Assembly (NCBI GenBank): GCA_034421015.1
Contig: DAOUKT010000013.1
Location: 5,965-69,964 of the forward strand
Direction of reading: 5' to 3'
Length of the DNA: 64,000 bases
Source of the DNA: Dehalococcoidia bacterium
Lineage (GTDB): Bacteria > Chloroflexota > Dehalococcoidia > Lucifugimonadales > UBA2985
Position 1 is the stretch's first letter. Every line of letters begins with the position of its first letter. The notes beneath the pieces were generated by a model. It saw only the letters and a program-made list of their open reading frames with translations. It was not told the DNA's origin and searched no databases. Both the position numbers and the translations under genes were made by a program. Positions 1-64,000 of this stretch are shown here, in pieces.

Positions 1-129
1 CGGTTCCGGGGCGTGCGCTACGACGTGGGCAACCCGCTGGGCCTGCTCAAGGCGTCGGTCGCGCTGGCGCTGCAGCGTGACGACGTGGGGCCGTCCCTCG
101 CGGAGTACCTGCGGGAGTTGGACTTCTGA
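1..129 (+). CDS. galU: UTP--glucose-1-phosphate uridylyltransferase, C-terminal end (5' partial)
   Basis: Frame 1 reads RFRGVRYDVGNPLGLLKASVALALQRDDVGPSLAEYLRELDF*, matching the GalU C-terminal RYDxG..G.LKA....AL motif. Confidence 0.8.
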   Translation, partial: RFRGVRYDVGNPLGLLKASVALALQRDDVGPSLAEYLRELDF

Positions 130-134
130 CAATC

Positions 135-177
135 CTCCCCGCTCACCCTGAGCCTGTCGAAGGGAGTGAGCGGGGAG
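135..177. repeat. Palindromic repeat of the CCGCTCA..TGAGC(C/T)TGTCGAA family
   Basis: ctccccgctcac-cctgagcctgtcgaagggа-gtgagcggggag outer inverted repeat. Related copies at ~7620-7660, ~7675-7735, ~20690-20750, ~20772-20832 and ~51258-51283. Confidence 0.8.
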
Positions 178-217
178 CTTACGGGCGCAGTGACCGTCCA
201 CTGACGCCCAACCAGAC

Positions 218-345
218 CACTCCTGCGGAGCCTGCCGCAACCACTCCCGCGCAGGCAGGAGTCCAGGGGTAGGGAGTCCTCTCAGCCGGTCGCCCTGGAT
301 TCCGGCGTGCGCCGGAACGACGATGGCGCGGGGAGCTCCGCCGGA
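218..345. repeat. Cluster of CGTC-type REP-like palindromes
   Basis: ccactcccgcgcaggcaggagtcca and ctggattccggcgtgcgccggaa stem-loops; the same block recurs at ~1404-1500. Confidence 0.75.
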
Positions 346-400
346 ATGGTTGTTTGGCGTGCTGCCTGCGCCTGGTGTACAATGCCTTAAGGAGAGATCC

Positions 401-450
401 GTGACCATCGTTGGGGCCAACGCTTATAGACATCTTGCCTTTGAGTGGGT
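401..450 (+). pseudogene. Decayed 5' remnant of a third PaREP1/HEPN gene copy
   Basis: gtgaccatcgttggggccaacgc aligns with atgaccaccgttgaggccaacgc (937, 1549) and has the same upstream tggtgtacaatgcctta.ggaga leader; similarity then breaks down. Confidence 0.6.
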
Positions 451-516
451 TAGCGTTACCATGGATGGAAGCCCCGGGGGTGATCGGCTGCATCGCGCGG
501 AGACAGGAGGAAGGCT

Positions 517-903
517 TTGGCTACTATCAACGACCGGATAACAAAGCTGGAAGACGCGTTTATCACACTGGCGGAGGGTCAGCGTGAGATTGTCAATGTA
601 TTGACGGCTCTGGCGGAGGGTCAGAAGGCTCTGGCGGAGGGACAGAAGGCTCTGGCGGAGGGCCAGCGTGAGATTGTCAATGTATTGACGGCTCTGGCGG
701 AGGGACAGAAGGCTCTGGCGGAGGGCCAGAAGGCCCTGGCGGAGGGCCAGCGTGAGATTGTCAACGTATTGACGGGTCTGGTGGAGGGACAGAAAGCCCT
801 GGCGGAGGGCCAGCAGACTCTGATTGAGGGGCAGAAGGCTATTATAGCCACTCTGCAAGACCACTCCATAGAGTTGAAGCTCATCCGGGAGCATCTTGGG
901 TAG
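517..903 (+). CDS. Heptad-repeat coiled-coil protein (LAEGQKA repeats), 128 aa
   Basis: TTG start after GGAGG RBS; 13 heptads built from LAEGQKA, LAEGQRE and IVNVLTA. Confidence 0.8.
   Translation: MATINDRITKLEDAFITLAEGQREIVNVLTALAEGQKALAEGQKALAEGQREIVNVLTALAEGQKALAEGQKALAEGQREIVNVLTGLVEGQKALAEGQQTLIEGQKAIIATLQDHSIELKLIREHLG
568..840 (+). repeat. 21-bp coding tandem repeat with 84-bp higher-order period
   Basis: The unit (LAEGQRE-IVNVLTA-LAEGQKA-LAEGQKA) occurs twice, followed by a diverging third copy. Confidence 0.9.
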
Positions 904-936
904 CGCTTATTCTTAAAATGCCTTACGGAGATATCG

Positions 937-1320
937 ATGACCACCGTTGAGGCCAACGCCGACCGCATATTCGCAGACGCCCGCCTTATGCGGGACGTGG
1001 CCCTTGAGCGTCTGGCAGCGGGCGACATCCGGGACGCGGCGGAGAAGGCGTGGTGCGCCACGGACCGCGCCACGGAGGGCCTTGTCCTTGTGCGCACGGG
1101 CCAGGAGCCCGGAACGTCCACCGCCGCCGGCCGCAGGCTGCGGGACCTTGTAGAGGCCGACCGCTCCTTTGAAAACCTTGCGTTCCGTTACCACTACCGT
1201 CAGACAGCGCTCCACGGCGAGTGCTTTTACCACGACTACTGCCAGCCGGTGGTGACTGAGCGTCTCATCCGCGAGACCTCTGACTACGTGGTGGACGCTG
1301 AGCGTCTGGCCCGGGAGTAG
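937..1320 (+). CDS. PaREP1-family HEPN domain protein, copy 1
   Basis: A.ERL..GDIRDAAEKAW.A and LH..CFY motifs typical of PaREP1/HEPN; R-x4-H present (RQTALH). Confidence 0.75.
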   Translation: MTTVEANADRIFADARLMRDVALERLAAGDIRDAAEKAWCATDRATEGLVLVRTGQEPGTSTAAGRRLRDLVEADRSFENLAFRYHYRQTALHGECFYHDYCQPVVTERLIRETSDYVVDAERLARE

Positions 1321-1548
1321 TCCGCTCCTCGTCTCCATTACCCCTGGATTCCGGCCTCCGCCGGAATTACGATGGGATGTCTACTTCGACCACTCTGCGG
1401 ACGCAGCCTGCCGCAACCACTCCCGCGCAGGCAGGAGTCCACTCTCAATCTACTGGCACAGCAATCCGCCCCTGGATTCCGGCGTGCGTCGGAATGGTTG
1501 TGTGGCGTGCCGCCTGCGCCTGGTGTACAATGCCTTACGGAGATATCG

Positions 1549-1932
1549 ATGACCACCGTTGAGGCCAACGCCGACCGCATATTCACAGACGCCCGCCTTA
1601 TGCGGGACGCCGCCCTTGAGCGTCTGGCCGCGGGCGACGTCCGGGACGCGGCGGAGAAGGCGTGGTGCGCCACGGTCCGCGCCACGGAGGGCCTTGTCCT
1701 TGTGCGCACGGGCCAGGAGCCCGGAACGTCCACCGCCGCCGGCCGCAGGCTGACCGCCTTATCCGAGGACGACCCATCGCTGATGGACCTCCGATTACGC
1801 TATTCCGACCGCCAGAGGGTGCTCCACGGCGAGTGTTTCTACCACGACTACTGCCAGCCGGTGGTGACTGAGCGTCTCATCCGCGAGACCTCTGACTACG
1901 TGGTGGACGCTGAGCGACTGGCCCGGGAGTAG
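1549..1932 (+). CDS. PaREP1-family HEPN domain protein, copy 2
   Basis: ATG at 1549 after the same leader as copy 1; same length (127 aa); R-x4-H present (RQRVLH). The upstream extension in the ORF track (from 1372) is translated repeat sequence. Confidence 0.75.
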   Translation: MTTVEANADRIFTDARLMRDAALERLAAGDVRDAAEKAWCATVRATEGLVLVRTGQEPGTSTAAGRRLTALSEDDPSLMDLRLRYSDRQRVLHGECFYHDYCQPVVTERLIRETSDYVVDAERLARE

Positions 1933-1991
1933 TCCGCTCCTCGTCTCCATTGCCCCTGGATTCCGGCCTACGCAGGAGTGGTTACTTTTAT

Positions 1992-2041
1992 CGTCATGCC
2001 CGTGCAGCCTGCCCCGTACTTGATACGGGGACGGGCATCCG
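1992..2041. repeat. CGTC-type REP with a nested 23-bp hairpin module
   Basis: cgtcatgcccgt-gcag-[cctgccccgtacttgatacgggg]-acgggcatcc. Confidence 0.8.
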
Positions 2042-2264
2042 GGGGCGGGGCGCAGCCCTCTCCGTCGCGCCCTGAGCGCGGGCGGGGGGAGACAGGCGCA
2101 GCCACTCGTAGTAGAATTGGTGAAATAAAGGACAAAACCCCTATTCCGTTCTTGACACTAATGGTACAATCTGTAATCGGGTATAATACTTGTTTCTCGT
2201 TTGGAAACGTATGGCGAGACAGCACGGACATTATGCTGACTAAGCACTTGAGGAGGTTCGTTAG

Positions 2265-5228
2265 ATGCGAACTATAGATTATGCAACCTTGGTCAAAAAG
2301 CCCTCCAACCTGGCCTGGTGGCACACGAGTTGGACTGGGCGATTAATCCTGGCGGCCCTCCTGGTGGCCGCCGCCGCTATGGTCCTCTTGCCAAACAGGG
2401 CCTCTGCGCAGGCGGCGCTGGTTCCCGCCGATGTTTGCAAAAGCCAGACAGACGGCGGGCAGATAGTCGACACATACTTGGCAACACCCGGCAATCCAGA
2501 CCTGATATCCGACTGTGTTGCGTTGCTTACTGCTGGAATGTCCTTGGATGATCCTAACGATGAAGTCAACTGGATAGTGGATGAAGGTCAGTCTCTGACA
2601 GACGACATAACCCAATGGACTGGGATCGGATTGTCCGCCGCCGACAATACCGCGCGAATTAACTCAGTTGACCTGGACACAGGTGTCGCAGATTTGACAG
2701 GATCAATTTCCGGTGAATGGGCCGAGCTGACGGCCCTGACGAGCCTGAATCTAGCCAACAACGACTTGAGTGGGGCCATCCCCCGTGAAGTCTGGGATCT
2801 CTTTGAGGAAAATCTGGATGAAGACGCGGGCGACGTCACGACTGGTACAACCCAGAGCAGGGCGAACTTCAATATCGACGGCAACCCTGACCTGAACCCG
2901 TCTCCCGCGCTCAACCTGAAGGCGGACGTGACCAAGATAGCGGAGGAAGACGAGGACAACGCCGGCAAGACCCGCATAGATGTCACGTTCAATACCGTCT
3001 GGTACACCTTGGAAGTCGGGAAGCATGATTACCGGTACCGGGTCGGTGACGGGGACTGGGGGCCGAACACGGCGGCTGACAGCAACGGCTGGAGAACACT
3101 GGAGACCAGATGTTACGACAGCGCGACGCCACCGGCCGCTCAACTCTGCGCCAAGACAGACGAAGAGGCCACGACTACCGTCAGGAACGATATACCTATA
3201 CATGGGCTGGACGCGGACAACTCCTACACCTTCGAGGTGCGGGCGGTCAAGGAGGTCTTGGGGGATAACCCTGATACGACGGAGGTCGAAACGGACTATG
3301 CCATAACCACAATGACCACGTCCACACTGGACCTCGTGGGCCCCCAGACGCTGACGGCGGGCAACATGTACAGCCTCGGCGTAGCGGTAGCTTACACGTC
3401 GGCTACGTCCGCGGACGCCGCAAAGCTTCCCAACCCGACTGTGGACTCCGAGGACGCGGGCAACATCAGGCTCACTTTCAACCCCCTTGCAGAGGGAGAC
3501 ACAACCGTCGACCTCGTGCAGGATCACGGCTCCCACGCCTTCCCGGTGGACATCCTGGCGGCGGACACGGCGCCAGCGAAAGCAAGGCAGATGCCCAACC
3601 GGGAGCTGCCCAATGACCGCCGGGCCGTGCGCATCAATCTTGCCAGGTATTTCGACGGCACTGACATCACATACAGCTTTGATGAGGGCAGCAATCCAGA
3701 AATCATTGAGACCAGCATCAATAATAGCAATGAGCTGGTCATGATTCCCAGGCGGATAGGCCAGACCTGGATAACCGTGACCGCTATGAACCCCAACAGG
3801 GCCACGACGACCCAGACCTTCAGGGTGAGGGTCATAGAGCCCAACAGCGCCCCGTTCCTGGCGGTTGCAATCCCTGACCTGACCCTCTACCTGGACGACC
3901 CGGGCACCCAGGTGGACATGAGGCAGTACTTCCGGGATGAGGACAACGACTTCCTGCAGTTCAGGCCGTCGTCGGCCGACCCCAGGAAGGTGACGGCAAC
4001 GGTCATTGGCCCCAACGTGATCTTCAACGTGGTGAATCTTGGCGAGACCAGGATGACCATCATTGCCCAGGACGGCCGGGGAGGTGAGGCGTTCAGCTCC
4101 TTCAACATCAGGGTGCTTGATCCCAATCAGGCGCCGGAAGCCGTGGGGGAGATTGCGTCCCAGCACATACGCCTTGATGAGGTGGCTGGCGTGGAGATAG
4201 ACGTCTCCGCGTACTTCTCGGACAGAGACCCGCTGACGTACACCGTGAAGTCGGCGGACGCTGGGATAGCGTCGGCGTCGGTGGAGGGCAGCGTGGTGGC
4301 GATAACGCCCGTGGCTGAGGGCGAGACTACGGTGACTGTGACGGCCACGGACGACGCCGGGGCAAGTGTCTCCCGAAACGGCAGGGTGGGGCAGCCCAAG
4401 TCTGCCACCCAGGAGATAATGGTGGAGATTCTGCCCGCCAACAAGCCGCCGGTGCTGGTGGGAGAGATACCGGACTATGAGATAAACGATGACGACGAGC
4501 CCCTTGGCGTGGACGTATCGCCCTACTTCAACGACCCGGACAGCGACCTGCTGTACTTCTCCGCAACCGGCAGCGATGATACCCTGGCCAGGGTGGACGT
4601 GCACGAGGTCTCCACGGTGGTGGTCAGGCTCCTGAGGCAGGTAGAGTCCGGCAGCGAGGAGACGCTTGAGATAACCGTGACCGCCAGGGACGAGGTGGGC
4701 GAGGCGGTTTCGGACGAGTTCGCGGTGAGAGTGGTGGGCAACCTGCCGCCGGAGGCGGTGGGCAGCCTGGACGCCCAGGTGCTCCTTGAGGGAGGCCGAG
4801 CGCTGGAGATCATGATGTCGGAGTACTTCACCGACGTTAATGGCGACGAGCTGGCGTTCACGGCCGAGTCCACCAACTCAACGGCCGTGGGGGCAATCAT
4901 AATCGACGGCAGCGACCTCCTGGTGCTGAGGCCCCTTGGCCCCGCCGAGGAGGTGGCGGTGACGGTGACGGCCACGGACCCGGACGGCGAGTCCGCGAAC
5001 CAGGGTGTAAACGTGACGGTGATTGCGGCTGCGCCGCCGCCCACTGCAACGCCGGAGCCGACGGCCACGCCGGAACCCACGGCTACGCCGGCGCCCACGG
5101 CTACGCCAGCGCCGACGGCTACGCCGGTGCCTGAAGAGGGCGGCTTCCCGATAGCGGTGATAGTGATAATAGTCCTGCTGCTGGCAGGCGCGGCTGCGGT
5201 GGTGTTCATCATCCAGCGAAGGCGCTAA
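2265..5228 (+). CDS. Large secreted, membrane-anchored surface protein (short LRR, FN3-like, multiple cadherin/Ig-like repeats, PT linker, C-terminal TM)
   Basis: Signal peptide ending ASA-Q; LRR LTALTSLNLANNDLSGAIP; YTFEVRA FN3-like strand; repeated N..P..vg.i...dvs.YF.D.D.d.L.y modules; PTATP linker; TM followed by QRRR. Confidence 0.9.
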   Translation: MRTIDYATLVKKPSNLAWWHTSWTGRLILAALLVAAAAMVLLPNRASAQAALVPADVCKSQTDGGQIVDTYLATPGNPDLISDCVALLTAGMSLDDPNDEVNWIVDEGQSLTDDITQWTGIGLSAADNTARINSVDLDTGVADLTGSISGEWAELTALTSLNLANNDLSGAIPREVWDLFEENLDEDAGDVTTGTTQSRANFNIDGNPDLNPSPALNLKADVTKIAEEDEDNAGKTRIDVTFNTVWYTLEVGKHDYRYRVGDGDWGPNTAADSNGWRTLETRCYDSATPPAAQLCAKTDEEATTTVRNDIPIHGLDADNSYTFEVRAVKEVLGDNPDTTEVETDYAITTMTTSTLDLVGPQTLTAGNMYSLGVAVAYTSATSADAAKLPNPTVDSEDAGNIRLTFNPLAEGDTTVDLVQDHGSHAFPVDILAADTAPAKARQMPNRELPNDRRAVRINLARYFDGTDITYSFDEGSNPEIIETSINNSNELVMIPRRIGQTWITVTAMNPNRATTTQTFRVRVIEPNSAPFLAVAIPDLTLYLDDPGTQVDMRQYFRDEDNDFLQFRPSSADPRKVTATVIGPNVIFNVVNLGETRMTIIAQDGRGGEAFSSFNIRVLDPNQAPEAVGEIASQHIRLDEVAGVEIDVSAYFSDRDPLTYTVKSADAGIASASVEGSVVAITPVAEGETTVTVTATDDAGASVSRNGRVGQPKSATQEIMVEILPANKPPVLVGEIPDYEINDDDEPLGVDVSPYFNDPDSDLLYFSATGSDDTLARVDVHEVSTVVVRLLRQVESGSEETLEITVTARDEVGEAVSDEFAVRVVGNLPPEAVGSLDAQVLLEGGRALEIMMSEYFTDVNGDELAFTAESTNSTAVGAIIIDGSDLLVLRPLGPAEEVAVTVTATDPDGESANQGVNVTVIAAAPPPTATPEPTATPEPTATPAPTATPAPTATPVPEEGGFPIAVIVIIVLLLAGAAAVVFIIQRRR
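5040..5129 (+). repeat. 18-bp coding tandem repeat (PTATP[E/A/V] x5)
   Basis: Translates to PTATPEPTATPEPTATPAPTATPAPTATPV. Confidence 0.85.
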
Positions 5229-5260
5229 GCCCCGCCGGTAGCGGCAAGCTAGGCAACACT

Positions 5261-5298
5261 CGGGCCCCCCGTTGACCAGACGGGGGGCCCGGTCTTTT
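5261..5298 (+). terminator. Rho-independent terminator
   Basis: cgggccccccg-ttgaccaga-cggggggcccg hairpin followed by gtctttt, 33 bp after the stop codon. Confidence 0.8.
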
Positions 5299-5337
5299 GG
5301 CGCGGCTCAGGGCGTCCGGGGCATGACGGGAGTTTAT

Positions 5338-5830
5338 CTACCATTCCTGCGCAGGCAGGAATCCAGGGCGACCGGCGGGGTGCGTCTCACGTAAGGGCGG
5401 TTCGCGAACCGCCCCTGCACATTCCCACTGAATTGGAGAGAGTCGGCAAGGGCGGCAGACTGCACGGGCGTGACGCGAAAAGGCCACGTCTCATCGTCAT
5501 TCCTGTGTAGACGGGAGCCCCACCCCTGGACTCCTGCCTGCGCAGGAGTGGTTGCGTTTTTCGTCATTCCCGTGAAAACGGGAATCCAGGGGCAGGGGGC
5601 GGAGACCATTCCTGCGAAGGCAGGAATCCACAGCGACCGGTGGGAGATGGCAGGGTGCTGTGGGCTCCCGTCTGCACGGGAGCGACGATGAACCGTCATT
5701 CCGGCGGGGGCCGGAATCCAGCGACTGGCGGTAGCCCAGCCCCTGGACTCCTGCCCCCGTATCAAGTACGGGGCAGGCTGCGCAGGAGTGGTCGCGTTTC
5801 TCGTCATTCCCGTGGAAACGGGAATCTAGG
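5338..5830. repeat. Intergenic REP mosaic (many CGTC-type, one GTAG-type at 5391-5418)
   Basis: Repeated cattcctgcgcaggcaggaatcc and cgtcattcccgtgaaaacgggaatcc palindromes, plus gtaagggcggttcgcgaaccgcccctgc, between convergent genes. Confidence 0.9.
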
Positions 5831-5845
5831 GGCGGGGGGCGGGGT

Positions 5846-6649
5846 CTAGCCGCCGCCTTGTATAGCCCTCTCAACAGCCTCGTTGAGGCACAGGCCGTCA
5901 GTGAGGTTGCCGGAGGCGTCCAGGACGCGGCGGCCCTCGACGCGGATGTCCCCCTTGGAGAACGCCTTCAGCGTCTCCACAAGCAGCGGGCGCTCCCGCC
6001 TGACGCCCTCCTGCCGGATGAGCCGGAAGAGGGGCAGGTCCTCGCCTTGGCTAGCCTTGAGGAACTCAGTCGAGAGACTTATAGTCTGCCGCCGGAGCGG
6101 GTCGTAGGCGTCTCCGTGGATGGGGAAGGTGTAGTACGTGAGCACGGGGCCCCTGTCCAGGTCCTCCGTCGCCAGGTGGATGTACCCTCCGGCCTCCTGC
6201 GCCCCGTCCTCGATGAGGCTCCAGATGACCTCCTGCCACGTCCCCACCGGGCCGTTGGGCGGCGCAGGGTGGAAGTTCAGCATGGTGTACCGGTTGCACA
6301 GCTCGACGTCGGTTATCAGCATGTAGCCGGCCAGCACGCAGACGTCGGGGTCGAAACCCTCCAGTCGCCTCATCAACTCGCGGTCGAACTCCAGGCGATG
6401 CCTGGAGAAGGGCCCGCCGCCCCTGCTGCGACGGAACTCCTGGGACGAGAGCGTGACCAGGGGTATCCCGTAGTCGTTGGCCTGGCGGAAGAAGCGGTCG
6501 CTGCCCTCGGCCTCACCCGGCTCGCGGTTGCTGAAGATGAACTGGATATGGGCGTCGAGTTCGCCCGTCGAAATCGCCTCCTGCACCGTCTGGAGCAGAC
6601 CCAGGGAGCCTTCGCCGCGCCCCGTGGAGAACCAGCCTATGTCAATCAC
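5846..6649 (-). CDS. purN: Phosphoribosylglycinamide formyltransferase (long form)
   Basis: IGWFSTGRG N-terminus, LAGYM, LNFHP and DLDRGP formyltransferase motifs. Confidence 0.85.
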   Translation of the reverse strand: MIDIGWFSTGRGEGSLGLLQTVQEAISTGELDAHIQFIFSNREPGEAEGSDRFFRQANDYGIPLVTLSSQEFRRSRGGGPFSRHRLEFDRELMRRLEGFDPDVCVLAGYMLITDVELCNRYTMLNFHPAPPNGPVGTWQEVIWSLIEDGAQEAGGYIHLATEDLDRGPVLTYYTFPIHGDAYDPLRRQTISLSTEFLKASQGEDLPLFRLIRQEGVRRERPLLVETLKAFSKGDIRVEGRRVLDASGNLTDGLCLNEAVERAIQGGG

Positions 6650-7334
6650 GGAGCGTCACCCACGGCCTTCTGCGCCATACGCGGGCCAGCTTCTTCTGGT
6701 TCTTGGTGAAGGTCGTGAGGAAGTGGATAAGGGGCGTGATCTGGCGGCGCACAAGCTGCCCCTGGCCCAGGGACTGCATCAACCCCTGCGGCGTGCCGTC
6801 AAAGTCCGGCACCTCCGCGTAGGCCCGCCCAATCTCTATCAGAGTGTGGGAGTCGCTGACGGCAGTGGTGAGGATGTCGTGCTCACGGGCCAGCTCCTCC
6901 GCCTTGCGGTTGTCCCCCTGCAGGGTGTTGCGGGCGTTGAAGGCCTCCATTATATCGACGTGGGGCAGCACCTGGTACAAGGCCTCGCGCGTGATGACGG
7001 AGCGGCGGAAGTGGTCGAAGGGGTGGGGTATCGACACCAGCCCGCCCTGCTCCTTGATGCGCTCGACCGTCTCCAGGGGCGGCAGGCCGCGCGGCACCTT
7101 TTCCTGGAGAAAGAGTCCGATTATCTCTCCACCCGCGGTCGTGATCTCCTCCCCCACTATCACCCGGAACGGCGCCATCTCCCGCACCAGCAGCGCGCCC
7201 TCAATGGTGTTGTGGTCCGTGACGGCGATGCAGTTGAGGCCGGTCCTGACGCAGCGGGCCACAAAGTCCTCCAGGTCCGTGCCGGAGTCCGGGGAGAACC
7301 CCGTGTGCATGTGGAGGTCAACCCTCAGCGCCAT
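6642..7334 (-). CDS. PHP-domain metal-dependent phosphoesterase
   Basis: DLHMHT..SPDS, AVTDHN, GEE, IPHPF and SDSH PHP motifs. Confidence 0.9.
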   Translation of the reverse strand: MALRVDLHMHTGFSPDSGTDLEDFVARCVRTGLNCIAVTDHNTIEGALLVREMAPFRVIVGEEITTAGGEIIGLFLQEKVPRGLPPLETVERIKEQGGLVSIPHPFDHFRRSVITREALYQVLPHVDIMEAFNARNTLQGDNRKAEELAREHDILTTAVSDSHTLIEIGRAYAEVPDFDGTPQGLMQSLGQGQLVRRQITPLIHFLTTFTKNQKKLARVWRRRPWVTLRD

Positions 7335-7584
7335 GCTCCCTGTCCTCGGTTAGGAGGCGCATCTGCTCGCCGTAGGCCGTCTGCAGCCGCGTAATGCGAA
7401 GCTCCGCCGAGCTGAGAAGCTCGTTGCAGATGCGGGCCAGGCGCGTCCCCTCCTCAAAGAGGCGGGTGGCCTCGGCCAGGGACAGCCCGCCCTCTTCCAG
7501 GGCGCGGACCGTCTCCTCAAGGCTGGCGTAGGCCTCCTCGAAGGTTAGCTCCTCGCTGTTGGATTCGTCGTTGGCGTTGCTCAT
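7318..7584 (-). CDS. xseB: Exodeoxyribonuclease VII small subunit
   Basis: LTFEEA...LEETV..LEEG.LSL.EA..LFEEG..L...C...L..AELRI; directly follows xseA. Confidence 0.95.
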   Translation of the reverse strand: MSNANDESNSEELTFEEAYASLEETVRALEEGGLSLAEATRLFEEGTRLARICNELLSSAELRITRLQTAYGEQMRLLTEDREHGAEG

Positions 7585-8945
7585 GGCCTGTTTGATGGTT
7601 TCGACGAATTCCTCGGTGAGTTCCGCTCACCCTGAGCTTGTCGAAGGGCGTGAGCGGAACGACCACTTTGCCCCCGCTCAGTTGGTTCGACAGGCTCACC
7701 CCCGTATCCAGTACGGGGCAAGCTATGAGCGGGGAGGGAGGCTGCCTGCTCCGAGGTTCCTGTTCCGTTGGGCAGGACGCGGCCGGGGAAGCTGCCGCCT
7801 GCAACCGTGATGTCGAGATCGTCTCCGGGGCTGACCTGCTCAACCGATGTCACCGGCTCCCGGTTGTCCCGCCGCGCCACGACTGCGTAGCCCCTGGACA
7901 GCACGCCGGCCGGGTTGAGGGTCGCCAGCTGCATCTCCAGCGCCCCGACGCGCTCGCCGCGCAGGGCCAAGTAGGAGTCCAGGGCCCGGGCGCTGGCCTG
8001 GGAGAGGTCGTCCACCCGCTGCCTCCACGAGGGGACGTCCGGGGCGTGACGCTCCAGCCTGTAGCAGGTCTGGTCCAGGTCGCGGCTCCTGTCGCTCAGG
8101 TCGCCGGAAACCCACTGAAAGGCGTAACGCTGCCGGGACTCTACCCACTCCATCAGCTCGTCCACGTCCGGCGCGGCAAGCTCCGCGGCCGCGGAGGGCG
8201 TGGGGGCGCGGCAGTCGGCCACCATGTCCGCGATTGTGTAGTCCGTCTCGTGGCCCACGGCGCTGATGACGGGCGCGCGGCTGGCGTAGATGGCCCGGGC
8301 CACGGTCTCCTCGTTGAAGGGCCACAGGTCCTCCAGCGACCCGCCGCCGCGTGCCAGAATGACCAGGTCCAGGTCATCCTCCGCGTTGAACGCGTCAAAG
8401 GCGTCGACGATTCCCGCCGCCGCCGTGTCGCCCTGCACGGGTGTGGGCGCAAATGCAAGCTCCACCAGGGGGTACCGCCTTCGCAGGACGTTCTGGATGT
8501 CGTGCCACACGGCGCCTGTGGGCGACGTCGCAACCCCGATGCGCCTGGGGAACTCAGGAAGGGGCCTCTTGCGGGAGACCTGGAACAGGCCCTCCGCTTC
8601 CAGCTTCATCTTCAGCCGCTCCAGCTCCAGGTGAAGCTCGCCGACGCCCTCCGGCTGGGCCAGGTCTGCAATGAGCTGCAGGTCTCCCCGGACCTCGTAG
8701 AGGGAGACGCGCCCGTGGGCGATGACGGCCGCGCCCTCGGCGAGGTGTTCGCCGCCGTAGGCCGGGCGGAACATCACGCACCGCACCTGGCTCGCGGAGT
8801 CCTTGAGGGTGAAGTAGTAGTGGCCCGCCGCCGAGCGGGTCAGGTTGGACACCTCGCCCCTCAGCCAGAGATCGTTGAGCAGGGAGTCGGCTTCAAGGGA
8901 CTCCTTGAGGTACCGTGTGATCTGGCCGACGGAGTAGACGGGCAC
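7581..8945 (-). CDS. xseA: Exodeoxyribonuclease VII large subunit with repeat-derived C-terminal extension
   Basis: GEVSN, GHYYFTLKD, RGGGSLEDLWPFN, VGHETD.TIAD.VAD.RAPTPSAAAE and LSRGYA motifs. Confidence 0.97.
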   Translation of the reverse strand: MPVYSVGQITRYLKESLEADSLLNDLWLRGEVSNLTRSAAGHYYFTLKDSASQVRCVMFRPAYGGEHLAEGAAVIAHGRVSLYEVRGDLQLIADLAQPEGVGELHLELERLKMKLEAEGLFQVSRKRPLPEFPRRIGVATSPTGAVWHDIQNVLRRRYPLVELAFAPTPVQGDTAAAGIVDAFDAFNAEDDLDLVILARGGGSLEDLWPFNEETVARAIYASRAPVISAVGHETDYTIADMVADCRAPTPSAAAELAAPDVDELMEWVESRQRYAFQWVSGDLSDRSRDLDQTCYRLERHAPDVPSWRQRVDDLSQASARALDSYLALRGERVGALEMQLATLNPAGVLSRGYAVVARRDNREPVTSVEQVSPGDDLDITVAGGSFPGRVLPNGTGTSEQAASLPAHSLPRTGYGGEPVEPTERGQSGRSAHALRQAQGERNSPRNSSKPSNRP

Positions 8946-8946
8946 C

Positions 8947-9507
8947 TCAGCCCACCCTTTCGAGGTACTCCCCGGACCTGGTGTCCACTCTCACCACCTC
9001 GCCAATGTTGACGAAGAAGGGCACCTGCACGTCAAGCCCTGTCTCCAGCCTGGCGGGCTTGGTGCTTCCCTGGGCCGTGTTGCCCCGGACCGCGGGCGGT
9101 GTGTCGTCCACCCTCAGCTCAACGTAGGTGGGAAGCTCCACGGAGATGGGGTCTCCCCTGTAGAAGACCAACTCCACCACGTCCTGCTCCTTGATGTACA
9201 GGAGGGCGTCCCCCAGCTTGTCGGTATCCAGGGGGTGTTGGTCAAAGCTGCGGGTGTCCATGAAGTAGTAGAGGCCGCCGTCGCCGTAGAGGTACTGGGC
9301 CTCCCGGGTGTCCACCTCGGCCAGGGTGAGTTTCTGGTTGCCGGGCACGTTGCGCTCCATCGTGCGGCCGTTTCGCAGGCCGCGGAGCTTCAGCGTGAGC
9401 ACGGGGGCCCGCTGCTGCATCTTGGTGTGCTTCCAGTCAAGGACCTGCCAGGGCTCATCCTCCAGTTCGATTACGGTACCTCGTCTCAGTTCGCTGTAGC
9501 TTATCAT
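8947..9507 (-). CDS. efp: Translation elongation factor P
   Basis: YLY.DG..Y.FMD..SFDQ, P.VRGNTA...TKPA.LETG..VQVPFFV.IGE.V.VDTRSGEYLER. Confidence 0.97.
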   Translation of the reverse strand: MISYSELRRGTVIELEDEPWQVLDWKHTKMQQRAPVLTLKLRGLRNGRTMERNVPGNQKLTLAEVDTREAQYLYGDGGLYYFMDTRSFDQHPLDTDKLGDALLYIKEQDVVELVFYRGDPISVELPTYVELRVDDTPPAVRGNTAQGSTKPARLETGLDVQVPFFVNIGEVVRVDTRSGEYLERVG

Positions 9508-9508
9508 T

Positions 9509-10597
9509 CTACACTCCGATCCTGTCCAGCTTTGGGGCCTTGCTGACGACCCTTGCTTTGCCGTCTTCCATCACCACAATGTCCTCGATGCGGACGCCTC
9601 CCCAGCCTGAGATGTATATGCCCGGCTCAACGGTGAAGGCCATGTTGTCCTCCAGAACCATTGTGGACCTTGGCCCCACGCCGGGAAGCTCGTGGACGGC
9701 CAGCCCAACGCCGTGGCCCAGGCTGTGCCCGAAGGTCTCGCCGTAGCCGGCCTCGTCGATGACCGCGCGCGCCAGGCCGTCGCAGTCGCCGGCGGTCATG
9801 CCCTTCTCTACGGTTGCAATGGCCGTGAGCTGAGCGCCGAGGACCGTGTCGTACACCTTGCGAAAGGTGTCGTCGTAGCTGCCACCAATGAAGATGGTGC
9901 GGCTGAGGTCGCTGCAGTAGCCCTGGTATTTGGCGCCCATGTCTATAAGGAGGGGCTGGCCGTCCTGGATGGGCACGTCCGCGGGCCTGTGGTGGGGCAG
10001 GGCTGCGTTGGGCCCGGCGGCCACTATGGTCTCGAAGGAGACGGAATCCGCGCCAAGCTCGCGCATCGCCTTCTCAAGCATCCACGCCACCTCAACCTCC
10101 GTGTGGCCCGGGCGGATGGTTGGAGCCACCTGCGCAAAGGCCTCGTCGGCAATCTCGATGGCCTTGGTGAGAATTGCCAACTCATCGGCGTCCTTCACGG
10201 ACCGAAGCTCCTCAACCAGTCCGGAAGTGGGAACGAGGGTGACGTCCAGGCTTGGGTCGCTGTCGCTTATGGCCTTCTGTATGCCTGTGTGAGTCGACAC
10301 CGTCATCTGCTGGCTCTCGAAGCCCAGGCGGTGGATTCCAAGCTCTCGCAGGAGCGCGGTGAGCCAGTCTACGCCTCCCATCATGCGGTGGACCCTGAAG
10401 TCCGGGCACTGCCGACCGGCCTGCTCTATGTAGCGGAAGTCCGTTGCCAGGACGGCGTCCGCGGCCGTGATGAAGAGGTATCCGGCCGAGCCTGTGAACC
10501 CCGACAGGTACCGCCGGTTCTCCTCTGTGGATACCATCAAACAGTCGATGCCGGTCTCGTCAAGCTTGGCCCTGATATTGTCCAGTCGTGCTTTCAT
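9509..10597 (-). CDS. Xaa-Pro aminopeptidase (M24B, YqhT/PapA-like)
   Basis: True start MKARL at 10597, overlapping the aroQ stop. DMGAKYQGYCSDLSRT, HSLGHGVGL.VHE.P and TVEPGIY..G.GGVRIED motifs. Confidence 0.93.
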   Translation of the reverse strand: MKARLDNIRAKLDETGIDCLMVSTEENRRYLSGFTGSAGYLFITAADAVLATDFRYIEQAGRQCPDFRVHRMMGGVDWLTALLRELGIHRLGFESQQMTVSTHTGIQKAISDSDPSLDVTLVPTSGLVEELRSVKDADELAILTKAIEIADEAFAQVAPTIRPGHTEVEVAWMLEKAMRELGADSVSFETIVAAGPNAALPHHRPADVPIQDGQPLLIDMGAKYQGYCSDLSRTIFIGGSYDDTFRKVYDTVLGAQLTAIATVEKGMTAGDCDGLARAVIDEAGYGETFGHSLGHGVGLAVHELPGVGPRSTMVLEDNMAFTVEPGIYISGWGGVRIEDIVVMEDGKARVVSKAPKLDRIGV

Positions 10598-11040
10598 CCT
10601 GTTGCTCCTTCGTTGATTCTTGCGGTCAGAAACTCCAGGGCGGCCACGTACCCCCTCCAGCCCAGGCCGCTGATCTGGCCCACGGCCACGGGCGCCACAA
10701 CGGACCGGTGCCGCCACTCCTCCCTGGCGTAAAGGTTGGACAGGTGCACCTCCACTACCGGGAGGGAGGTGTCCACCAGCGCCTCCCTGAGGGACAGGCC
10801 GTAGTGGGTGAGCGCGCCCGGATTGATGATTATACCATTGGACGTCGGGGCCTGCGCCTGCAGGTGGTCGATGATCGACCCTTCGCTGTTGGACTGGAAG
10901 AAGCTCACGTCCGTGCCAAGCTCCTGGGCGCGGCGCTGCACCGCCTCTTCGATGTCGTGCAGGGACATGGGGCCGTAGATGGCCGGGTCCCGGCGCCCGA
11001 GCATGTTCAGGTTTGGCCCGTTGATTACCAGTAGTCTCAT
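10594..11040 (-). CDS. aroQ: Type II 3-dehydroquinate dehydratase
   Basis: NGPNLN.LG.R.P.IYG, QSNSEG, INPGALTH and EVHLSN...RE.WR..S motifs. Confidence 0.97.
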   Translation of the reverse strand: MRLLVINGPNLNMLGRRDPAIYGPMSLHDIEEAVQRRAQELGTDVSFFQSNSEGSIIDHLQAQAPTSNGIIINPGALTHYGLSLREALVDTSLPVVEVHLSNLYAREEWRHRSVVAPVAVGQISGLGWRGYVAALEFLTARINEGATG

Positions 11041-11100
11041 TCAGTACCTCTCCCCGACTCTGAATGCTTCCTCGTAGTTTGTGAGGAAATCCCGCTTCAC

Positions 11101-11130
11101 TGTCATTCCGAGCGCAGCGAGGAATCCAAA
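11101..11130. repeat. CGTC-related REP (gtcattccgagcgcagcgaggaatcc)
   Basis: Hairpin-forming repeat; longer relatives at 11237-11345 lie inside the adjacent MITE-like element. Confidence 0.7.
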
Positions 11131-11186
11131 GCCTCTGCTTGGAGAAGTTCCATACCTTGGGTGAAATGCCCTGGATTCCTGCTTTC

Positions 11187-11383
11187 GGGGACATTTGTAT
11201 AATTGCGGCATTGCTCCCAAAAGAAGCGTTCTAACTGTCATTCTGAACGGAGCGCAGCGGAGTGAAGAATCCAAAGCCTTTGCCCGCGAAGCTGCGAAAT
11301 CTTCAATTAACCCCTTTGGATTCTTCGCCTTCGGCTCAGAATGACATTCAACGGAGCCAACGCGCGGGTTACGCAAAGTCTCC
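11187..11383. mobile_element. MITE-like element inserted in a REP loop
   Basis: Ends ggggacatttgtataat and gttacgcaaagtctcc form an imperfect inverted repeat. Flanks are ggattcctgc-TTTC and CTTC-gcgggaatgac, i.e. a split REP with its loop duplicated. Confidence 0.6.
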
Positions 11384-11437
11384 CTTCGCGGGAATGACGG
11401 TGACTTGTCCCTCTGACACAAGCTATCCAAGGGTCTC

Positions 11438-12448
11438 CTATCTGGCGTCTGCGCCTTCCGCAGCCTTGGCCCTTGGGTGAGCCTTCAGGTACTCCTTGCG
11501 GGACTGGGCAAGGCTCACGTGGGTGTATATCTGCGTGGTGGCCGGCGACGAGTGGCCGAGCAGCTCCTGCACAATGCGCAGGTCGGCCCCGCCGTCCAGC
11601 ATGTGGGTGGCGAAGGTGTGCCGCAGCATGTGGGGATGCACCTTGGTGTCCGTGGACTGGATGCTGTATTTCTTGACCATCTCCTGGACGGAGCGCTTGG
11701 TGAGACGGCCCCCAGACTTGTTGAGGAACAGGGCGTCCGTCCGCCGACCGCCCAGCTTCGGGCGGCCCTCGTTCAGATAGCGTTCCAGGGCCTCTTGCGC
11801 GGGCCTGCCGAAGACTACCTCCCGCTCCTTGGACCCCTTGCCCACAGTCCGCACCCGTCGGCGCGCCATGTCCACGTCCTTTGTGTCCAGCCCGGACAGC
11901 TCGCTGACCCGCAGGCCTGTTGCGTAGAGCACCTCCAGGATAGCCCTGTCTCGCAACTGCATGGCCGGGGCCTTGGGCCTGCCCTTGGTCTCCGGGTCGT
12001 CCGGGGTGGTCAGCAGTTCCTCCACCTCCTCCTTGCCCATGATGCGGGGAAGCGTCTTCTCAGCCTTGGGTATGAGCGCCCTGGACTGGCGGCTGCCACG
12101 CTTCCAAAGCGGGCTGGGAGGCACAACGCCCCTTCTTACGAGATAGCGGAAGTAGGAGCGAAGGGCGGCCAGGGACCTCGTCACGCTTCCCCGGTCGTGG
12201 CCGCGCTTGGTCTGCCCGCGTCCGGTTTCGATGGAGCGGTCGGACATGAGCCAGGCCACGTAGCGTCGCAGAAAGCCGCGGTCTACGCCAGACAGGGACT
12301 CCATGCCCTGCTCCTCCATGAACTGGAAGAACGGGTCAAGGTCGTTCAGGTAGTTGCGGACGGTGTATTCGGACAGGCTGCGCTCGCCGCGCAGGTGGTC
12401 CCGGTATTCCTGCAGGTGGCCCTGCTCCCTCACCGGAGAGGATGTCAT
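11438..12448 (-). CDS. xerC: Chromosomal tyrosine recombinase XerC/XerD type
   Basis: Catalytic residues in LRVSE, GKG, HMLRH, LGH and TQIY; conserved dprA-topA-xer order. Confidence 0.85.
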   Translation of the reverse strand: MTSSPVREQGHLQEYRDHLRGERSLSEYTVRNYLNDLDPFFQFMEEQGMESLSGVDRGFLRRYVAWLMSDRSIETGRGQTKRGHDRGSVTRSLAALRSYFRYLVRRGVVPPSPLWKRGSRQSRALIPKAEKTLPRIMGKEEVEELLTTPDDPETKGRPKAPAMQLRDRAILEVLYATGLRVSELSGLDTKDVDMARRRVRTVGKGSKEREVVFGRPAQEALERYLNEGRPKLGGRRTDALFLNKSGGRLTKRSVQEMVKKYSIQSTDTKVHPHMLRHTFATHMLDGGADLRIVQELLGHSSPATTQIYTHVSLAQSRKEYLKAHPRAKAAEGADAR

Positions 12449-14589
12449 ACGGCCACCTCGACTCTATCCGGCTCAGGCTCCGCCTCCGGCGCGTCGCCCT
12501 TGAAGTCGCAGGAGGTGCAACGGGCCCTGTTCCGGCCCGAGGCCACCAGCAGCGCCCCGCACTCCGGGCAGGGCTGTGGCAGCGGGCGCTGCCTGACGGA
12601 GAAGTCGCAGTTGGGGTAGTTGGAGCAGCCGTAAAAGGTGGAGCCGCGCTTGCCGCCGCGCCTCTGCACAAGGTCGCCGCCGCACCTGGGGCACGTGGCG
12701 CCGGTGGGTATGCGGTACGGCTTGCTGTTCCTGCACTCCGGGAAGCCGGTGCACGACAGGAACGGCCCGAAGCGGCCCATCTTGATGGCCATTGGCCTCT
12801 CGCACTCCTCGCACGACTGGTCCGTCAGCTCGTCCTCAACCTTCATCCGCGGGATGTCCATCGCATCTGCCACGGACTTGCTGAACCCTTCGTAGAAGTC
12901 GCCCAGCACGGGCACCCACTCGCGGCTGCCCTGGGCAATATCGTCCAGGTCCTCCTCCATCTGGGCGGTGAAGCCCGCGTTCATGATGTCCGGGAAGTTC
13001 TGGTTGAGCAGGTCGCACACGGTGACGCCAAGGGCGGTTGGCTTGAAGCGCCCGCCTTCCTTGTCGACGTAGTGCCTGTTCTGGATGGTGGAGATGGTCG
13101 GCGCGTAGGTGCTGGGCCTGCCGATGCCCTGCTCCTCAAGGGCCTTGACTATGGACGCCTCGGTGTACTTGGGCGGGGGCTGTGTGAAGTGTTGGCGGGG
13201 GTCTAGCCCCAGGCACTTCGGGACGTCGCCCTCCTTCATCTCCGGCAGCAGGGCCTGGTCGCCCTCGTCCGAGGAGTCGTCTATGTCCTCCATGTACAGG
13301 CGACGGAAGCCGGGGAACTTCAGGACGCTTCCGGTGGCCCTGAACACGTATGTGTTGCCGGACGCGGTGGACGCGTCGATGTCCACCGACGTGGAGTCCA
13401 GGAGAGCGTCGGACATCTGGCTGGCCAGGGTGCGCTTCCAGATGAGGTCGTACAGCCGCATCTGGTCCCGGGACAAGGCGCCGGCGACGCTGTCGGGGTC
13501 CCTTGGGATGGAGGTCGGGCGAATGGCCTCGTGGGCCTCCTGCGCCGACTTGCTCCTGGTGGCGTACGTCCGCGGCGACTTGGGGGCGTACTCCGCGCCG
13601 TACTGCTTGCGTATGTACGCCTGGGCCTCCCGCAGAGCCTGGGACGAGAGGGTGGTGGAGTCCGTGCGCATGTAGGTGATTAGCCCAACAGAGCCCTCTG
13701 ACCCGATGGGCAGCCCCTCGTAGAGCTGCTGGGCCAGCATCATTGTCTTGCTGGTGGAGTATCGCAGCTTTCGCCACGCCTCCTGCTGCAACGAGCTTGT
13801 GGTGAACGGCGCGGCCGGCCTCTGGCGGACCTGCCGCGTCCTCACGCTGGCTACCTTGTAGGCGGCCCCATCCAGATCGGCGACGAGCTTCGAGGCGTCC
13901 GCCTCCGTCGGGATGTCCAGCTTGCCCCTCTGCCCGCGCAGGGAGTTGAGGCCCGCCTTGAAGCCCCGTCCCGCCGTCTCCAGCCTGGCGTCTATGGTCC
14001 AGTACTCCTTGGGCACAAAGGCCTGAATCTCACGCTCCCTGTCAACAATGAGGCGCAGGGCCACCGACTGTACGCGGCCCGCGGAGAGGGCCCGCCGCCG
14101 CGCGTAGTGGTGCACCACCTTCTGCCACAGCACGGGGCTGAGCTTGTAGCCCACCAGCCGGTCAAGGATGCGCCGGGTCTGCTGGGCGTTGACCAGGTTC
14201 AGGTCTATGTCCCGGGGCTGCTCGAAGGCCTCCTTGAGGGCGTCCTCGGTTATCTCGTGGAAGACCACCCGTTTGAGGGGCCGCTTCTCAAGCCCCGCCG
14301 AGTGCACCAGGTGCCACGCAATGGCCTCACCCTCGCGGTCGGGGTCTGTGGCAAGGTAGATGTTGGTGGCGTCCTTGGAGTCACGGCGGATCTCCCGCAC
14401 CAGCTTCTTCTTGTCCTCCATGACCTCGTAGCTGGGGGTGAACCCGTCTTCCACGTCTACGCCAAGCCCTTTCTGTGGAAGGTCGCGGACGTGACCCAGG
14501 GAAGCAACGACGTTGTAGTCGTTGCCGAGAAATCTACCGACGGTCCTGGCCTTGGCCGGGGACTCAACTATAACAAGGTTCTTTGTCAT
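12445..14589 (-). CDS. topA: DNA topoisomerase I
   Basis: LVIVESPAKA, ATDPDREGEAI, SAGRVQS, LITYMRTDS, GIGRPSTYA motifs and C-terminal zinc ribbons. Confidence 0.98.
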   Translation of the reverse strand: MTKNLVIVESPAKARTVGRFLGNDYNVVASLGHVRDLPQKGLGVDVEDGFTPSYEVMEDKKKLVREIRRDSKDATNIYLATDPDREGEAIAWHLVHSAGLEKRPLKRVVFHEITEDALKEAFEQPRDIDLNLVNAQQTRRILDRLVGYKLSPVLWQKVVHHYARRRALSAGRVQSVALRLIVDREREIQAFVPKEYWTIDARLETAGRGFKAGLNSLRGQRGKLDIPTEADASKLVADLDGAAYKVASVRTRQVRQRPAAPFTTSSLQQEAWRKLRYSTSKTMMLAQQLYEGLPIGSEGSVGLITYMRTDSTTLSSQALREAQAYIRKQYGAEYAPKSPRTYATRSKSAQEAHEAIRPTSIPRDPDSVAGALSRDQMRLYDLIWKRTLASQMSDALLDSTSVDIDASTASGNTYVFRATGSVLKFPGFRRLYMEDIDDSSDEGDQALLPEMKEGDVPKCLGLDPRQHFTQPPPKYTEASIVKALEEQGIGRPSTYAPTISTIQNRHYVDKEGGRFKPTALGVTVCDLLNQNFPDIMNAGFTAQMEEDLDDIAQGSREWVPVLGDFYEGFSKSVADAMDIPRMKVEDELTDQSCEECERPMAIKMGRFGPFLSCTGFPECRNSKPYRIPTGATCPRCGGDLVQRRGGKRGSTFYGCSNYPNCDFSVRQRPLPQPCPECGALLVASGRNRARCTSCDFKGDAPEAEPEPDRVEVAV

Positions 14590-14595
14590 CAGTTA

Positions 14596-15723
14596 TCATC
14601 TCGCCGAGGCGTGATATTCGGGCGAAGCCTCGCGCGTCCTTATGTAGCTCATTCCTCCGACTTGGCGCACCAGTCCCTTGATCTCCATCATTGCCAGGGA
14701 GCTGCTGACGGAGGCCACGGGCAGGCCGGATGTCCTCTGGATGTCGTCTATGTGCAGCGGCTCAAAGGTGATGTACCTCAGCAGCTGCGCCTCCTCGTCG
14801 TTCTGGGGCAGTATGGGAAGCAGCTCTATCTGCTGGCCCAGCGCGGAGAAGTTCAGCTCCTCCAGCACGTCGGTGTGGCTGAGCACCGTCTTCGCGCCCT
14901 GCTGGATCAGCCGGTTGGCCTCCTTGCTGGCCGGCGAGAATATGCTGCCCGGCACCGCCATCACCTCGCGGTCCTGGTCCAGGGCGTGCCGCACGGTCCA
15001 CAGCGCGCCGCTGCCCTCGCCGGCCTCCACCACGACGGTTCCGGGCGTGAGGCCGCTGAGAATGCGGTTCCGGCGGGGGAAGTTCTTGGCCTCTGGCCTT
15101 ATGCCCGGCGGGTGCTCGCTGATCAGAGCGCCGCTCTCTGTCACCTCCCGGGCCATGGACGCATGCTCCGGCGGGTAAATGGTGTCCAGCCCGTTGGCCA
15201 GCACGGCCAGGGTGCGGCCGCCGGAGTCCAGGGCGGTCCTGTGGGCAATGGAGTCGATGCCCCGGGCTAGGCCGCTGACAATGGTGACGCTGTTCTTGGA
15301 CAGGTCTTCGACAAGCTGCCGGGTCACCTCACGACCGTAGGACGTGGTCTTGCGCGTCCCGACTATCGTCACGGAGCGGCCGTCCTCCGGCAGGATGCGG
15401 CCCTTGACGTACAGCACCGGAGGGTAGTCGTACACCTCCTTGAGCAGGGCGGGGTATGCCGGATCCCTGACGGTGACGGCGTCTATGCCCAGTTTTTCGA
15501 GCCGCTCCCACTCGGCGTCCGGCGATATGGACGGCCGTCGCGAGACGATGGCCCTCACGGAGCGCTGGTCCAGCCCTGCTGCCTCCAGGTCGGAGGCGGA
15601 GGCGCGCCACGCCGTCTCCAGGTCGCCGAAGTAGCTCTCCAGTATGGCGAACCTGGCTCTGCCGATGGTTGATATGCGGTTGAAGGCCACCCAGTACATG
15701 GCCCGGTCAGTGCCTGTAGTCAT
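14596..15723 (-). CDS. dprA: DNA-processing protein DprA
   Basis: IVGTR..TSYG, VSGLARGID..AH, FPRRNRI.SGL and VEA...SGAL motifs. Start set at MTTG (15723); the extension to 15900 runs through a GTAG REP. Confidence 0.95.
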   Translation of the reverse strand: MTTGTDRAMYWVAFNRISTIGRARFAILESYFGDLETAWRASASDLEAAGLDQRSVRAIVSRRPSISPDAEWERLEKLGIDAVTVRDPAYPALLKEVYDYPPVLYVKGRILPEDGRSVTIVGTRKTTSYGREVTRQLVEDLSKNSVTIVSGLARGIDSIAHRTALDSGGRTLAVLANGLDTIYPPEHASMAREVTESGALISEHPPGIRPEAKNFPRRNRILSGLTPGTVVVEAGEGSGALWTVRHALDQDREVMAVPGSIFSPASKEANRLIQQGAKTVLSHTDVLEELNFSALGQQIELLPILPQNDEEAQLLRYITFEPLHIDDIQRTSGLPVASVSSSLAMMEIKGLVRQVGGMSYIRTREASPEYHASAR

Positions 15724-15856
15724 GGCGACAACTAGAATAGCATAGGGCCAGAGGGTGGACAACTCCAAGCTGGGCGTGTAAGGGCGCACACTGTGGCCCG
15801 CCCCTTGCCTGGAGTGTGGGCTGCAATCCAGGCAAGGGCCGATTGGCTGCCGCGAC

Positions 15857-15884
15857 GTAGGGACGGTTTGCGAACCGCCCCTAC
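15857..15884. repeat. GTAG-type REP palindrome
   Basis: gtagggacggtttgcgaaccgcccctac; a perfect copy occurs at 18324-18351. Confidence 0.85.
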
Positions 15885-15918
15885 AGGTTTCCAGCATCAA
15901 ATCCGTGAAGCTCTGGAG

Positions 15919-16329
15919 TTAAGCCGTAATCTCCCCCAGCAGCGCCTCCACCTTCCCACCAATGACGTCCCTTATCGCCCTGACCTCGCCGATGGGCTGT
16001 CCCTTGGGGTCCGGCAGGCCCCAGTCCTCGATGTCTTTCAGGAAGATCGCAGGGCAGGCCTCGGCGTCGATGGCGCAGCCCATTGTGATCACCCTCTGCG
16101 CCTGAGTCACCATGTCGTCGGTCAGAGGCTTGGGCCGCTCGCTTCGGAGGTCAAAGCCCAACTCCCGCATGGCCTCAGCGACTATATCGTGGACGCCCTC
16201 GCCCGGCTCCGTGCCTGCGGACTCCGCCCGAAGGGTCAGACCCCTCTCCGAGGCCAGCCGGTTGAACATGGCCTTGGCCATCTGGCTCCGGCCTGCGTTG
16301 TGGACACAAACAAAGAGCACCTCAGCCAT
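15919..16329 (-). CDS. arsC: Arsenate reductase, LMW-PTP fold (thioredoxin-type)
   Basis: Start MAEVLFVCVHNAGRSQMA with C-x5-R loop; resolving pair C-x6-C (MGCAIDAEAC); W.L.DP motif. Confidence 0.9.
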   Translation of the reverse strand: MAEVLFVCVHNAGRSQMAKAMFNRLASERGLTLRAESAGTEPGEGVHDIVAEAMRELGFDLRSERPKPLTDDMVTQAQRVITMGCAIDAEACPAIFLKDIEDWGLPDPKGQPIGEVRAIRDVIGGKVEALLGEITA

Positions 16330-16340
16330 CTCGCTGCCTC

Positions 16341-17180
16341 CTACTCGGAATCCTCGGCCTGCCGCCGCATCAGCGGCCCGATTATGAACTCGTGAATCGC
16401 CGCCCCCACCGGCCCGCCTATGAGCGGCCCCACTATGTAGACCCAGAACCCGGAGGACGGCCCGGGTATCGCTATCGACTCCCAACCGGCCAGGTAGGCG
16501 ACTATCCGCGGCCCGAAGTCCCGGGCCGGGTTCCAGCCCGCCTGGGTCAGCGGGGCGAAGAGGCTGATGAGCACGGCCACGGTGAAGCCGATGAAGAAGG
16601 GGGCCAGGTGCTTGGTGGGCAGGGCCGCGTTGTGGCGGTCGATGAGGGCGAAGATCATGAGCACGAGAATCGCGGTGCCGAATGCCTCAACCGCCAGCGC
16701 CTTGACGGGCGAGATGAGGGAGCGGACCGCTTCGTCCGTGCCGAACACGGCGGGATTGGGGAAGTACTCCCCAAAGACCATCGCCGAAAGCTGGCTGCCC
16801 GGCTCGCCCCGGACCAGGCCGTTGACGGCCTCGAACTCAGTGATGAAGGAGCCGAATAGCCACAGTATGGTCAGACCGCCAAGGACGCCTCCGACAAGCT
16901 GCGACGCCCAGTAGGGCAGCAGGCGGCTCGCGGGGAACTCCTCCCGGCGGAAGATGGCGAAGGCCAGGGACACGGCCGGGTTCAGGTGCGCGCCGGATAT
17001 GGTCGCCGTTGCGTAGATTGCCAGGGTTACGCCAAAGCCCCAGACTACGGCCACCTGCCACAATCCGACCTGCGCGCCGGTCAGCACCGCGGCCGCCACG
17101 GCCCCCGTGCCGAAAAGCACCAGCAGGTACGTTCCCACAACCTCCGCGACACATATCTGGGCCAGGCGCGAGGGGGTCAT
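16341..17180 (-). CDS. MIP-family channel (aquaglyceroporin), likely arsenite conduit
   Basis: SGAHLNPAVS and WNPARDFGPR NPA boxes (GlpF-type Asp); lies inside the ars operon. Confidence 0.92.
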   Translation of the reverse strand: MTPSRLAQICVAEVVGTYLLVLFGTGAVAAAVLTGAQVGLWQVAVVWGFGVTLAIYATATISGAHLNPAVSLAFAIFRREEFPASRLLPYWASQLVGGVLGGLTILWLFGSFITEFEAVNGLVRGEPGSQLSAMVFGEYFPNPAVFGTDEAVRSLISPVKALAVEAFGTAILVLMIFALIDRHNAALPTKHLAPFFIGFTVAVLISLFAPLTQAGWNPARDFGPRIVAYLAGWESIAIPGPSSGFWVYIVGPLIGGPVGAAIHEFIIGPLMRRQAEDSE

Positions 17181-17896
17181 GCCTTTGCCTCCTCTTGGGA
17201 TACGTCTTGGGATACGTCTTGGGACACGTCGTGCACTGCGCAGGTTGCCAGCAGACCAACCCTCCTGTTGATGTCGGTGTACGCATCCTCAAAGGCCTCC
17301 AGATTACCAGCCTCCGCCGGGTCCGACACCGACCAGTGAAGACGCTCTCTGCCAATGTCAGCAAGCTGCTCGTTGGCCCGGTCGCACACCGTGACCAGCA
17401 GGGTTCCCCCCATCGGCGGGTCCGGCAGCGGTTGTGGGACGGCGCGGGAGAGGTCGAGGCCGTGCAGCCGCGCCACCCTCACGGCCATGGGGTGTACCTT
17501 GGCCGCAGGCTGGGTGCCGGCGCTGCCAACGGGAATGCGGGAGGCGCGCCGCCAGAGGGCGGCGGCAAGCTGGGAGCGCGCGGAGTTGTGGGTGCAGACG
17601 AATAGTACGCTGGATGCCGGAAGCCCTCCGGGCGGCTGCAGCGTATCCAGAACGTCCTGTCGGAGGTGGAGGTAGCGCCGCCTGCGGTCTCCGCCGGACG
17701 CCAGCCGCTCAACCAGCCCGGCGTCTGCCAGAATCCGTAGATGATAGGCAAGCAGGTTGGAGTCCATGCCAAGCCGCCGCCCAAGCTCTGCTGGCGTGTG
17801 CTCCGAGTGTCTCAGGGCGTCCACAATTGCCAGTCGGCGCGGCTCGCCGAGGGCGGCGTGGAGGCCTGCTCTGGTCTCCAGGTCTAGGGCGCTCAA
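17177..17896 (-). CDS. ArsR-family HTH fused to LMW-PTP/ArsC domain
   Basis: N-terminal ALGEPRRLAIV..L..SE.TPAEL...L.YHL..L..AGLV; C-terminal VLFVCTHNSARSQ and HWSVSDP; TTG start after GGAGG. Confidence 0.88.
   Translation of the reverse strand: MSALDLETRAGLHAALGEPRRLAIVDALRHSEHTPAELGRRLGMDSNLLAYHLRILADAGLVERLASGGDRRRRYLHLRQDVLDTLQPPGGLPASSVLFVCTHNSARSQLAAALWRRASRIPVGSAGTQPAAKVHPMAVRVARLHGLDLSRAVPQPLPDPPMGGTLLVTVCDRANEQLADIGRERLHWSVSDPAEAGNLEAFEDAYTDINRRVGLLATCAVHDVSQDVSQDVSQEEAKA
17193..17228 (-). repeat. 12-bp coding tandem repeat x3 (DVSQ)
   Basis: tcttgggatacg, tcttgggatacg, tcttgggacacg at the 3' end of the ArsR-ArsC gene. Confidence 0.9.
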
Positions 17897-17928
17897 GGGC
17901 TGTCCTCCACTGCGAAAGTCTACAGTGG

Positions 17929-17957
17929 AGCATAATACTCAAGAATTCTTGAGTCAA
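17929..17957 (-). promoter_or_regulatory. Sigma70 promoter of ars operon with perfect 18-bp operator palindrome
   Basis: Minus strand TTGACT-N17-TATGCT; actcaagaattcttgagt (17937-17954) overlaps the spacer and -35. Confidence 0.8.
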
Positions 17958-17983
17958 TATGTGGACAGCGCACCTTGACACTA

Positions 17984-18390
17984 ACCATTCCTGCACAGGG
18001 AGGCCATTGCGTAACTAAGGCGGCTTCTTGGAGGACCTACGTTTCTCGTCATTCCCGCGAAAGGAGACCTTTACGTAACTACGGCGGCATCTCGGAGGCA
18101 ATACGTTTATCGTCATTCCCGCGAAAGCGGGAATCTAATTCCTTCTATATCGAACCTCCTGGATTCCTGCTTCCGCAGGAATGGTCGGGAGGCGCTCGCC
18201 CCAAACGAGGTTATTCAAATGTCTCCACAGGCAGGAATCCAGGCCGGGCGAGTGGCGCCGAAGAATCCACAGCAATACTCGGCTGCGACGTAGTGACATC
18301 CTCAACCGGCAGCCTGTCGCGACGTAGGGGCGGTTCGCGAACCGCCCCTACTCTTTATTGACCATTCCTGCGGAGGCAGGAATCCACGCG
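17984..18390. repeat. Intergenic REP/MITE mosaic between divergent-strand ars promoter and acyl-CoA ligase
   Basis: Several CGTC-type REPs, a partial MITE (from ~18000), a full MITE (18063-18226) and a GTAG REP (18324-18351). Confidence 0.85.
18063..18226. mobile_element. 164-bp MITE-like element inserted in a REP loop
   Basis: Imperfect TIRs ggagacctttacgtaac and gttattcaaatgtctcc. Flanks cattcccgc-GAAA and ACAG-gcaggaatcc. Interior homologous to 22897-23056. Confidence 0.65.
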
Positions 18391-18423
18391 GGGTGGGGAC
18401 CGACGACAGGAGGTGGTCAGCCC

Positions 18424-19839
18424 CTACGCTCCCTCCGCTTCCTTCCAGAGGTAGTAGTCCACCAGGCGCTTGACGGCGCGGGACGCGCGGCCCATGTTCG
18501 GGAATATGGCGAATCCCCGATCGATGCAGTGTCGGCGGAGCTGCTGCGTGACCTCGAAGTGGCTGGGGTCCTCCGGCGTGACGTCGGATATCACCAACGC
18601 CACGGGCTTGCCCAGCTTATCGGCTATGTCCGCGGTGTGGTCCACCATCCGCGTCGCCCTCTGCTGCCCTGCCGGGTCCGGGCGGGCGCCTATGTTGTTG
18701 ACAACCACGTCGTAGGCGGGGTTCTCCCCAATCAGCTGCACCACGTCGTAGGGCGTCAGGTTGCTGCCGCCCATTATGGAGCTGTCCACCGGGTTTGTGA
18801 CCCAGGCGCCGAAGAACGGGTCCTGCTTTTCCAGCTCCTCGCGCACCTCCTGGGGGATAGGCTGAAGGTGGAGGCCCTCCTCCTCGCACTCGTCCGCCGA
18901 AAGCACGCTCCTTCCGCCGGCGCCGCCTCCAACCAGGAGGTTGAAGCCCTTGGCGGGCGGCATGGTGGAGAAGGCCACCAGCATGTCCAGCAGCTCTTCA
19001 AGGCTGTTTGCGTTTGTGACGCCGGTCTGGCGGCACATGGCCTCCCACACCTCTCGCGTGCCGGCCATTGAGGCCGTATGAGACGATACCATGTGGGTCC
19101 CGGCCTGGGTCCGGCCGCCCTTCAGCAGGACAACGGGCTTCTTCCTGGAGGCCTTGCGCAGCACGCTTACAAGGCGCTTCCCGTCCCTCACGCCTTCTAT
19201 GTAGCCGCCGATCATCTCGGTCTCCGGGTCGTCGGCAAGGTAGTCGATCAGGTCGGCCTCGTTGAGGTCAAGGGCGTTCCCGTAGCTTATGACCTTGCTG
19301 AAGCGAAGGCCGCGGCTGGCGCCGGTCGATATTATTTCGCCCCCGTTGCCGCCGCTCTGGGAGATGATGCCCACGTTGCCGGACTCCTCGGGGAAGTCCC
19401 GGCCCCAGGCAATGCCCTCCCTGGGGTAGTAGAGGCCCATGCAGTTGGGGCCGATGATGCGCAGCCCTCCGGCCCGGGCCTTCTCCAGCATCTCGTACTC
19501 CAGCTGGGTCTCCTTCTCGAAGCCCGTCTCGCTGAACCGGGCCGTGAACAGGTGGAGCACCTTGGCGTTCTTGCTGACGCAGGCTTCAACCAGCTCAATG
19601 ATGTCGCGGTTGGGAATGGCTGAGATTACGTAGTCCACGTCCTCCGGGAGGTCGCGCACAGACTTGTAGGTTTGTACGCCGAGGACTTCCTCGGCCCTGA
19701 AGTTGATGGGCCAGGACTTGCCCTTGAAGTTCTCCAATACGTTCTTGAAGTAGGTGTGGCCGGTCTTGTCCGGCGATTCAGAGGCCCCGGCTACCGCAAT
19801 GGAGCGGGGATGGAACAGGTAGTCTATCTCGTATCCCAT
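18424..19839 (-). CDS. NDP-forming acyl-CoA synthetase alpha subunit (CoA-binding)
   Basis: LFHPRSIAV.GAS, IIGPNCMG, ISQSGG, S.GNALDL and phospho-His SHTASMAG motifs. Confidence 0.92.
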   Translation of the reverse strand: MGYEIDYLFHPRSIAVAGASESPDKTGHTYFKNVLENFKGKSWPINFRAEEVLGVQTYKSVRDLPEDVDYVISAIPNRDIIELVEACVSKNAKVLHLFTARFSETGFEKETQLEYEMLEKARAGGLRIIGPNCMGLYYPREGIAWGRDFPEESGNVGIISQSGGNGGEIISTGASRGLRFSKVISYGNALDLNEADLIDYLADDPETEMIGGYIEGVRDGKRLVSVLRKASRKKPVVLLKGGRTQAGTHMVSSHTASMAGTREVWEAMCRQTGVTNANSLEELLDMLVAFSTMPPAKGFNLLVGGGAGGRSVLSADECEEEGLHLQPIPQEVREELEKQDPFFGAWVTNPVDSSIMGGSNLTPYDVVQLIGENPAYDVVVNNIGARPDPAGQQRATRMVDHTADIADKLGKPVALVISDVTPEDPSHFEVTQQLRRHCIDRGFAIFPNMGRASRAVKRLVDYYLWKEAEGA

Positions 19840-19881
19840 GATCCCTCCAACGAAGGCTTCGAGTCGGATTGTGTTAGCGTT

Positions 19882-20580
19882 TTATTCCTCTTCCAGAACC
19901 ACCCTGGCGTCAACTGCGACCAGGCCGTCGGAGTAGCAGAAGATGGGGTTGAGGTCCAGTTCCCTCACCTCTTCGTGCTGCTCCAGGAAGCTCGACAGGT
20001 TGAGAAGCGCCTGCTCAATGCTCTCCAAGCTGCAGGCCGGGTAGTTGCGGTAGCCCTGGAGCAGGGGCAGGCTCTTGATCTCCCGCACCATCTCCCGGGC
20101 GTCCCGGGGAGTGAGGGGCACCAGCCGAAGGGACACGTCCTTCAGCATCTCCACAAGCACTCCGCCAAGCCCGAACATGATCACGTGGCCGAACTGGGGG
20201 TCCTTGTTGGCGCCTATGATGATCTCGACTCCGGGGTCGGCCATCCTCTGCACCGATACGCCCAGGATGCTGGCCGATGGCACCGCCTCCTGAGTGGACG
20301 ACACGATGGAGTCGAATGCGCCTCTGACCTGCCTTAGGCTGTCCAGCCCGACCTTGACGCCGCCCACGTCGCTCTTGTGGGTCACCTCCGGCGAGACAAT
20401 CTTCAGGACAACGGGAAGCCCCATCTCCTGGGCCAGCTTGGTTGCCTCCGTCCTGGTGCGGGCAAGCTGGGTGTCCATCACCGGTATGCCTGACTCCCGC
20501 AAAAGGTCCTTGGATTCGACCTCTGTTAGTAGTGTCCTGCCATCCTGGCGCGCTTTCTGAATAACTTCAGCAACAGTCAT
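19882..20580 (-). CDS. NDP-forming acyl-CoA synthetase beta subunit (ATP-grasp)
   Basis: LTEVESK.LL...GIP, PVVLKIVSP..THKSDVGGV, DPQFG.V.MFGLGG and ELDLNP..VDAR motifs. Confidence 0.92.
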   Translation of the reverse strand: MTVAEVIQKARQDGRTLLTEVESKDLLRESGIPVMDTQLARTRTEATKLAQEMGLPVVLKIVSPEVTHKSDVGGVKVGLDSLRQVRGAFDSIVSSTQEAVPSASILGVSVQRMADPGVEIIIGANKDPQFGHVIMFGLGGVLVEMLKDVSLRLVPLTPRDAREMVREIKSLPLLQGYRNYPACSLESIEQALLNLSSFLEQHEEVRELDLNPIFCYSDGLVAVDARVVLEEE

Positions 20581-20609
20581 GTGTCTCCTTTTTCACAATC
20601 AACTTTTGG

Positions 20610-20638
20610 AGATTATCAATTTGACCCTCTCTTGTCAA
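20610..20638 (-). promoter_or_regulatory. Sigma70 promoter for acyl-CoA synthetase genes
   Basis: Minus strand TTGACA-N17-TAATCT; TTGAC-N8-GTCAA inverted repeat at 20621-20638. Confidence 0.6.
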
Positions 20639-20689
20639 CTTCCGGGCGCCGCGCCGGGGCCTTTCGGTTATAGCTAGCGAGCTAATCTT

Positions 20690-20834
20690 CCCGCTCATAG
20701 CCTGCCCCGTACTGGATACGGGGGTGAGCTTGTCGAACCATTTGAGCGGGAAGGCTGTAGGCGTAGTTGACACCGCTCATTTCCTTCGACTGGCTCAGAG
20801 CTTGCCCCGTACTTGATACGGGGATGAGCGGTGT
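20690..20834. repeat. Two TTCGAC/GCTCA-family repeats, each with a nested 23-bp module
   Basis: Modules at 20701-20723 and 20801-20823. Confidence 0.8.
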
Positions 20835-20927
20835 CGCGCGCCATAATCAACGCCTGTAGAGAATACCAAGGGCCGCGCAGAGACTTGTTCCATTGCGCGC
20901 CGCGCCCTATCCTTTAGCGGACGGCTT

Positions 20928-21749
20928 ATGATCCCAAGAGTAGCAAGCGCAGTCGTGGGGATACCGGTGGTGCTGGCGGCCGTGTGGGCCGGCGCGCCCT
21001 GGTTCTCGCTGCTTGCGGCGACTGCCGCGTCCCTTGGCGCGCTTGAGTTCTACAGACTGGCCGAGGGGCGCGATGCCCGGCCTGCCGTCGTGCCCGGCAT
21101 ACTGTGGACGCTGAGCTTCATTGTTGCCGGCCACCAGGGAGGCTCCCTCACGACCCTGGCGCTGGTTGGGGGCGGGGCGGCCGCGTTCATCTGGCACCTG
21201 GCGGCACATCTGGCGCGCCGAGGGGAAGAGGCCCCATCCGGCTTTCAGAACGCTGACGTGCAGGACTTCGGCTACACAGCCGCGGGCGCGATCTACGTCG
21301 GCCTGCCGCTATCGCTGGCCTTGGTCCTGCGGGCCGAGCCCCAGGGCCTGGAGTGGATTTTGGTCGTCATACTGGGCGCGTTCGCAACCGACACGGGGGC
21401 CTTCTTCACGGGCCGGGCCATCGGCAGGCGGCCCCTCGCTCCCGGCATCAGCCCGGGCAAGACCCAGGAAGGAGCGTTGGGTGGACTTGTCGCGGGTGTC
21501 GCCGCGGTCATGGCCCTGGCCGCGCTCCTGGAGCTGCCGGTGTCGATACCTCAATCGGCCGTACTTGGCGCGCTTGTATCGGTGGCAGGCCAGGCAGGGG
21601 ACCTGGTGGAATCGAAGATCAAGCGGGCCGCCGGGGCCAAGGACGCGGGCGGACTCATACCCGGCCACGGCGGCATCCTGGACAGGCTGGACAGCGTTGT
21701 CTTCGTAATTGTGGTGGTATATGCTTTCTATATAGTGGTTGCACTTTAG
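20928..21749 (+). CDS. cdsA: Phosphatidate cytidylyltransferase
   Basis: TDTGAFFTGR.IG, ISPGKT.EG..GG and GDL.ES.IKR.AG.KD.G.LIPGHGGILDRLDS motifs. Confidence 0.96.
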   Translation: MIPRVASAVVGIPVVLAAVWAGAPWFSLLAATAASLGALEFYRLAEGRDARPAVVPGILWTLSFIVAGHQGGSLTTLALVGGGAAAFIWHLAAHLARRGEEAPSGFQNADVQDFGYTAAGAIYVGLPLSLALVLRAEPQGLEWILVVILGAFATDTGAFFTGRAIGRRPLAPGISPGKTQEGALGGLVAGVAAVMALAALLELPVSIPQSAVLGALVSVAGQAGDLVESKIKRAAGAKDAGGLIPGHGGILDRLDSVVFVIVVVYAFYIVVAL

Positions 21750-21758
21750 GACGGGTAC

Positions 21759-22898
21759 GTGAAGAGGCTGGCAATACTGGGTTCCACAGGCTCAATAGGA
21801 AGGCAGACCCTGGACATTGTCCGCGCCTTCCCGGACGAGTTCGCCGTGGTCGGGCTGTCGGCGGGGAACAACTTGGACCTCCTGGCGGAGCAGGCGGCGG
21901 AGTTTCGACCGCAGGTTGTCTCCTGCGAGGGGTCTCCCGAAGCTCTCGCGCCCAGGCTTCCCGCAGGCTGTCAGATAGCCGGCCACGACGACGTCGCTGC
22001 CCATCCGGACGCGGATATGGTCATGGCCGCCAGCGTCGGGAAGGCGGGACTCTCGCCCCTCATGGCCGCGATACGCGCCCGGAAGACCGTTGCCCTGGCG
22101 AACAAGGAGCCTGTGGTCATGGCCGGGCACATCGTCATGGGCGAAGCGGCCCGTCTCGGCGTGGACATCCTGCCCGTCGACAGCGAGCCGAGCGCCATCT
22201 GGCAGTGCCTCCGCGGGGAGCAGAGGGACCTGTCCAGGGTGGTGATTACGGCCTCCGGCGGGGCTTTCAGGGACCGCCCCCGGGAGGGGCTGTCCGGCGT
22301 CACGCCGGAGGAGGCGCTCAAGCACCCAACTTGGAGCATGGGCAGGAAGATCACCATCGATTCCGCAACCCTGATGAACAAGGGCTTCGAGGTTATAGAG
22401 GCGCGCTGGCTCTTCGACCTGCCCTGGGAGAAGATAGACGTTGTTGTGCACCACCAGAGCATAATTCACGCAATGGTGGAGTTCGCCGACGGCTCTGTGA
22501 AGGCGCAACTCAGCCCCCCGGACATGCGCCTGCCCATCCAGTGCGCCCTCTTCCACCCACAGCGAGTGGAGAACGGCGCGCTGCCACGATTCAACCCCGT
22601 GGAGACGGGGGCCCTCACCTTTGGCGCGCTCGACATGGACAGGTATCCGTGCTTCCGGCTCGCGCTGGAGTCTGGCAGGAAGGGGGCGACCTACCCGGCC
22701 GTAGTGAGCGCCGCGGACGAGGTGGCCGTGGAGCTTTTCCTGGACCGTCGCATCGGGTTCACGAGCATCCCGGACCTGGTGGAGGACGTGCTGTCCAGGC
22801 ACGTCCCCGTGTCCGAGCCGGGCCTGGAGGACATCCTGCACGCGGACGATTGGGCCAGAGAGACGGCCCGCGCCTGGGCCGGCGGAAGTCGCGGGTGA
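21759..22898 (+). CDS. dxr: 1-deoxy-D-xylulose 5-phosphate reductoisomerase
   Basis: LGSTGSIG, LANKE, PVDSE.SAIWQ, TASGG.FR and HP.WSMG.KITIDSATLMNKG.EVIEA motifs. Confidence 0.98.
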   Translation: MKRLAILGSTGSIGRQTLDIVRAFPDEFAVVGLSAGNNLDLLAEQAAEFRPQVVSCEGSPEALAPRLPAGCQIAGHDDVAAHPDADMVMAASVGKAGLSPLMAAIRARKTVALANKEPVVMAGHIVMGEAARLGVDILPVDSEPSAIWQCLRGEQRDLSRVVITASGGAFRDRPREGLSGVTPEEALKHPTWSMGRKITIDSATLMNKGFEVIEARWLFDLPWEKIDVVVHHQSIIHAMVEFADGSVKAQLSPPDMRLPIQCALFHPQRVENGALPRFNPVETGALTFGALDMDRYPCFRLALESGRKGATYPAVVSAADEVAVELFLDRRIGFTSIPDLVEDVLSRHVPVSEPGLEDILHADDWARETARAWAGGSRG

Positions 22899-23056
22899 TA
22901 CCTTTGCGTAACTATGGAGGTATCTTCAGGGAAGTACGTTTATCGTCATTCCCGCGAAAGCGGGAATCTATTTCCTCCTATATAGGACGCCCTAGATTCC
23001 TGCTTTCGCAGGAATGGTTGGGAGGCGCGCGCCAATTGAGGGTATTCAATGGTCTC
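22897..23056. mobile_element. 160-bp MITE-like element
   Basis: Ends gatacctttgcgtaac and ggtattcaatggtctc; interior REP pair homologous to 18063-18226. Confidence 0.6.
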
Positions 23057-23082
23057 CTCATGAGAAATGGAGGAAGCTAGCC

Positions 23083-24204
23083 ATGCTGGGCGGTCTGATA
23101 GTGGTGGCGGGCTTCATCGCCATCCTGATGATCCACGAGGGCGGCCACCTGGTCGCGGCCAAGGCCTTTGGGATGAAGGCCACAAGGTACTTCCTGGGCT
23201 TCGGGCCTACGCTGTGGTCCTTCCACCGCGGCGAGACTGAGTACGGCGTAAAGGCGATTCCCGCGGGTGGGTTCGTGACCATCATCGGGATGAACCCCCT
23301 GGAGTACGTCGCCCCTGAGGAGGAGGGCCGCGCCTACAGGGGCAGGCCGTTCTACCAGAAGTCGGTGGTGGTCATGGCGGGTGTTGTCACCCACTTCGTG
23401 GTGGCGTTCATCCTGATATGGACGGCCAACGTGCTCATAGGCCGGCCGGACCCGGACACTCCGCTTACGGAGGTCGCCAGGGTTGTGCAGGAGACCGAGG
23501 ACGGAATGCCAACGGCCGCGGTGGAGGCGGGGCTGATGGCCGGGGACAGGCTGGTCGCCATGAACGGCGCGTCCGTCGAGAGGTGGAGCGACGTCACGGA
23601 GGTCCTCAGGGACAACGCCAACAGGCCCGTGCGTATCCAGGTCGAGCGAGACGGAGACATTCTGACCCTCAGCGGGACGCTTACCTCGCGCGTAGACCCT
23701 GACACGGGCGAGGAGACGGGTTTCCTGGGCGTGTCGCCGAAGATTGGCAGGGCCCGGGACAACCCGGTATCCGGCGTCGGAACCGCGGCCGGCAGAGTCG
23801 CCTACTTCACGTGGCTCAGCGTCAGGGGAATATGGGAGCTTGTCAGCAACTTCGGCAGCTTCTTCAGCGCCGTGTTCAGTGACGACGACGAGGTGATGGA
23901 GGAGGCTCGGCCGGTGAGCGTCATAGGCATCACCCAGTTCGGGGCCGCTACCCAGAGGTCCGGTTTCAACTACACCCTGGAGCTCATTGCCTACGTCAGC
24001 GTGTTTGTCGGCGTGCTCAACGCCGTGCCTCTCTACCCCTTCGACGGGGGCCACTTTGCAGTCGCCATATACCAGAAGCTGACGGGGAGGCAGCCGGACA
24101 TCCGCAAGCTGGCGCCCGTGGGCGCGCTGGTGTTCTTCTTCATAGTCATGGTCGGCGTCCTGGGCGTCTACTTCGACATTGCCCGTCCCCTGGACTTTGG
24201 CTGA
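23083..24204 (+). CDS. rseP: Site-2 (M50) intramembrane metalloprotease with PDZ domain
   Basis: HEGGH zinc motif, GLMAGDRLV PDZ, LNAVPLYPFDGGH; start set at MLGG (23083). Confidence 0.93.
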   Translation: MLGGLIVVAGFIAILMIHEGGHLVAAKAFGMKATRYFLGFGPTLWSFHRGETEYGVKAIPAGGFVTIIGMNPLEYVAPEEEGRAYRGRPFYQKSVVVMAGVVTHFVVAFILIWTANVLIGRPDPDTPLTEVARVVQETEDGMPTAAVEAGLMAGDRLVAMNGASVERWSDVTEVLRDNANRPVRIQVERDGDILTLSGTLTSRVDPDTGEETGFLGVSPKIGRARDNPVSGVGTAAGRVAYFTWLSVRGIWELVSNFGSFFSAVFSDDDEVMEEARPVSVIGITQFGAATQRSGFNYTLELIAYVSVFVGVLNAVPLYPFDGGHFAVAIYQKLTGRQPDIRKLAPVGALVFFFIVMVGVLGVYFDIARPLDFG

Positions 24205-24232
24205 TTGATGCCCGTTCGCGTCGCTCCCCAAA

Positions 24233-24261
24233 TTGACCCTCACGCCTCCATAGGGTAGACT
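24233..24261 (+). promoter_or_regulatory. Sigma70 promoter upstream of crotonase gene
   Basis: TTGACC-N17-TAGACT. Confidence 0.55.
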
Positions 24262-24327
24262 ACATTTGAGCCGCGGCGGGACCCAAGCCTGCCTGCGAGC
24301 AACTGAAAGCTCCCAAGGAGGATTGAA

Positions 24328-25173
24328 ATGCCTGAACTGGAGACGGTCCCCTATCTGCTTTACGAAAAAGAGGACAACGGAATACTCTGGATCAAATTCA
24401 ACAGGCCGGAGCGGCTGAACGCCGTCATCGGCGGTTCCGACAAGAACGGCACCCTGACCAAGGTTGTCGAGTACATGAAGGCCGGAGACGACGACCCGGA
24501 CGTTCGGGTCATTGTCCTCACGGGAGAGGGCAGGGCTTTCTGCGCGGGCGTGGACGTGCGCGGCCTTGAGGACTTCGACAGCGGCGGCCCCTTCCTGGGC
24601 CAGACGCGCACCGAGGGGCCCGACGCCACCCGCCAGGGCTTCCTCTACGCCACCACCAAGACCATCAAGGACATCTCCTACATCAGGAAGCCAACTATCG
24701 CCATGGTCAACGGAGCCGCCGCGGGGTTCGGCATGGACATGTCTCTTCAGTGCGACATCCGCTACGGCTGCGAGAACACCCGCTTCATCACCTACCAGCA
24801 GGTGGGCCAGATTATCGAGAACGGCGGCGCATACTACCTGCCCAAGCTGGCGGGCCTGGGGCGCGCCCTTGAGTTCGCATTCACCGGCTTTCTGGACGCG
24901 GAGACTGCCCATGAATGGGGCATTCTCAACAGGATATTTCCATCCGAGAAGCTGGAGGAGGAGACGCGGGCTCTGTGCCAGCGGATCATCAACAGCCCGC
25001 CGCTGACCCAGTGGATCAACAAGCGCGTTATGAGAGCGGCCGTCGACAGCAACCTGGAGACAACCGCTGTTCTGACGTCCAACGCAGCCGGAATCCTGAA
25101 CATGTCCGAGGACGCGAGAGAGGCGCGGCAGGCGCTGGCCGAGCGGCGGACGCCGGTCTTCCAGGGCCGCTAG
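24328..25173 (+). CDS. Enoyl-CoA hydratase/isomerase (crotonase) family protein
   Basis: FNRPERLNA, LTGEGRAFCAGVD, KPTIAMVNGAAAG.G and E.R.P.FQG motifs. Confidence 0.93.
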   Translation: MPELETVPYLLYEKEDNGILWIKFNRPERLNAVIGGSDKNGTLTKVVEYMKAGDDDPDVRVIVLTGEGRAFCAGVDVRGLEDFDSGGPFLGQTRTEGPDATRQGFLYATTKTIKDISYIRKPTIAMVNGAAAGFGMDMSLQCDIRYGCENTRFITYQQVGQIIENGGAYYLPKLAGLGRALEFAFTGFLDAETAHEWGILNRIFPSEKLEEETRALCQRIINSPPLTQWINKRVMRAAVDSNLETTAVLTSNAAGILNMSEDAREARQALAERRTPVFQGR

Positions 25174-25213
25174 TCGCCGATACAGAGTGAGTTCATAGGG
25201 GAGGCGTGTTCCA

Positions 25214-26353
25214 ATGAGGCCTCGAAGAGTTTCCAAGGCCATACAGGTGGGCGATGTCACCGTGGGGGGAAATGCCCCAATCACGGTCCAGTCCATGACC
25301 AAGACGGACACCCGTGACGTGGATGCCACGGTGCGCCAGATCAAGGAGTTGGAGGAGGTGGGCTGCGACATCATCCGGCCCGCCGTTCCTGACATGGAGG
25401 CGGCCCACGCCCTGCGGGAGATTGTGAAGCAGGTCAAGATACCCGTCATAGCCGACATCCATTTCCACTACCAGCTGGCCCTGGAGTCCATAGCGGCGGG
25501 AGTCGACGGCCTCCGCCTGAACCCGGGCAACATCCGGGACCGTGAGAAGGTTGAGATGGTGGTGCGCGCCGCCAAGGAGCGGCAGATTCCCATCCGCATT
25601 GGGGTCAACTTTGGAAGCCTCCCCCCCGTGGGGCAGATTGGCAAGTTTCGCGGGTTGCACAGGCACGCGGACGGCGTGAACAAGCTCGCCAAGGCGGGAG
25701 AGGCGGGCGAAGGCGAGTTCTCCGTAGTGGACCACATGGTGGCCACGGCGCTCTGGGAGATAAGCATCCTGGAGGAACTGGACTTCGACCTCATCAAGAT
25801 TTCGCTGAAGGCCTTTGACGTACCCACGACGGTGGAGGCCTACCGCAAGCTGGCCTACATGGTGCCCTATCCCCTGCACCTGGGCATCACGGAGTCGGGC
25901 ACGGCGATGGCCGGATCGATTCGCAGCTCCGTCGGCCTGGGCTACCTGCTCTACGAGGGCATCGGCGACACCATCCGGGTTTCCCTGAGCGCGGACTCCA
26001 AGGAGGAGGTCGCGGCCGGGTACGAGATACTGAAGTCGCTGAACATGCGTGAGAAGGGCACCACGCTCGTGGCCTGCCCCTCCTGCGGCCGCGCCGACGT
26101 GGACGTCATCAAGCTTGCCAACACGGTGGACGACCTGCTGAAGGCCAAGAACTACAACGTCAAGGTGGCGGTGATGGGCTGCGAGGTGAACGGCCCCGGC
26201 GAGGCCAAGGATGCGGACGTGGGCATAGCCGCCGGCGTGGGGCGCGCCATCATCTTCCGCAAAGGGCAGAAGTCCCGAATAGTGGAGGAGTCGGAGATGC
26301 TCTCCGCCCTGATGGAGGAGGTGGAGCTGGTGGCCGCGGGCCAGGAGGCGTAG
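25214..26353 (+). CDS. ispG: (E)-4-hydroxy-3-methylbut-2-enyl diphosphate synthase
   Basis: VQSMT.TDT.D, ADIHF, RLNPGNI, PLHLGITE.G, GIGDTIRVSL, CPSCGR and VMGC.VNGPGEA motifs. Confidence 0.98.
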   Translation: MRPRRVSKAIQVGDVTVGGNAPITVQSMTKTDTRDVDATVRQIKELEEVGCDIIRPAVPDMEAAHALREIVKQVKIPVIADIHFHYQLALESIAAGVDGLRLNPGNIRDREKVEMVVRAAKERQIPIRIGVNFGSLPPVGQIGKFRGLHRHADGVNKLAKAGEAGEGEFSVVDHMVATALWEISILEELDFDLIKISLKAFDVPTTVEAYRKLAYMVPYPLHLGITESGTAMAGSIRSSVGLGYLLYEGIGDTIRVSLSADSKEEVAAGYEILKSLNMREKGTTLVACPSCGRADVDVIKLANTVDDLLKAKNYNVKVAVMGCEVNGPGEAKDADVGIAAGVGRAIIFRKGQKSRIVEESEMLSALMEEVELVAAGQEA

Positions 26354-26361
26354 GGCTCCTC

Positions 26362-26386
26362 CCATTCCTGCGCAGGCAGGAATCCA
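26362..26386. repeat. Single CGTC-type REP at the core/accessory junction
   Basis: ccattcctgcgcaggcaggaatcca. Confidence 0.75.
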
Positions 26387-26434
26387 AACTCGGGAGTCAG
26401 AGGTTCCCTGCCCTCTTGGGTGGTTGATGCTGAT

Positions 26435-27553
26435 ATGACAAACCAGGAACAGGACAGGCTCCCTGACATTCTGGAAAAGGTCAGTGAGTTGGCCCGAAAG
26501 GCGTCAGGCGATGACTACCTGTACCGCGGAGAGCCTCAACGCTATAACGAAGTATCTTCGAGTCTTTTTCGGGAATATCCCGACATTGAGGCCGAGCGAT
26601 TCAATATAGAAGTTGTACAACAGGAGATCCTCGACGAGGCCAAAAGGTTCACCCGCGAGACCAACGATGACTTTATCCTTGAGCAGCTTCAGCACTTTGG
26701 TTATCCTACCAACCAGATCGACTTCACCAAGGATTACCTTATTGCCCTCTTCTTTGCCTGTGACGGACACCCGGAGGAAGACGGACGGGTTATTCTGCTG
26801 AGCAAGGCGGGCCGCGACGACCTCAAAGAACCAAAAACTCCGGCGAACCGCGTCATTTCCCAGAAGAGCGTATTCGTGAGACCGTCAAGTGGATTTATTG
26901 AAGCTGAAGATGCCGTTGTTATACCCAAGACTCTGAAGAGACCCATCCTTGAGTACCTGGACAAGAACCATGGCGTAAATGCCCCGGCCCTTTTCAATGA
27001 TATACACGGATTCATAAAATACTACACTGTTCATCGGAGTGCCTATGTGGACTTCCACACTGGCCTAACGTATGGGCGAAAAAAGGAATACAGCAAAGCT
27101 ATAGAACACTTTAGCAAAGCCATCGAGCGCAACCCACAAATGTTCCCGGCTTATGTTAATCGAGGCATCGCATACCGGTTTATGGGTAATTACATCTCTG
27201 CGATTAGGGACCACGAAAAGGCAATAGAATTGAACCCAAATTCCCCCCAAGCCTATAACAGCAAGGGTGTTACTTACCGGCAACAAGGCAGATACGAACT
27301 TGCGATTCAGGACTTCACCAAGGCAATTGAATTGAATTCAGACTATGGCACCGCCTATGGCAATCGAGGTTTGAGTTCGCTATTCTTGGGTGATTGGGGC
27401 AATGGCGAGTCAGACCTGTCTCGCGCACAGAGCCTAGGATTCAACATAGTTTCTGCTTTTTCCCGAGAGTTCGGCGGCGTCGCAGACTTTGAGCGGAATT
27501 TCAAAGTTCAATTTCCTGAAAACATTATGAAGATGCTTACGCATGAGCAGTGA
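26435..27553 (+). CDS. FRG-domain protein with C-terminal TPR repeats
   Basis: YLYRGE, QHFGYPT..IDFT.D..IALFFAC and R..SQKSVF FRG motifs; TPRs AI.HFSKAIE.NP, AY.NRG.AY; AT-richer than flanks. Alternative start GTG at 26420. Confidence 0.88.
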   Translation: MTNQEQDRLPDILEKVSELARKASGDDYLYRGEPQRYNEVSSSLFREYPDIEAERFNIEVVQQEILDEAKRFTRETNDDFILEQLQHFGYPTNQIDFTKDYLIALFFACDGHPEEDGRVILLSKAGRDDLKEPKTPANRVISQKSVFVRPSSGFIEAEDAVVIPKTLKRPILEYLDKNHGVNAPALFNDIHGFIKYYTVHRSAYVDFHTGLTYGRKKEYSKAIEHFSKAIERNPQMFPAYVNRGIAYRFMGNYISAIRDHEKAIELNPNSPQAYNSKGVTYRQQGRYELAIQDFTKAIELNSDYGTAYGNRGLSSLFLGDWGNGESDLSRAQSLGFNIVSAFSREFGGVADFERNFKVQFPENIMKMLTHEQ

Positions 27554-27596
27554 TGGCTAATGGAGTGCACAGATGGGTAGAGAACACCACTAGCGG

Positions 27597-28787
27597 GTGA
27601 GCAGCTCCATGAAGGCACTTCCAAGCCAGACAATGCTGCCCTTTGCTACGAGGATTGGTCTGGCCGTCTTGGTCATATCACTAATTTCAGCCTCTACTCC
27701 TACGCTTCCACGTGCTCTTGCACAAGATACCTCCGCGGACCGCGCCGCGTTGGTTGCGCTCTACAACGCCACAAATGGCCCAAACTGGAAGGATAATACA
27801 AACTGGCTGAGCGACGCGCCGATAAGCGAATGGTACGGCGTGACAACCAACGCTGATGGCCGCGTAACTGAATTGTTCCTCTTTGATAACTGGCTGAATG
27901 GTGAGATACCGCCTGAGTTGGGCAATCTTACCAATCTGTCATTGCTGTGGCTCATGGATAACCGTCTGAGCGGGGAGATACCGCTCGAACTTAGCAAACT
28001 ATCCAAACTTTCAGTCTTGGTTCTCTTAGGGAATCAATTGAGTGGGGAGATACCTCCTGAACTAGTTAGACTCACAAACCTGACTTGGCTATCTCTTGAT
28101 GCCAACCAACTGAGCGGGGAGATACCGCTGGAGTTATCCAAACTCACTAACTTGGTCGACCTTGGCCTCTCGGAGAACCTTTTGAGCGGGGAGGTGCCAC
28201 CGGAGTTGGCCAGCCTCTCCAAACTTGAAACTCTGGCGCTTAGCAACAACCAGTTGACTGGGGAGATACCGTCAGAGGTGGGCAGCCTACTCAATTTGGC
28301 ACACCTGTTCCTAAACAATAATCAGTTGAGCGGGGAGATACCATCTGAGTTGGGAAGCCTCACCAACTTGAGAGTGCTGTGGCTCTCGGAGAACCGTCTG
28401 AACGGGGAGATACCACCTGAGTTAAGTAATCTCTCCAAGCTGACAGTCCTGAATCTCGCAGGGAACCGATTGACTGGTTGCATTCCTCGTAGTTTGCAGA
28501 CGGTACAGCACAATGACCTTACAGACCTCGGAATGCTGTTCTGTGGCGTGGAGGCTCCAACATCTGCGCCTACCCCAATCTCTACACCCATATCCACAGC
28601 CACAGCCGCGCCCGCGCCGACACCTACACCCTCTATTGAGAGGGGTTTCTTCTTCAACTCAAATCCCAGCCAGAGAACCCCGGAAACGGAGAGGTCTTTT
28701 AACCTCTTGGATCCGGTGACACTATCCCTGATCGGCATAATCCTGACCCTGATTGCCACCAGTATTCAACTCTTCAAAGGAAGGTAG
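27597..28787 (+). CDS. Secreted leucine-rich-repeat protein (plant-receptor-like LRR) with C-terminal TM anchor
   Basis: Signal peptide ending ALA-Q; DRAALVALYNAT.G.NW cap; about eight 24-aa L..L.L..NxLSGEIPxELxxL repeats; PT linker; terminal TM. Confidence 0.92.
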   Translation: MSSSMKALPSQTMLPFATRIGLAVLVISLISASTPTLPRALAQDTSADRAALVALYNATNGPNWKDNTNWLSDAPISEWYGVTTNADGRVTELFLFDNWLNGEIPPELGNLTNLSLLWLMDNRLSGEIPLELSKLSKLSVLVLLGNQLSGEIPPELVRLTNLTWLSLDANQLSGEIPLELSKLTNLVDLGLSENLLSGEVPPELASLSKLETLALSNNQLTGEIPSEVGSLLNLAHLFLNNNQLSGEIPSELGSLTNLRVLWLSENRLNGEIPPELSNLSKLTVLNLAGNRLTGCIPRSLQTVQHNDLTDLGMLFCGVEAPTSAPTPISTPISTATAAPAPTPTPSIERGFFFNSNPSQRTPETERSFNLLDPVTLSLIGIILTLIATSIQLFKGR

Positions 28788-28789
28788 AG

Positions 28790-29422
28790 ATGACTGCCGC
28801 AGTTCGGATAGCGATAAATCTGTTGGTCGGCTTGCCGTTCTTCGTCACGGGCGTCCTTGCCCTCACAAACGAAGATATACCTTGGCAGGCGTCACTTGCA
28901 GTCATACTCGTCGGGGTATTCGTAGTCCTGGTAGGCGTGTACGTCAACATACTGTCTCGACCTCGTCTGAACCCCATGTCGGATGAAGAAATACTCGTGC
29001 TGCGGCATCCATCAATGAAGCCTGCCTTCGTACGAATAGCCATGAGCGGTCCCTTTTTCGCGGCCTCCGGCTATATGCTGGAGTTCACGTTGCTGCCTTA
29101 CGTCTATCCGTTCATCCCGTTCCTTATTGCCATGTACCTGTACTTCAGAGGAGTCATCAAGTATTGGATAAATCACCAGACTACTTACTACGTGACCAAC
29201 CGCCGCGCAGTGCACATGTACCGATTCGCGTGGCTGGACACGACTGAGATACCTGTGAATGCAATCAACTCCATCTCGGAGACCAGGAGCTTTGTTGAGA
29301 TGATATCCGGCAGAGGAAGCGTGCAGGTAGCCAGCGGCATCGGCGCTCGTCACAAGGTGGGTATGCAGGAGATGGATAACCCTGGCCCGGTGGCAGAGAC
29401 ACTTCGCCAGCTAATGCCTTAA
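28790..29422 (+). CDS. Membrane protein with C-terminal bacterial PH domain
   Basis: Four hydrophobic segments, then TTYYVTNRR....R......EIP...I..I......E...G.GSV (bPH_2-like). Confidence 0.75.
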   Translation: MTAAVRIAINLLVGLPFFVTGVLALTNEDIPWQASLAVILVGVFVVLVGVYVNILSRPRLNPMSDEEILVLRHPSMKPAFVRIAMSGPFFAASGYMLEFTLLPYVYPFIPFLIAMYLYFRGVIKYWINHQTTYYVTNRRAVHMYRFAWLDTTEIPVNAINSISETRSFVEMISGRGSVQVASGIGARHKVGMQEMDNPGPVAETLRQLMP

Positions 29423-29438
29423 GCGCCGCATGGGGTCG

Positions 29439-31529
29439 TTACAGCGGCAGAACAGTCACAGGCCCCGCGCCTGCATCCTCCGAGCCTTCAAGCTGAGCGG
29501 CTAGGTCGTCAGGCTCCGTGACGGGCAGCTGGCAGGCGTAGTTCTGGCAGACGTAGGCCGTCGGCATACCGGCCAGAGCCACCTTATCCTCCAGCAGTGG
29601 CAGGTCCCGCTCAAAGCCATCGGAGTCCGGGTCCAGGCCCATCACAACCTTGTTTGGCAGGTATCGATCGTGCACCGTGTCCAGCAGGGCCATTGTGCCG
29701 GCGTCCTCCGCCGACCCTACAATCGCTATCTCTCTGGGCGACGCCAGGTAGAAGTCCAGCGCGCCCAGCCAGTGGCCGAACCCCTCCGGCACGCGGGTCA
29801 TGTAATCCCGCACCGACCTCAGGGCCGAGGCGGCCTTCCGCCCGAAGTCCGGCTCGTCCATGAAGATGTTCAGCCGCAGGAGCACGTCCGCCGCCGCCGA
29901 GCTTCCGCAGGGGACGGCGTTGTCGCTGAAGTCCCGGGGGCGGACAACCAGGGTCTCGTGGTCCGTGCCGGTGTCGTAGAAGACGCCGTCCTTTTCGTCC
30001 CAGAACAGGTCAATCATCTGCCGGGCCAGCGTGTCGGCCTCGCCCAGCCAGCGGGAGTCCAGGGTGGCCTCATACAGGGCCAGCAGCCCGTCGATGAGGT
30101 GGGCGTAGTCCTCCAGGTACGCCTTCAGCCTGGCCTCGCCGTCCTTGCAGGTGCGGAGCAGCCGCCCGCCGTCTCGCATGTTGGACAGGACGAAGTCGGC
30201 GTTGGCGACCGCCGCCTGCAGGTAGTCCTCGTGGCCGAGGACGACGGCGCCCAGGGCGAAGGCGTGCAGCATCAGGCCGTTCCAGGACGCCAGTATCTTG
30301 TCGTCCGTGGCGGGCGGAACGCGCTTTGCCCGCTCCGCAAAGAGCAGCCCCTTGCCGCGCTCCACCACCTCCGACAGCTCCTCCTCGGAGATGCCATGCT
30401 CCTGCGACACCTGGGACGGGCTCTTTGGCCGGTAGAGTATGCTCCGCCCCTCAAAGTTTCCCTCGTGGGTGACGCCGTAGAAGCTCTGCAGGATGCCGGC
30501 GTCTCGCGGCCCAAGGACGGCCTCCATCTCCCGGGGCGTCCAGACAAAGAACTTGCCCTCCTCGCCCTCGCTGTCGGCGTCCTGGGAGGAGTAGAAACCG
30601 CCGTCGGGGTGGGTCATCTCCCTCAGCACGTAGTCCAGGGTCTCCTCCGCAACCTCCCTGTACAGGTCATCACCTGTGGCCTGGTAGGCGTGGAGGTACA
30701 GGCGGCTGAGAAGGGCGTTGTCGTACAGCATCTTCTCAAAGTGGGGCACCAGCCAGAATGGGTCGGTGGAGTAGCGATGGAACCCGCCTCCCAGCTGGTC
30801 GTAGATTCCGCCCCGTGCCATGCGCCTCAGCGTGGCCTCTACCATGCTTAGCGACTGGCGCTGTCCCGTCAGGAGGTGGTGGCGAAGGAGGAACTCCAGC
30901 ACCATCGGCTGCGGGAACTTGGGCGCCGCGCCGAAGCCGCCGTGCTCCGGGTCAAAGTTTGCGCTCAGGCTGCCGAAGGCGGCGGTTAGTATGTCCCGGG
31001 TCAGTGGCTCCATTCCCTGGGCGGAGGCGACCGACCTCTGCATCGCCGCCGTGACCTGCTCCGCCGAACGCGCGATGTCGGGACGGCGGTCCCTGTAGGC
31101 TTCGGCCAGGGCCAGCAGCACCCTTGGGAAGCCGGGCATCCCTTGACGGTCGTCCGGCGGGAAGTATGTGCCTCCGTAGAACGGCTCCCCGGCCGGCGTG
31201 AGGAACATGGACATCGGCCATCCGCCGCGGCCTGTCATCGCCTGCACCGCGCCCATGTAGATCGAGTCCAGGTCCGGGCGCTCCTCCCGGTCCACCTTTA
31301 TGTTGACGAAGCGCTCGTTCATTATCGCGGCGATTTCGTCGTTCTCGAAAGACTCTCGCTCCATGACGTGGCACCAGTGGCACGCCGAGTAGCCGATGCT
31401 GAGGAAGATTGGCTTGTCCTCCTCCCGGGCCTTCTGCAGGGCTTCCTCACCCCAGGGGTACCAGTCCACGGGGTTATTGGCGTGCTGCACCAGGTAGGGG
31501 CTGGTCTCGTTGATAAGTCTGTTGGGCAT
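29439..31529 (-). CDS. yyaL: Thioredoxin-domain protein, YyaL/SPATA20 family
   Basis: [44 protein letters not shown] and AYVC.NY.C.LP motifs. Confidence 0.93.
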
Positions 31530-31644
31530 GTGCTTGCTCCGGGGAAGATGGGTGCATTATATGCGGTTTGCAGGCGGGTAGGCTACCTGCGGGATGGAGC
31601 GCCTGGGCCGGTGGCCCTTCGGACACGAGGCGGTGTAGGGGCGC

Positions 31645-32631
31645 TCACCCGCTCCCGTACCTGCGCGTGTACGCCCTGAGCGCCTCTCTGTGCCGCGCCT
31701 CCTTCTCGTCCCTCAGGTGGTCTGTGCCCATGCCCAGCGCCGCGGCTTCGATATATTCAGCCGCGGCCTCAATCGGGGCGTACAGCCGCTGGGCCCACAG
31801 GCAGGTCTCGAAGCGCTGGGTGAACTCCGCGTCCGGCCGGCGCTGCAGCAGGTCTTCGAGGGACGCGTCGGGGTTCAGCTCCATAATTGGCTCCAGCAGT
31901 ACGGCGAACTCCAGGGCCGGGTCTCCCAGGGCAAGATCGTCCCAGTCGACAATGCGCAACCGGCCGTCGTCCGCGAGCAGGATGTTGCCCCGCCACAGGT
32001 CTCCGTGCACCGGCGAAGTAACACTTGCCGAGAACGCCTCCATTCCGGCGACCTCGGCCTCGACTCTGAGACTCTCATCTCGCATCCACCGGAGAGTGTC
32101 CCCTGACACAAAGTCGGGTGTCTGCGTCTCTATCATCGCCAGGTCCCTTCGGATCCTCCGCCTCCACACCCCGTTGAAATAGTCCTTGCACGCGCCATCC
32201 GGAGAGAATCGCCGGAGTTGCTTCCGCAGCTCTTCGTCCTCGTGCAGCCCGTGGACCATGTCGATCACCCCAGGAGCCAGGTGGGGTTGCGCGCCATATT
32301 CCCAGACGCGTCCGTGAATGTGCTCGCACAGGAGGCCGCTGAACTCCGTCCCCGGCACGTCGATCCAGTCCAACACTCGGGGCGCGCGATAACTCCCGTA
32401 AAGCATCTGGCCCAGGCTGTGCCACTTGCGCAGCTTGGCCAGATGGTCCGGGATGTGCGCCAGCTTCAGGTGGTACGCGACCTCGCCTTCGGAGATGGTG
32501 AAATAACGCCTGTGAAGGCTCCCGCCGTAGGACCTGTACTCGATGGTTATGCCCTTCCCCTGCAGCCCGTAGCGCGGCGCGCTGCTGTCGAAGTGGTCAC
32601 TGACTCTCTGGGCAAGCTGCTCCGGTTGCAT
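31645..32631 (-). CDS. Aminoglycoside/choline phosphotransferase (APH-like kinase) family protein
   Basis: HGDLWRGNIL catalytic loop and IVDWD metal motif. Confidence 0.8.
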   Translation of the reverse strand: MQPEQLAQRVSDHFDSSAPRYGLQGKGITIEYRSYGGSLHRRYFTISEGEVAYHLKLAHIPDHLAKLRKWHSLGQMLYGSYRAPRVLDWIDVPGTEFSGLLCEHIHGRVWEYGAQPHLAPGVIDMVHGLHEDEELRKQLRRFSPDGACKDYFNGVWRRRIRRDLAMIETQTPDFVSGDTLRWMRDESLRVEAEVAGMEAFSASVTSPVHGDLWRGNILLADDGRLRIVDWDDLALGDPALEFAVLLEPIMELNPDASLEDLLQRRPDAEFTQRFETCLWAQRLYAPIEAAAEYIEAAALGMGTDHLRDEKEARHREALRAYTRRYGSG

Positions 32632-32716
32632 ATCAGGGGTCTGCCGGAAGCGACGCCAAGTCGCTCAGGGGATGATCGTGTCTGCTCGCCATGCGCCCTG
32701 TGAGGCGTCGTTTTCC

Positions 32717-32745
32717 TTGACCGACCAAGGCTTGTATTATACAAT
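32717..32745 (+). promoter_or_regulatory. Sigma70 promoter of coaE operon
   Basis: TTGACC-N17-TACAAT. Confidence 0.7.
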
Positions 32746-32759
32746 CCTCTTTACGCGAT

Positions 32760-33389
32760 ATGAATGGGGGAAGTATGGTAGTTATTGGGCTAGCTGGCGG
32801 GATTGGAACCGGAAAGAGCGAGGTGGCCCGCATTCTGGGAGAGTTGGGAGCGGCTGTTCTGGAGGCCGACAGGATGGGGCATGCGGTGTATCTTCCCGAT
32901 ACGGACGGATTCCGCGAAGTTGTGGCGACGTTCGGCGATGACGTTGTGGGAGAGAACGGGGAGATCGACCGGCGCGTTCTGGGATCAAAGGTGTTTGGAA
33001 ACCCGGAGGCCATGGAGAAGCTGAACCAGATAGCGTGGCCCCGGATAAAGCAGATGCTGGCGGACGGCATCAAGGAGCAGCAGGCGGCCGGAGCGCAGGT
33101 AATCGTGATGGACGCTGCCATCATGATCGAGGCCGGCTGGACGGACCTCAGCGACGAAGTGTGGGTGACCTCCGCGCCCATCGAGCATGTGATACAGCGC
33201 GTGCAGGCCAGGAACAACCTGACGGAGGAGCAGATACGCTCCCGGGTGAACTCCCAGATGTCGACCGAGGAACGCGTCAAGCACGCGCACGCCGTGGTGG
33301 AGAACGACGGCGGCCTTGAGGACCTGCAGAACAAGGTCAAGGAACTGTGGCAAAATCGACTGGTAAGCAAAGGCCTGGTAGGGGGGTAA
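32760..33389 (+). CDS. coaE: Dephospho-CoA kinase
   Basis: [24 protein letters not shown] and R..SQM motifs. Start may be 32775. Confidence 0.95.
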
Positions 33390-33390
33390 A

Positions 33391-34278
33391 ATGACCATTT
33401 ACGATTCTTACACGTCTTACCGGGTGGAGGAGTACGTAATTCAGGAGGAGCCGTTCTATCTGCCAGTGTCGGACGAGATAGAGCTCTTTGAGGTGGCCTA
33501 CCAGCAGAACCTGCCGGTGCTCCTGAAGGGGCCCACGGGCACGGGGAAGACACGCTTTGTGGAGTACATGTCCTACCGGCTGGGTCGCCCCGTGACCAAG
33601 GTGACGCCTCAGCGCGGAAATGGACAGCAGGACGAGCAGAAGGGCATTCCTCTGATGACCATCGCCTGCCACGAGGACCTGACGGCCAGTGACCTGGTGG
33701 GCCGCTACCTGCTGGAGGGCGACGAGACTCGCTGGGTGGACGGGCCACTGGCCCGGGCAGTGAAGGCCGGCGCCATCTGCTACCTTGACGAGATCGTTGA
33801 GGCCAGGAAGGACACCACGGTCCTCATTCACCCCCTCACGGACCACCGCAGGATCCTGCCCATCGACAAGCGGGGTGAGGTGCTGGAGGCCCACGACGGA
33901 TTCCAGCTTGTGGTCTCCTACAACCCGGGCTACCAGAGCGCGCTGAAGGACCTGAAGCACAGCACGCGCCAGCGGTTCATGGCGATGGAGCTGACCCACC
34001 CGCCGGCTGACCTTGAAGCCAAGATCATCCAGCACGAGAGCGGCGTTTCAGAAGACGTCTCGGTCCAGCTGGCCAAGCTCGCCGAGAAGGCCCGGAACCT
34101 CAAGGACCACGGCCTCCAGGAGGGCGTTGGCACCAGGCTGCTCATCTACGCCGGCAAGCTGATTGCCAAGGGCATCGCGCCCAGGCGGGCGTGCCAGGTG
34201 GCGGTGACCTGGGCCCTCACGGACGACCAGCAGGTGCAGCGCAGCGTGGACGAGGTGGTCTACTCCATATTCGAGTAG
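33391..34278 (+). CDS. CbbQ/NirQ/NorQ-type MoxR AAA+ ATPase
   Basis: [61 protein letters not shown] and TR.LIYA motifs. Confidence 0.95.
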
Positions 34279-34280
34279 GG

Positions 34281-34901
34281 CTGTCCGGCAGAGAACGGAC
34301 TGTCCAGGAGTTTGTCATAAACAAGCTAGAACTGGCTATAGATTCCATCAGGGAGTCCCTAAGCCAAGCCGAAGTTGTCGAACATGCCGAAGATCACGGC
34401 TTGACCTCCGCGGGTGTTCTGCTCCTGCTATACCCCAAGGATGGGGAGCTTCGCATACTGCTCAACAAGCGCACGAACCAGGTTGAGCATCACAAGGGAG
34501 AGATTTCCTTTCCGGGCGGCGCCCGGGACCCGGAAGACGAGTCCCTTCTGGACACCGCCCTGAGGGAGACACAGGAGGAGATGGGCATTCTGCGGCAGGA
34601 CGTGGACGTCATCTGTCCGCTGAGCCAGGTCTCCACCAGGAGCGGGTTTGCCATCTCCCCATTTGTGGGGACGATTCCCCCAGGCTACCCATTCGCCTCC
34701 AGCAACCTGGAGGTGGCCGAGATCCTGGAGGTCCCACTGGCGGGACTCCTCAATCCGGCGAATTTGCAGGAGCGGGTGAGCGTCCGGGACGACGTGCCGG
34801 TTGTTGACCTTGCCTATGCCTACGGAGAGCACCTTATTTGGGGCGCGACGGCCCGTATTTTGACCCAGTTTCTGGGGCTTGTGGCCCCAGCTATGCGGTA
34901 G
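34281..34901 (+). CDS. Nudix CoA pyrophosphatase (NudL-like); start codon uncertain (~34281-34335)
   Basis: HKGEISFPGG, ALRETQEEMG Nudix box, EVAEI..VPL and IWGATARIL motifs. Confidence 0.88.
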   Translation: MSGRERTVQEFVINKLELAIDSIRESLSQAEVVEHAEDHGLTSAGVLLLLYPKDGELRILLNKRTNQVEHHKGEISFPGGARDPEDESLLDTALRETQEEMGILRQDVDVICPLSQVSTRSGFAISPFVGTIPPGYPFASSNLEVAEILEVPLAGLLNPANLQERVSVRDDVPVVDLAYAYGEHLIWGATARILTQFLGLVAPAMR

Positions 34902-34908
34902 GTGAATT

Positions 34909-37900
34909 GTGACCTTTCCAACGTACGAAGAGCAGATTCAGTCATTCCCCAGTGAGCTGGTGACGGCCTTCAGGGAAGCCAGAGACGTGGTTTCGGAGAC
35001 CCTCAGCAGCGAGGAGGACTTCAGGTCCTGGGCCGACTCCGGCCTCACGATTGCGCGCAGGGCCGGCAGGTCCTGGGAGGCGGCCAGGGAGTACTTCAGG
35101 GTCAGCCCCGTTATGCTGCGAGCCCTCCCCTTCAACCACTTTCAGCAGTGGGTGTACTGGGGCGGCGCCCTCTCCGAAGATTCCCCGGTCATTGCGGGGA
35201 CCTACTTCAGAGTCGGGCCGGAGGTCGCAAGGTCACTCAAGCCTTGGGACGTGCCTGAATGGGCCCAGATAGGCCGGAAGCTCTACGGCGGCGGAAGGCG
35301 TTCCGCGGCCCTCTGCTCCCGCTTCTTCGAGTCCAGCGGCGATCTCCTCAGCGTGCTCTCATTCAGCGAGTTCCAGCACCTGGTCCTACTGGTGGAGGCC
35401 GTCGCGGAGAAGTCCGCAGACGAGGCCATCAACTTCCTCACCCTGTCCAGGGACGTCCTGCCCTCCCTCAAGGAGGACACCAGGTCGTGCCTGTCCCTGA
35501 TATCCACGCTGGTAAAGGGGGACTGGAAGCAGGCGTCGGGAAGCCTGCAGGTAGTGCCGGAGGCGCTGGCGAGGATTGAGAGGGTGGAGCGGGCCCGGTT
35601 CCTCGCGCTGGCGGGGCAGGTGGCCGAGGGCAGTGAGGTTGACGTCCCGCTGTTCCTGCACGAGGGATCAGTCGCCCTTGGCCGTATAGAGGGCTTTGTC
35701 CACATGCACGTCCTGAACCTGGCGGAAGCCCTGGCCAGGGTGGACCCGGGGGTCGTGCCGGACTTCATCAAGGGCGTACCCCAGATTCTCCAGCACGTGA
35801 GCGTCAACCAGCTTGAGGCATGGTACGACGCGGGCGTGGGAATCCTGATGGAGAACGCGGAGGGTGGCGCAGCCTTCTTCAGGGGCGAGTCCGCCCGCTC
35901 GGAGGAGATTCTGGAGAAGCTCTCAATGGGCGTGGAGCTTGGCCGCGTCAAAGAGGTAATCCGAATGTACTGCCGGGCCCTGTCAGCCGTGGACGTGGAG
36001 ATAGAGGTCTCGTCCGGCGAGACGGCCCAGAACAGGGGATGGGTGGCCCTGGAGAAGATGATGGAGGAGGGAGCGACTGTTTACCTCCCCAACGTCTCGG
36101 AGCGTTTCGGCAACAAGGACGACAACTTCGACTGGTACAAGGTGGTGGCCACGCACCAGGTGGCGCACCTGGAGTTTGCCAGCTTCGACTTCTCATTTGA
36201 GCAGCCGGCCGCCATATTCTCGGACATGAAGACCCAGCTCCTCCAGGACGCGGAAGATGCGCCCACTCACTTCAGTGAGAACGGCGACAGTGACGGCGAC
36301 ATGGAAGGAATGGAGCTGCCGGACCTGCACCGCTTCTTCGCTCTCTTCGATGACGGGGTGCTGGCCAGGGACATCTTCACTGCAGTTGAGGGTTGCCGCA
36401 TCGACTACAGGGTTCTCGGCGAGTACAAGGGCATACGCAAGGCGTACAGATTGGTTCAGGACCAGGCGCTGTCGGAGAGGCCCGTGGTTGAGGAGCTGCG
36501 CGCCAGGGAGTCCATGGTTGAGATGCTCATCCGGTTCAGCCTGCAGCAGGTGGACGACCTGGCCGTTCCGGAGAGGTACTCGGAGTGGGCAAAGGTGCTC
36601 TGGGAGATGGTCCAGCCCCTGACCGTGAAGGAAGCGACCGTGGAGGACAGCGTCGAGGCCACAATTCGGCTGTACGACCTCATCTCACAGATACCCAACG
36701 AGGAGGTGGCCGACGGGGACTGGGACGTTCTCGACACCAACGACTTCCAGGACGAACAGCAGGATGCCGAGCCCGAGTGGGGCAACGACAAGATGGACGA
36801 GATCCTCAAGAAGCTGCTGGAGACCCAGCCCCCTAACCCGGACGCCCAGGGCCAGCCGTACCAGTCTCCGCCCCAGGTGGACTACCGCGGGGACTTCAAG
36901 CCGGAGCTGATGCAGCTGATCTCGCTGATAAGGGACGCCCAGAAGGAGAGGGGCGCCAAGGGCGAGTCCCTGACCCCGGAGGAGATGGAGCAGCTCCTGG
37001 CGGACCTGCAGCAGCAGTCCGTGCTGGCAGAGACGGGAGAGATTGAAGAGGGCGGGATGTTCGCCCCGGACACCGTTGTGGAGATCGGCTCCAAGGGGTC
37101 GCCGGAGGGCGCGGTCAAGCAGATCAACTACCCCTACGATCCCGTGTTCGACGAGGAGGAGCGCGGAGGCCCGCTGGAGGCCAAGGAGCCCCGGTCCTAC
37201 CTCTACGACGAGTGGGACTATCGCATGTCGGACTACCGCCCGCGCTGGTGCCTGCTCAGAGAGAAGGAGATGGCCGAGGGCGACGGCACGTTCTTCAACA
37301 CAACACTTGAGGGCTACTCGCTGCTGGCGTCCCAGATCAGGCGCCAGTTTGAGATGGTGGTGCCCCAGGGATTCCGCAAGATCAAGCGGCAGCAGGACGG
37401 GGACGAGCTTGAGCTTGACGCCGTCATTGAGGCCATTGTGGACAAGCGCTCCGGCACCTCGCCCTCTGAGAAGGTGTACAACCGGCGCAACAAGGTGCAG
37501 CGGGACGTGGCCGCGGCCTTCCTGCTGGACATGAGCGCGTCAACCGCGGAGGCAATCGACGAGACCCGCCGCCTGGCCGACGAGTGGGACGCCCCGGACG
37601 ACCCGCTGGAGTACATGTTCTGGCTTCGCAGCCGGCGCGGGGAGGGAATCCGCCGCAGCTACAAGCGCATTGTGGACCTGGAGAAGGAGAGCGTCGTGCT
37701 GCTCATCCACGCGCTGGAGACCATCGGCGACACCTACGGTATCTACGGCTTCTCAGGCTACGGCCGGGAGAACGTGGACTTCTTCGTCATCAAGGACATC
37801 AACGAGGCGCTGTCCGACAGGGTGAAGCGGCGAATCGACAAGGTCTCGCCCCTGCAGGCAACCCGCATGGGGCCGGCCATTCGCCACACCATCACCAAGC

Positions 37901-38190
37901 TGGAGAAGCAGGAGGCGCGCACCAAGTTCTTCTTCCTCATCAGCGACGGCAGGCCCCAGGACCGGGGCTACAGCCGCGAGGGCGTTGAGAAGGAGTACGC
38001 CATCCACGACACCCGCCTGGCGCTGACGGAGGCCCGCCAGAAGGGCATAATCCCCTTCTGCCTGACTGTCGACAAGGAGGGCCACGACTATCTGCGGGCT
38101 ATGTGCCAGGACATGGGCTACGAGGTGCTGGCCGACATCCACGCCCTGCCCAAGCGTCTGCCCACACTGTATCGCAGCCTGACGGTCTAG
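34909..38190 (+). CDS. NorD/CbbO-like VWA-domain protein, 1093 aa
   Basis: YDEWDY....YRP.WC, GDELELDA, MIDAS DMSAS and TRMG.AIRH/ISDGRP motifs; long helical N-terminus. Confidence 0.9.
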   Translation: MTFPTYEEQIQSFPSELVTAFREARDVVSETLSSEEDFRSWADSGLTIARRAGRSWEAAREYFRVSPVMLRALPFNHFQQWVYWGGALSEDSPVIAGTYFRVGPEVARSLKPWDVPEWAQIGRKLYGGGRRSAALCSRFFESSGDLLSVLSFSEFQHLVLLVEAVAEKSADEAINFLTLSRDVLPSLKEDTRSCLSLISTLVKGDWKQASGSLQVVPEALARIERVERARFLALAGQVAEGSEVDVPLFLHEGSVALGRIEGFVHMHVLNLAEALARVDPGVVPDFIKGVPQILQHVSVNQLEAWYDAGVGILMENAEGGAAFFRGESARSEEILEKLSMGVELGRVKEVIRMYCRALSAVDVEIEVSSGETAQNRGWVALEKMMEEGATVYLPNVSERFGNKDDNFDWYKVVATHQVAHLEFASFDFSFEQPAAIFSDMKTQLLQDAEDAPTHFSENGDSDGDMEGMELPDLHRFFALFDDGVLARDIFTAVEGCRIDYRVLGEYKGIRKAYRLVQDQALSERPVVEELRARESMVEMLIRFSLQQVDDLAVPERYSEWAKVLWEMVQPLTVKEATVEDSVEATIRLYDLISQIPNEEVADGDWDVLDTNDFQDEQQDAEPEWGNDKMDEILKKLLETQPPNPDAQGQPYQSPPQVDYRGDFKPELMQLISLIRDAQKERGAKGESLTPEEMEQLLADLQQQSVLAETGEIEEGGMFAPDTVVEIGSKGSPEGAVKQINYPYDPVFDEEERGGPLEAKEPRSYLYDEWDYRMSDYRPRWCLLREKEMAEGDGTFFNTTLEGYSLLASQIRRQFEMVVPQGFRKIKRQQDGDELELDAVIEAIVDKRSGTSPSEKVYNRRNKVQRDVAAAFLLDMSASTAEAIDETRRLADEWDAPDDPLEYMFWLRSRRGEGIRRSYKRIVDLEKESVVLLIHALETIGDTYGIYGFSGYGRENVDFFVIKDINEALSDRVKRRIDKVSPLQATRMGPAIRHTITKLEKQEARTKFFFLISDGRPQDRGYSREGVEKEYAIHDTRLALTEARQKGIIPFCLTVDKEGHDYLRAMCQDMGYEVLADIHALPKRLPTLYRSLTV

Positions 38191-39068
38191 GCCTCCAGCG
38201 CCCAGACTCTGAGCATTCCGTCTGCGCTGACAGCCGCAACCCTGGTCCCGTCCGGAGAGGCCGCGACGCCGTACATGCCCTTGATTCCAGTGTAGGCCGC
38301 GGCCACCTCCTCCAGTGTCTGGGCGTCCAGCAGCCGCACGCCTCCGGCAACGGAGCACATCAGGAGACCCGTCCCCGGCACGACCGCCACGGAGTTCGGG
38401 CCACCTCCCTTTAGCTGATTCGAGGCCACAGTCTCGTAGCTGCCGGAATCCAGCATTGCAAGCTGTCCTTCATAGGTCGAGTAGAGTAGCTGCCCATCCG
38501 GCATGAATAGGCATCCGGTTGCAGCCTGGCCTGGAGCTTCAATCTCCTGGACAACGCTTCTGGACCCAACGTCCCAGACCTTGATCACGTTGCCGAAACC
38601 GGAGGTCGCCAGCCGCTCGCCATCGGGTGAGAAGCTGACGCACGTTACATGCTTCGGATGAGCGACTATAACTTCCAGACTCTCGCCCCCATTGGCCCAG
38701 AACCCGACACGACCATCATAGGATGAGGTTACCCCCAGCTCTCCATCTGGAGAGAACGCCGAAGCCGCGAGGGTGTTCCGATGACCCGTAAGCCTGACTT
38801 TCTGCTCTCCCGAATTCCAGTCCCACACGATTGCGGTCCTGTCCGTGGAGCCGGTCAGCAGCAGACTAGTATCCGGGGAGATGGCCGCCGAGTTTACGCT
38901 CTTCTCGTGGCCCGAAAAAGTGCGGACGAGATCGTAATCGGGCACAGACCATACCTTTGCCAGCGCATCCATTCCCGTAGTGACAACTTCGCTGCCATCA
39001 GGGGTGAAAGACACGGCCTGCGCGTGCCTGGGGTGCGCCTTTGTCTCCGTGATCAGCTCAAGTTTCAT
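38187..39068 (-). CDS. WD40-repeat beta-propeller protein
   Basis: GH.....S..ISPD...L.TGS.D.T..VWD-type repeats, about 7 blades. Confidence 0.92.
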   Translation of the reverse strand: MKLELITETKAHPRHAQAVSFTPDGSEVVTTGMDALAKVWSVPDYDLVRTFSGHEKSVNSAAISPDTSLLLTGSTDRTAIVWDWNSGEQKVRLTGHRNTLAASAFSPDGELGVTSSYDGRVGFWANGGESLEVIVAHPKHVTCVSFSPDGERLATSGFGNVIKVWDVGSRSVVQEIEAPGQAATGCLFMPDGQLLYSTYEGQLAMLDSGSYETVASNQLKGGGPNSVAVVPGTGLLMCSVAGGVRLLDAQTLEEVAAAYTGIKGMYGVAASPDGTRVAAVSADGMLRVWALEA

Positions 39069-39106
39069 CTGATCCCTCCATTTGAAATGTGCTGCCTGAA
39101 GGCCGT

Positions 39107-40342
39107 CTACCTACCCGGACTGCGGACGAGGTTCCAAAGCTCCATCAACGCCTGTACAGCGGCCCTCTGCTTGACCAGCGGCCTCTGAGGCGGAAAACGG
39201 CGGCTGTTAGAGAATACGCCGTCTTTGGATGCCAGGCCTATGTGAACAGTCCCCACAGGCTGTCCCTCAAGCTCGTCCGGGCCAGCAACGCCTGTGATGC
39301 CTATGCCCAGGTCAGCTCCCAAGCGCTCCCTGCAGGCCCGGGCCATGTCTGCGGCCACCTCCGGGCTGACCACGCCGTGCTCCCGAATCAGCGCCGCATC
39401 CACGCCCCAGGCCTCCTTGACCTCGTTTGTGTATGACACAACGCCGCCAAGGAAGTAGGCGGAGCTTCCCGGGATCTGTGTGATGGTGTGGGCCAGGAAT
39501 CCCCCTGTGCAAGACTCCATTGTCGCCAGCGTCATGCCGCGCCGCCTTAGCTCCTTCCCCACCTGCTCCTCCAACGCCTGGTCGTCAACGCCCCAGATGT
39601 TGCCTTCCAGGTGGCGTCTCACCTCCTGCTCCACCGGCTGAATCAACCTCTCGGCCTCCTCGTCGCTGTGGGCCCTGACCCTGATCCTGATCTGGACGCC
39701 CTGCCACTGGGCGTACATCCCAAGCTCGACGTCCGGCAGGTTGAACAGAGGGGCGATCATCTCGTTGATGACCGACTCCCCCAGGCCGTAGGTCTTCAGA
39801 GAGCGCGTCTTGATTGCCGGACCAGTCGCGAGGGGCCTGAGGCGGGGCTGCACCTCCGACTCCCACATGCGGTGAAGCTCGAAGGGTGGGCCGGGCATTG
39901 CCACGATTATCTTGCCATCGTTCTCAACCCACCAGCCCGGAGCCGTGCCCACGGCGTTGTGAACCGTCTGGCCGGACGGAATGAGGTTGGCCTGCTTGAC
40001 GTTGGCGTTGGCCATCGTAAAGCCCCTCTGCCGGAAGGTCTCCTGCAGCCACTCCAGGGTCTGCGCATCGATGTACAGGTCTTCTCCCAGCAACTGAGCG
40101 ATGGCCTCGCGCGTCAGGTCGTCGTCCGTTGGGCCGAGGCCGCCGGTGGTCAGGATGAGGTCTGAGCGCTGCCGGGCGTGGCGCAGGGCGTTGACCAGCG
40201 CGTCAAGGTCGTCTCTAGCGGAGGTGATTCCCTGCAGCTCAATGCCCATTGCGGGCAGCTGCGCCGCCAGGTACTGGGAGTTGGTGTCCACCAACTCTCC
40301 CATGAGGATCTCCGTGCCGACGGAGATTATGTCCGCCTTCAC
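39107..40342 (-). CDS. cinA: Competence/damage-inducible protein CinA (MoCF + NMN deamidase)
   Basis: VGTEILMG..VDTNS, TGGLGPT.DDLTRE, PGPP.E, ESCTGG and TGVAGP motifs. Confidence 0.95.
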   Translation of the reverse strand: MKADIISVGTEILMGELVDTNSQYLAAQLPAMGIELQGITSARDDLDALVNALRHARQRSDLILTTGGLGPTDDDLTREAIAQLLGEDLYIDAQTLEWLQETFRQRGFTMANANVKQANLIPSGQTVHNAVGTAPGWWVENDGKIIVAMPGPPFELHRMWESEVQPRLRPLATGPAIKTRSLKTYGLGESVINEMIAPLFNLPDVELGMYAQWQGVQIRIRVRAHSDEEAERLIQPVEQEVRRHLEGNIWGVDDQALEEQVGKELRRRGMTLATMESCTGGFLAHTITQIPGSSAYFLGGVVSYTNEVKEAWGVDAALIREHGVVSPEVAADMARACRERLGADLGIGITGVAGPDELEGQPVGTVHIGLASKDGVFSNSRRFPPQRPLVKQRAAVQALMELWNLVRSPGR

Positions 40343-40350
40343 GGCCGGCC

Positions 40351-41334
40351 TCAGCTTCCCGTGGCGTCGGAGCCGGATGCCGGCAGGCGGGATACAATGG
40401 ATTGAATGCCCTCAATCCAGTCGGCGTTGACGGTGTAGATGTCCAGGATGACCTCTTCACGCTGCGTCTGTCCGTAGTAGGCGGAGCCGTCCTCCGTCGC
40501 GTCTCCAAAGCGCATGATGGTTGACGAGGTGTACCGAACGCCATCCTCCCGGACCTCAGTAGTGCGAATAAGCATTTCGATGGCTGGCTCCTCCAGCCCG
40601 AACTCCTCCAGGTCCGCGGGGCCGTAGGCGGCCAGGGCCTGCTCCGGCCGCTCCAGGGCAGCGATGAGCTCGTCCACTATCTCCTGCTCGACCGGGACAG
40701 TCTCGTCGTCCTTCAGATGCCAGCCTTCCTCGCCCTCGACGATGAAAACCACTCCATCCGGCGTTTCAAACCGGAACTCCAGGAGAAACTCGGCGGTGGT
40801 GTCGTAGTACCACTCCGGGAACGGCGGCTCGTGTATCAGGCGCGTATGGACGTCCTTCCAGCTGTTCACAATGGTGTAGAGCTGCGGGAACCCGTCGATC
40901 TGGCCGTAGAAGCCGACCTCGTCGGGGGTTGGGAGTCCCAGGAGGACCGTGATTGTCCTGCCGTCCTTGAGGTCGATCTCGATGGTGGTCTCAGGAGACG
41001 CCAGGCCATAGGGCGCCAGGTCCCCGGGCGCTTCGTCCAGGAGCCGCCTTGTCTTGGGGCCGCTCAGCAGAAGGGTGACGCCGCCCCAGCGGTCGAGGCC
41101 CACGGGCAGGCCGTCCGGGCTGTCCATTCTCCAGCGGTCTCCGTGGTCGAGGAAGAACACGGCCTCTTCGCCCCGGTCCTGGATGTGGATGCGTGTCATG
41201 TCGTTGATATCGACGTTGTAGAACCAGGGCGGCTCCTCATCGGCCTCCGGCTGCCGCCCGACCTGAACGAAAAGGACGTAGCCTGCCACCATGATGAGGG
41301 CAATTACCAGGACTATGGAGGTGCGTACGCTCAC
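40351..41334 (-). CDS. DUF4340-domain lipoprotein/membrane-anchored protein
   Basis: N-terminal TM; two L..YGL..P-type repeats; follows gldG-like gene. Confidence 0.75.
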   Translation of the reverse strand: MSVRTSIVLVIALIMVAGYVLFVQVGRQPEADEEPPWFYNVDINDMTRIHIQDRGEEAVFFLDHGDRWRMDSPDGLPVGLDRWGGVTLLLSGPKTRRLLDEAPGDLAPYGLASPETTIEIDLKDGRTITVLLGLPTPDEVGFYGQIDGFPQLYTIVNSWKDVHTRLIHEPPFPEWYYDTTAEFLLEFRFETPDGVVFIVEGEEGWHLKDDETVPVEQEIVDELIAALERPEQALAAYGPADLEEFGLEEPAIEMLIRTTEVREDGVRYTSSTIMRFGDATEDGSAYYGQTQREEVILDIYTVNADWIEGIQSIVSRLPASGSDATGS

Positions 41335-41343
41335 GGCTTCAGC

Positions 41344-43071
41344 TCATCGTCTGCGCCACCAGGCAATGCCTGCCAGCAGCACAATGCCGGTGGGCATGAG
41401 GAACCAGCTTGAGTAGCGTATGAAGTCGAACTCGCGCTGGTCGATTACCAGCTGCCGGAAGGCCACGGGCTTCGCCCTGATGGAGATGAGGTCATACTTC
41501 TGGGCCAGCCAGCCAACGGAGTTGAGGAAAAGGTCGCTGTTGCTGAGGGCATAGTAGAACTGGTTGGCAGCGAAGTCGGAGTCGCCGTAGACAATGATGT
41601 AGGTTCGCTGCTCCTCCTGGGTCGGGTCCGGCTGCACAGGCGGCTGGCCGACGGGCGCCAGGGCCTCCACCACCATGCCGATGGGTAGCGGCCCGGGTAT
41701 GTCCCCCTCCAGAGCGCAGCTTGAGGAGTCCGGGTCCGTGGTCACGCAGCTGAACAGGGACGTCGCGGCCAGAGGGACCAGATTGATGTTCAACTGGTCA
41801 GGGTTGGGGGGCAGACCTTCAGGCGCCCTCTCAATGATGTCCTGAACGCCCGTGGCATGGGTGAAGAAGCTGTCGTCCAGGGGCTTGGTTATGGGATGTT
41901 CCTGGTTGTAGTCCGAGCGCCGTATGATGGGGCTTCTGGGGTCGGTGGTGACAGAGCTTCCCACGTCTACGATGGTCCCCGCCGGCACGTGGATGCCCCA
42001 GTTGTTGAGTATCTTGTTGAGCTGCGGGTTGACGGCGTCGTCCAGGAGGAACATGGCCCGTCCGCCGTCTCTCAGGTACGCCTCGATCTTGTCCCGCTCG
42101 TCCACAAGGAAGCTGCCCGAGGGACCTGCGACTATGAGCACGGCGGCGTCGGACGGTATGGCTTCCACCTGCTTCAGGTTCAGAGTCCTGACGGCGTAGT
42201 TGTCGCCCAGCAGCCCGCTCCTGGCAAAGCCGAAACCGCCGCTCTCCTCATCCAGGTCGGCGGTGTTGCGCTCGCCGTGGCCCGTCGTGAAGTACACAAC
42301 CTTTTGCTGCTCGCCGGTGGAGATCAGGAGGGCGCTCACCAGGTCCTGCTCCGATAGCACGAACTCCTCTCCAAAGAAGAACGGTGTCAGGAGGTACGGG
42401 TTGAGGTCCGACTCCTCGGCCTGGAAGACGATGGTGGGATACTCGCTGATGCCGTCCTGACGGGCGCGCGCCGGTGTCAGGTCCGGGTCGATGAACTCAT
42501 AGTTGAAGTCCCTGTTGCGGCGGTTGAACTCGTACAGGAAGTCCTCCGCCTGACGCTTGATGCTCACCTGCCGGGCGTCGTCCGGGGCTGTGTAGACACG
42601 GGCGTTCACCCTCTGGTTCATCTCTTCAAGGACCTTCACGGTCTGGGGCGCGAGGGTGAACTGGCGGGTGGCCGTCAAATCAATGCGTGCGGAGTTGGAG
42701 AAGGAGATGAACCCCAACAGAATCAGGATCAGCATGAATGCGACCACCATGACGATGGTGTTGGCCGCGTACCGGCCGCTCCGGGCGGTGAGGGCGTCCC
42801 GGACCGTGCGCAGGTGGGTCAGGATGGGGATCGCCAGCATCACCAGGGCGATTCCTATGAGTACGAGTCCGGGAGTGCGCAGCTCCGGCACGGTCAGCCA
42901 GACGACAAGCCCGCCTATCAGTATCACCACCCCGGCAAGGGAGAGGGTGAGCGCCCCTTCGACAAGCGCGGTGGCTATGCTTCGGGGCGAAAGGCGCGAT
43001 GTCAGCCCTTCGGTCTGGGCGGACTGCTGCTCTTCGCTCTGGCGCCGTACCCTTCTGCGGTCCCCCTGCAT
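41344..43071 (-). CDS. GldG-like ABC accessory protein
   Basis: RIDLT....FTL...T, VYFTTGHGE and V.GDSDFA.N....N.DLFLN.V.WL motifs; C-terminal TM WWRRR. Confidence 0.88.
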   Translation of the reverse strand: MQGDRRRVRRQSEEQQSAQTEGLTSRLSPRSIATALVEGALTLSLAGVVILIGGLVVWLTVPELRTPGLVLIGIALVMLAIPILTHLRTVRDALTARSGRYAANTIVMVVAFMLILILLGFISFSNSARIDLTATRQFTLAPQTVKVLEEMNQRVNARVYTAPDDARQVSIKRQAEDFLYEFNRRNRDFNYEFIDPDLTPARARQDGISEYPTIVFQAEESDLNPYLLTPFFFGEEFVLSEQDLVSALLISTGEQQKVVYFTTGHGERNTADLDEESGGFGFARSGLLGDNYAVRTLNLKQVEAIPSDAAVLIVAGPSGSFLVDERDKIEAYLRDGGRAMFLLDDAVNPQLNKILNNWGIHVPAGTIVDVGSSVTTDPRSPIIRRSDYNQEHPITKPLDDSFFTHATGVQDIIERAPEGLPPNPDQLNINLVPLAATSLFSCVTTDPDSSSCALEGDIPGPLPIGMVVEALAPVGQPPVQPDPTQEEQRTYIIVYGDSDFAANQFYYALSNSDLFLNSVGWLAQKYDLISIRAKPVAFRQLVIDQREFDFIRYSSWFLMPTGIVLLAGIAWWRRR

Positions 43072-43072
43072 A

Positions 43073-43786
43073 CTATCTCCACCTCCGGGATTCCAGGGAG
43101 CGCACGGTGAGGAACAGCAGGAAGGCGGTGAAGACCACGTAGAAGACTATGTGGTGTGTGTCTATCACGCCTCTGGAGAAGTCCTCGAAGTGGTTGGTCA
43201 GGGATATCTGGATAACAATCTCCGAGAAGATGCCGCTGACGTAGGTGGAGGCCAGGTCCACAACCGACAGGATGAGCAGGATGCCCATCGCCACCACCGC
43301 TGAGAGTATCTGGTTGGCGGACAGGGACGAGGCGAAAAGCCCAACGGACAGGGTGGCCATGCCGAAGAGAACAAGTCCCAGATAGCCGCTGAGGATGGGG
43401 CCGGCGTCCGGCGTTCCAAACCAGAACAGCATCAGGACCAGGTAGGCCGTGGGCACGAGGATAGACACCAGGCTTGCCAGCGCCGCCAGGAACTTGCCCA
43501 GCACAATCTCGTAGTCCCGGATGGGCGCCGTCATCAGAAGCTCCAGTGTCCCCAGCTTCTGCTCCTCCGCAAGCAACCGCATTGTGATCACCGGCGAGAG
43601 GAGGGCGAATATCAGGGTGCTGGGCACCAGGTATCCCCTGATGGTGGCCTCCGGCAGAATTCCGCTGATACTGGTCACAAAGTAGTAGGCCGCCAGCCCT
43701 GCGTAGACGGCCATGATGATGTAGGCCATTGGGGAAGCGAAGTAGGTCTTGGTCTCCTTCCAGGCTATGGTGAGGGTGTTCTTCAT
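43073..43786 (-). CDS. ABC-2 permease (GldF-like)
   Basis: KE...YF.SP.AY, TMRL.AEE.K.GT.ELL.T.P and HF.DF.RGVID motifs. Confidence 0.92.
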   Translation of the reverse strand: MKNTLTIAWKETKTYFASPMAYIIMAVYAGLAAYYFVTSISGILPEATIRGYLVPSTLIFALLSPVITMRLLAEEQKLGTLELLMTAPIRDYEIVLGKFLAALASLVSILVPTAYLVLMLFWFGTPDAGPILSGYLGLVLFGMATLSVGLFASSLSANQILSAVVAMGILLILSVVDLASTYVSGIFSEIVIQISLTNHFEDFSRGVIDTHHIVFYVVFTAFLLFLTVRSLESRRWR

Positions 43787-43787
43787 T

Positions 43788-44747
43788 CTACTCGGACTCC
43801 GTGGCCGTCAGTCGCAGGAATATCTCCTCCAGGCTCATCTGTATGGGTTGCAGCTTCAGGAGGCCCCAGCCCTGACCGATAACCAGGGCAGCTATCTCCT
43901 CTCCGACCACGGCCCCTGCGTTGGACTCGATGTAGTAGCTGGACACGTCGCCTTCGCCGGTGCGCCTGACCTCACGCACACCCTGAACGTTGCGCAGGGC
44001 CGTCATCACCTGGGCCGCGGGCCCGCGGATGTCCGCCTCTATGCGCTCGGTCCCCCTGAGCCGCTCCGAGAGGTTCTCCGGCTTGTCGATGGCGACCACC
44101 TGTCCTTCGTGGATGATGATCACCCTGTCGCAGACCATGCTGACCTCCGGCAGGATGTGGGTGCTGAGGATGACGGTGTGGTCGCCGCCGAACCCCTTGA
44201 TGAGGCTCCGGGTCTCCACCACCTGTATGGGGTCAATGCCGATGGTCGGCTCGTCCATGATGAGCACTTCCGGCTCGTGAAGGATGGCCTGGGCTATGCC
44301 GACGCGCTGCCGGAACCCCTTGGACAGCTTGCCAATAAGGGAGGACTGGTACTCTCCCAGCCGCGTGATCTCGATGACCTCTTCGATACGCCGCTTCCGC
44401 CAGCCCTTGTCCATGCCACGAATGTTGCCCAGGAAGTCCAGGTAGTCCTCAACCGTCATCTCCGTGTAGAGAGGCACGGTCTCCGGCAGGTAGCCGATGC
44501 GCCTGCGAGCTTCCAGGGAGTTGTCCACGACGTCAAAACCGGCCACCTTAGCCGTCCCGGACGTGGGCGGCATGAAGCCGGTGAGGATGCGCATTGTGGT
44601 GGTCTTGCCAGCTGCGTTGGGTCCAAGAAAGCCCAGGATTTCGCCCTTGTTGACGGTGAAGCTGATGCCCTCAATGGCGGGATAGTCGCCGTAGAACTTG
44701 GTGAGGTTATCCACCTCAATCATTGTGGACTGGGTTGTGTCTTCCAT
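43788..44747 (-). CDS. ABC transporter ATP-binding protein (GldA-like)
   Basis: GPNAAGKTTT, LSKGFRQRVG, MDEPT.G.DP and LSTHILPEV motifs. Confidence 0.95.
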   Translation of the reverse strand: MEDTTQSTMIEVDNLTKFYGDYPAIEGISFTVNKGEILGFLGPNAAGKTTTMRILTGFMPPTSGTAKVAGFDVVDNSLEARRRIGYLPETVPLYTEMTVEDYLDFLGNIRGMDKGWRKRRIEEVIEITRLGEYQSSLIGKLSKGFRQRVGIAQAILHEPEVLIMDEPTIGIDPIQVVETRSLIKGFGGDHTVILSTHILPEVSMVCDRVIIIHEGQVVAIDKPENLSERLRGTERIEADIRGPAAQVMTALRNVQGVREVRRTGEGDVSSYYIESNAGAVVGEEIAALVIGQGWGLLKLQPIQMSLEEIFLRLTATESE

Positions 44748-44907
44748 TACCGCTTTCTTGGGGGCGCGAGGCCCCGGCCAAGACGTATTGGTGAATTATA
44801 AGCGTTATCCACACCTGTGAGCAATACGGGACTCCGAATTTCGCCAGGAGACGCAGTGTACATCCTGAATGCTAAGGAATTGTGAAGAGGAGAAGGGAGG
44901 CATCCTG

Positions 44908-45324
44908 CTACGCAAACGGGTTGCGGATGGTCAGCCCCTGTATCTGCTGGCCGTCCTGCAGGTCCTCGGAGTAGAGCCGCACGCAGCCCGCTTCAAGGGC
45001 TGCAGCTACGATGAGGGAGTCATAGAGGCTGAAGCTGTACTGGCCTTGCAGGCTGAGGGCGCGCCTGTAGAGAGCGGGAGTTGGGTTCACCTGCCATAGC
45101 GGGATCAGAACGTCGTCCAGCAGCCGACTCGCTTCTTCTCGCGTTGCTCCGAGCTTTCGGGTTACAACGTTTAGCGTCTCCTGTACAACCTGGTAGCTGA
45201 TGCAGGCGGTCCCATTGTGATGGCTTTGAATGACCACGCTTCGCGCCATTTGACGCTTGGTCGCGTCGGTCTCGCCAAGCATATAGATCAGCACGTTGGT
45301 GTCGAAGAAGTCCTCAGCGCTCAT
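44908..45324 (-). CDS. vapC: PIN-domain (VapC-like) toxin
   Basis: FFDTNVLIY, ISYQV.QE and YDSLIVAAAL.AGC..LYSEDLQ.GQ motifs. Confidence 0.92.
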   Translation of the reverse strand: MSAEDFFDTNVLIYMLGETDATKRQMARSVVIQSHHNGTACISYQVVQETLNVVTRKLGATREEASRLLDDVLIPLWQVNPTPALYRRALSLQGQYSFSLYDSLIVAAALEAGCVRLYSEDLQDGQQIQGLTIRNPFA

Positions 45325-45538
45325 TCATCTCTTCCCTGGTGAACTTTCGTACGCTGGCGCCGTAGTTCTTGCGGAGGTATTCTATAGTCTCCAGGAATGA
45401 GTCCGAGCGGCGGCCGCGCCCAACGTAGTCCTCAAGCCACCGCCGGAACTGGGCGTTGAGCGTCGTGCGCTCCTCCGTGGCCCGCCGCCTCGCCGCCTCG
45501 ATGAGGTTCTCATCCGCGCTCAGGGTTATGTTCTTCAT
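45314..45538 (-). CDS. Antitoxin (RHH/CopG-like) of the PIN pair
   Basis: MKNITLSADE.LIE.AR..A....TTLN..FR.WL; overlaps the toxin start. Confidence 0.85.
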   Translation of the reverse strand: MKNITLSADENLIEAARRRATEERTTLNAQFRRWLEDYVGRGRRSDSFLETIEYLRKNYGASVRKFTREEMNER

Positions 45539-45558
45539 GGCGTCACCTCGCAGCAATA

Positions 45559-45591
45559 GTACACGACGCTAGTGTACACTATATCAGTGTA
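45559..45591. promoter_or_regulatory. Putative TA autorepression operator
   Basis: Perfect palindrome tagtgtacacta (45570-45581), an extra gtacac half-site, and tacact-N5-agtgta, just upstream of the antitoxin. Confidence 0.6.
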
Positions 45592-45659
45592 GGGTGGAAG
45601 AGCGTGTTGCAGGAGGGCACTGGATTGGCAGTGCAGTTGGAATCTTCCCGTTCCGGCCC

Positions 45660-47210
45660 TCAGCCCAGCAGCTCTCTGATTGCCCTGGGGATCTGCGGCA
45701 GCAGGTCCGAAGCCGTCATCCCCGCCTCTCCCAAGTCCGACCTGACTCGCTCGCCGGCCGCTCCGTGCAAGTAGACCCCGCATACGGCTGCGTCCAGGGG
45801 CGATGCGCCCTGGGCCACCAGCCCGGCGATGGCTCCGGCCAGCACGTCTCCCGTGCCCGCCGACGCGAGCCCTGGGTTCGCAAACGGGCTGACCAGCGCC
45901 CGACCGTCCGGTAAGCCGATGGCCGTATACGCCCCCTTCAGCGCTACCACACTGCCCCACTGGGCTGCGTAGCTTCTCGCCGCGCCGATGCGGTCGGCGT
46001 TGACCTTGGCGGAGTCCATGCCTGTCAGCCGGGACATCTCTCCCGGGTGTGGTGTGACCACCACTTCGTTCCTGAGAAGGCGCCACCACTCAGGGACCGA
46101 GGACAGGATGTTCAGGGCGTCGGCGTCCAGGACCATTGGCGGCCCGTCGTAGCGACGGGTGAGGAGCGTCTGCCGCAGGAACGCGGACGTGGCCGGGCTC
46201 TGCCCCAGGCCGCAGCCCGCCAGCAGCGCCTGGTAGCCCGCCGCCTCCGACAGCACAAGCTCCGAGGCATCGGGAGACAGCCCTCCGTCCCTTTCGGGCA
46301 GTGGGAGGAAGGTCGTCTCGGTGAGCTTGGCGGCAAACACGGGCAGGAGGCTTTCTGGCGCGGCCAGCGTCACCAGGCCCGCGCCGGCGCGCGCGGCCCC
46401 CATGCACGCAAGGTACGCCGCGCCAATGTACCGGGCCGACCCGGCTATGACCAGCGTCCTGCCAAACGTTCCCTTGTGGGCGTTCTGTGGCCTACGGGGG
46501 AGGGCGTTCCGCACGCGTTCCGGCGTTATCAGCTCTGTGGGAACATCGTCCGCCAGTGACGGAGGAATGCCGATGTCGACCACCTCCAGTTGGCCCACGC
46601 GGTCCGCTCCCGGAAAGGAGAAGTGGCCCACCTTGGGATAGCCAAGGGCCACGGTCACGTCCGCGGCCGGGCACAGGGGGTCCACCTTGCCGGTGTCGGC
46701 GTTGAGGCCGGTCGGAAGGTCAAGGGCCACCAGCTTCATCCTGTCACGCTCAGCCCGTGCCCTTGCCAGTCGCGACAGGACCTCGGCCATCGTACCCTCG
46801 ATGGGCCGCGACCGGCCGGTTCCGAGCAACGCGTCGATTACGAGATGCGCCGTGCCAAGCAGGCCGTCCAGCGCCTTGAAGGAGGGATCGTCTCCGGCGC
46901 TGACGACAGGCGCGCCCGCCTCTTGCAGAAGACCGAGCTTGGGGTCGGCGTCGCTGCGGGGTGTGGCGAGGTAGGTTGTTGCGTCTACGCCCCACTCCCA
47001 CAGCTGGCGGGCGGCCACAAGCCCGTCGCCGCCGTTGTTGCCGGGGCCCACAAGGACCAGCAGAGGCGCTTTTCGCACGACGTCCAGTCGCTCCCTGGCC
47101 TTGCGCGCCACCGCCAGCCCTGCGTTCTCCATCAGGCTGTCCAGGGAGACGCCTTGCTGGACGCACCGCTCCTCTATGCGGCGCATCTCCTCAACTGTGA
47201 CTATCTTCAT
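45660..47210 (-). CDS. nnr: Bifunctional NAD(P)H-hydrate epimerase/dehydratase
   Basis: LMENAG, GPGNNGGDG, DALLGTG, HKG.FG, DADAL, TPHPGEM and GTGDVLAG motifs. Confidence 0.96.
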   Translation of the reverse strand: MKIVTVEEMRRIEERCVQQGVSLDSLMENAGLAVARKARERLDVVRKAPLLVLVGPGNNGGDGLVAARQLWEWGVDATTYLATPRSDADPKLGLLQEAGAPVVSAGDDPSFKALDGLLGTAHLVIDALLGTGRSRPIEGTMAEVLSRLARARAERDRMKLVALDLPTGLNADTGKVDPLCPAADVTVALGYPKVGHFSFPGADRVGQLEVVDIGIPPSLADDVPTELITPERVRNALPRRPQNAHKGTFGRTLVIAGSARYIGAAYLACMGAARAGAGLVTLAAPESLLPVFAAKLTETTFLPLPERDGGLSPDASELVLSEAAGYQALLAGCGLGQSPATSAFLRQTLLTRRYDGPPMVLDADALNILSSVPEWWRLLRNEVVVTPHPGEMSRLTGMDSAKVNADRIGAARSYAAQWGSVVALKGAYTAIGLPDGRALVSPFANPGLASAGTGDVLAGAIAGLVAQGASPLDAAVCGVYLHGAAGERVRSDLGEAGMTASDLLPQIPRAIRELLG

Positions 47211-47571
47211 CTATGCTCATCACTACGGAGGCCACGGCGTACTCCTGGGAGTGGGAGAGGCTTATGGCCACCTGGGTAACGCCCATGCGCTCCGCCCTGG
47301 CCTTGCCCCGGTTGTGCAAGGCGATCTGGGGCGGGCCGCCGCGCCTGCGAGTGACCTGGATGTCCTTCCAGCCGACGCCCCTGATGCCGGTGCCAAGGGC
47401 CTTCATCACGGCCTCCTTGGCGGCGAATCGGGAGGCCAGCTGGGGGATGCGTCCCCGGCAGTAGGTCTGCTCCTCCGGCGTGTAGATGCGGTCCAGGAAC
47501 CTCTGCCCCCACCGCTCGTAGACGGCCTTTATCCGCGAAAGCTCGACAATGTCCACGCCTACGGTCAGCAT
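47191..47571 (-). CDS. acpS: Holo-ACP synthase
   Basis: GVDIVE..RI, RFAAKEAVMKALGTG and SLSHS..YAVA motifs; start MLTVG at 47571. Confidence 0.96.
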   Translation of the reverse strand: MLTVGVDIVELSRIKAVYERWGQRFLDRIYTPEEQTYCRGRIPQLASRFAAKEAVMKALGTGIRGVGWKDIQVTRRRGGPPQIALHNRGKARAERMGVTQVAISLSHSQEYAVASVVMSIDEDSHS

Positions 47572-47575
47572 CGCC

Positions 47576-48466
47576 TCACCCGACACTCCGCCGCTCCGCA
47601 ATCCCGCTCAGCTCCAGTAGCTTCGGGATGTGCCGCTCCCAGCCGATGGCCATGATGTGGACGCCGTCGCAGACGTCACGGGCCTCCCGGACGATCCGCG
47701 CCGCTATCTCCACGCTCGCCTGGGTCTTGTCACCTGCGCCGTCCATCTCGGCGATTAGCTCGTCCGGGACGTGTACGCCGGGCAGGTTCCGGTTCATGCT
47801 GCGGGCCATGTCCCCCGACTTCAAGAGAATGATGCCCGCGATAACGGGAGTCCCGAAGGGTTTCACCCGGGCCATGAAGTCCGCCAGGTCCGGGGTCTCG
47901 AATACGGCCTGGGTCTGGAAGAACTGCGCGCCTGCGGCGACCTTCTCCTCCATCCGTATGATCTCGTCCGCCAGCTCACTTGCGAAGGGATTGACGGCGG
48001 CGCCCAGATAAAAGCCGGGCGCGCCCCTCAGCGGGCTGCCGCCCATGTCCGCGCCCCTGGCGAGGGATGCCGCCGTCTCCAGCAGCCTTATGGAGTCCAG
48101 GTCGAAAACCGTCTTCGCGTCGGGATGATCGCCCGCGTCTATGGGGTCGCCGGTCAGGCACAGGATGTTCTCGACGCCCAGCACGCTGGCCGCCAGCAGG
48201 TCGCCCTGGATCGCGATGCGGTTGCGGTCGCGGCAAGTGACCTGAAGGATGGGCTCCAGTCCTCGCTCGTGCATCTGGGGAGCGAGGGCCAGGGGGCTGA
48301 CGCTCATGTGGGAGCCCTGGTGGTCGGTTATGTTCACGGCGTCCACCAGGCCGCGCATGACGTCCGCCCTGGACAGGGTTTCCGTAAGGTCCACGCCCTT
48401 GGGAGGGGTGATCTCCGCCGTCACGACGAAATCGCCGGACTGCAGAAGCTGGGAGAGATTGGACAA
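47576..48466 (-). CDS. metF: 5,10-methylenetetrahydrofolate reductase
   Basis: TAEI.PPKG, CRDRNRIA.Q.DL, LCLTGD, K..AGA.FFQTQ and GVHIM motifs. Confidence 0.92.
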   Translation of the reverse strand: MSNLSQLLQSGDFVVTAEITPPKGVDLTETLSRADVMRGLVDAVNITDHQGSHMSVSPLALAPQMHERGLEPILQVTCRDRNRIAIQGDLLAASVLGVENILCLTGDPIDAGDHPDAKTVFDLDSIRLLETAASLARGADMGGSPLRGAPGFYLGAAVNPFASELADEIIRMEEKVAAGAQFFQTQAVFETPDLADFMARVKPFGTPVIAGIILLKSGDMARSMNRNLPGVHVPDELIAEMDGAGDKTQASVEIAARIVREARDVCDGVHIMAIGWERHIPKLLELSGIAERRSVG

Positions 48467-48598
48467 GAGGCCTCCTGTGCAGGTTCAGGTAGTGGGTCGA
48501 GTAATTATATTCTTGGCAGTCAGGGCGTGTCCACTGGCGTTGTTAGACGATGGCCTGTGTGCTACGATTTGCGCAAGGCTACGGGCAGGAGGCCGCAC

Positions 48599-49492
48599 TT
48601 GAGCGCATCCATCATCGACGGCAACAAGATCTCCAAAGACATACGCGGCGAGGTCGCCGAGGGCGTGAAGGAGTTCAAGGAACGTCACGGATACGCCCCG
48701 GGGCTGGCAGCCGTCCTGGTGGGAGACGACCCCGCATCCGCGGTCTACGTCCGCAACAAGGAGCGCGCCTGCGCAGAGGCCGGAATCTTCTCGGAGACCT
48801 TCAACCTGCCGAAAGAAAGCGCCCAGGACCAGGTGATAGAGCATGTCCAGAAGCTCAACCTGGACGACCGCTTCCACGGCATCCTGGTGCAGCTGCCCCT
48901 GCCTCCCCAGATAGACGAGCGAGCGGTGATTGCCGCGATGGACCCGGACAAGGACGTGGATGGCCTGCATCCCGTGAACATGGGACGACTGATGGAGGGC
49001 CGACCCCTATTCGTGCCTGGGACTCCTGCGGGCGTGCAGCAGCTCCTTGTGCGCACAGGCAACAGCCCGGAGGGCAAGAACGTTGTCGTGTGCGGCCGCA
49101 GCGACATCGTTGGCAAGCCCGTGGCCATGCTCCTGATGCAGAAGCAGGACGGGGCCAACGCCACGGTCACCGTCTGCCACACCGGCACCAGGGACCTGCC
49201 CCAGGTCACCAGGTCGGCGGACGTGCTCATTGCGGCAATGGGCCGCGCCAGGGCCATCACCGCGGACATGGTCAAGGACGGCGCGGTGGTCATCGACGTG
49301 GGGATCAATCGGGTGGACGACGCCACGCGGCAGCGTGGCTACAGGCTTGAGGGGGACGTGGACTACGAAGAGGTCTCGAAGAAGGCCTCGGCCATCACGC
49401 CCGTGCCGGGGGGCGTCGGCCCAATGACCGTGGCGATGCTCCTGAGCAACACCCTCAAGGCGGCCCGGCACAGGGCGGAGTCCCGGTCTTAG
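48599..49492 (+). CDS. folD: Methylenetetrahydrofolate dehydrogenase/cyclohydrolase
   Basis: TTG start after GGAGG; IIDG, PGLA.VLVG.DPAS..YV..K, KDVDG.HP.N, GRS.IVGKP and ITPVPGGVGPMT motifs. Confidence 0.97.
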   Translation: MSASIIDGNKISKDIRGEVAEGVKEFKERHGYAPGLAAVLVGDDPASAVYVRNKERACAEAGIFSETFNLPKESAQDQVIEHVQKLNLDDRFHGILVQLPLPPQIDERAVIAAMDPDKDVDGLHPVNMGRLMEGRPLFVPGTPAGVQQLLVRTGNSPEGKNVVVCGRSDIVGKPVAMLLMQKQDGANATVTVCHTGTRDLPQVTRSADVLIAAMGRARAITADMVKDGAVVIDVGINRVDDATRQRGYRLEGDVDYEEVSKKASAITPVPGGVGPMTVAMLLSNTLKAARHRAESRS

Positions 49493-49528
49493 GCTGCATT
49501 ACGGCCCTTCTCGCCCCGGTTCGCCCGG

Positions 49529-49900
49529 CTACCTCCGGGCATTCAAGACCGCCGTGAAGACGAGGGCAAGGGCCGCCGGAATGTAGAGCATCCCGATGGA
49601 GGCGGCCGCCAGCACGCAGAGCCCGGAGAGCCCCAGGGCGATGCCCCACAGAAGCGCTTCGCTGGCGCGTCCCCGCCATACGGCCATCAGCACGACGCCG
49701 GTCAGAAGCACCGGAACGAGAAGCACAAAGGCTCCGTAGAGGCCGGACACCTCAAGCAGGGTTTGGGTATCCGGTTCGCCCCCGTTGGAAGACCCGCTAT
49801 AAGCAGGCCCAAGAGCCAGGAATAGGCCCGGAACCCACGCCAGAACATGGGCCGCTGCCGCGATTATCACCGTGGCCTTGGGAGAACTGAACATCTGCAT
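49529..49900 (-). CDS. Hypothetical membrane protein (4 TM)
   Basis: Four hydrophobic stretches; RBS-like AAGGG upstream. Confidence 0.6.
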   Translation of the reverse strand: MQMFSSPKATVIIAAAAHVLAWVPGLFLALGPAYSGSSNGGEPDTQTLLEVSGLYGAFVLLVPVLLTGVVLMAVWRGRASEALLWGIALGLSGLCVLAAASIGMLYIPAALALVFTAVLNARR

Positions 49901-50062
49901 AAGTATCCCTTTGCGCTGAGCCAGCGCCGCTCGGCGGGTCTAAAACGAATCGTAGTCCCTTTCAGCCAATTGGGTCAATGCAGCGGCGTCGCGTCGCTGG
50001 ACTCTTCATTGTGTTAGAATCCGCCCAAAGCCGTTTCAAGTATACGATGTGAGGTGCACGCT

Positions 50063-51079
50063 ATGGTCGAGGGAGTGAACCGCCAGGTAGTGCTGGCAGC
50101 CCGTCCCGTTGGCTATCCCCAGGAGCAGGACTTCCAGCTGAGGGACGCGCCCATGCCCGATCTTGGAGAGCGGCAGGTGCTGGTGCGCAACCTGTGGCTT
50201 TCCCTGGACCCCTACATGCGGGGCCGCATGAGCGACGCCCCATCCTACACGGCATCCGTGGAGATAGGCGACGTGATGGTGGGAGGGACCGTCGGCAGGG
50301 TGGTTGCCAGCAACAGCCGGGACTTTGCGACGGGCGAGATTGTCCAGGGGCAGCTTGGCTGGCAGGACTACGCCGTCTCCAACGGGACCAACCTCCGCAA
50401 GCTGGACCCGAACCAGGCCCCGGTTTCCACGGCGTTGGGTGTCCTTGGAATGCCCGGCCTCACCGCCTACTTCGGGCTGTTCGAGGTGTGCCGTCCTAAG
50501 CCGGGCGACACTGTTGTGGTGTCGGCGGCGTCCGGGGCCGTGGGCGCGGTGGTCGGGCAGCTGGCGAAGATGGCCGGTTGTAGAGTTGTGGGCACGGCGG
50601 GGACCCCGGAGAAGATCGACTACATCACCGATGAGCTTGGCTTCGACGCGGGCATCAACTACAGGACGGAGGACGTGAGGGCCCGTCTGGAGGAGGCGTG
50701 CCCGGACGGCGTGGACGTCTACTTCGATAACGTGGGCGGCCCTGTGACGGACGCCGTGTTGGAGCTGTTGGGCTACCGCGCCCGCGTTGCCATCTGCGGC
50801 CAGATGTCCCAGTACAACCTTGAGACGCCGGACACAGACCCTCGGAACCTGAGGAACCTCCTGACAAAGCAGGCGACTGTGGAGGGGTTCATTGTCGGGC
50901 GGTTTGCAGACCGCAACGATGAGGCCCTGCGCCGCCTGACCCGGTGGGTGAGGGAAGGCCGGCTCAAGTACAGGGAGGACGTGGTCGACGGACTTGAAAA
51001 CGCTCCCCGGGCCTTCATGGGTCTGATGCGCGGCGAGAACTTCGGGAAGCAGCTTATCAGGGTCTCAGAAGAGAGCTGA
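50063..51079 (+). CDS. NADP-dependent oxidoreductase (CurA/prostaglandin reductase-like MDR)
   Basis: LSLDPYMRGRM, LGMPG.TAYFGL, VSAASGAVG and YFDNVGG motifs. Confidence 0.93.
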   Translation: MVEGVNRQVVLAARPVGYPQEQDFQLRDAPMPDLGERQVLVRNLWLSLDPYMRGRMSDAPSYTASVEIGDVMVGGTVGRVVASNSRDFATGEIVQGQLGWQDYAVSNGTNLRKLDPNQAPVSTALGVLGMPGLTAYFGLFEVCRPKPGDTVVVSAASGAVGAVVGQLAKMAGCRVVGTAGTPEKIDYITDELGFDAGINYRTEDVRARLEEACPDGVDVYFDNVGGPVTDAVLELLGYRARVAICGQMSQYNLETPDTDPRNLRNLLTKQATVEGFIVGRFADRNDEALRRLTRWVREGRLKYREDVVDGLENAPRAFMGLMRGENFGKQLIRVSEES

Positions 51080-51102
51080 GGGCGAGAGTAGCCACACCAT
51101 CC

Positions 51103-51235
51103 TTGGATGCCTGCCTTCGGAGACCTTGGAATAACCTCAGTTGCGGTGCGCGCCTCCCGACCATTCCTGCGGAAGCAGGAATCCAGTGTCCTTGGGGCTA
51201 GGGAAAATAGACCCCTGCCTGCGCAGGGGTGGTCT
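51103..51235. repeat. REP cluster with one MITE end (from 51119)
   Basis: ggatgcctgc-CTTC then ggagaccttggaataac TIR and MITE-homologous interior to ~51186; a further REP lies at ~51212-51235. Confidence 0.65.
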
Positions 51236-51292
51236 GGTCAATCTGCCAGTTCATTTGCTTCGACATGCTCAGCATGAGCGGGGCGACAGCGC

Positions 51293-52171
51293 CTAAGGCG
51301 CGAGGAACTCCACCAGGGTCTCTGCCAGCAGGCGCGGCTGCTCGTAGCCGATGTCGTGGCCGGAGTCCGGTATCCACACAGCTTTGCTGCCGGGCAATGC
51401 GGACTGGGCCGTCTCCACGTTCTGCCTGCGACGCTGGAGGTACTCCGGGTTCGTGCCCGCGCGGCCGGCGGCTGCCACCATCAGCGTGGGGCATTGCACC
51501 CTGGGCAGCATATTGTAAGCGGGGTCGGAGAACATCGCCCACAGCATCTGATGCTGGTTTGAAAGCTCCAGGCATTCATCGACGGTGCCGTCTGGGTTGA
51601 CGCGCACCATCGTCATAACAATGTACTCAAGCTGCTCGCTCCAGCAGTGCTCGAACTGGCTCCGCAGCGCACCAAGATACCGCTCCCTGGGGCCGTAAAT
51701 GTCCCTGGGGCTCAGGCGTTCTCTGAACTCCTCCCACGTAGTGTTCGCTGCCATTGGCCTGCCGAACCCGCCGTCTATCATGGCAAGGGCGGTGACGCGG
51801 TCCGGGTGCAGAGCGGCCAACGCCAGGGCGACGCTCGCTCCCCAGGAGTGGCCCATGACGGCGGCGCGGTCGATTCCCAGCGCGTCCATGGTCCCGATGA
51901 CGTCCCCCGCGAGGGTGGCCCAGTCGTAGCCGGTGGAGGGCTGGTCGGTCTTGCCGTGGCCCCGCTGGTCCGGCGCGATGATCCTGACGCTGTCCCGGAG
52001 GTGGGGAATGGTCAGGTCGTACCAGTGGGCCGAGGAAGCGGCCCCGTGGAGCGCAATTGCGGGCGGCCCGTCGCCGTCCCAGTCCATGTAGTGGACGTTC
52101 AGGTCGCCGACCTTGAGCCACCGGCCCGGCGGATGGGTATTCTCCATTTCGCTATGGCTCATTGCGGACAC
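51293..52171 (-). CDS. Alpha/beta hydrolase
   Basis: LHG, PDQRGHG.T, nucleophile GHSWG and SGH catalytic His. Confidence 0.9.
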   Translation of the reverse strand: MSAMSHSEMENTHPPGRWLKVGDLNVHYMDWDGDGPPAIALHGAASSAHWYDLTIPHLRDSVRIIAPDQRGHGKTDQPSTGYDWATLAGDVIGTMDALGIDRAAVMGHSWGASVALALAALHPDRVTALAMIDGGFGRPMAANTTWEEFRERLSPRDIYGPRERYLGALRSQFEHCWSEQLEYIVMTMVRVNPDGTVDECLELSNQHQMLWAMFSDPAYNMLPRVQCPTLMVAAAGRAGTNPEYLQRRRQNVETAQSALPGSKAVWIPDSGHDIGYEQPRLLAETLVEFLAP

Positions 52172-52195
52172 ATCATATCACGGACGTTGGTCTGC

Positions 52196-54712
52196 TCACA
52201 GCGCGCGGACGGCGTTCTCAATCTCGATGGTCGCGTCTTGGTAGGCCGTCGTGGGAGGGAAGATCATCGGCTCACCAAAGCGGATCTCCACAGACCCGCG
52301 CTTGAGAATCGGGAACCCGGTGGGTGACCCCAGGCGGTTGATGTGAAGCTTCATTGGCACAACCGGCAGGCGTCCCTCGACGGCCACCATGCCCGTCCCG
52401 TTCATGAACGGCTTGATGGGACCTCCGACCGTCAGCTCTCCCTCCGGGTAGATCAGCACCGACCAGCCGTCGTCCAGTATCTTACCCATGTTCTCCAGGC
52501 TGGGCCTGACGGCTCCAGTCTGGGCGATGGGAAACCCGTTGCCCAGCAGGGGGTTCAGCACCCAGAATACGGGGTTCTTCCACAGCGCGGCGGCTCCGGC
52601 GATGGCCAGCCGCCTGCGCCAGGACGAAGGGATTGCCTTGATGATAAGTGGGTTGTCCAGCCCCAGGTTGTGGTTGGACGCGAACAGCACCGGGCCATCG
52701 ACGCCCTGCAGCTTCTCCCGCCCCGTTACCTTGAGGCCGTAGGGGAGCCACAGAACCGGGAACAGCACCAGACGCTGGATGAAGCCCCGCATCATCCGGC
52801 ACCACCAGTCCATTCCCCAGTCCGGGAACTTTGTGACCGGCGGGTTGGAAGCTCCCTCCTCCAGTATCTGCCCCAGCTGCCGCAGGGTGGTCTCCGGCTC
52901 CACCTGGCTCTCGTCCAGGTATACGCCCAGGTCCGCTTCAATCGCGGACAACAGCTCGACCCTGCCCAGGGAGTCGAGGTTGAGGTCGTCGCCCAGTGTC
53001 ATGTCCGGCTCAATCCGCGAGGCGTCCAGCGTCGCAACCTCCGCCACGATGTCGACCAGGCCCCTCGCTCCGTTCTGGCTTCCCGATGGCGCGGGCGACG
53101 GACGGCTCGCGGCCGGCTCTTCGGCGGCCGTATTTCCCAAGAGCCTCTCTATCAGCACCGGTTTCCTGACCTTCAGCGTGTGGGTGCGGGGAAAGTCCTC
53201 CTCCGGCCAGACGGTGAAGCCCCTGACCCGCTGCTGCTCCGCCAGTTGCGAGTTGGCCCATGCGACCACGGCATCAGGGTCCTCCGCCTCATTGAGTATA
53301 AGCGCGGCGTGTACCTCCACCGAGCTGCCCCTGGGCAGGCCCACCACGGCCGAGTCGGTAACGCCGGGGTGCCGGTTGAGCACGGCCTGGATATCGTCGG
53401 GGTAGACGTTCTGGCCGCTGGGCAGGACAATCATGTCCTTCATCCGGCCGCGGATGTGCAGGAAGCCCTCCTCGTCGAAGTACCCCAGGTCGCCGGTCTT
53501 GTACCAGCCGTCCTGGAAGGTCGAGGCCGTCTGCTCGGGGGCATTCCAGTAGCCGGGCGAGATGTTGTCGCCCCGGGCCAGTATCTCCCCCTCATCGCTG
53601 ATCCTGACCTCAACGTTGGGCAGCGGGCGGCCCACGGAGTCCGGCCTGCGCTCCCCGATGGTGTGATTGCTGATGACGGGAGAGGCCTCCGTTGCGCCGT
53701 AGCCCTGCACTATCTTCACGCCCAGCAGCTCCCACTTGCGGCCAAGCTCCGGGTCCAGGGCCGCGCCGCCGGAGACGATGAAGTCCAGCTTGCCGCCGAA
53801 CTGCCTGTGCACCCGCCCGAAGAGGCGTCGCCTGAGGCCAAAGGGAGTCTTCTCGGCCAGCTTCAGCAGCTTGCCCCAGAGGGCCTCCTTCCCCTGGCGG
53901 CGCACCTCCCGCTCGATGCCGTTCATCAGAAGCTCCAGCCCCTGGGGCACAAGCAGCATGGTTGTAATCTGCCGCTCGCGCATGGTGCGGGCCAGCACCG
54001 TCGGCTGGCGGCTGGTTGGATACGTGACGCTGGCCCCAAAGAACATCACCGCAAGCAGGCCGCCCATCTGCTCGTACATGTGGCTCAGGGGCAGAATGGA
54101 CAAGAGGCGGCTGGAAGTGTCGCAGGTGATGTACTGGGAGATTCCCTCGATGTTGGCGGTCAGGTTCCGGTGCGTGAGCATAACGCCCTTGGGGTCGCCC
54201 GTTGTGCCAGACGTGAACATGATCTCCGCCAGGTCGTCCGGCTCTATGTCCACGTGGGACGGCTCCGGCAGCCCTTGAATGAGGCCCTCCAACTCCTCGA
54301 ACGTGATCTCCGGCAGGCCGAGATCTACGTCGTTCTTGGGCGTGAAGCGCGAGGTGAAGGCCAGCCTGGGCGTTATCCTGGAAATGACCCGCTCCACGTA
54401 GTCCGGGGCGCTGCGCAGGTCCAGGGGCACCGCCACGACGCCGGCTCGCAGGCAGCCAAAGAGGATGAGCACCCACTGCGGCGAGTTGGGCCCCCACAGG
54501 ACTACTTGGTCTCCCTTCTCAAGCCCCCGGCTCTGCAACAGGGAGGCGACCTGCCCGGACTCCCGCCAGAGACGGTCGTAGGACCAGCGCTGGTAACGGA
54601 AGCCGGGCTTGAAGAGAAGGGCGTCGCGCGGGCCGTGGTAGCGGACGCTGTTCCGCAGGAACTCTACCAGCGTCGTCCCCACATTTGCGCCGGCTGTGCG
54701 TGTCTGCCTCAT
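52196..54712 (-). CDS. Trifunctional AMP-dependent acyl ligase - ACP - PlsC-type acyltransferase
   Basis: FTSGTTG.PKG, GYG.TE and TGDLG adenylation motifs; LDSL phosphopantetheine site; NHNLGLD (H-x4-D) and YPEG acyltransferase motifs. Confidence 0.92.
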   Translation of the reverse strand: MRQTRTAGANVGTTLVEFLRNSVRYHGPRDALLFKPGFRYQRWSYDRLWRESGQVASLLQSRGLEKGDQVVLWGPNSPQWVLILFGCLRAGVVAVPLDLRSAPDYVERVISRITPRLAFTSRFTPKNDVDLGLPEITFEELEGLIQGLPEPSHVDIEPDDLAEIMFTSGTTGDPKGVMLTHRNLTANIEGISQYITCDTSSRLLSILPLSHMYEQMGGLLAVMFFGASVTYPTSRQPTVLARTMRERQITTMLLVPQGLELLMNGIEREVRRQGKEALWGKLLKLAEKTPFGLRRRLFGRVHRQFGGKLDFIVSGGAALDPELGRKWELLGVKIVQGYGATEASPVISNHTIGERRPDSVGRPLPNVEVRISDEGEILARGDNISPGYWNAPEQTASTFQDGWYKTGDLGYFDEEGFLHIRGRMKDMIVLPSGQNVYPDDIQAVLNRHPGVTDSAVVGLPRGSSVEVHAALILNEAEDPDAVVAWANSQLAEQQRVRGFTVWPEEDFPRTHTLKVRKPVLIERLLGNTAAEEPAASRPSPAPSGSQNGARGLVDIVAEVATLDASRIEPDMTLGDDLNLDSLGRVELLSAIEADLGVYLDESQVEPETTLRQLGQILEEGASNPPVTKFPDWGMDWWCRMMRGFIQRLVLFPVLWLPYGLKVTGREKLQGVDGPVLFASNHNLGLDNPLIIKAIPSSWRRRLAIAGAAALWKNPVFWVLNPLLGNGFPIAQTGAVRPSLENMGKILDDGWSVLIYPEGELTVGGPIKPFMNGTGMVAVEGRLPVVPMKLHINRLGSPTGFPILKRGSVEIRFGEPMIFPPTTAYQDATIEIENAVRAL

Positions 54713-54791
54713 TCAAGCCTCCTGGCTGTGGATGTAACGGGAATATTGTATCGCAAAGCGCAACTTTGTGCTAATGCGCCAGGGCCTCCAC

Positions 54792-55508
54792 CTACATCGC
54801 GACGCGCTGCCAAAGCATACTGCTGAGGGCGCCCCGGGCCCCGCTTCGCATGGGCGAAAAGTGGCTGAAGCATATCGTATCGAAGTCCAGGTCAAGGAGC
54901 TTCCGCAGCGACTCGATAGCCTGCTCCGGGTTCTCGGTGACGCCCTGGGCGGGCGGAGAGAGCTTGAGGGACAGCTTGTACTGGAGCGCGTCACCAATGA
55001 TGACCAGCCTCCGGTCCGGCAGGAAGAGGCCTATGCTTCCTGCCGTGTGGCCGGGCAGGTGAACGACCTGCACCGGGAATCCGAAGGGAATCATATCCCC
55101 GTCCTCAAGCTCAACGTCTACCCTGGTGGGAGGGCCGCTAATCCTCTCGATCACCTGGGTGGTGATGCGTGACACCAGGTTGTTCTGGACCGGCGCAGGC
55201 GGCTGCTCCACGCCGGTTAGGACGCCGGCCTCCAGCCTGTGGGCCATGACTGCGATCTCTCTCCCGGACACCAACTCCAGCGCGCCGGCGGCGTGGTCCG
55301 GGTGGCGGTGGGTGATGACCAGGGTCTTCACCCGGTCTATGGAAAGCCCGATGGCTTCCAGGCTCTCGATGATCATCCCGGAGCTGCCCTTCATCCCGGC
55401 GTCCACGAGGATGATCTCGTCGCCGTGGGCCATGACCGTCACCCTGGCGCCAATGGCGCGTATCTGAAAAACCCCGTCAGCTACGCGAATGGGGTTGCCC
55501 AGCTTCAT
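54792..55508 (-). CDS. Metallo-beta-lactamase-fold hydrolase
   Basis: LVDAG, THRHPDH, PGHT.GS, GDA and FSH motifs. Confidence 0.9.
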   Translation of the reverse strand: MKLGNPIRVADGVFQIRAIGARVTVMAHGDEIILVDAGMKGSSGMIIESLEAIGLSIDRVKTLVITHRHPDHAAGALELVSGREIAVMAHRLEAGVLTGVEQPPAPVQNNLVSRITTQVIERISGPPTRVDVELEDGDMIPFGFPVQVVHLPGHTAGSIGLFLPDRRLVIIGDALQYKLSLKLSPPAQGVTENPEQAIESLRKLLDLDFDTICFSHFSPMRSGARGALSSMLWQRVAM

Positions 55509-55667
55509 GCGTGCGGCTCCGCGAGTTCACTCGATATCAAGGCTCACTCCAGTCCGGTTGGCTGCCCTGGGTTGAGTATTGAGACCTGTATAGCCGAAAA
55601 GCGCCCCAAATGCAACGTCGGAAGCGTTGGCTCCCCGCCAAGCCCAGCACCTAGTACATTCGTCTGG

Positions 55668-56063
55668 ATGAGCTTCGAGTTACCACAGTCAGTATACCAC
55701 GGCTCTCCGTCTAGCTCAGCCCGGAAGCCCCGCCGGAATCCGATCCTGTTGGCCCGCAATTGGCAACACTTGCTGGCAACTGGCGAAGTCAGGTCCAGAG
55801 CCGAGCTGTCTCGCCGGTTAAATGTTAATCCAACACATGTGACTCGAGTGCTAAGCCTACTGAAACTAACGCCAGAACTCCAAGAATCAATCATAGCCCT
55901 CGGTGATCCTGTCAAAGCAAGGGGGGTTGGGATTCACTCCTTGAGATCTCTGCTCAGCTTGACTCACGATGAACAGATACGACGGAGCAAGGAAATTCTG
56001 GGGTCAGCGCAAGGTTCCGATGATTCAAGTTCCGCCAGAGGTGAAAATGAGGACCATAATTGA
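55668..56063 (+). CDS. Small HTH protein of the type found at recombinase-element ends
   Basis: RNPILLARNWQ.LL.TGEV.SRAELSRRLNV..THVTRVLSLLKL.PE.QE.I; embedded in the longer track ORF 55239-56063. Confidence 0.7.
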   Translation: MSFELPQSVYHGSPSSSARKPRRNPILLARNWQHLLATGEVRSRAELSRRLNVNPTHVTRVLSLLKLTPELQESIIALGDPVKARGVGIHSLRSLLSLTHDEQIRRSKEILGSAQGSDDSSSARGENEDHN

Positions 56064-56531
56064 GAGCGTCATTGAGATGGGGTGCGGTGTATTGTTTGCG
56101 GCGAATGGCAGAATGCTGTACCATCATTTTCCGCTTGGGAAGGCGGTGCGTACCATCTTCATGGATCTCTAATTGAGGGGACGCCAGCTCGTCTCCCGCA
56201 TGTGCACCAGCCCGTTCCTCAGTGCCCAGACTACGAGTTCTTGTCTGGCGCCCGGCCTTTGGCTTCCTCCGGACACGGCACGACCTGTTCCGCACGGATA
56301 ACGCCCCCCTCGATTTCCACTGGCAGCGCCGGCATAGCGTCATACTAGAGGAGGGCTCTCTGTGGCTGCAGAGGTGTCTGGCATGAAATCTGGAGATCTT
56401 CGCTCCAGGATGGGCATGGGGCTAATGAATCGAATGAAACGGTAAGAGGAGGCCTTCCGGAGTCGCACGCTCTGGCTCGCGCAGAGCCCGGCACTTGTCA
56501 CTGCTTCGAATCAATCTACGCTACGGCCAGG

Positions 56532-56978
56532 CTAGCGAACCGCCGGGTGAAGTCCAGTGACGCATTCAGCAATTAGATCCCCTATGAACTCCGACTCTAG
56601 GGACTCCCTTGGAGGCAACCCTAGTAGGTCACTGTGGGAGGGGTCGGCGGAGAAAGATCCCATTGGTGGTGAAGGCGTATTGATGAACTCAAGGTTCGGA
56701 AGCGTGTCGGCAAGGTGTCCCAACGTGAATCCAACGTTTAGCTCGGCAAATAGACCGTTAGGCCCCAACCGTCGTTGAATGTGATTCCTTACCTCATCCA
56801 GCTGTCCCGACTTGTCGTGGCCATTGAAGCATTCAAGCCAGTTCACCGAAAGACCCAGTTCATCGGATCCCAACTGAAAAGCCGAGCAGTTTAGTATTCC
56901 CGCCTCCAGGTCGGCAAAATCAGTGAATCTTGCGTGTCGCACTACGTGATCACTATTGGGCAGAGTCTTACCGGTCAT
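56532..56978 (-). CDS. Hypothetical protein, possible ADP-ribosyltransferase-like fold
   Basis: Start MTGKTLP overlaps the upstream stop (ATGA); HVVR, SAF, LSVNWLE and DPSH pattern. Fold call is inference. Confidence 0.55.
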   Translation of the reverse strand: MTGKTLPNSDHVVRHARFTDFADLEAGILNCSAFQLGSDELGLSVNWLECFNGHDKSGQLDEVRNHIQRRLGPNGLFAELNVGFTLGHLADTLPNLEFINTPSPPMGSFSADPSHSDLLGLPPRESLESEFIGDLIAECVTGLHPAVR

Positions 56979-57685
56979 GCGCTCACAAGGGGAGTCAAGT
57001 GAAAGGCGCGGATCTGCCTCCTGATCCCATCGAAAGTATCGTTGCCAGCAACCCTCGAAACCCCTGTAGAACCTGGTCTCCGTTTGAAGATCACGTAGTT
57101 CACCGTATGATTCCCGAGGAAGTGGAGTCCCAGATGTTCCCCGTCTTCGCCCTTCCAAACAGCCCGGAGATTGCCGTTGTCCATGAGCGCAAGGCCAGCG
57201 CGACGCGTACAGCCTGCCGATCTCACGAAAGCCCAGAAGTCCATTAGGGAAGATTCATTCAGCGAAATGCCTTCATCCTTACCATACCTGATCAAGTCGG
57301 CAATCCGACCCTGGTAGGCCAGGCGAATCTCCCAAGCGCCCATTGCACCACGAAGGCATTCCTCGAAGAATGCTTCCGAAGGACTAGAGGGGTGCCAGCC
57401 CAGCTCTTCTGTTGACCACTTGGGGAAGGTGAATGGTCTTGCTAGGAGGTATCCGCCCCACTGCAAGGCTCTCAACTTCCGTTCCAACTGTGGAGTGTCC
57501 ACATCCGTTTGGACATCACTTGACTCAATGATACTGTCGACCAAGTCACTCAAGTGTTCAAGGTACTCACTGTCGTCGCGGAGCAACCGGCCATAGGCCC
57601 ACGACGCGAACAGGGGCGCGGACTCTACATCTGGACCGTAAATTTCGGCGGGACTCTCAATCCATGTCGTTGCTGTTGCAGTCAT
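56975..57685 (-). CDS. Hypothetical protein, middle gene of TIGR04255 operon
   Basis: Start MTATA overlaps the upstream stop (ATGA); acidic N-terminus; compact C-terminal alpha/beta segment (DNGNLRAVW). Confidence 0.75.
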   Translation of the reverse strand: MTATATTWIESPAEIYGPDVESAPLFASWAYGRLLRDDSEYLEHLSDLVDSIIESSDVQTDVDTPQLERKLRALQWGGYLLARPFTFPKWSTEELGWHPSSPSEAFFEECLRGAMGAWEIRLAYQGRIADLIRYGKDEGISLNESSLMDFWAFVRSAGCTRRAGLALMDNGNLRAVWKGEDGEHLGLHFLGNHTVNYVIFKRRPGSTGVSRVAGNDTFDGIRRQIRAFHLTPLVSA

Positions 57686-58473
57686 CGCGGCTCCTCTGTT
57701 CGAAGACCCCAATACTCTCGCTGAATATCTTCGCTTGTAATGTCCAAGAAGTGCCTGAGCATTGTATCGTGGGCGCGCCTGAACCAGTCGTCAGTTGCCG
57801 TCTTCGGAACGCCTTCAAACCTCTTGATTGTCTTCATTTCGATCCCAAGGGCGGTCCGACCAGGCTCTCCCGGTCGGACCATAGTCCAGATCCTGGTGGA
57901 GAGCGATATCTCCTCCTCTGCCTGATACGAGTACCGACAATCAAATCCGCTTGTGGAGATACTGGAGTCGGCGAGTGGAATCTGGAAGGACCTAATCACC
58001 TTGCCGGTGTCACTCGGTCCACGCCAGTATTCGCACTCTTCGATAGCGTCTATGTAGGTCAACTCGCAAAGAGCAATCGGGACTTCAGATATACCGATGC
58101 CGAGACTAAGAAAATTCTCGAATTTGCCCAACAGTCCATCGAAGTTGAGCTTTATGTCCTGGAATCCAGGGTACTGGTTTTGTCCTCGACGACGCCAGTT
58201 GAGCATGAACGCGTTCTTTTGTAACTGCACTAGATTGATCTCGTCCCTTGCGATGAACCAGTACCTAGGCATCGGGAATGGCTCATCCAGGCCAATATCA
58301 GGCGCGGCCCCGACAGGAATCTGTTGGCGAACCACCGGGAAGTCTCCCTTTATCTCATTCCAGAATATCCCGATGTGCTGACTTCGCAGGTCAGCTAGCG
58401 GTGGATCGAAATAGGTGGCAATCACCACTTCGTTAATTGGTGGCCTATCGAATATGATTCTATCAGTAGTCAT
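57682..58473 (-). CDS. TIGR04255 family protein
   Basis: F..PP..EVV...YF, RYWF......LVQLQ...F..NW......YP.F, ELTYI..I and W...AH......F...T......W motifs; start MTTDR at 58473. Confidence 0.85.
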   Translation of the reverse strand: MTTDRIIFDRPPINEVVIATYFDPPLADLRSQHIGIFWNEIKGDFPVVRQQIPVGAAPDIGLDEPFPMPRYWFIARDEINLVQLQKNAFMLNWRRRGQNQYPGFQDIKLNFDGLLGKFENFLSLGIGISEVPIALCELTYIDAIEECEYWRGPSDTGKVIRSFQIPLADSSISTSGFDCRYSYQAEEEISLSTRIWTMVRPGEPGRTALGIEMKTIKRFEGVPKTATDDWFRRAHDTMLRHFLDITSEDIQREYWGLRTEEPR

Positions 58474-58963
58474 CTGCCGACCCTCGAATCCACGACATCT
58501 TGGCAGTTGGGGCAATCATCGTATCCTAAGTATATCTTATACTGGAATTGCCATTTCTGTCTGTATTCCAATCCCGGGTCAGACCCAAATCTCACCAACA
58601 CACAGGCAGGTTCGAGAGGGGCCTCAATGTCGTCCTCTCCGACCCCATCTGATCTGACCCAGAGGCAGCACCCCTAGCCAATTTGGCCCGGGAACTGCCT
58701 GAATGGGTATCCGTCAACCACGCCCGATTACCCGCGTTTTCCCTGGCAATTGTCTCTGAGGGACTATGTAGGAGAAGAGCAAGCCGGTTTCGACGAACAC
58801 CAGGGCGAGGTTGCGATTCCAACACAGCAATTGAGACTATCGCCGCAATTCGAGAATAGCCATGCCAGGAAGAAGAGCACTCCAACGCCCGCGGGCAGAG
58901 CAGGACAACCATCAGGGAGCCCCACGCCACTCCAAACCCTCCTTGATGCGAGCTTGACTAATG

Positions 58964-60133
58964 CTAGTCGAGGCGAGCAAGGAAGGCGTGTACAACTGAC
59001 TGATACCTTTCGGCGTCAAGATTCCAGGATCCCACGTGCGTGGCGCCGGAGAAGACGTGGTACTCGACGATGTCGGGGCGTGCCTCAGCGAGTTTGTCGC
59101 TGAGGGATACGGGCACCGACAAGTCGTCGCTCCCGTGGAAAAGCAGTATGGGAGTCGAGGGCGACAGCTCCCCGGCACGGTCAAGGTGATTCATGGTGTT
59201 GAAGTCGACACCGAATCGGAGGGTGGTCAGAGCCTTGGCCAGCTCTGTCAGCAGGCCCGGCAGTGGGACTCCGGCCACCCGCTCCTGAGCTCCACCGAAA
59301 TCTATAATCGCATCCAGGTTGAGCGCCGGAGAGTCGAGAATAACCCCTTTCACGCTGTTTGCGACTTCGGAGTTGTAGAGGAAGCTGACGACAATAGCTC
59401 CGCCCATGCTGTACCCAACCAGGACAACGTCTTCCGCACCGGCGGCGAGGGCGAATGTCACGGCCGCCTCCAGGTCCTCCCACTCTTCAGCGCCGAACTG
59501 ATAGTACCCTTTGGGATTCGACGGAAGTCCCTCGTCGTTCCGATAGGTGGTGGACAGAACCGGGTACCCTTTCCCGACGAACACCGGAAGAGTTCTCAAG
59601 GACTCTCGACGGTCGGCGCCCTGTCCATGCACGAATATCACCCACGTGTCGGAGTCGCCCGTGGTCAGCCAAGCTGGGAAGGTTCCCAAGTCGGCGCGAA
59701 CATCGACCTCTTGGAACTCGATCCCATGCGCGACTAGCGGATCTCCGGGGTATGTATAGGAGTGGACGCGGACATGGTCACCGATCCTGGGCAGAGGGCC
59801 CAGCGCTATCAGCTCTCGAACCACGGAGTCGTCGGCAGCATCGACGATGGTGGACACCTGGTTGTAGGTATTCGCTGACTCTAACCCCCAGATGCCGGGT
59901 TTGTCCCATCGGCCGTTCAGATCTGTGTCTGTGGTGATCTCAAGGGTGATTCGACCGTCTGCAACCGACGCAACTCTGAGGTCAAACGGGTCGGGCTCAT
60001 GATGCGCCACGAATGCGCGCCGCTCAATCTCTCCGGAGTAGTACCAACCCGCCCCGAAGAAGAGGGCAAACGGAATGAGAATGGCTGCGAGGACTATCGC
60101 TTGAACCTTGCGGACGCGAGTCAAGGGGATCAC
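58964..60133 (-). CDS. Membrane-anchored alpha/beta hydrolase
   Basis: N-terminal TM; FVHG, YRND.G, GYSMGG, LDSP, FHG..D..VP and H..SWN motifs. Confidence 0.88.
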   Translation of the reverse strand: MIPLTRVRKVQAIVLAAILIPFALFFGAGWYYSGEIERRAFVAHHEPDPFDLRVASVADGRITLEITTDTDLNGRWDKPGIWGLESANTYNQVSTIVDAADDSVVRELIALGPLPRIGDHVRVHSYTYPGDPLVAHGIEFQEVDVRADLGTFPAWLTTGDSDTWVIFVHGQGADRRESLRTLPVFVGKGYPVLSTTYRNDEGLPSNPKGYYQFGAEEWEDLEAAVTFALAAGAEDVVLVGYSMGGAIVVSFLYNSEVANSVKGVILDSPALNLDAIIDFGGAQERVAGVPLPGLLTELAKALTTLRFGVDFNTMNHLDRAGELSPSTPILLFHGSDDLSVPVSLSDKLAEARPDIVEYHVFSGATHVGSWNLDAERYQSVVHAFLARLD

Positions 60134-60134
60134 C

Positions 60135-60480
60135 TTATGAGTCGCCGGGGAAGTTCAGGCCGGACACAACTGGTCTCCGTGCCTGCGTCTTCCTGCCTCT
60201 GCTCATGGCGTCCGGCTTGGTGGTTCCCTTGGCCGTCGATACCGAGCGAAGCTGCGACATCGTCCCATCGCCCTTGAGCGAGTTGCAGTGACCACACAGA
60301 AATTTCAGGTTGCCCATCCTCTCACCGCTCTCCCTGATAGTACGGGCGAATGTGATCCACCGTCATGTTCTTTGTCGCAAATTCCTTACTACAGCCGTCG
60401 CATATACCCTTCTGGCCGGTGTACAACGCAGTCTTTTCCTTGGCCCTAAGGGTGGGGCGGGAACCACCAGAGTCGAACAT
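60135..60480 (-). pseudogene. Frameshifted HNH endonuclease
   Basis: After a GGAGG RBS, 60480-60322 gives ..YTGQKGICDGC..EF..KNMTVDHIRP..*. Another frame (60317-60135) gives MGNLKFLCGHCNSLKG. Together they form one HNH domain. Confidence 0.75.
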
Positions 60481-61354
60481 GTTGCACCTCCCTGCATGGT
60501 TTCAGCGCAGTCAGTTCAGTTCCGAATCTTGCCGGAACATTGACAGATCGGTCGCAGAAAGATGGGTCGCCCTGGGCCGACAGCGCTTCGGCCCCTCTTG
60601 GGTACAGTTCCTGGGAAATCTACCACGCGGGTATGATATAGCCGTGACCTAGAGGCCGATTCGGGTTTGCAAATTGTAACTTATCGCCCGAGGCGGCACA
60701 ACGCCCCCCGGCAGACGCCGATTTCCGCGTTTCATCTGGGTGAGAAGCTGGACCTGCCGCATAAACCTGTTCCGCCCTGGTGGAGCCGCACTCAGGCTCA
60801 GGGATCAGCTTGCGCATATGCGCAAGCTTGTGCTTGGATGCGGCGCTTCGGGTCGTGATGGAAGGGGCCCGAAAGGCTGGAGACTCCCAAGGACCCGGCG
60901 GGGGTCTCCAGCTTGAGTCTCGGCCTTCGCTTTGCTGGCGCGTTCTACTTATCACCGGGGAGAAGGAATAGGGCAGCGCTACTGTGCAAACGCGAGCCGA
61001 ATCGGGAAAGTACTCGGTTGCGTCATGTCTAGAGGAGCCATCTTGTGCAGCTAGCTCCGAGGGCAGTCGTACCTGTAATCGACATGATTTACAAGAAGTA
61101 ACGGGAAATTGGCAGATAATCTCACAGGCTTGTTACACCCGGCTGATAGGATAGCGACCGGAAGCATTCCTTTGAGGCTTATGCGCGCTTGGCCTTCTTA
61201 ACCCATGCCTTCACGGGTGGGTACACAAGCCACAACAGCGTTCAAGAAGGAGTGAGCAGCCCGCCGTGTCAGATTCCAATGGTGGTCACAGCAGGAGAGC
61301 GGCACACCTGTCGCCCCAGAACTTTCCACATTCCTCCCATGATGTGGGGACAGC

Positions 61355-61678
61355 ATGGTGAACGCAAACTCTGCTACCCAGACACAGCTTCGTCGCTCTG
61401 TGCCGGCGCTCCACGCCATCATCCTCATAACCCTCGCCTCGCTGCCGACTGCGGGCGGTGACGTAGTGCAACCGCAGGCTGTCCCGGACAACTTGGATCT
61501 CAACCCTCGGGGCGTCAAATCTGGCGACAGCTTCCGGCTCCTGTTCAATACCACCGGCATCCCGGACTGCAATCAATCCATGCGGGACTCCGCGACCGTT
61601 CGGGGGCAATGGGAAATGGAACTAGCACATCCAAAATACCCAGCTACAGGCCCCGCCAGACTTAGATTCAGGGAGTAG
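61355..61678 (+). pseudogene. Fragment of a secreted/surface protein
   Basis: Signal-like hydrophobic stretch then G.KSGDSFRLLF motif, after which it degenerates. Confidence 0.4.
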
Positions 61679-61775
61679 TAATGGTTCAGATGCGATGGGT
61701 TGTGTGCGCGGCTATAGGTGGGGTTGTTGTGGCAATCCTGGTGGATGTGATGCAGAGGAGGAAGGAGGACTAGCT

Positions 61776-62006
61776 TTGGTCGTTAAGAGCGGGTTCAGCT
61801 GTCCAGTCTGCGGTTCGGAGGGCAACATTTACGGAGACGCATTCAAGACTTTGCGCGCTCTCTTGCTTCACATCGTCGTCAAGGCGGACAGCGAAGACGC
61901 GAGCAGCGCTCCGCACCGGCAGTGGGTCTGGGACCGGCTCATTCCCATGCTGGAGGGAGGCGAAGAGCACTGTAGAGCCATTCACGGTGAGCCTGGTTCG
62001 ACGTAG
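61776..62006 (+). CDS. Small C2H2-zinc-finger-like protein
   Basis: TTG start after GGAGG; FSCPVC...F.T..AL..HI......H pattern. Confidence 0.55.
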   Translation: MVVKSGFSCPVCGSEGNIYGDAFKTLRALLLHIVVKADSEDASSAPHRQWVWDRLIPMLEGGEEHCRAIHGEPGST

Positions 62007-62236
62007 TGGCCACGAGGAGAGACATGAGCAGGAATGCGCAGCTGCGATGACCCCAAATCGCACGACCAGTGCCTCTCCCTATCACAGCACGTGGCCCGTG
62101 TGCCGCTGTCTGGGCCACAACGCCTCTGGGAGACCAATATTGGGGCCTTCCATTGCATTCAGCGACATCGTCCTGGTTCTTGCGCTGGCCATCGGCGACG
62201 GCGTGTACTTCCTGAGAGGCTAGCGGGGAAAGGGAC

Positions 62237-62686
62237 ATGAGAGTTGTCAGCAGAATAGCGCTTGTGGTGGCAATAGCCATAGGGTTCTGGATGATCCTAA
62301 TTGGCACTGTCGTCATCCAAATGGGGTACGACGCCCGGGACCGGATCCGGAGTGCCCTCGCCAAGGAGCTGATCATCACCAGCCGGGATGCCTCCATACC
62401 AGGCATCCCGGTCGAGGACGTCGAGACTGCCCGGGCCCAGCATGAAGTCATTGAGGACCACGCCTACGGGCGCTTCGGCCCCTACACCGGCATGGAGAGG
62501 AACGATCCCAACCGGGAGACGTACCTCAATGGTCTGATCCTCAGGAACACCCTCAATCTGGCCATCCTGGGTTTCGGAGTAGCCGACATGGCCATCGGTC
62601 TGGGGGCCGTGACCATCTTACTCGGCGTGATCATGATCTTGATGACCATCCCTGTACAACTGCTGCTCACGAGAGCATGGAGATAG
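62237..62686 (+). CDS. Two-TM membrane protein
   Basis: AAGGGA RBS; N- and C-terminal TM segments around a soluble A..Q...I..H / R.TYLNG..LR..L loop. Confidence 0.75.
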   Translation: MRVVSRIALVVAIAIGFWMILIGTVVIQMGYDARDRIRSALAKELIITSRDASIPGIPVEDVETARAQHEVIEDHAYGRFGPYTGMERNDPNRETYLNGLILRNTLNLAILGFGVADMAIGLGAVTILLGVIMILMTIPVQLLLTRAWR

Positions 62687-62790
62687 GAGCGCCGTTCGAG
62701 ATGGCGATAGGCACAAAAGGCTTTTCGGTAGCCGTCGGCATCTCTTTCCTCAACGTCAGCGAATGCATTGAGTGATATAGGGGGAGAACA

Positions 62791-62955
62791 ATGGCCAGAA
62801 CTAGGCCTTGGCACTCGGTCCTGTCCTACTTCTATCACGTCTGCACCGAGTGCAATGCGGGCAAAGACATCGCACCGAGGAACCGGAGAGAGGGCACCGG
62901 CAACAGGCGGCTTTGCGATGAATGTGAGGACCTGATCAGACGAGGGGAATGCTAG
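62791..62955 (+). CDS. 54-aa Cys/His-rich small protein (below ORF-track cutoff)
   Basis: GGGGAG RBS; MARTRPWHSVLSYFYHVCTECNAGKDIAPRNRREGTGNRRLCDECEDLIRRGEC. Confidence 0.75.
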   Translation: MARTRPWHSVLSYFYHVCTECNAGKDIAPRNRREGTGNRRLCDECEDLIRRGEC

Positions 62956-63025
62956 GCGGCAAAAAAATGAGACGGGCACTCCTGACCCTGGCGGTGTTGC
63001 CCCTCGAGGCCCTCTGCCCCAAGAG

Positions 63026-63313
63026 TTAAACGAATCCCTGGTCAAGGTCGCGGCCGAAGACCGAGTGGGTTTCAGCCGGAGCAGCCAGGTCAGGAACTAA
63101 CGTAGTTTCCAGCGCCATCGAGTGCGTGGGAAAACCGGCAGTGGAGGAATCCATAGCGGGGCTCTGCGGGCCCTGTGGCCTGAGTAAGCTCCACCAGACT
63201 AACAATCCAACTGTTGCCGCAAGGACTCCCAATACCAATGCAGCAAACCACCTGCGGCGTTTTGGAGTGCCGGTCTTAGTCGTCTTTCGCACTACCCTTA
63301 TGTATCTGTCCAT
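63026..63313 (-). CDS. Hypothetical single-TM protein
   Basis: Basic N-terminus (KRRR) followed by a hydrophobic helix. Confidence 0.4.
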   Translation of the reverse strand: MDRYIRVVRKTTKTGTPKRRRWFAALVLGVLAATVGLLVWWSLLRPQGPQSPAMDSSTAGFPTHSMALETTLVPDLAAPAETHSVFGRDLDQGFV

Positions 63314-63764
63314 TTCAAATTACAGAGCGCAGACACATTCGTTATTCGGGCTGGTCCATCAGGCCGGGCGTCGCCCTGGTGGTCTTTGACCAGTGACCGC
63401 CCGTGATGTTTCCATCCACGACGTTGACCCTCGGGTCCCCAGCAGTGGCGACGAGGTCTCGGCCGTATGACCAAGGGCTCTCTCCCCATTCATCGCTCTG
63501 TCCAATCGAAATGCCCCAGATCTTGAGGTTGGGAGGGATCTGTTCTGACCTCTTGCGCCGCCGGCAAGAATAACAAGGCAATCGTAGTCGCCTGTTCATG
63601 AGTCAAGGTCAAGGAGCTGCTCGGCCATTCGCCGGCAGGGTCGTTGTACCCAGGTCACATATATCGGGTGTGGCATGTGACGCGGTTGCCCTGCCAGTCT
63701 GCCAGCGGGACGCTGTGATCGTTCCGGAAAAAGTACGAATTCTCCGACACGTCTGTTTCTGAGT

Positions 63765-63848
63765 CTATATCTTGTCCCATCTCTTCAGGACATAGGCGAT
63801 CCCGACCGCTCCAGCTACAATCAGTATTCCAGGTATGACTCTGCTCAT
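63765..63848 (-). CDS. 27-aa single-TM small protein
   Basis: Strong GGAGGAG RBS; MSRVIPGILIVAGAVGIAYVLKRWDKI. Confidence 0.5.
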   Translation of the reverse strand: MSRVIPGILIVAGAVGIAYVLKRWDKI

Positions 63849-64000
63849 GGCTCCTCCCTCAATATCAGGCATTCGGCACAATGGCGAAGCTTAAAACCCC
63901 TGCCTCTGGTCACCCATTCGGCAGCCCACTCAGCGCTCACCATCGTAGCAAACCTGACCATGTGGAATATCTGGGGTGGAAAGCAGCCTGCTACTCCTCC

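Follow-up and report, generated by a model that had tools for sequence, protein, structure and literature searches.

A 25-nt hairpin module that interrupts other repeats and genes in Chloroflexota and other phyla: a candidate ultra-small mobile element

A short hairpin module, present in five copies in the 64,000-nt stretch of DNA analysed here (the window), very probably inserts independently into other sequences, as far as sequence comparison alone can tell. Comparison of its copies established its anatomy, its exact boundaries, its independent presence or absence at many sites, a family of sibling hairpins and a spread across phyla, and the module is a discrete, oriented, non-coding element. 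The best overall explanation, to which we assign a probability of about one half, is that of an inserting hairpin element moved as single-stranded DNA in trans by a Y1/HUH enzyme. Mobility is well supported; the mechanism is inferred.

Module copies and their hosts in the window

The five copies that an initial annotation of this DNA had listed were all recovered as matches to CYTGCCCCGTACTKGATACGGGG (2008-2030 +, 5755-5777 -, 7700-7722 -, 20701-20723 + and 20801-20823 +). Their number stays at five when up to three mismatches are allowed, against an expectation of 0 (no match in 100 shuffles of the window), and none of the five is held by functional coding sequence. The copies and their host repeats are as follows (^ marks the junction).

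1990-2046, + strand: CGTC-tagged REP hosting copy 1 (CGTC-1 / dRS3-like; family named in PMC3733652)
2006-2030, + strand: module copy 1 (AGCCTGCCCCGTACTTGATACGGGG), at the 3' edge of the GCAG loop in the CGTC-tagged REP
5530-5549, no strand: empty paralog of the copy 2 host (ACTCCTGC CTGC GCAGGAGT), 23 nt shorter than the filled one
5755-5779, - strand: module copy 2, in the loop of the 8-bp palindrome ACTCCTGC/GCAGGAGT
7600-7760, - strand: host composite repeat of the GCTCA/TTCGAC family, site 1 filled, site 2 empty (GCTCAG^GGTGAGCGG)
7700-7724, - strand: module copy 3 (AGCTTG..G variant), at GCTCAT^GGTGAGC in the GCTCA/TTCGAC composite
20650-20850, + strand: host composite repeat of copies 4 and 5, both sites filled
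20699-20723, + strand: module copy 4, at GCTCAT^GGTGAGC
20799-20823, + strand: module copy 5 (AGCTTG variant), at GCTCAG^GATGAGC, in the composite shared with copy 4

Copy 1 lies upstream of a Big_9-domain gene (2265-5228, +), in a REP laid out as CGTCATGCCCGT GCAG .. ACGGGCATCC. Copy 2, identical in sequence in contig L131, lies between this gene and a convergent one (5846-6649, -), and its host palindrome adjoins a REP. The composite carrying copy 3 lies between xseA and xseB and is crossed by the xseA reading frame (..SLPRTGYGG..), while copies 4 and 5 lie between divergent genes (19882-20580, -, and 20928-21749, +). The initial annotation had correctly assigned three copies to the GCTCA/TTCGAC family; its placing of the other two in CGTC-REP loops applies to the copy at 2008 only, the one at 5755 being in a separate palindrome. 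AG lies directly 5' of the module in all five copies, as had also been stated; this AG, found in 95% of copies, belongs to the conserved unit and is mostly brought by the element, not by the target.

Some other features of the window may be recorded here. The xseA frame extends 61 codons past its conserved end (7581-7760, -), with a stop just past the xseB start codon, and this 61-residue XseA tail (..SLPAHSLPRTGYGGEPVEPTERG..ALRQAQGER..) consists of repeat DNA read as protein. The AGCCTG leader also belongs to a longer unit, AGCCTGCCGCAACCACTCCCGCGCAGGCAGGAGTCC, found at 229-270 and 1405-1446, as well as in L121 (~4290-4340). This unit includes the copy 2 host palindrome, and in L121 the unit again comes directly after GCAG. 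Several module types may thus have the AG^CCTG junction in common. A block of three genes at 26420-29422 has a third-position GC of 0.55-0.66 (~0.85 in its neighbours) and encodes FRG+TPR, leucine-rich-repeat and bacterial PH-domain proteins; it may be foreign DNA.

Extent, anatomy and sibling modules

The initial annotation gave the unit a size of 23 bp, which has to be revised. A cross-species scan with the hairpin core alone (GCCCCGTACTNGATACGGGG), using one genome per species, yielded at least 143 copies in at least 119 tiles of 8 kb. The 132 non-redundant copies among the matches listed share a conserved unit of 25 nt, AGCCTG-CCCCGTA-CTNGA-TACGGGG, in which a hairpin with 7 bp of stem and 5 nt of loop (CCCCGTA CTNGA TACGGGG) carries a 6-nt leader (AG + CCTG) directly at its foot. 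Filled sites usually exceed empty ones by 24 nt (AGCCTG..ACGGG), situated 5' of a G. Within these 132 copies the CCTG of the leader is conserved at 97%, 89%, 93% and 100%, respectively, the preceding A and G at 95% each, and a second A-G further upstream more weakly (81 and 72%). The 3' edge is sharp, conservation ending abruptly past GGGG, and the final G was present in 167 of 169 copies in a looser search that did not require it. Only two positions of the 25-mer are variable: leader position 4 (C/T) and one loop base (C/T/G, never A). The hairpin has a folding energy of -7.4 kcal/mol (z = -3.6, DNA fold); in a single-stranded DNA fold its stem stacks directly on the 3' arm of the host, the old loop and the leader becoming an 8-nt bulge.

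The module has siblings that keep the AGCCTG-CCCC..GGGG frame on other stems. Once main modules are set aside, 32% of AGCCTGCCC sites are directly followed by a perfect hairpin of at least 6 bp with a different interior (e.g. CGA-GCAG-TCG, CGC-GAAG-GCG, CGT-GAAA-ACG or GGA-CTTGA-TCC), compared with 0.4-2.9% for controls. Double changes that preserve pairing occur among siblings at 5 of the 7 stem pairs; as this set was pre-selected for pairing, it is the rate of 32% that constitutes the fair test. Some sibling interiors equal those of local CGTC REPs.

Modules are occasionally found close together. Two lie head to tail at ~7090-7140 of L086 (reverse complement), with a period of 23 and no AG between them, two different siblings are 1 nt apart in L049, and a 46-nt unit (module plus 23-nt spacer) is duplicated at 87-152 of L009.

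Empty and filled sites

Occupancy was recorded as whatever stands between fixed left and right flanks, blind to the module. Four host sites turned out to be either empty or filled by exactly 24 nt, AGCCTG..ACGGG, and the other spacings hold sequences unrelated to the module, apart from a sibling.

GGYTAG^GRTGRGG: empty 28, filled by the 24-nt main module 12
GCTCAG^GGCGAACGG: empty 24, filled by the 24-nt main module 5
CGTC-REP loop, NAG^GCGGGAA: empty 26, filled by the 24-nt main module 22
CCGCTCAY^GGTGAGC: empty 3, filled by the 24-nt main module 6

A 23-nt sibling, AGCCTGCCCCCGAGCAGTCGGGG, also occurs nine times in the CGTC-REP loop. The target itself supplies the final G of the 25-mer; every empty partner examined has a G at this position. 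The empty site that had been noticed near 5531 is real: ACTCCTGC^CTGCGCAGGAGT (5530-5549) is exactly 23 nt shorter than its filled counterpart at 5745-5790, the boundary being ambiguous by 1 nt. A difference of 23 nt was found in three cases in all (the window pair 5531/5755, the copy 1 GCAG-loop REP, and L113 compared with L032); the target already ends in A or AG there, coinciding with the start of the leader. The junction is nearly uniform, though imperfectly so, and no target duplication is present at any junction.

Paralogs of a single composite make the same point within one repeat. Three paralogs of the ~130-bp GCTCA/TTCGAC composite, which has two sites, are filled/filled (window 20650-20850), empty/filled (L121) and filled/empty (window 7760-7600), and the gap at the empty site 1 of L121 is exactly 24 nt.

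In L041 and L050 a host site also used by the main module (GGTTAG^..^GATGGGG) contains a different insert of ~24 nt, AGCCTGCCCTGAGCCTGYCGAAGG. As this insert corresponds to the TTCGAC..GGCTCAGGG motif in reverse, the widespread TTCGAC repeat may itself belong to this kind of module.

Spread across genomes and independence of copies

Altogether the module was found in at least 133 distinct flank contexts, in at least about 85 species genomes (54 Chloroflexota and ~31 from other phyla). Carriers belong to the Chloroflexota, several classes of Proteobacteria, Desulfobacterota, Nitrospirota and others, and include cultured Pseudoxanthomonas isolates; no cyanobacterial genome is among the at least 119 loci listed. 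The near-identity of the module across phyla implies horizontal spread of either the element or its mobiliser. At least five repeat families serve as its hosts, the CGTC REP doing so in both orientations, and it is also present in many unique sequences, some of them coding.

Long reading frames containing the module include genes for IS630-type (at two different positions), IS66 and IS5-type transposases, and an SNF2-like helicase gene has it twice in one ORF, in frame. In-frame copies encode SLPRTxYG in one orientation and PVSSTGQA in the other. At five coding sites module-free homologs were available; they match the filled sequences at 79-90% identity across hundreds of bases, and the length difference is exactly 24 nt, located 5' of a G. 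As the piece is 24 nt long, copies within genes survive as in-frame inserts of eight codons; where the loop base is T, a TGA stop arises in the sense frame and the gene is truncated (L055 and L090). At least nine independent coding insertions have identical exact boundaries and carry no donor flank.

These distinct contexts, the coding sites and the paralog combinations lead us to reject ancestry from a single composite. The outcome that, according to the initial annotation, would have refuted its proposal, i.e. descent of all filled copies from one or two composite ancestral repeats, therefore fails, given at least five host families, unique coding sites and three filled/empty combinations among paralogs. 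The proposal itself, an ultra-small element inserting into other repeats, is supported by the exact differences between empty and filled sites and by the number of flank contexts; that the change was an insertion rather than an excision remains an inference.

Some copies have chimeric flanks (L002 4688, L111, L005), with an upstream half from one host repeat and a downstream half from another, which points to either recombination through the module or an insertion coupled with a deletion. At ~4660-4740 of L002, for instance, GGGAGAGGGTTAG is upstream of the module and the 3' half of a CGTC REP downstream.

Several possible sources or relatives of the module were examined and set aside. A phage origin was not retained, IMG/VR giving only three matches, nor was a plasmid origin, for which there were two weak matches, one of them to a sibling module on Sinorhizobium meliloti pSymB. 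That sibling, AGCCTGCCCCGGACTTGATCCGGGG, lies in frame (..VDGACPGLDPGYWLVSF..) at 2501-2527 of L130, in an annotated transposase fragment beside a HigA/RelE pair, and its hairpin core is the loop-stem of CGTC-REP variants in Syntrophaceae. A link with retropepsins was considered since the peptide ACPVLDTG is encoded in one frame of the module and sister loci contain genes for small aspartic proteases; the DNA of these genes is unrelated to the module and the resemblance was dismissed as coincidence. A non-exhaustive literature search with the module sequence, its RNA form and its encoded peptides returned no match.

Target preference

Empty sites give the target as (C/A)-A-(G>T>A)^G, with an A at -2 in nearly all independent cases. 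The rule given in the initial annotation, that each module lies within another palindrome, fits the five copies of the window and does not hold in general: 24-33% of 123 contexts are in a hairpin loop (perfect stem of at least 5-6 bp), compared with 2-6% of control N^G positions at the same loci. Loops are thus enriched about 10 times over controls, the main geometry being the 3' edge of a 4-nt loop. No covariation was detected between CTTG leader variants and the -1 base of the target.

There is no bias towards the transcribed strand (16 sense and 17 antisense copies between co-directional genes), so that the 5/5 sense arrangement in the window is due to chance. This lack of bias argues against an RNA function or an RNA route and in favour of a process at the DNA level.

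Comparison with a second strain and sister species

Comparison of orthologous empty and filled sites in sister genomes, as the initial annotation had recommended, did not yield the decisive case: no strictly orthologous site differing by the module alone was found in the second strain or the sister species, and the three comparable sites are fixed. In the second strain (L121 and L128, ~96.6% nucleotide identity, measured around the copy 2 mosaic in its flanking genes), copies 3, 4 and 5 are unchanged. The mosaic of ~240 bp containing copy 2 (window 5560-5830) is replaced there by an entirely different mosaic of the same kinds of repeats (L121 4150-4360). In sister species (~90% amino-acid identity in XseA), XseA has 393 aa and xseA abuts xseB, with no repeat between them. 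The replacement of the copy 2 mosaic and the absence of the xseA-xseB repeat from sister species indicate that mosaics turn over quickly. The strain-variable mosaic sits downstream of a formyltransferase gene, as if a cassette had been replaced.

Search for a mobiliser and proposed mechanism

The initial annotation had called for a co-occurring HUH/RAYT, IS110 or reverse-transcriptase (RT) gene, and none linked to the module was found in the loci sampled. Searches with jackhmmer and phmmer detected no Y1 gene flanked by the module in ~1.1 Mb sampled around more than 140 copies (not whole genomes). The sole Y1 gene in this sample encodes a RAYT (L074 2346-2936, -) with the HUH motif NHLHG and the tyrosine motif YYEHVIR; it is flanked by a GTAG REP, GTAGGGGCGGTTCGCGAACCGCCCCTAC, rather than by the module, and a copy of this REP lies in frame inside the gene. 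GTAGGGGCGGTTCGCGAACCGCCCCTAC occurs in the window at 5395-5414, 15861-15880 and 18328-18347 and is otherwise limited to contigs of the same species and to two Dehalococcoidia loci (L041 and L074). As this REP is restricted to so few related genomes, the L074 RAYT is not the general mobiliser. Clustering of the 3,042 ORFs from the at least 119 tiles revealed nothing enriched beyond common housekeeping genes and IS630, and no transposase, RT or RAYT was identified by Pfam in 20 window ORFs (~35 others were outside the scan).

A route can nevertheless be proposed, with a single-stranded intermediate and an enzyme class that are both inferred. The 24-nt piece AGCCTG..ACGGG would enter directly 5' of a G, usually after (C/A)-A-(G/T), the target G completing the final stem pair without target duplication. 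It would be carried in trans as single-stranded DNA by a Y1/HUH (RAYT-like) enzyme able to recognise the hairpin, to take the CCTG at its foot as a guide tetranucleotide and to cut on both sides of one hairpin, with extruded loops and replication forks as sources of single-stranded targets. Single-stranded, HUH-type movement of this kind would account for the preference for extruded loops, and nested repeats would arise because palindrome loops are hit about 10 times more often than control positions.

The analogy is with REP/RAYT systems. There, cleavage is guided by a tetranucleotide lying 5' of the hairpin foot, and RAYTs can cut a lone REP on its 5' or its 3' side (PMC8266576, PMC6006769). 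CA cleavage sites of the Marinomonas GTAG REP are chosen by cross-complementarity with T2 and G4 of the guide (PMC8266576, PMC6006769). By the same logic, T3G4 of a CCTG guide would be expected to select CA, which resembles the C/A-A at -3/-2 of the target, with the cut one base further on. Characterised RAYTs have a CT or CA dinucleotide at the cleavage sites on either side of the REP. Resting on analogy and lacking demonstration, the HUH route itself can only be held tentatively. Several observations speak against it: no Y1 gene in the loci sampled is flanked by the module; the tag is CCTG rather than GT[AG]G or CGTC; REPs are normally species-specific and the module is near-identical across phyla; the junction varies, with three cases of 23 nt and the others of 24 nt; CTTG variants occur without covariation in the target; and the left and right cuts are preceded by different bases (A-G/T and G-G, respectively).

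Other explanations

The main rival to HUH-type movement dispenses with a dedicated enzyme altogether and invokes template switching (copy-choice) or short-tract gene conversion, which we regard as unlikely. A stalled nascent strand would anneal to another copy by 1-2 nt of microhomology (5' AG, 3' G), copy the leader and hairpin, be released as the new hairpin folds, and return to its original template. An insert of 23 or 24 nt depending on whether the A/AG of the target is shared, and a target G that always overlaps the 3' end, have the appearance of microhomology. The fading of conservation on the 5' side (95% for AG, 72-81% for the preceding AG) and its sharp 3' end, the chimeric flanks of L002 4688, L111 and L005, and the failure to find a linked gene in the loci sampled would be in keeping with such a process. 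What it does not lead one to expect is that at least nine independent coding insertions would share the same exact boundaries without any donor flank, or that occupancy would be almost only 0 or exactly 24 nt; it also leaves unexplained the recurrence across phyla of one 25-mer with two variable positions and the constant AGCCTG-CCCC..GGGG frame of the siblings. Less probable again is an RNA-templated micro-retroelement, in which an RT acting in trans would copy a short leader-plus-hairpin RNA into nicked DNA in a SINE-like manner, with the 3' end of the target as primer. Such copying could produce an oriented element without target duplication, a variable overlap of 0-2 nt at the 5' junction with a fixed 3' end, and the G-U-compatible stem variants (UG or GU at 4 of the 7 stem pairs), but the copies have neither a tail nor the variable 5' truncation usual in retro-copies and show no strand bias relative to transcription. 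Moreover, no RT gene was seen among the ORF families recurring across tiles or in the 20 window ORFs tested, and the whole window matched no Rfam family at the gathering threshold.

The module could also be an immobile functional site, such as a protein-binding hairpin, a terminator or an RNA stabiliser, spread within larger repeats or by repeated selection. A binding protein might explain why the sequence is so strongly constrained, the three sites open to comparison are fixed within the species of the window, and at xseA-xseB it is the whole composite, not the module alone, that sister species lack. Against this, unrelated unique sequences and genes contain the module and differ from their homologs by exactly 24 nt, it is independently present at two sites of one repeat, it is found in both orientations and favours neither the sense strand nor locations downstream of genes, and a 25-mer cannot arise repeatedly by point mutation. 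The exact empty/filled differences and the two-site paralogs largely refute this explanation, which we consider highly improbable. An inserting element moved in trans remains the preferred reading. A MITE derived from a DDE transposase was rejected, as nothing at the 3' end mirrors the AGCCTG leader and target duplications are lacking.

Relation to known small repeats

REPs are defined by a GT[AG]G tetranucleotide at the foot of the hairpin, or CGTC in a second superfamily (PMC3733652, PMC6006769), which 'apparently lacks a dedicated transposase' and whose CGTC-1 family includes Neisseria dRS3 (PMC3733652). The module (7-bp stem, 5-nt loop, ~25 nt) resembles them in having a tetranucleotide directly 5' of the foot of a short GC-rich hairpin, in meeting the criterion of a stem of at least 7 bp and a loop of 2-5 nt, in combining a constant tag with stems that vary through compensating changes, and in its dispersed, mostly intergenic, mosaic-building copies; REP copies inside genes are also known. 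GTAG-23 REPs of Thermomicrobium roseum have been reported inserted within small palindromes (REP sources PMC3733652, PMC8266576, PMC6006769). With a CCTG tag preceded by AG, however, the module is not a GTAG or CGTC REP. It differs further in being almost identical across phyla, whereas REPs are described as species-specific, in occurring as single copies rather than the head-to-head pairs of REPINs, in showing exact 24-nt empty and filled states, and in that no RAYT gene flanked by it was found in the ~1.1 Mb sampled.

The likeness to small dispersed repeats (SDRs) of Nostoc, suggested in the initial annotation, is an apt analogy. Elhai and colleagues reportedly described in Nostoc punctiforme, in 2008 (Genome Research 18:1484), SDR4-6 of 21-27 nt that interrupt other repeats; their mobility is said to have been inferred from interrupted and uninterrupted sequences, with no coding capacity and an unknown mechanism. 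The module likewise satisfies the description of a dispersed repeat of 21-27 nt interrupting continuous sequences, including other repeats. Reports of SDRs are confined to Nostocaceae (PMC5861425), whereas the module is present in Chloroflexota and other phyla. Its sequence is presumably unrelated to those of the SDRs, and for the module a fixed leader-plus-hairpin layout and in-frame 24-nt gene insertions are established here.

IS200/IS605 elements and the coding-free PATEs have two different ends (LE and RE) with a hairpin each, span hundreds of bases or more, insert 3' of a strict tetra- or pentanucleotide and, as is proposed for the module, prefer single-stranded targets. The module shares with them oriented insertion by a short target motif without target duplication, and their subterminal hairpins with a 5' guide tetranucleotide resemble its layout. 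It differs in that one hairpin would have to serve both ends and in that its target is limited to an A at -2 and a G at +1.

Rickettsia palindromic elements (RPEs), reportedly described by Ogata and colleagues in 2000, are said to be selfish elements of 100-150 bp, confined to one genus and found in frame in genes. Like the module, they are palindromic repeats lying in frame in protein-coding genes without destroying them; their length and their restriction to one genus set them apart. RPE-4 and RPE-6 have been equated with CGTC REPs (PMC3733652). As for the Neisseria dRS3 and NIMEs, the host REP of copy 1 has the CGTC-1 layout, and intergenic mosaics of interleaved small repeats are seen here as in NIMEs, but the module is a guest inside such REPs and not the REP itself. 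dRS3 is a target for IS110-type and phage integration. Overall, the module reads as a new CCTG-tagged, cross-phylum REP-like or SDR-like micro-element, and it appears to rank among the smallest known mobile DNAs.

Significance and minor observations

How REP-like repeats spread is a long-standing open question. The module offers junctions at single-nucleotide resolution, a defined target (A at -2, G at +1), a guide-like tag and dozens of natural sites, some of them in genes, which make the mechanism directly testable with oligonucleotides and candidate enzymes. A broader reading is possible, though we would not call it probable: a pan-bacterial family of single-hairpin elements of 23-25 nt (AGCCTG-CCCC..GGGG), moved in trans with precision into single-stranded DNA targets, might be a main builder of nested intergenic mosaics in Chloroflexota and other phyla and might seed 8-residue protein inserts, through an unidentified, horizontally spread enzyme (a new Y1/HUH class or another), indicated by the conserved CCTG foot, whose target rule is perhaps reprogrammable.

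The module also accounts for many spurious or extended ORFs, as seen in the peptides SLPRTGYG and PVSSTGQA and in the 61-residue XseA tail. In L013, a Saprospiraceae MAG (Bacteroidota), a module-bearing composite (VPRIKYGAG) lies in frame in the receiver domain of a 1331-aa hybrid histidine kinase. Finally, a short-read contig (L129, a Logan contig) ends exactly within the module (..CTCATAGCCTGC), which appears to break short-read assemblies.

Follow-up and report, generated by a model that had tools for sequence, protein, structure and literature searches.

A MITE in a Dehalococcoidia genome that probably derives from an IS5-family element aimed at hairpin tips and carries its own REP targets

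REPs count among the most frequent repeats of bacteria and are generally assumed to be spread by RAYT enzymes; the biology of RAYTs and REPINs has been described (PMC3116915, PMC2817692). REP-specific ISs have long been known in the IS3, IS110, IS4, IS256 and IS5 families (PMC1525189, PMC3184786). The IS3-family elements IS1397 and ISKpn1 were shown experimentally to transpose specifically into the palindromic units, or REPs, of enterobacteria (PMC3184786, PMC1525189). ISPpu9, ISPpu10, ISPa11, ISPsy8 and ISRm19 of the IS110 family, as well as ISRm22 of the IS4 family, occupy a fixed position in the REP, an association described as ‘type 1’ (PMC1525189, PMC12288879). IS110 elements rely on a DEDD recombinase guided by a bridge RNA (PMC11208160). 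ISNm1106 is enriched in REP-containing spacers (4 of 7 and 7 of 14 copies), in a loose ‘type 2 association’ (PMC1525189), and the Neisseria dRS3 repeat has the pattern ATTCCC-N8-GGGAAT (PMC3898611). IS5-derived MITEs are also already known (PMC4596501). BrickBuilt and other MITEs of Porphyromonas gingivalis share GAGACCTTTGCA-type TIRs with resident IS5-family elements (PMC4596501), and GAGACCTTTGCA is the published TIR of ISNme1, an IS5-family element of Neisseria (PMC4596501, Table 2).

The window considered here is a stretch of 64,000 nucleotides (GCA_034421015.1, DAOUKT010000013.1:5965-69964) from a 2.29-Mb Dehalococcoidia MAG of 38 contigs. A sequence-only reading of it had singled out a 164-bp element at 18063-18226, preceded by another left end starting near 18000, as well as a homologue at 22897-23056 and a lone end at 51119, and all these sequence features are indeed present. 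The segment 18063-18226 aligns over its full length with a family of 164-bp repeats, represented in the genome by 28 full-length copies and many partial ones, as detected by BLAST. The termini of this element are GAGACCTTTG...CAAAGGTCTC, with two REP hairpins in between. Its 164-nt consensus starts with GGAGACCTTTGCGTAACTACGG and finishes with CAACTGAGGTTATTCAAAGGTCTCC, the TIR GAGACCTTTGNNTAAC being present at either end; REP1 reads ATTCCCGC-GAAA-GCGGGAAT and REP2 ATTCCTGC-TTCC-GCAGGAAT. The element is short, non-coding and multicopy, with TIRs and flanking target duplications, which are the features of a MITE. Most copies are old, with a median pairwise identity of 83% and 98% for the best pair. 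Many of the 38 contigs start or stop within one of them, and in practical terms the MITE copies are thus the breakpoints of this short-read assembly. An Rfam search of the repeat returned no family, as the sole hit, at 21 bits for a gathering score of 66, falls below threshold and is ascribed to chance.

Termini were located throughout the genome by their match to GGAGACCTTTGNNTAAC, with at most 2 mismatches, which yielded 153 of them. The true limits of the element were given by covariation. The outermost G/C of ‘GGAGACC...GGTCTCC’ changes together with the last base of the adjacent REP arm: where the arm ends in C, the base beyond the loop is G in 88 of 89 termini, and where it ends in T, this base is A in 11 of 14 (Fisher p = 2e-11). 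This base is the partner in the closing base pair of the REP and therefore belongs to the target, the element itself being bounded by GAGACC...GGTCTC. Ends placed at GGAGACC...GGTCTCC, which would imply a duplication of 4 bp identical to the loop, are not compatible with this covariation. The target duplication in this genome is 6 bp long and consists of the 4-nt loop plus the closing base pair. IS5 itself makes a 4-bp target duplication, a length that differs both from the 6 bp found in this genome and from the 5-8 bp seen across the IS copies described below.

The enrichment in REP loops suggested by the sequence-only reading could be quantified. Exactly 4 nt past an exact TTCCNGN arm lie 79 of the 153 termini, compared with 0.17% of genome positions, which amounts to a roughly 300-fold enrichment; with one arm mismatch allowed, the count rises to 103 of 153 against a 2.1% background (binomial 8e-134). 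Chance cannot account for these figures. In 79 of 83 cases, 4 nt separate the arm from the terminus, and about one third of the termini have no recognisable adjoining REP. Among 36 paired elements, the flanking tetramers are identical in 13 and differ by one base in 6 more. Most of the other pairs display REP halves with unrelated loops on either side, as expected after exchange between copies. Relative to asymmetric REP flanks, no preferred orientation is observed (28 versus 25 left ends, 10 versus 8 right ends). An arm at a fixed distance from two thirds of the termini could also mean that the REP half-sites are parts of the mobile element itself, which would then be arm-bounded and insert anywhere without splitting any target. 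This is scarcely credible, given that the 4-nt loops vary between copies and agree within a copy, as target duplications do, and that the base adjoining the terminus covaries with the arm. Copies devoid of arms also exist, such as the one between dxr and rseP, the genome retains 219 intact, uninterrupted REPs, and members of the same IS clade are flanked elsewhere by CCCCC..GGGGG, CCCTCTCCC..GGGAGAGGG or TCCCCGA..TCGGGGA. The half-sites are thus best read as the two sides of a split target.

It had been proposed that a MITE carrying REPs would create its own targets, and about 31 of the 153 termini do lie in REPs of other copies. REP1 is the nested target in 15 cases and REP2 in 16-17, with either orientation of the incoming copy; a few of the low-scoring cases may correspond to plain REP doublets. 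A complete Russian doll is found on contig C10 (C10:3611-3938), where positions 1-63 of the outer element and GAAC are followed by an inverted inner copy, then by GAAA and the remainder of the outer element.

The window locus at 17985-18240 is more intricate. Its outermost layer is a split host REP, the left half of which (17985-17999) comprises the arm CCATTCCTG (17985-17993) and CACAGG (17994-17999), and the right half (18226-18240) a second CACAGG (18226-18231) and the right arm CAGGAATCC (18232-18240). The whole composite 18000-18225 sits in the loop of this REP with CACAGG on both sides, and the rejoined flanks, CCATTCCTG-CACAGG-CAGGAATCC, form an ordinary REP for this genome. Upstream of the 164-bp copy lies a second left end (17999/18000-18062, consensus positions 1-63), which stops in the REP1 left arm plus GAAA loop, at the exact start of the next copy. 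The composite can be divided into three blocks, all on the plus strand. The first 64-bp left-end unit (18000-18063, consensus 2-65) opens with the left TIR GAGGCCATTGCGTAAC and finishes with the REP1 left arm GTCATTCCCG and CGAAAG. The second 64-bp unit (18064-18127) extends from the left TIR GAGACCTTTACGTAAC up to GTCATTCCCG-CGAAAG. The common right part (18128-18225) contains the REP1 right arm, a spacer, REP2 (ATTCCTGC-TTCC-GCAGGAAT, 18163-18182) and the right TIR ending in GTTATTCAAATGTCTC, in the order CGGGAATCTAATTCC...ATTCCTGCTTCCGCAGGAAT...GTTATTCAAATGTCTC.

The likely origin of these blocks was traced through their closest relatives. The two left-end units are only 78-85% alike. The first is best matched by the outer element of the complete doll (C10:3612-3673, 92%) and the second, of a different subfamily, by C8:24744 and C22:122043 (95%); being closer to other loci than to each other, they came from two different copies. 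The right part is nearest to the C10 outer element (94%), with the final 40 nt identical, and its REP1-proximal third resembles C15:38403 and C35:18627. At 18063/18064, one copy has inserted into the REP1 loop of another, at a junction of the transposase type. An intact 164-bp copy within a truncated outer one had been described here, which is only approximately correct. The outer left end and the final 40 nt of the right end match the C10 outer subfamily, and the inner left end another one; the locus is therefore a mosaic derived from a nested insertion.

A local tandem duplication of the left end (18000-18127), through slippage or unequal exchange between neighbouring REPs and with no nested transposition, would also place the 64-bp units head to tail, each after a REP arm and a 4-nt loop, the arm being included in the repeat unit. 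Such an event is highly unlikely, because each unit is closer to its relatives elsewhere (92% and 95%) than to its neighbour. Moreover, the junction falls exactly at the insertion point used by the family, 4 nt beyond the REP1 arm and directly followed by the TIR; other, unrelated outer copies show the same layout at C35:18627-18851, C15:167434 and C26:38945; and the inner copy is inverted at C10 and C38. Nested insertion remains the preferred origin of the doubled left end. Of the two right-hand parts expected after such an event, only one is left, and it is the mosaic one. Nested copies could be simplified by homologous recombination between their directly repeated right halves, or by transposition from the outer left end together with the inner right end. 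The segment 18000-18225, with its two left ends, one right end and one 6-bp duplication, would be the remnant of a nested insertion processed by one of these routes; the mosaic right part favours recombination over alternate-end transposition. The segment C35:23867-24155 mirrors this structure: a full copy is continued by positions 60-164 of a second one, and the composite is bordered by GCAG within a further REP.

At the orthologous position in two congeners (G002 and G005), where the flanking genes are 74-86% identical, neither REP nor MITE is found, and the spacer is too diverged to be taken as a clean empty site for the 18000 locus. Of two neighbouring proteins looked up in other assemblies, one has no record, and the other is encoded on a contig of 2.4 kb which ends short of the repeat. 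The window also contains, at 18323-18351 and 3' of a CoA-ligase-like gene, the perfect 28-nt palindrome GTAGGGGCGGTTCGCGAACCGCCCCTAC. It is 100% conserved in the orthologous spacers of these two congeners (L113, L114), but its surroundings are not, and it occurs twice in G005. This palindrome may be a terminator or belong to another repeat family.

A filled site and its empty counterparts could be compared at a second locus of the window. The sequence at 22897-23056, noted earlier as a homologue, is an 83%-identical family copy of 160 bp on the plus strand, located between dxr and rseP, without any REP around it and with a degenerate left TIR, GATACC. The search for an empty orthologous site proved positive: the copy is absent from the dxr-rseP junction in all six congeners, which reads ...GCCTGGGCGGGATAG-GTCGAT-ATGCTGGGCGG. 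The two genes are 7-10 nt apart in the six congeners, versus about 200 nt in the window, MITE included. As the junction is empty in all six, the copy was gained in the lineage of the window. The site lies outside any REP and lacks a clean duplication, and therefore says nothing about the targeting rule. The MITE remodels the ends of both genes (window 22880-23085). Translation of dxr now stops at a TGA (22896-22898) that extends into the degenerate left TIR, and the dxr C-terminus is unlike those of the six congeners; rseP now comes after new sequence with a GGAGGAAG ribosome-binding site, in place of the 7-nt TAG-GTCGAT-ATG spacer of the congeners.

The lone right end also turned out as described, at 51119/51120, directly after GGATGCCTGC and CTTC. 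It belongs to a one-ended copy on the minus strand (51120-51227, consensus positions ~56-164), which retains the right TIR, REP2 and a variant REP, without a left end, and adjoins a REP half plus loop (51105-51119, GGATGCCTGC + CTTC + G). All four occurrences previously listed for the window are there, but the list was incomplete, since 11188-11382 and 11438 have to be added. The former is a second-family MITE on the plus strand, with the same termini and a different palindromic core, which is inserted in a REP loop (GGATTCCTG-CTTTCG / element / CCTTCG-CGGGAATGA). The latter is the lone terminus of a third end-sharing family (11400-11438, minus strand, GGAGACCCTTGGATAGCTTGTGTCAGAGGG).

At least two more MITE families of about 195-222 bp are found in the genome, with the termini GAGACCTTTG..TAAC and the cores TGTCATTCTGAAC...GTTCAGAATGACA. 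Such same-end families occur at C20:21550-21771, C12:49304-49525, C22:34857-35053, C22:41278-41474 and window 11188-11382, and they lie in REP loops too. Since the termini are common and the cores different, identical ends carry exchangeable cargo across these families. A hairpin module of about 24 nt (e.g. GCTTGCCCCGTACCCCGATACGGGG) occupies the REP1 or REP2 loop in some MITE copies (C24:52250-52437, C37:144457-144643, C28:~71890-71915, C35:~24085-24115), the other copies having a plain 4-nt loop. As the module takes the place of the plain loop, a second, much smaller inserting unit exploits the same REP loops.

A transposase flanked by the same TIRs, called for by the sequence-only reading, was found in a genome of the same genus, within a 1188-bp IS (L017/L032) that encodes a 322-aa IS5-family DDE transposase. 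In G006, this IS (L017, 1327-2514) begins with GGAGACCTTTGAATAAC, ends with GTTATGCAAAGGTCTCC and contains this single protein. It sits in a REP loop with a perfect duplication, as seen from its flanks GTCATTCCCG-CGAAAG / element / CGAAAG-CGGGAATC. The protein matches the IS5-family model NF033581 with 278 bits (cut-off 140), PF01609 (DDE_Tnp_1) with 102 bits and PF05598 (DUF772) with 92 bits; a search of protein databases for names of its relatives returned only unnamed metagenome proteins. A scan of species-representative genomes yielded 80 IS loci, all from MAGs of Dehalococcoidia or other Chloroflexota except one on a 2.5-kb contig labelled Latescibacterota. The TIR pairs are 1187-1269 bp apart in 79 of the 80 loci, and the consensus of the IS termini is GAGACCTTTGC(A/G)TAAC...GTTATTCAAAGGTCTC. 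Congener G004 harbours five copies that are 100% identical over 1188 bp and all at different sites, from which a recent movement of the IS in that genome can be deduced.

No match was obtained when the assembly of the window itself was searched with the PF01609 profile, compared with many in relatives assembled from long reads. Likewise, tblastn of the transposase against this genome detected no gene, just IS ends of 89 bp and 103 bp at contig ends. Contigs C14 and C28 end with nt 1-89 of the IS, 98.9% identical to the G004 IS and including the start of the transposase, ATGCACCGAGAGATGGG; there the IS interrupts a MITE copy in its REP2 loop. The other end of the IS, its last 103 nt, opens contig C25, beside a matching REP2 right arm. 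The genome of the window thus very likely holds the IS in an unassembled form. Current activity in this strain is unproven, because the MITE copies are mostly old. The 98.9% identity of the IS end (C14:39002-39090, C28:72081-72169) with G004 (L033) can be set beside the 78-87% of flanking housekeeping DNA; over these 89 nt only, it hints at a recent horizontal movement of the IS between species. TIR pairs separated by 250-6000 bp in the same genome, between which no transposase was found, are either chance pairs or two MITEs bracketing ordinary genes. Among them, C20:21550-23935 was discarded as an autonomous element, as it contains ABC-transporter genes and no transposase.

The IS copies reveal more about the target than the MITE does in a single genome. 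With repeat lengths counted from GAGACC...GGTCTC, 23 copies have perfect flanking repeats of 6 bp, 8 copies have repeats of 8 bp, 4 of 7 bp and 3 of 5 bp, the length being partly ambiguous where stems made of C/G runs resemble the GG/CC neighbours of the element. In the hairpin cases, the complementary stem begins directly beside the flanking repeat. REP halves of the present type are found at both sides of 42 of 79 IS copies; others lie in other palindromes, and the association does not extend to every copy. Depending on the genome, the palindromes used are ATTCCYGC..GCRGGAAT, CCTKCCCCC..GGGGGMAGG, CCCTCTCCC..GGGAGAGGG or TCCCCGA..TCGGGGA. In G001/OZ253584, the repeats around a single IS of 1191 bp with identical ends measure 8, 6 or 5 bp, depending on how far apart the arms are, and the uninterrupted REPs of this genome have 4-7 nt between their C and G runs. 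The identical G004 copies have duplicated 6 bp where they lie in REPs, and 7 bp at a site that is not palindromic. Insertion is always centred on the dyad, with a variable stagger. Several IS copies in other Chloroflexota lie between a loop and its reverse complement (TGCG/CGCA, TTTC/GAAA, GTGC/GCAC; L068, L070, L071, L041, L062, L094), with the same polarity in 3 of the 4 copies of one genome. A special mechanism was discarded for these inverted pairs, as recombination between copies in oppositely oriented REPs gives the same result; it explains the pairs, not obviously the polarity bias.

Taken together, it is very probable that the 164-bp repeat is a MITE of the ~1.19-kb IS5-family IS, that it targets hairpin tips and that its REP cargo supplies it with new targets. 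The MITE would be an internally deleted, non-autonomous derivative of the IS, and the DDE transposase would act in trans on any DNA held between these ends. Integration is aimed at the tip of short G+C-rich palindromes, here REPs of the form ATTCCYGC-N4-GCRGGAAT. The two strand-transfer points would lie symmetrically about the dyad axis, so that repair would duplicate the loop and the closing base pair, 6 bp in this genome. Each insertion would remove one REP and add two, as a consequence of which copies come to land in one another. Of this picture, the family with its ends, the position and duplication of the target, the partner IS, the empty site and the nesting are observed, and mobilisation in trans, recognition of a structure and the way in which the window locus was simplified are deduced.

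How the tip is recognised is less clear-cut. A duplication of 5-8 bp that tracks the arm spacing suggests that the two halves of the transpososome each take their position from one arm of the target, which would be a hairpin, a cruciform or DNA distorted in some other way, with no fixed B-DNA stagger. It is the duplication lengths, and these alone, that would argue for such structure-based recognition. The broader proposal, in which transposases of this IS5 clade read a hairpin or cruciform form and not a sequence, the duplication follows the loop, and the MITEs multiply REPs in a lineage lacking RAYT, is put forward as tentative. It is also possible, though doubtful, that targeting is sequence-specific, a lineage-adapted transposase binding both REP arms as double-stranded DNA within a symmetric transpososome that centres on the palindrome. 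This would fit with the symmetric target preferences that many DDE transposons have, with the finding of distinct combinations of IS variant and REP in different genomes, and with the lack of an orientation bias among insertions. However, a rigid complex on B-DNA should yield a single duplication length, and the same IS in G001/OZ253584 gives three of them according to arm spacing, just as identical G004 copies give 6 bp in REPs versus 7 bp elsewhere. If the transposase does read DNA shape, it would offer a tractable hairpin-guided enzyme of the classical cut-and-paste type, and shape reading would account for the growth of mosaic repeat arrays in intergenic regions.

The question of how the REPs themselves spread in this genus was also considered. 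None of the seven genomes of the genus (G000-G006), 4 of which are closed, has a match to PF01797, the RAYT/Y1 transposase family, and the control search gave matches in 6 of 14 reference genomes. Out of the 219 intact REPs, 126 lie in copies that keep the TIR-proximal part, 84 in doublets with a MITE-like spacer and no recognisable TIR, and 9 stand alone. This distribution is consistent with a spread of the REPs as MITE cargo, and does not prove it. The doublets could instead be REPINs spread by a RAYT, the IS5-type ends having merely captured one of them, in which case the MITE would be irrelevant to REP spread. The REPs nearly always form inverted doublets with a conserved spacer, as REPINs would, and the 84 in doublets without recognisable TIR could be accommodated in this way. 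This origin is unlikely, in view of the lack of PF01797 throughout the genus, against a positive control, and of the 126 REPs within copies retaining the TIR-proximal part. In this genus, REPs are abundant without a RAYT, most of the intact ones being inside, or resembling the remains of, an IS5-type MITE that targets REP loops. If the MITEs are indeed the vehicle of the REPs, the transposon would produce the sites into which it inserts, and the process would reinforce itself.

A literature search found neither an IS5-family clade combining positional hairpin-tip targeting with a loop-dependent duplication, nor a MITE carrying its own target as cargo, nor either of these in Chloroflexota. The nearest described relatives can nevertheless be compared with the present elements. 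The ends, likened to those of IS1106 in the sequence-only reading, match the ISNme1 TIR GAGACCTTTGCAAAA in the first 12 nt, 12/12 (PMC4596501, Table 2), and as with the ISNme1/IS1106-type elements of Neisseria and their ATR MITE, an IS5-family IS has given rise to MITE derivatives. The dRS3 pattern ATTCCC-N8-GGGAAT also fits the C-variant of the present REP. In contrast to the loose association of ISNm1106, the present one is positional, with the same REP point used and the loop duplicated, and the host belongs to a different phylum, Chloroflexota. Among annotated plasmid-borne IS5 transposases, the nearest are at most 43% identical to the one found here. In the terms of Tobes and Pareja, the elements show a ‘type 1 association’, though not in 100% of copies. 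IS1397 and ISKpn1 differ in belonging to the IS3 family, and no REP-carrying MITE or self-nesting is reported for them in the literature searched (PMC3184786, PMC1525189). The REP-specific ISs of the IS110 family differ too, the present element being a classical DDE one with TIRs. BrickBuilt is similarly an IS5-derived MITE with variable flanking repeats (PMC4596501); its cargo is a minisatellite instead of REPs, and hairpin-loop targeting and self-nesting are not described for it. Finally, the likeness to REPINs and RAYTs lies in the cargo, an inverted REP doublet with a conserved spacer and a high copy number, whereas here the doublet is bounded by IS5-type TIRs, flanked by target duplications and housed in a genus without RAYT.
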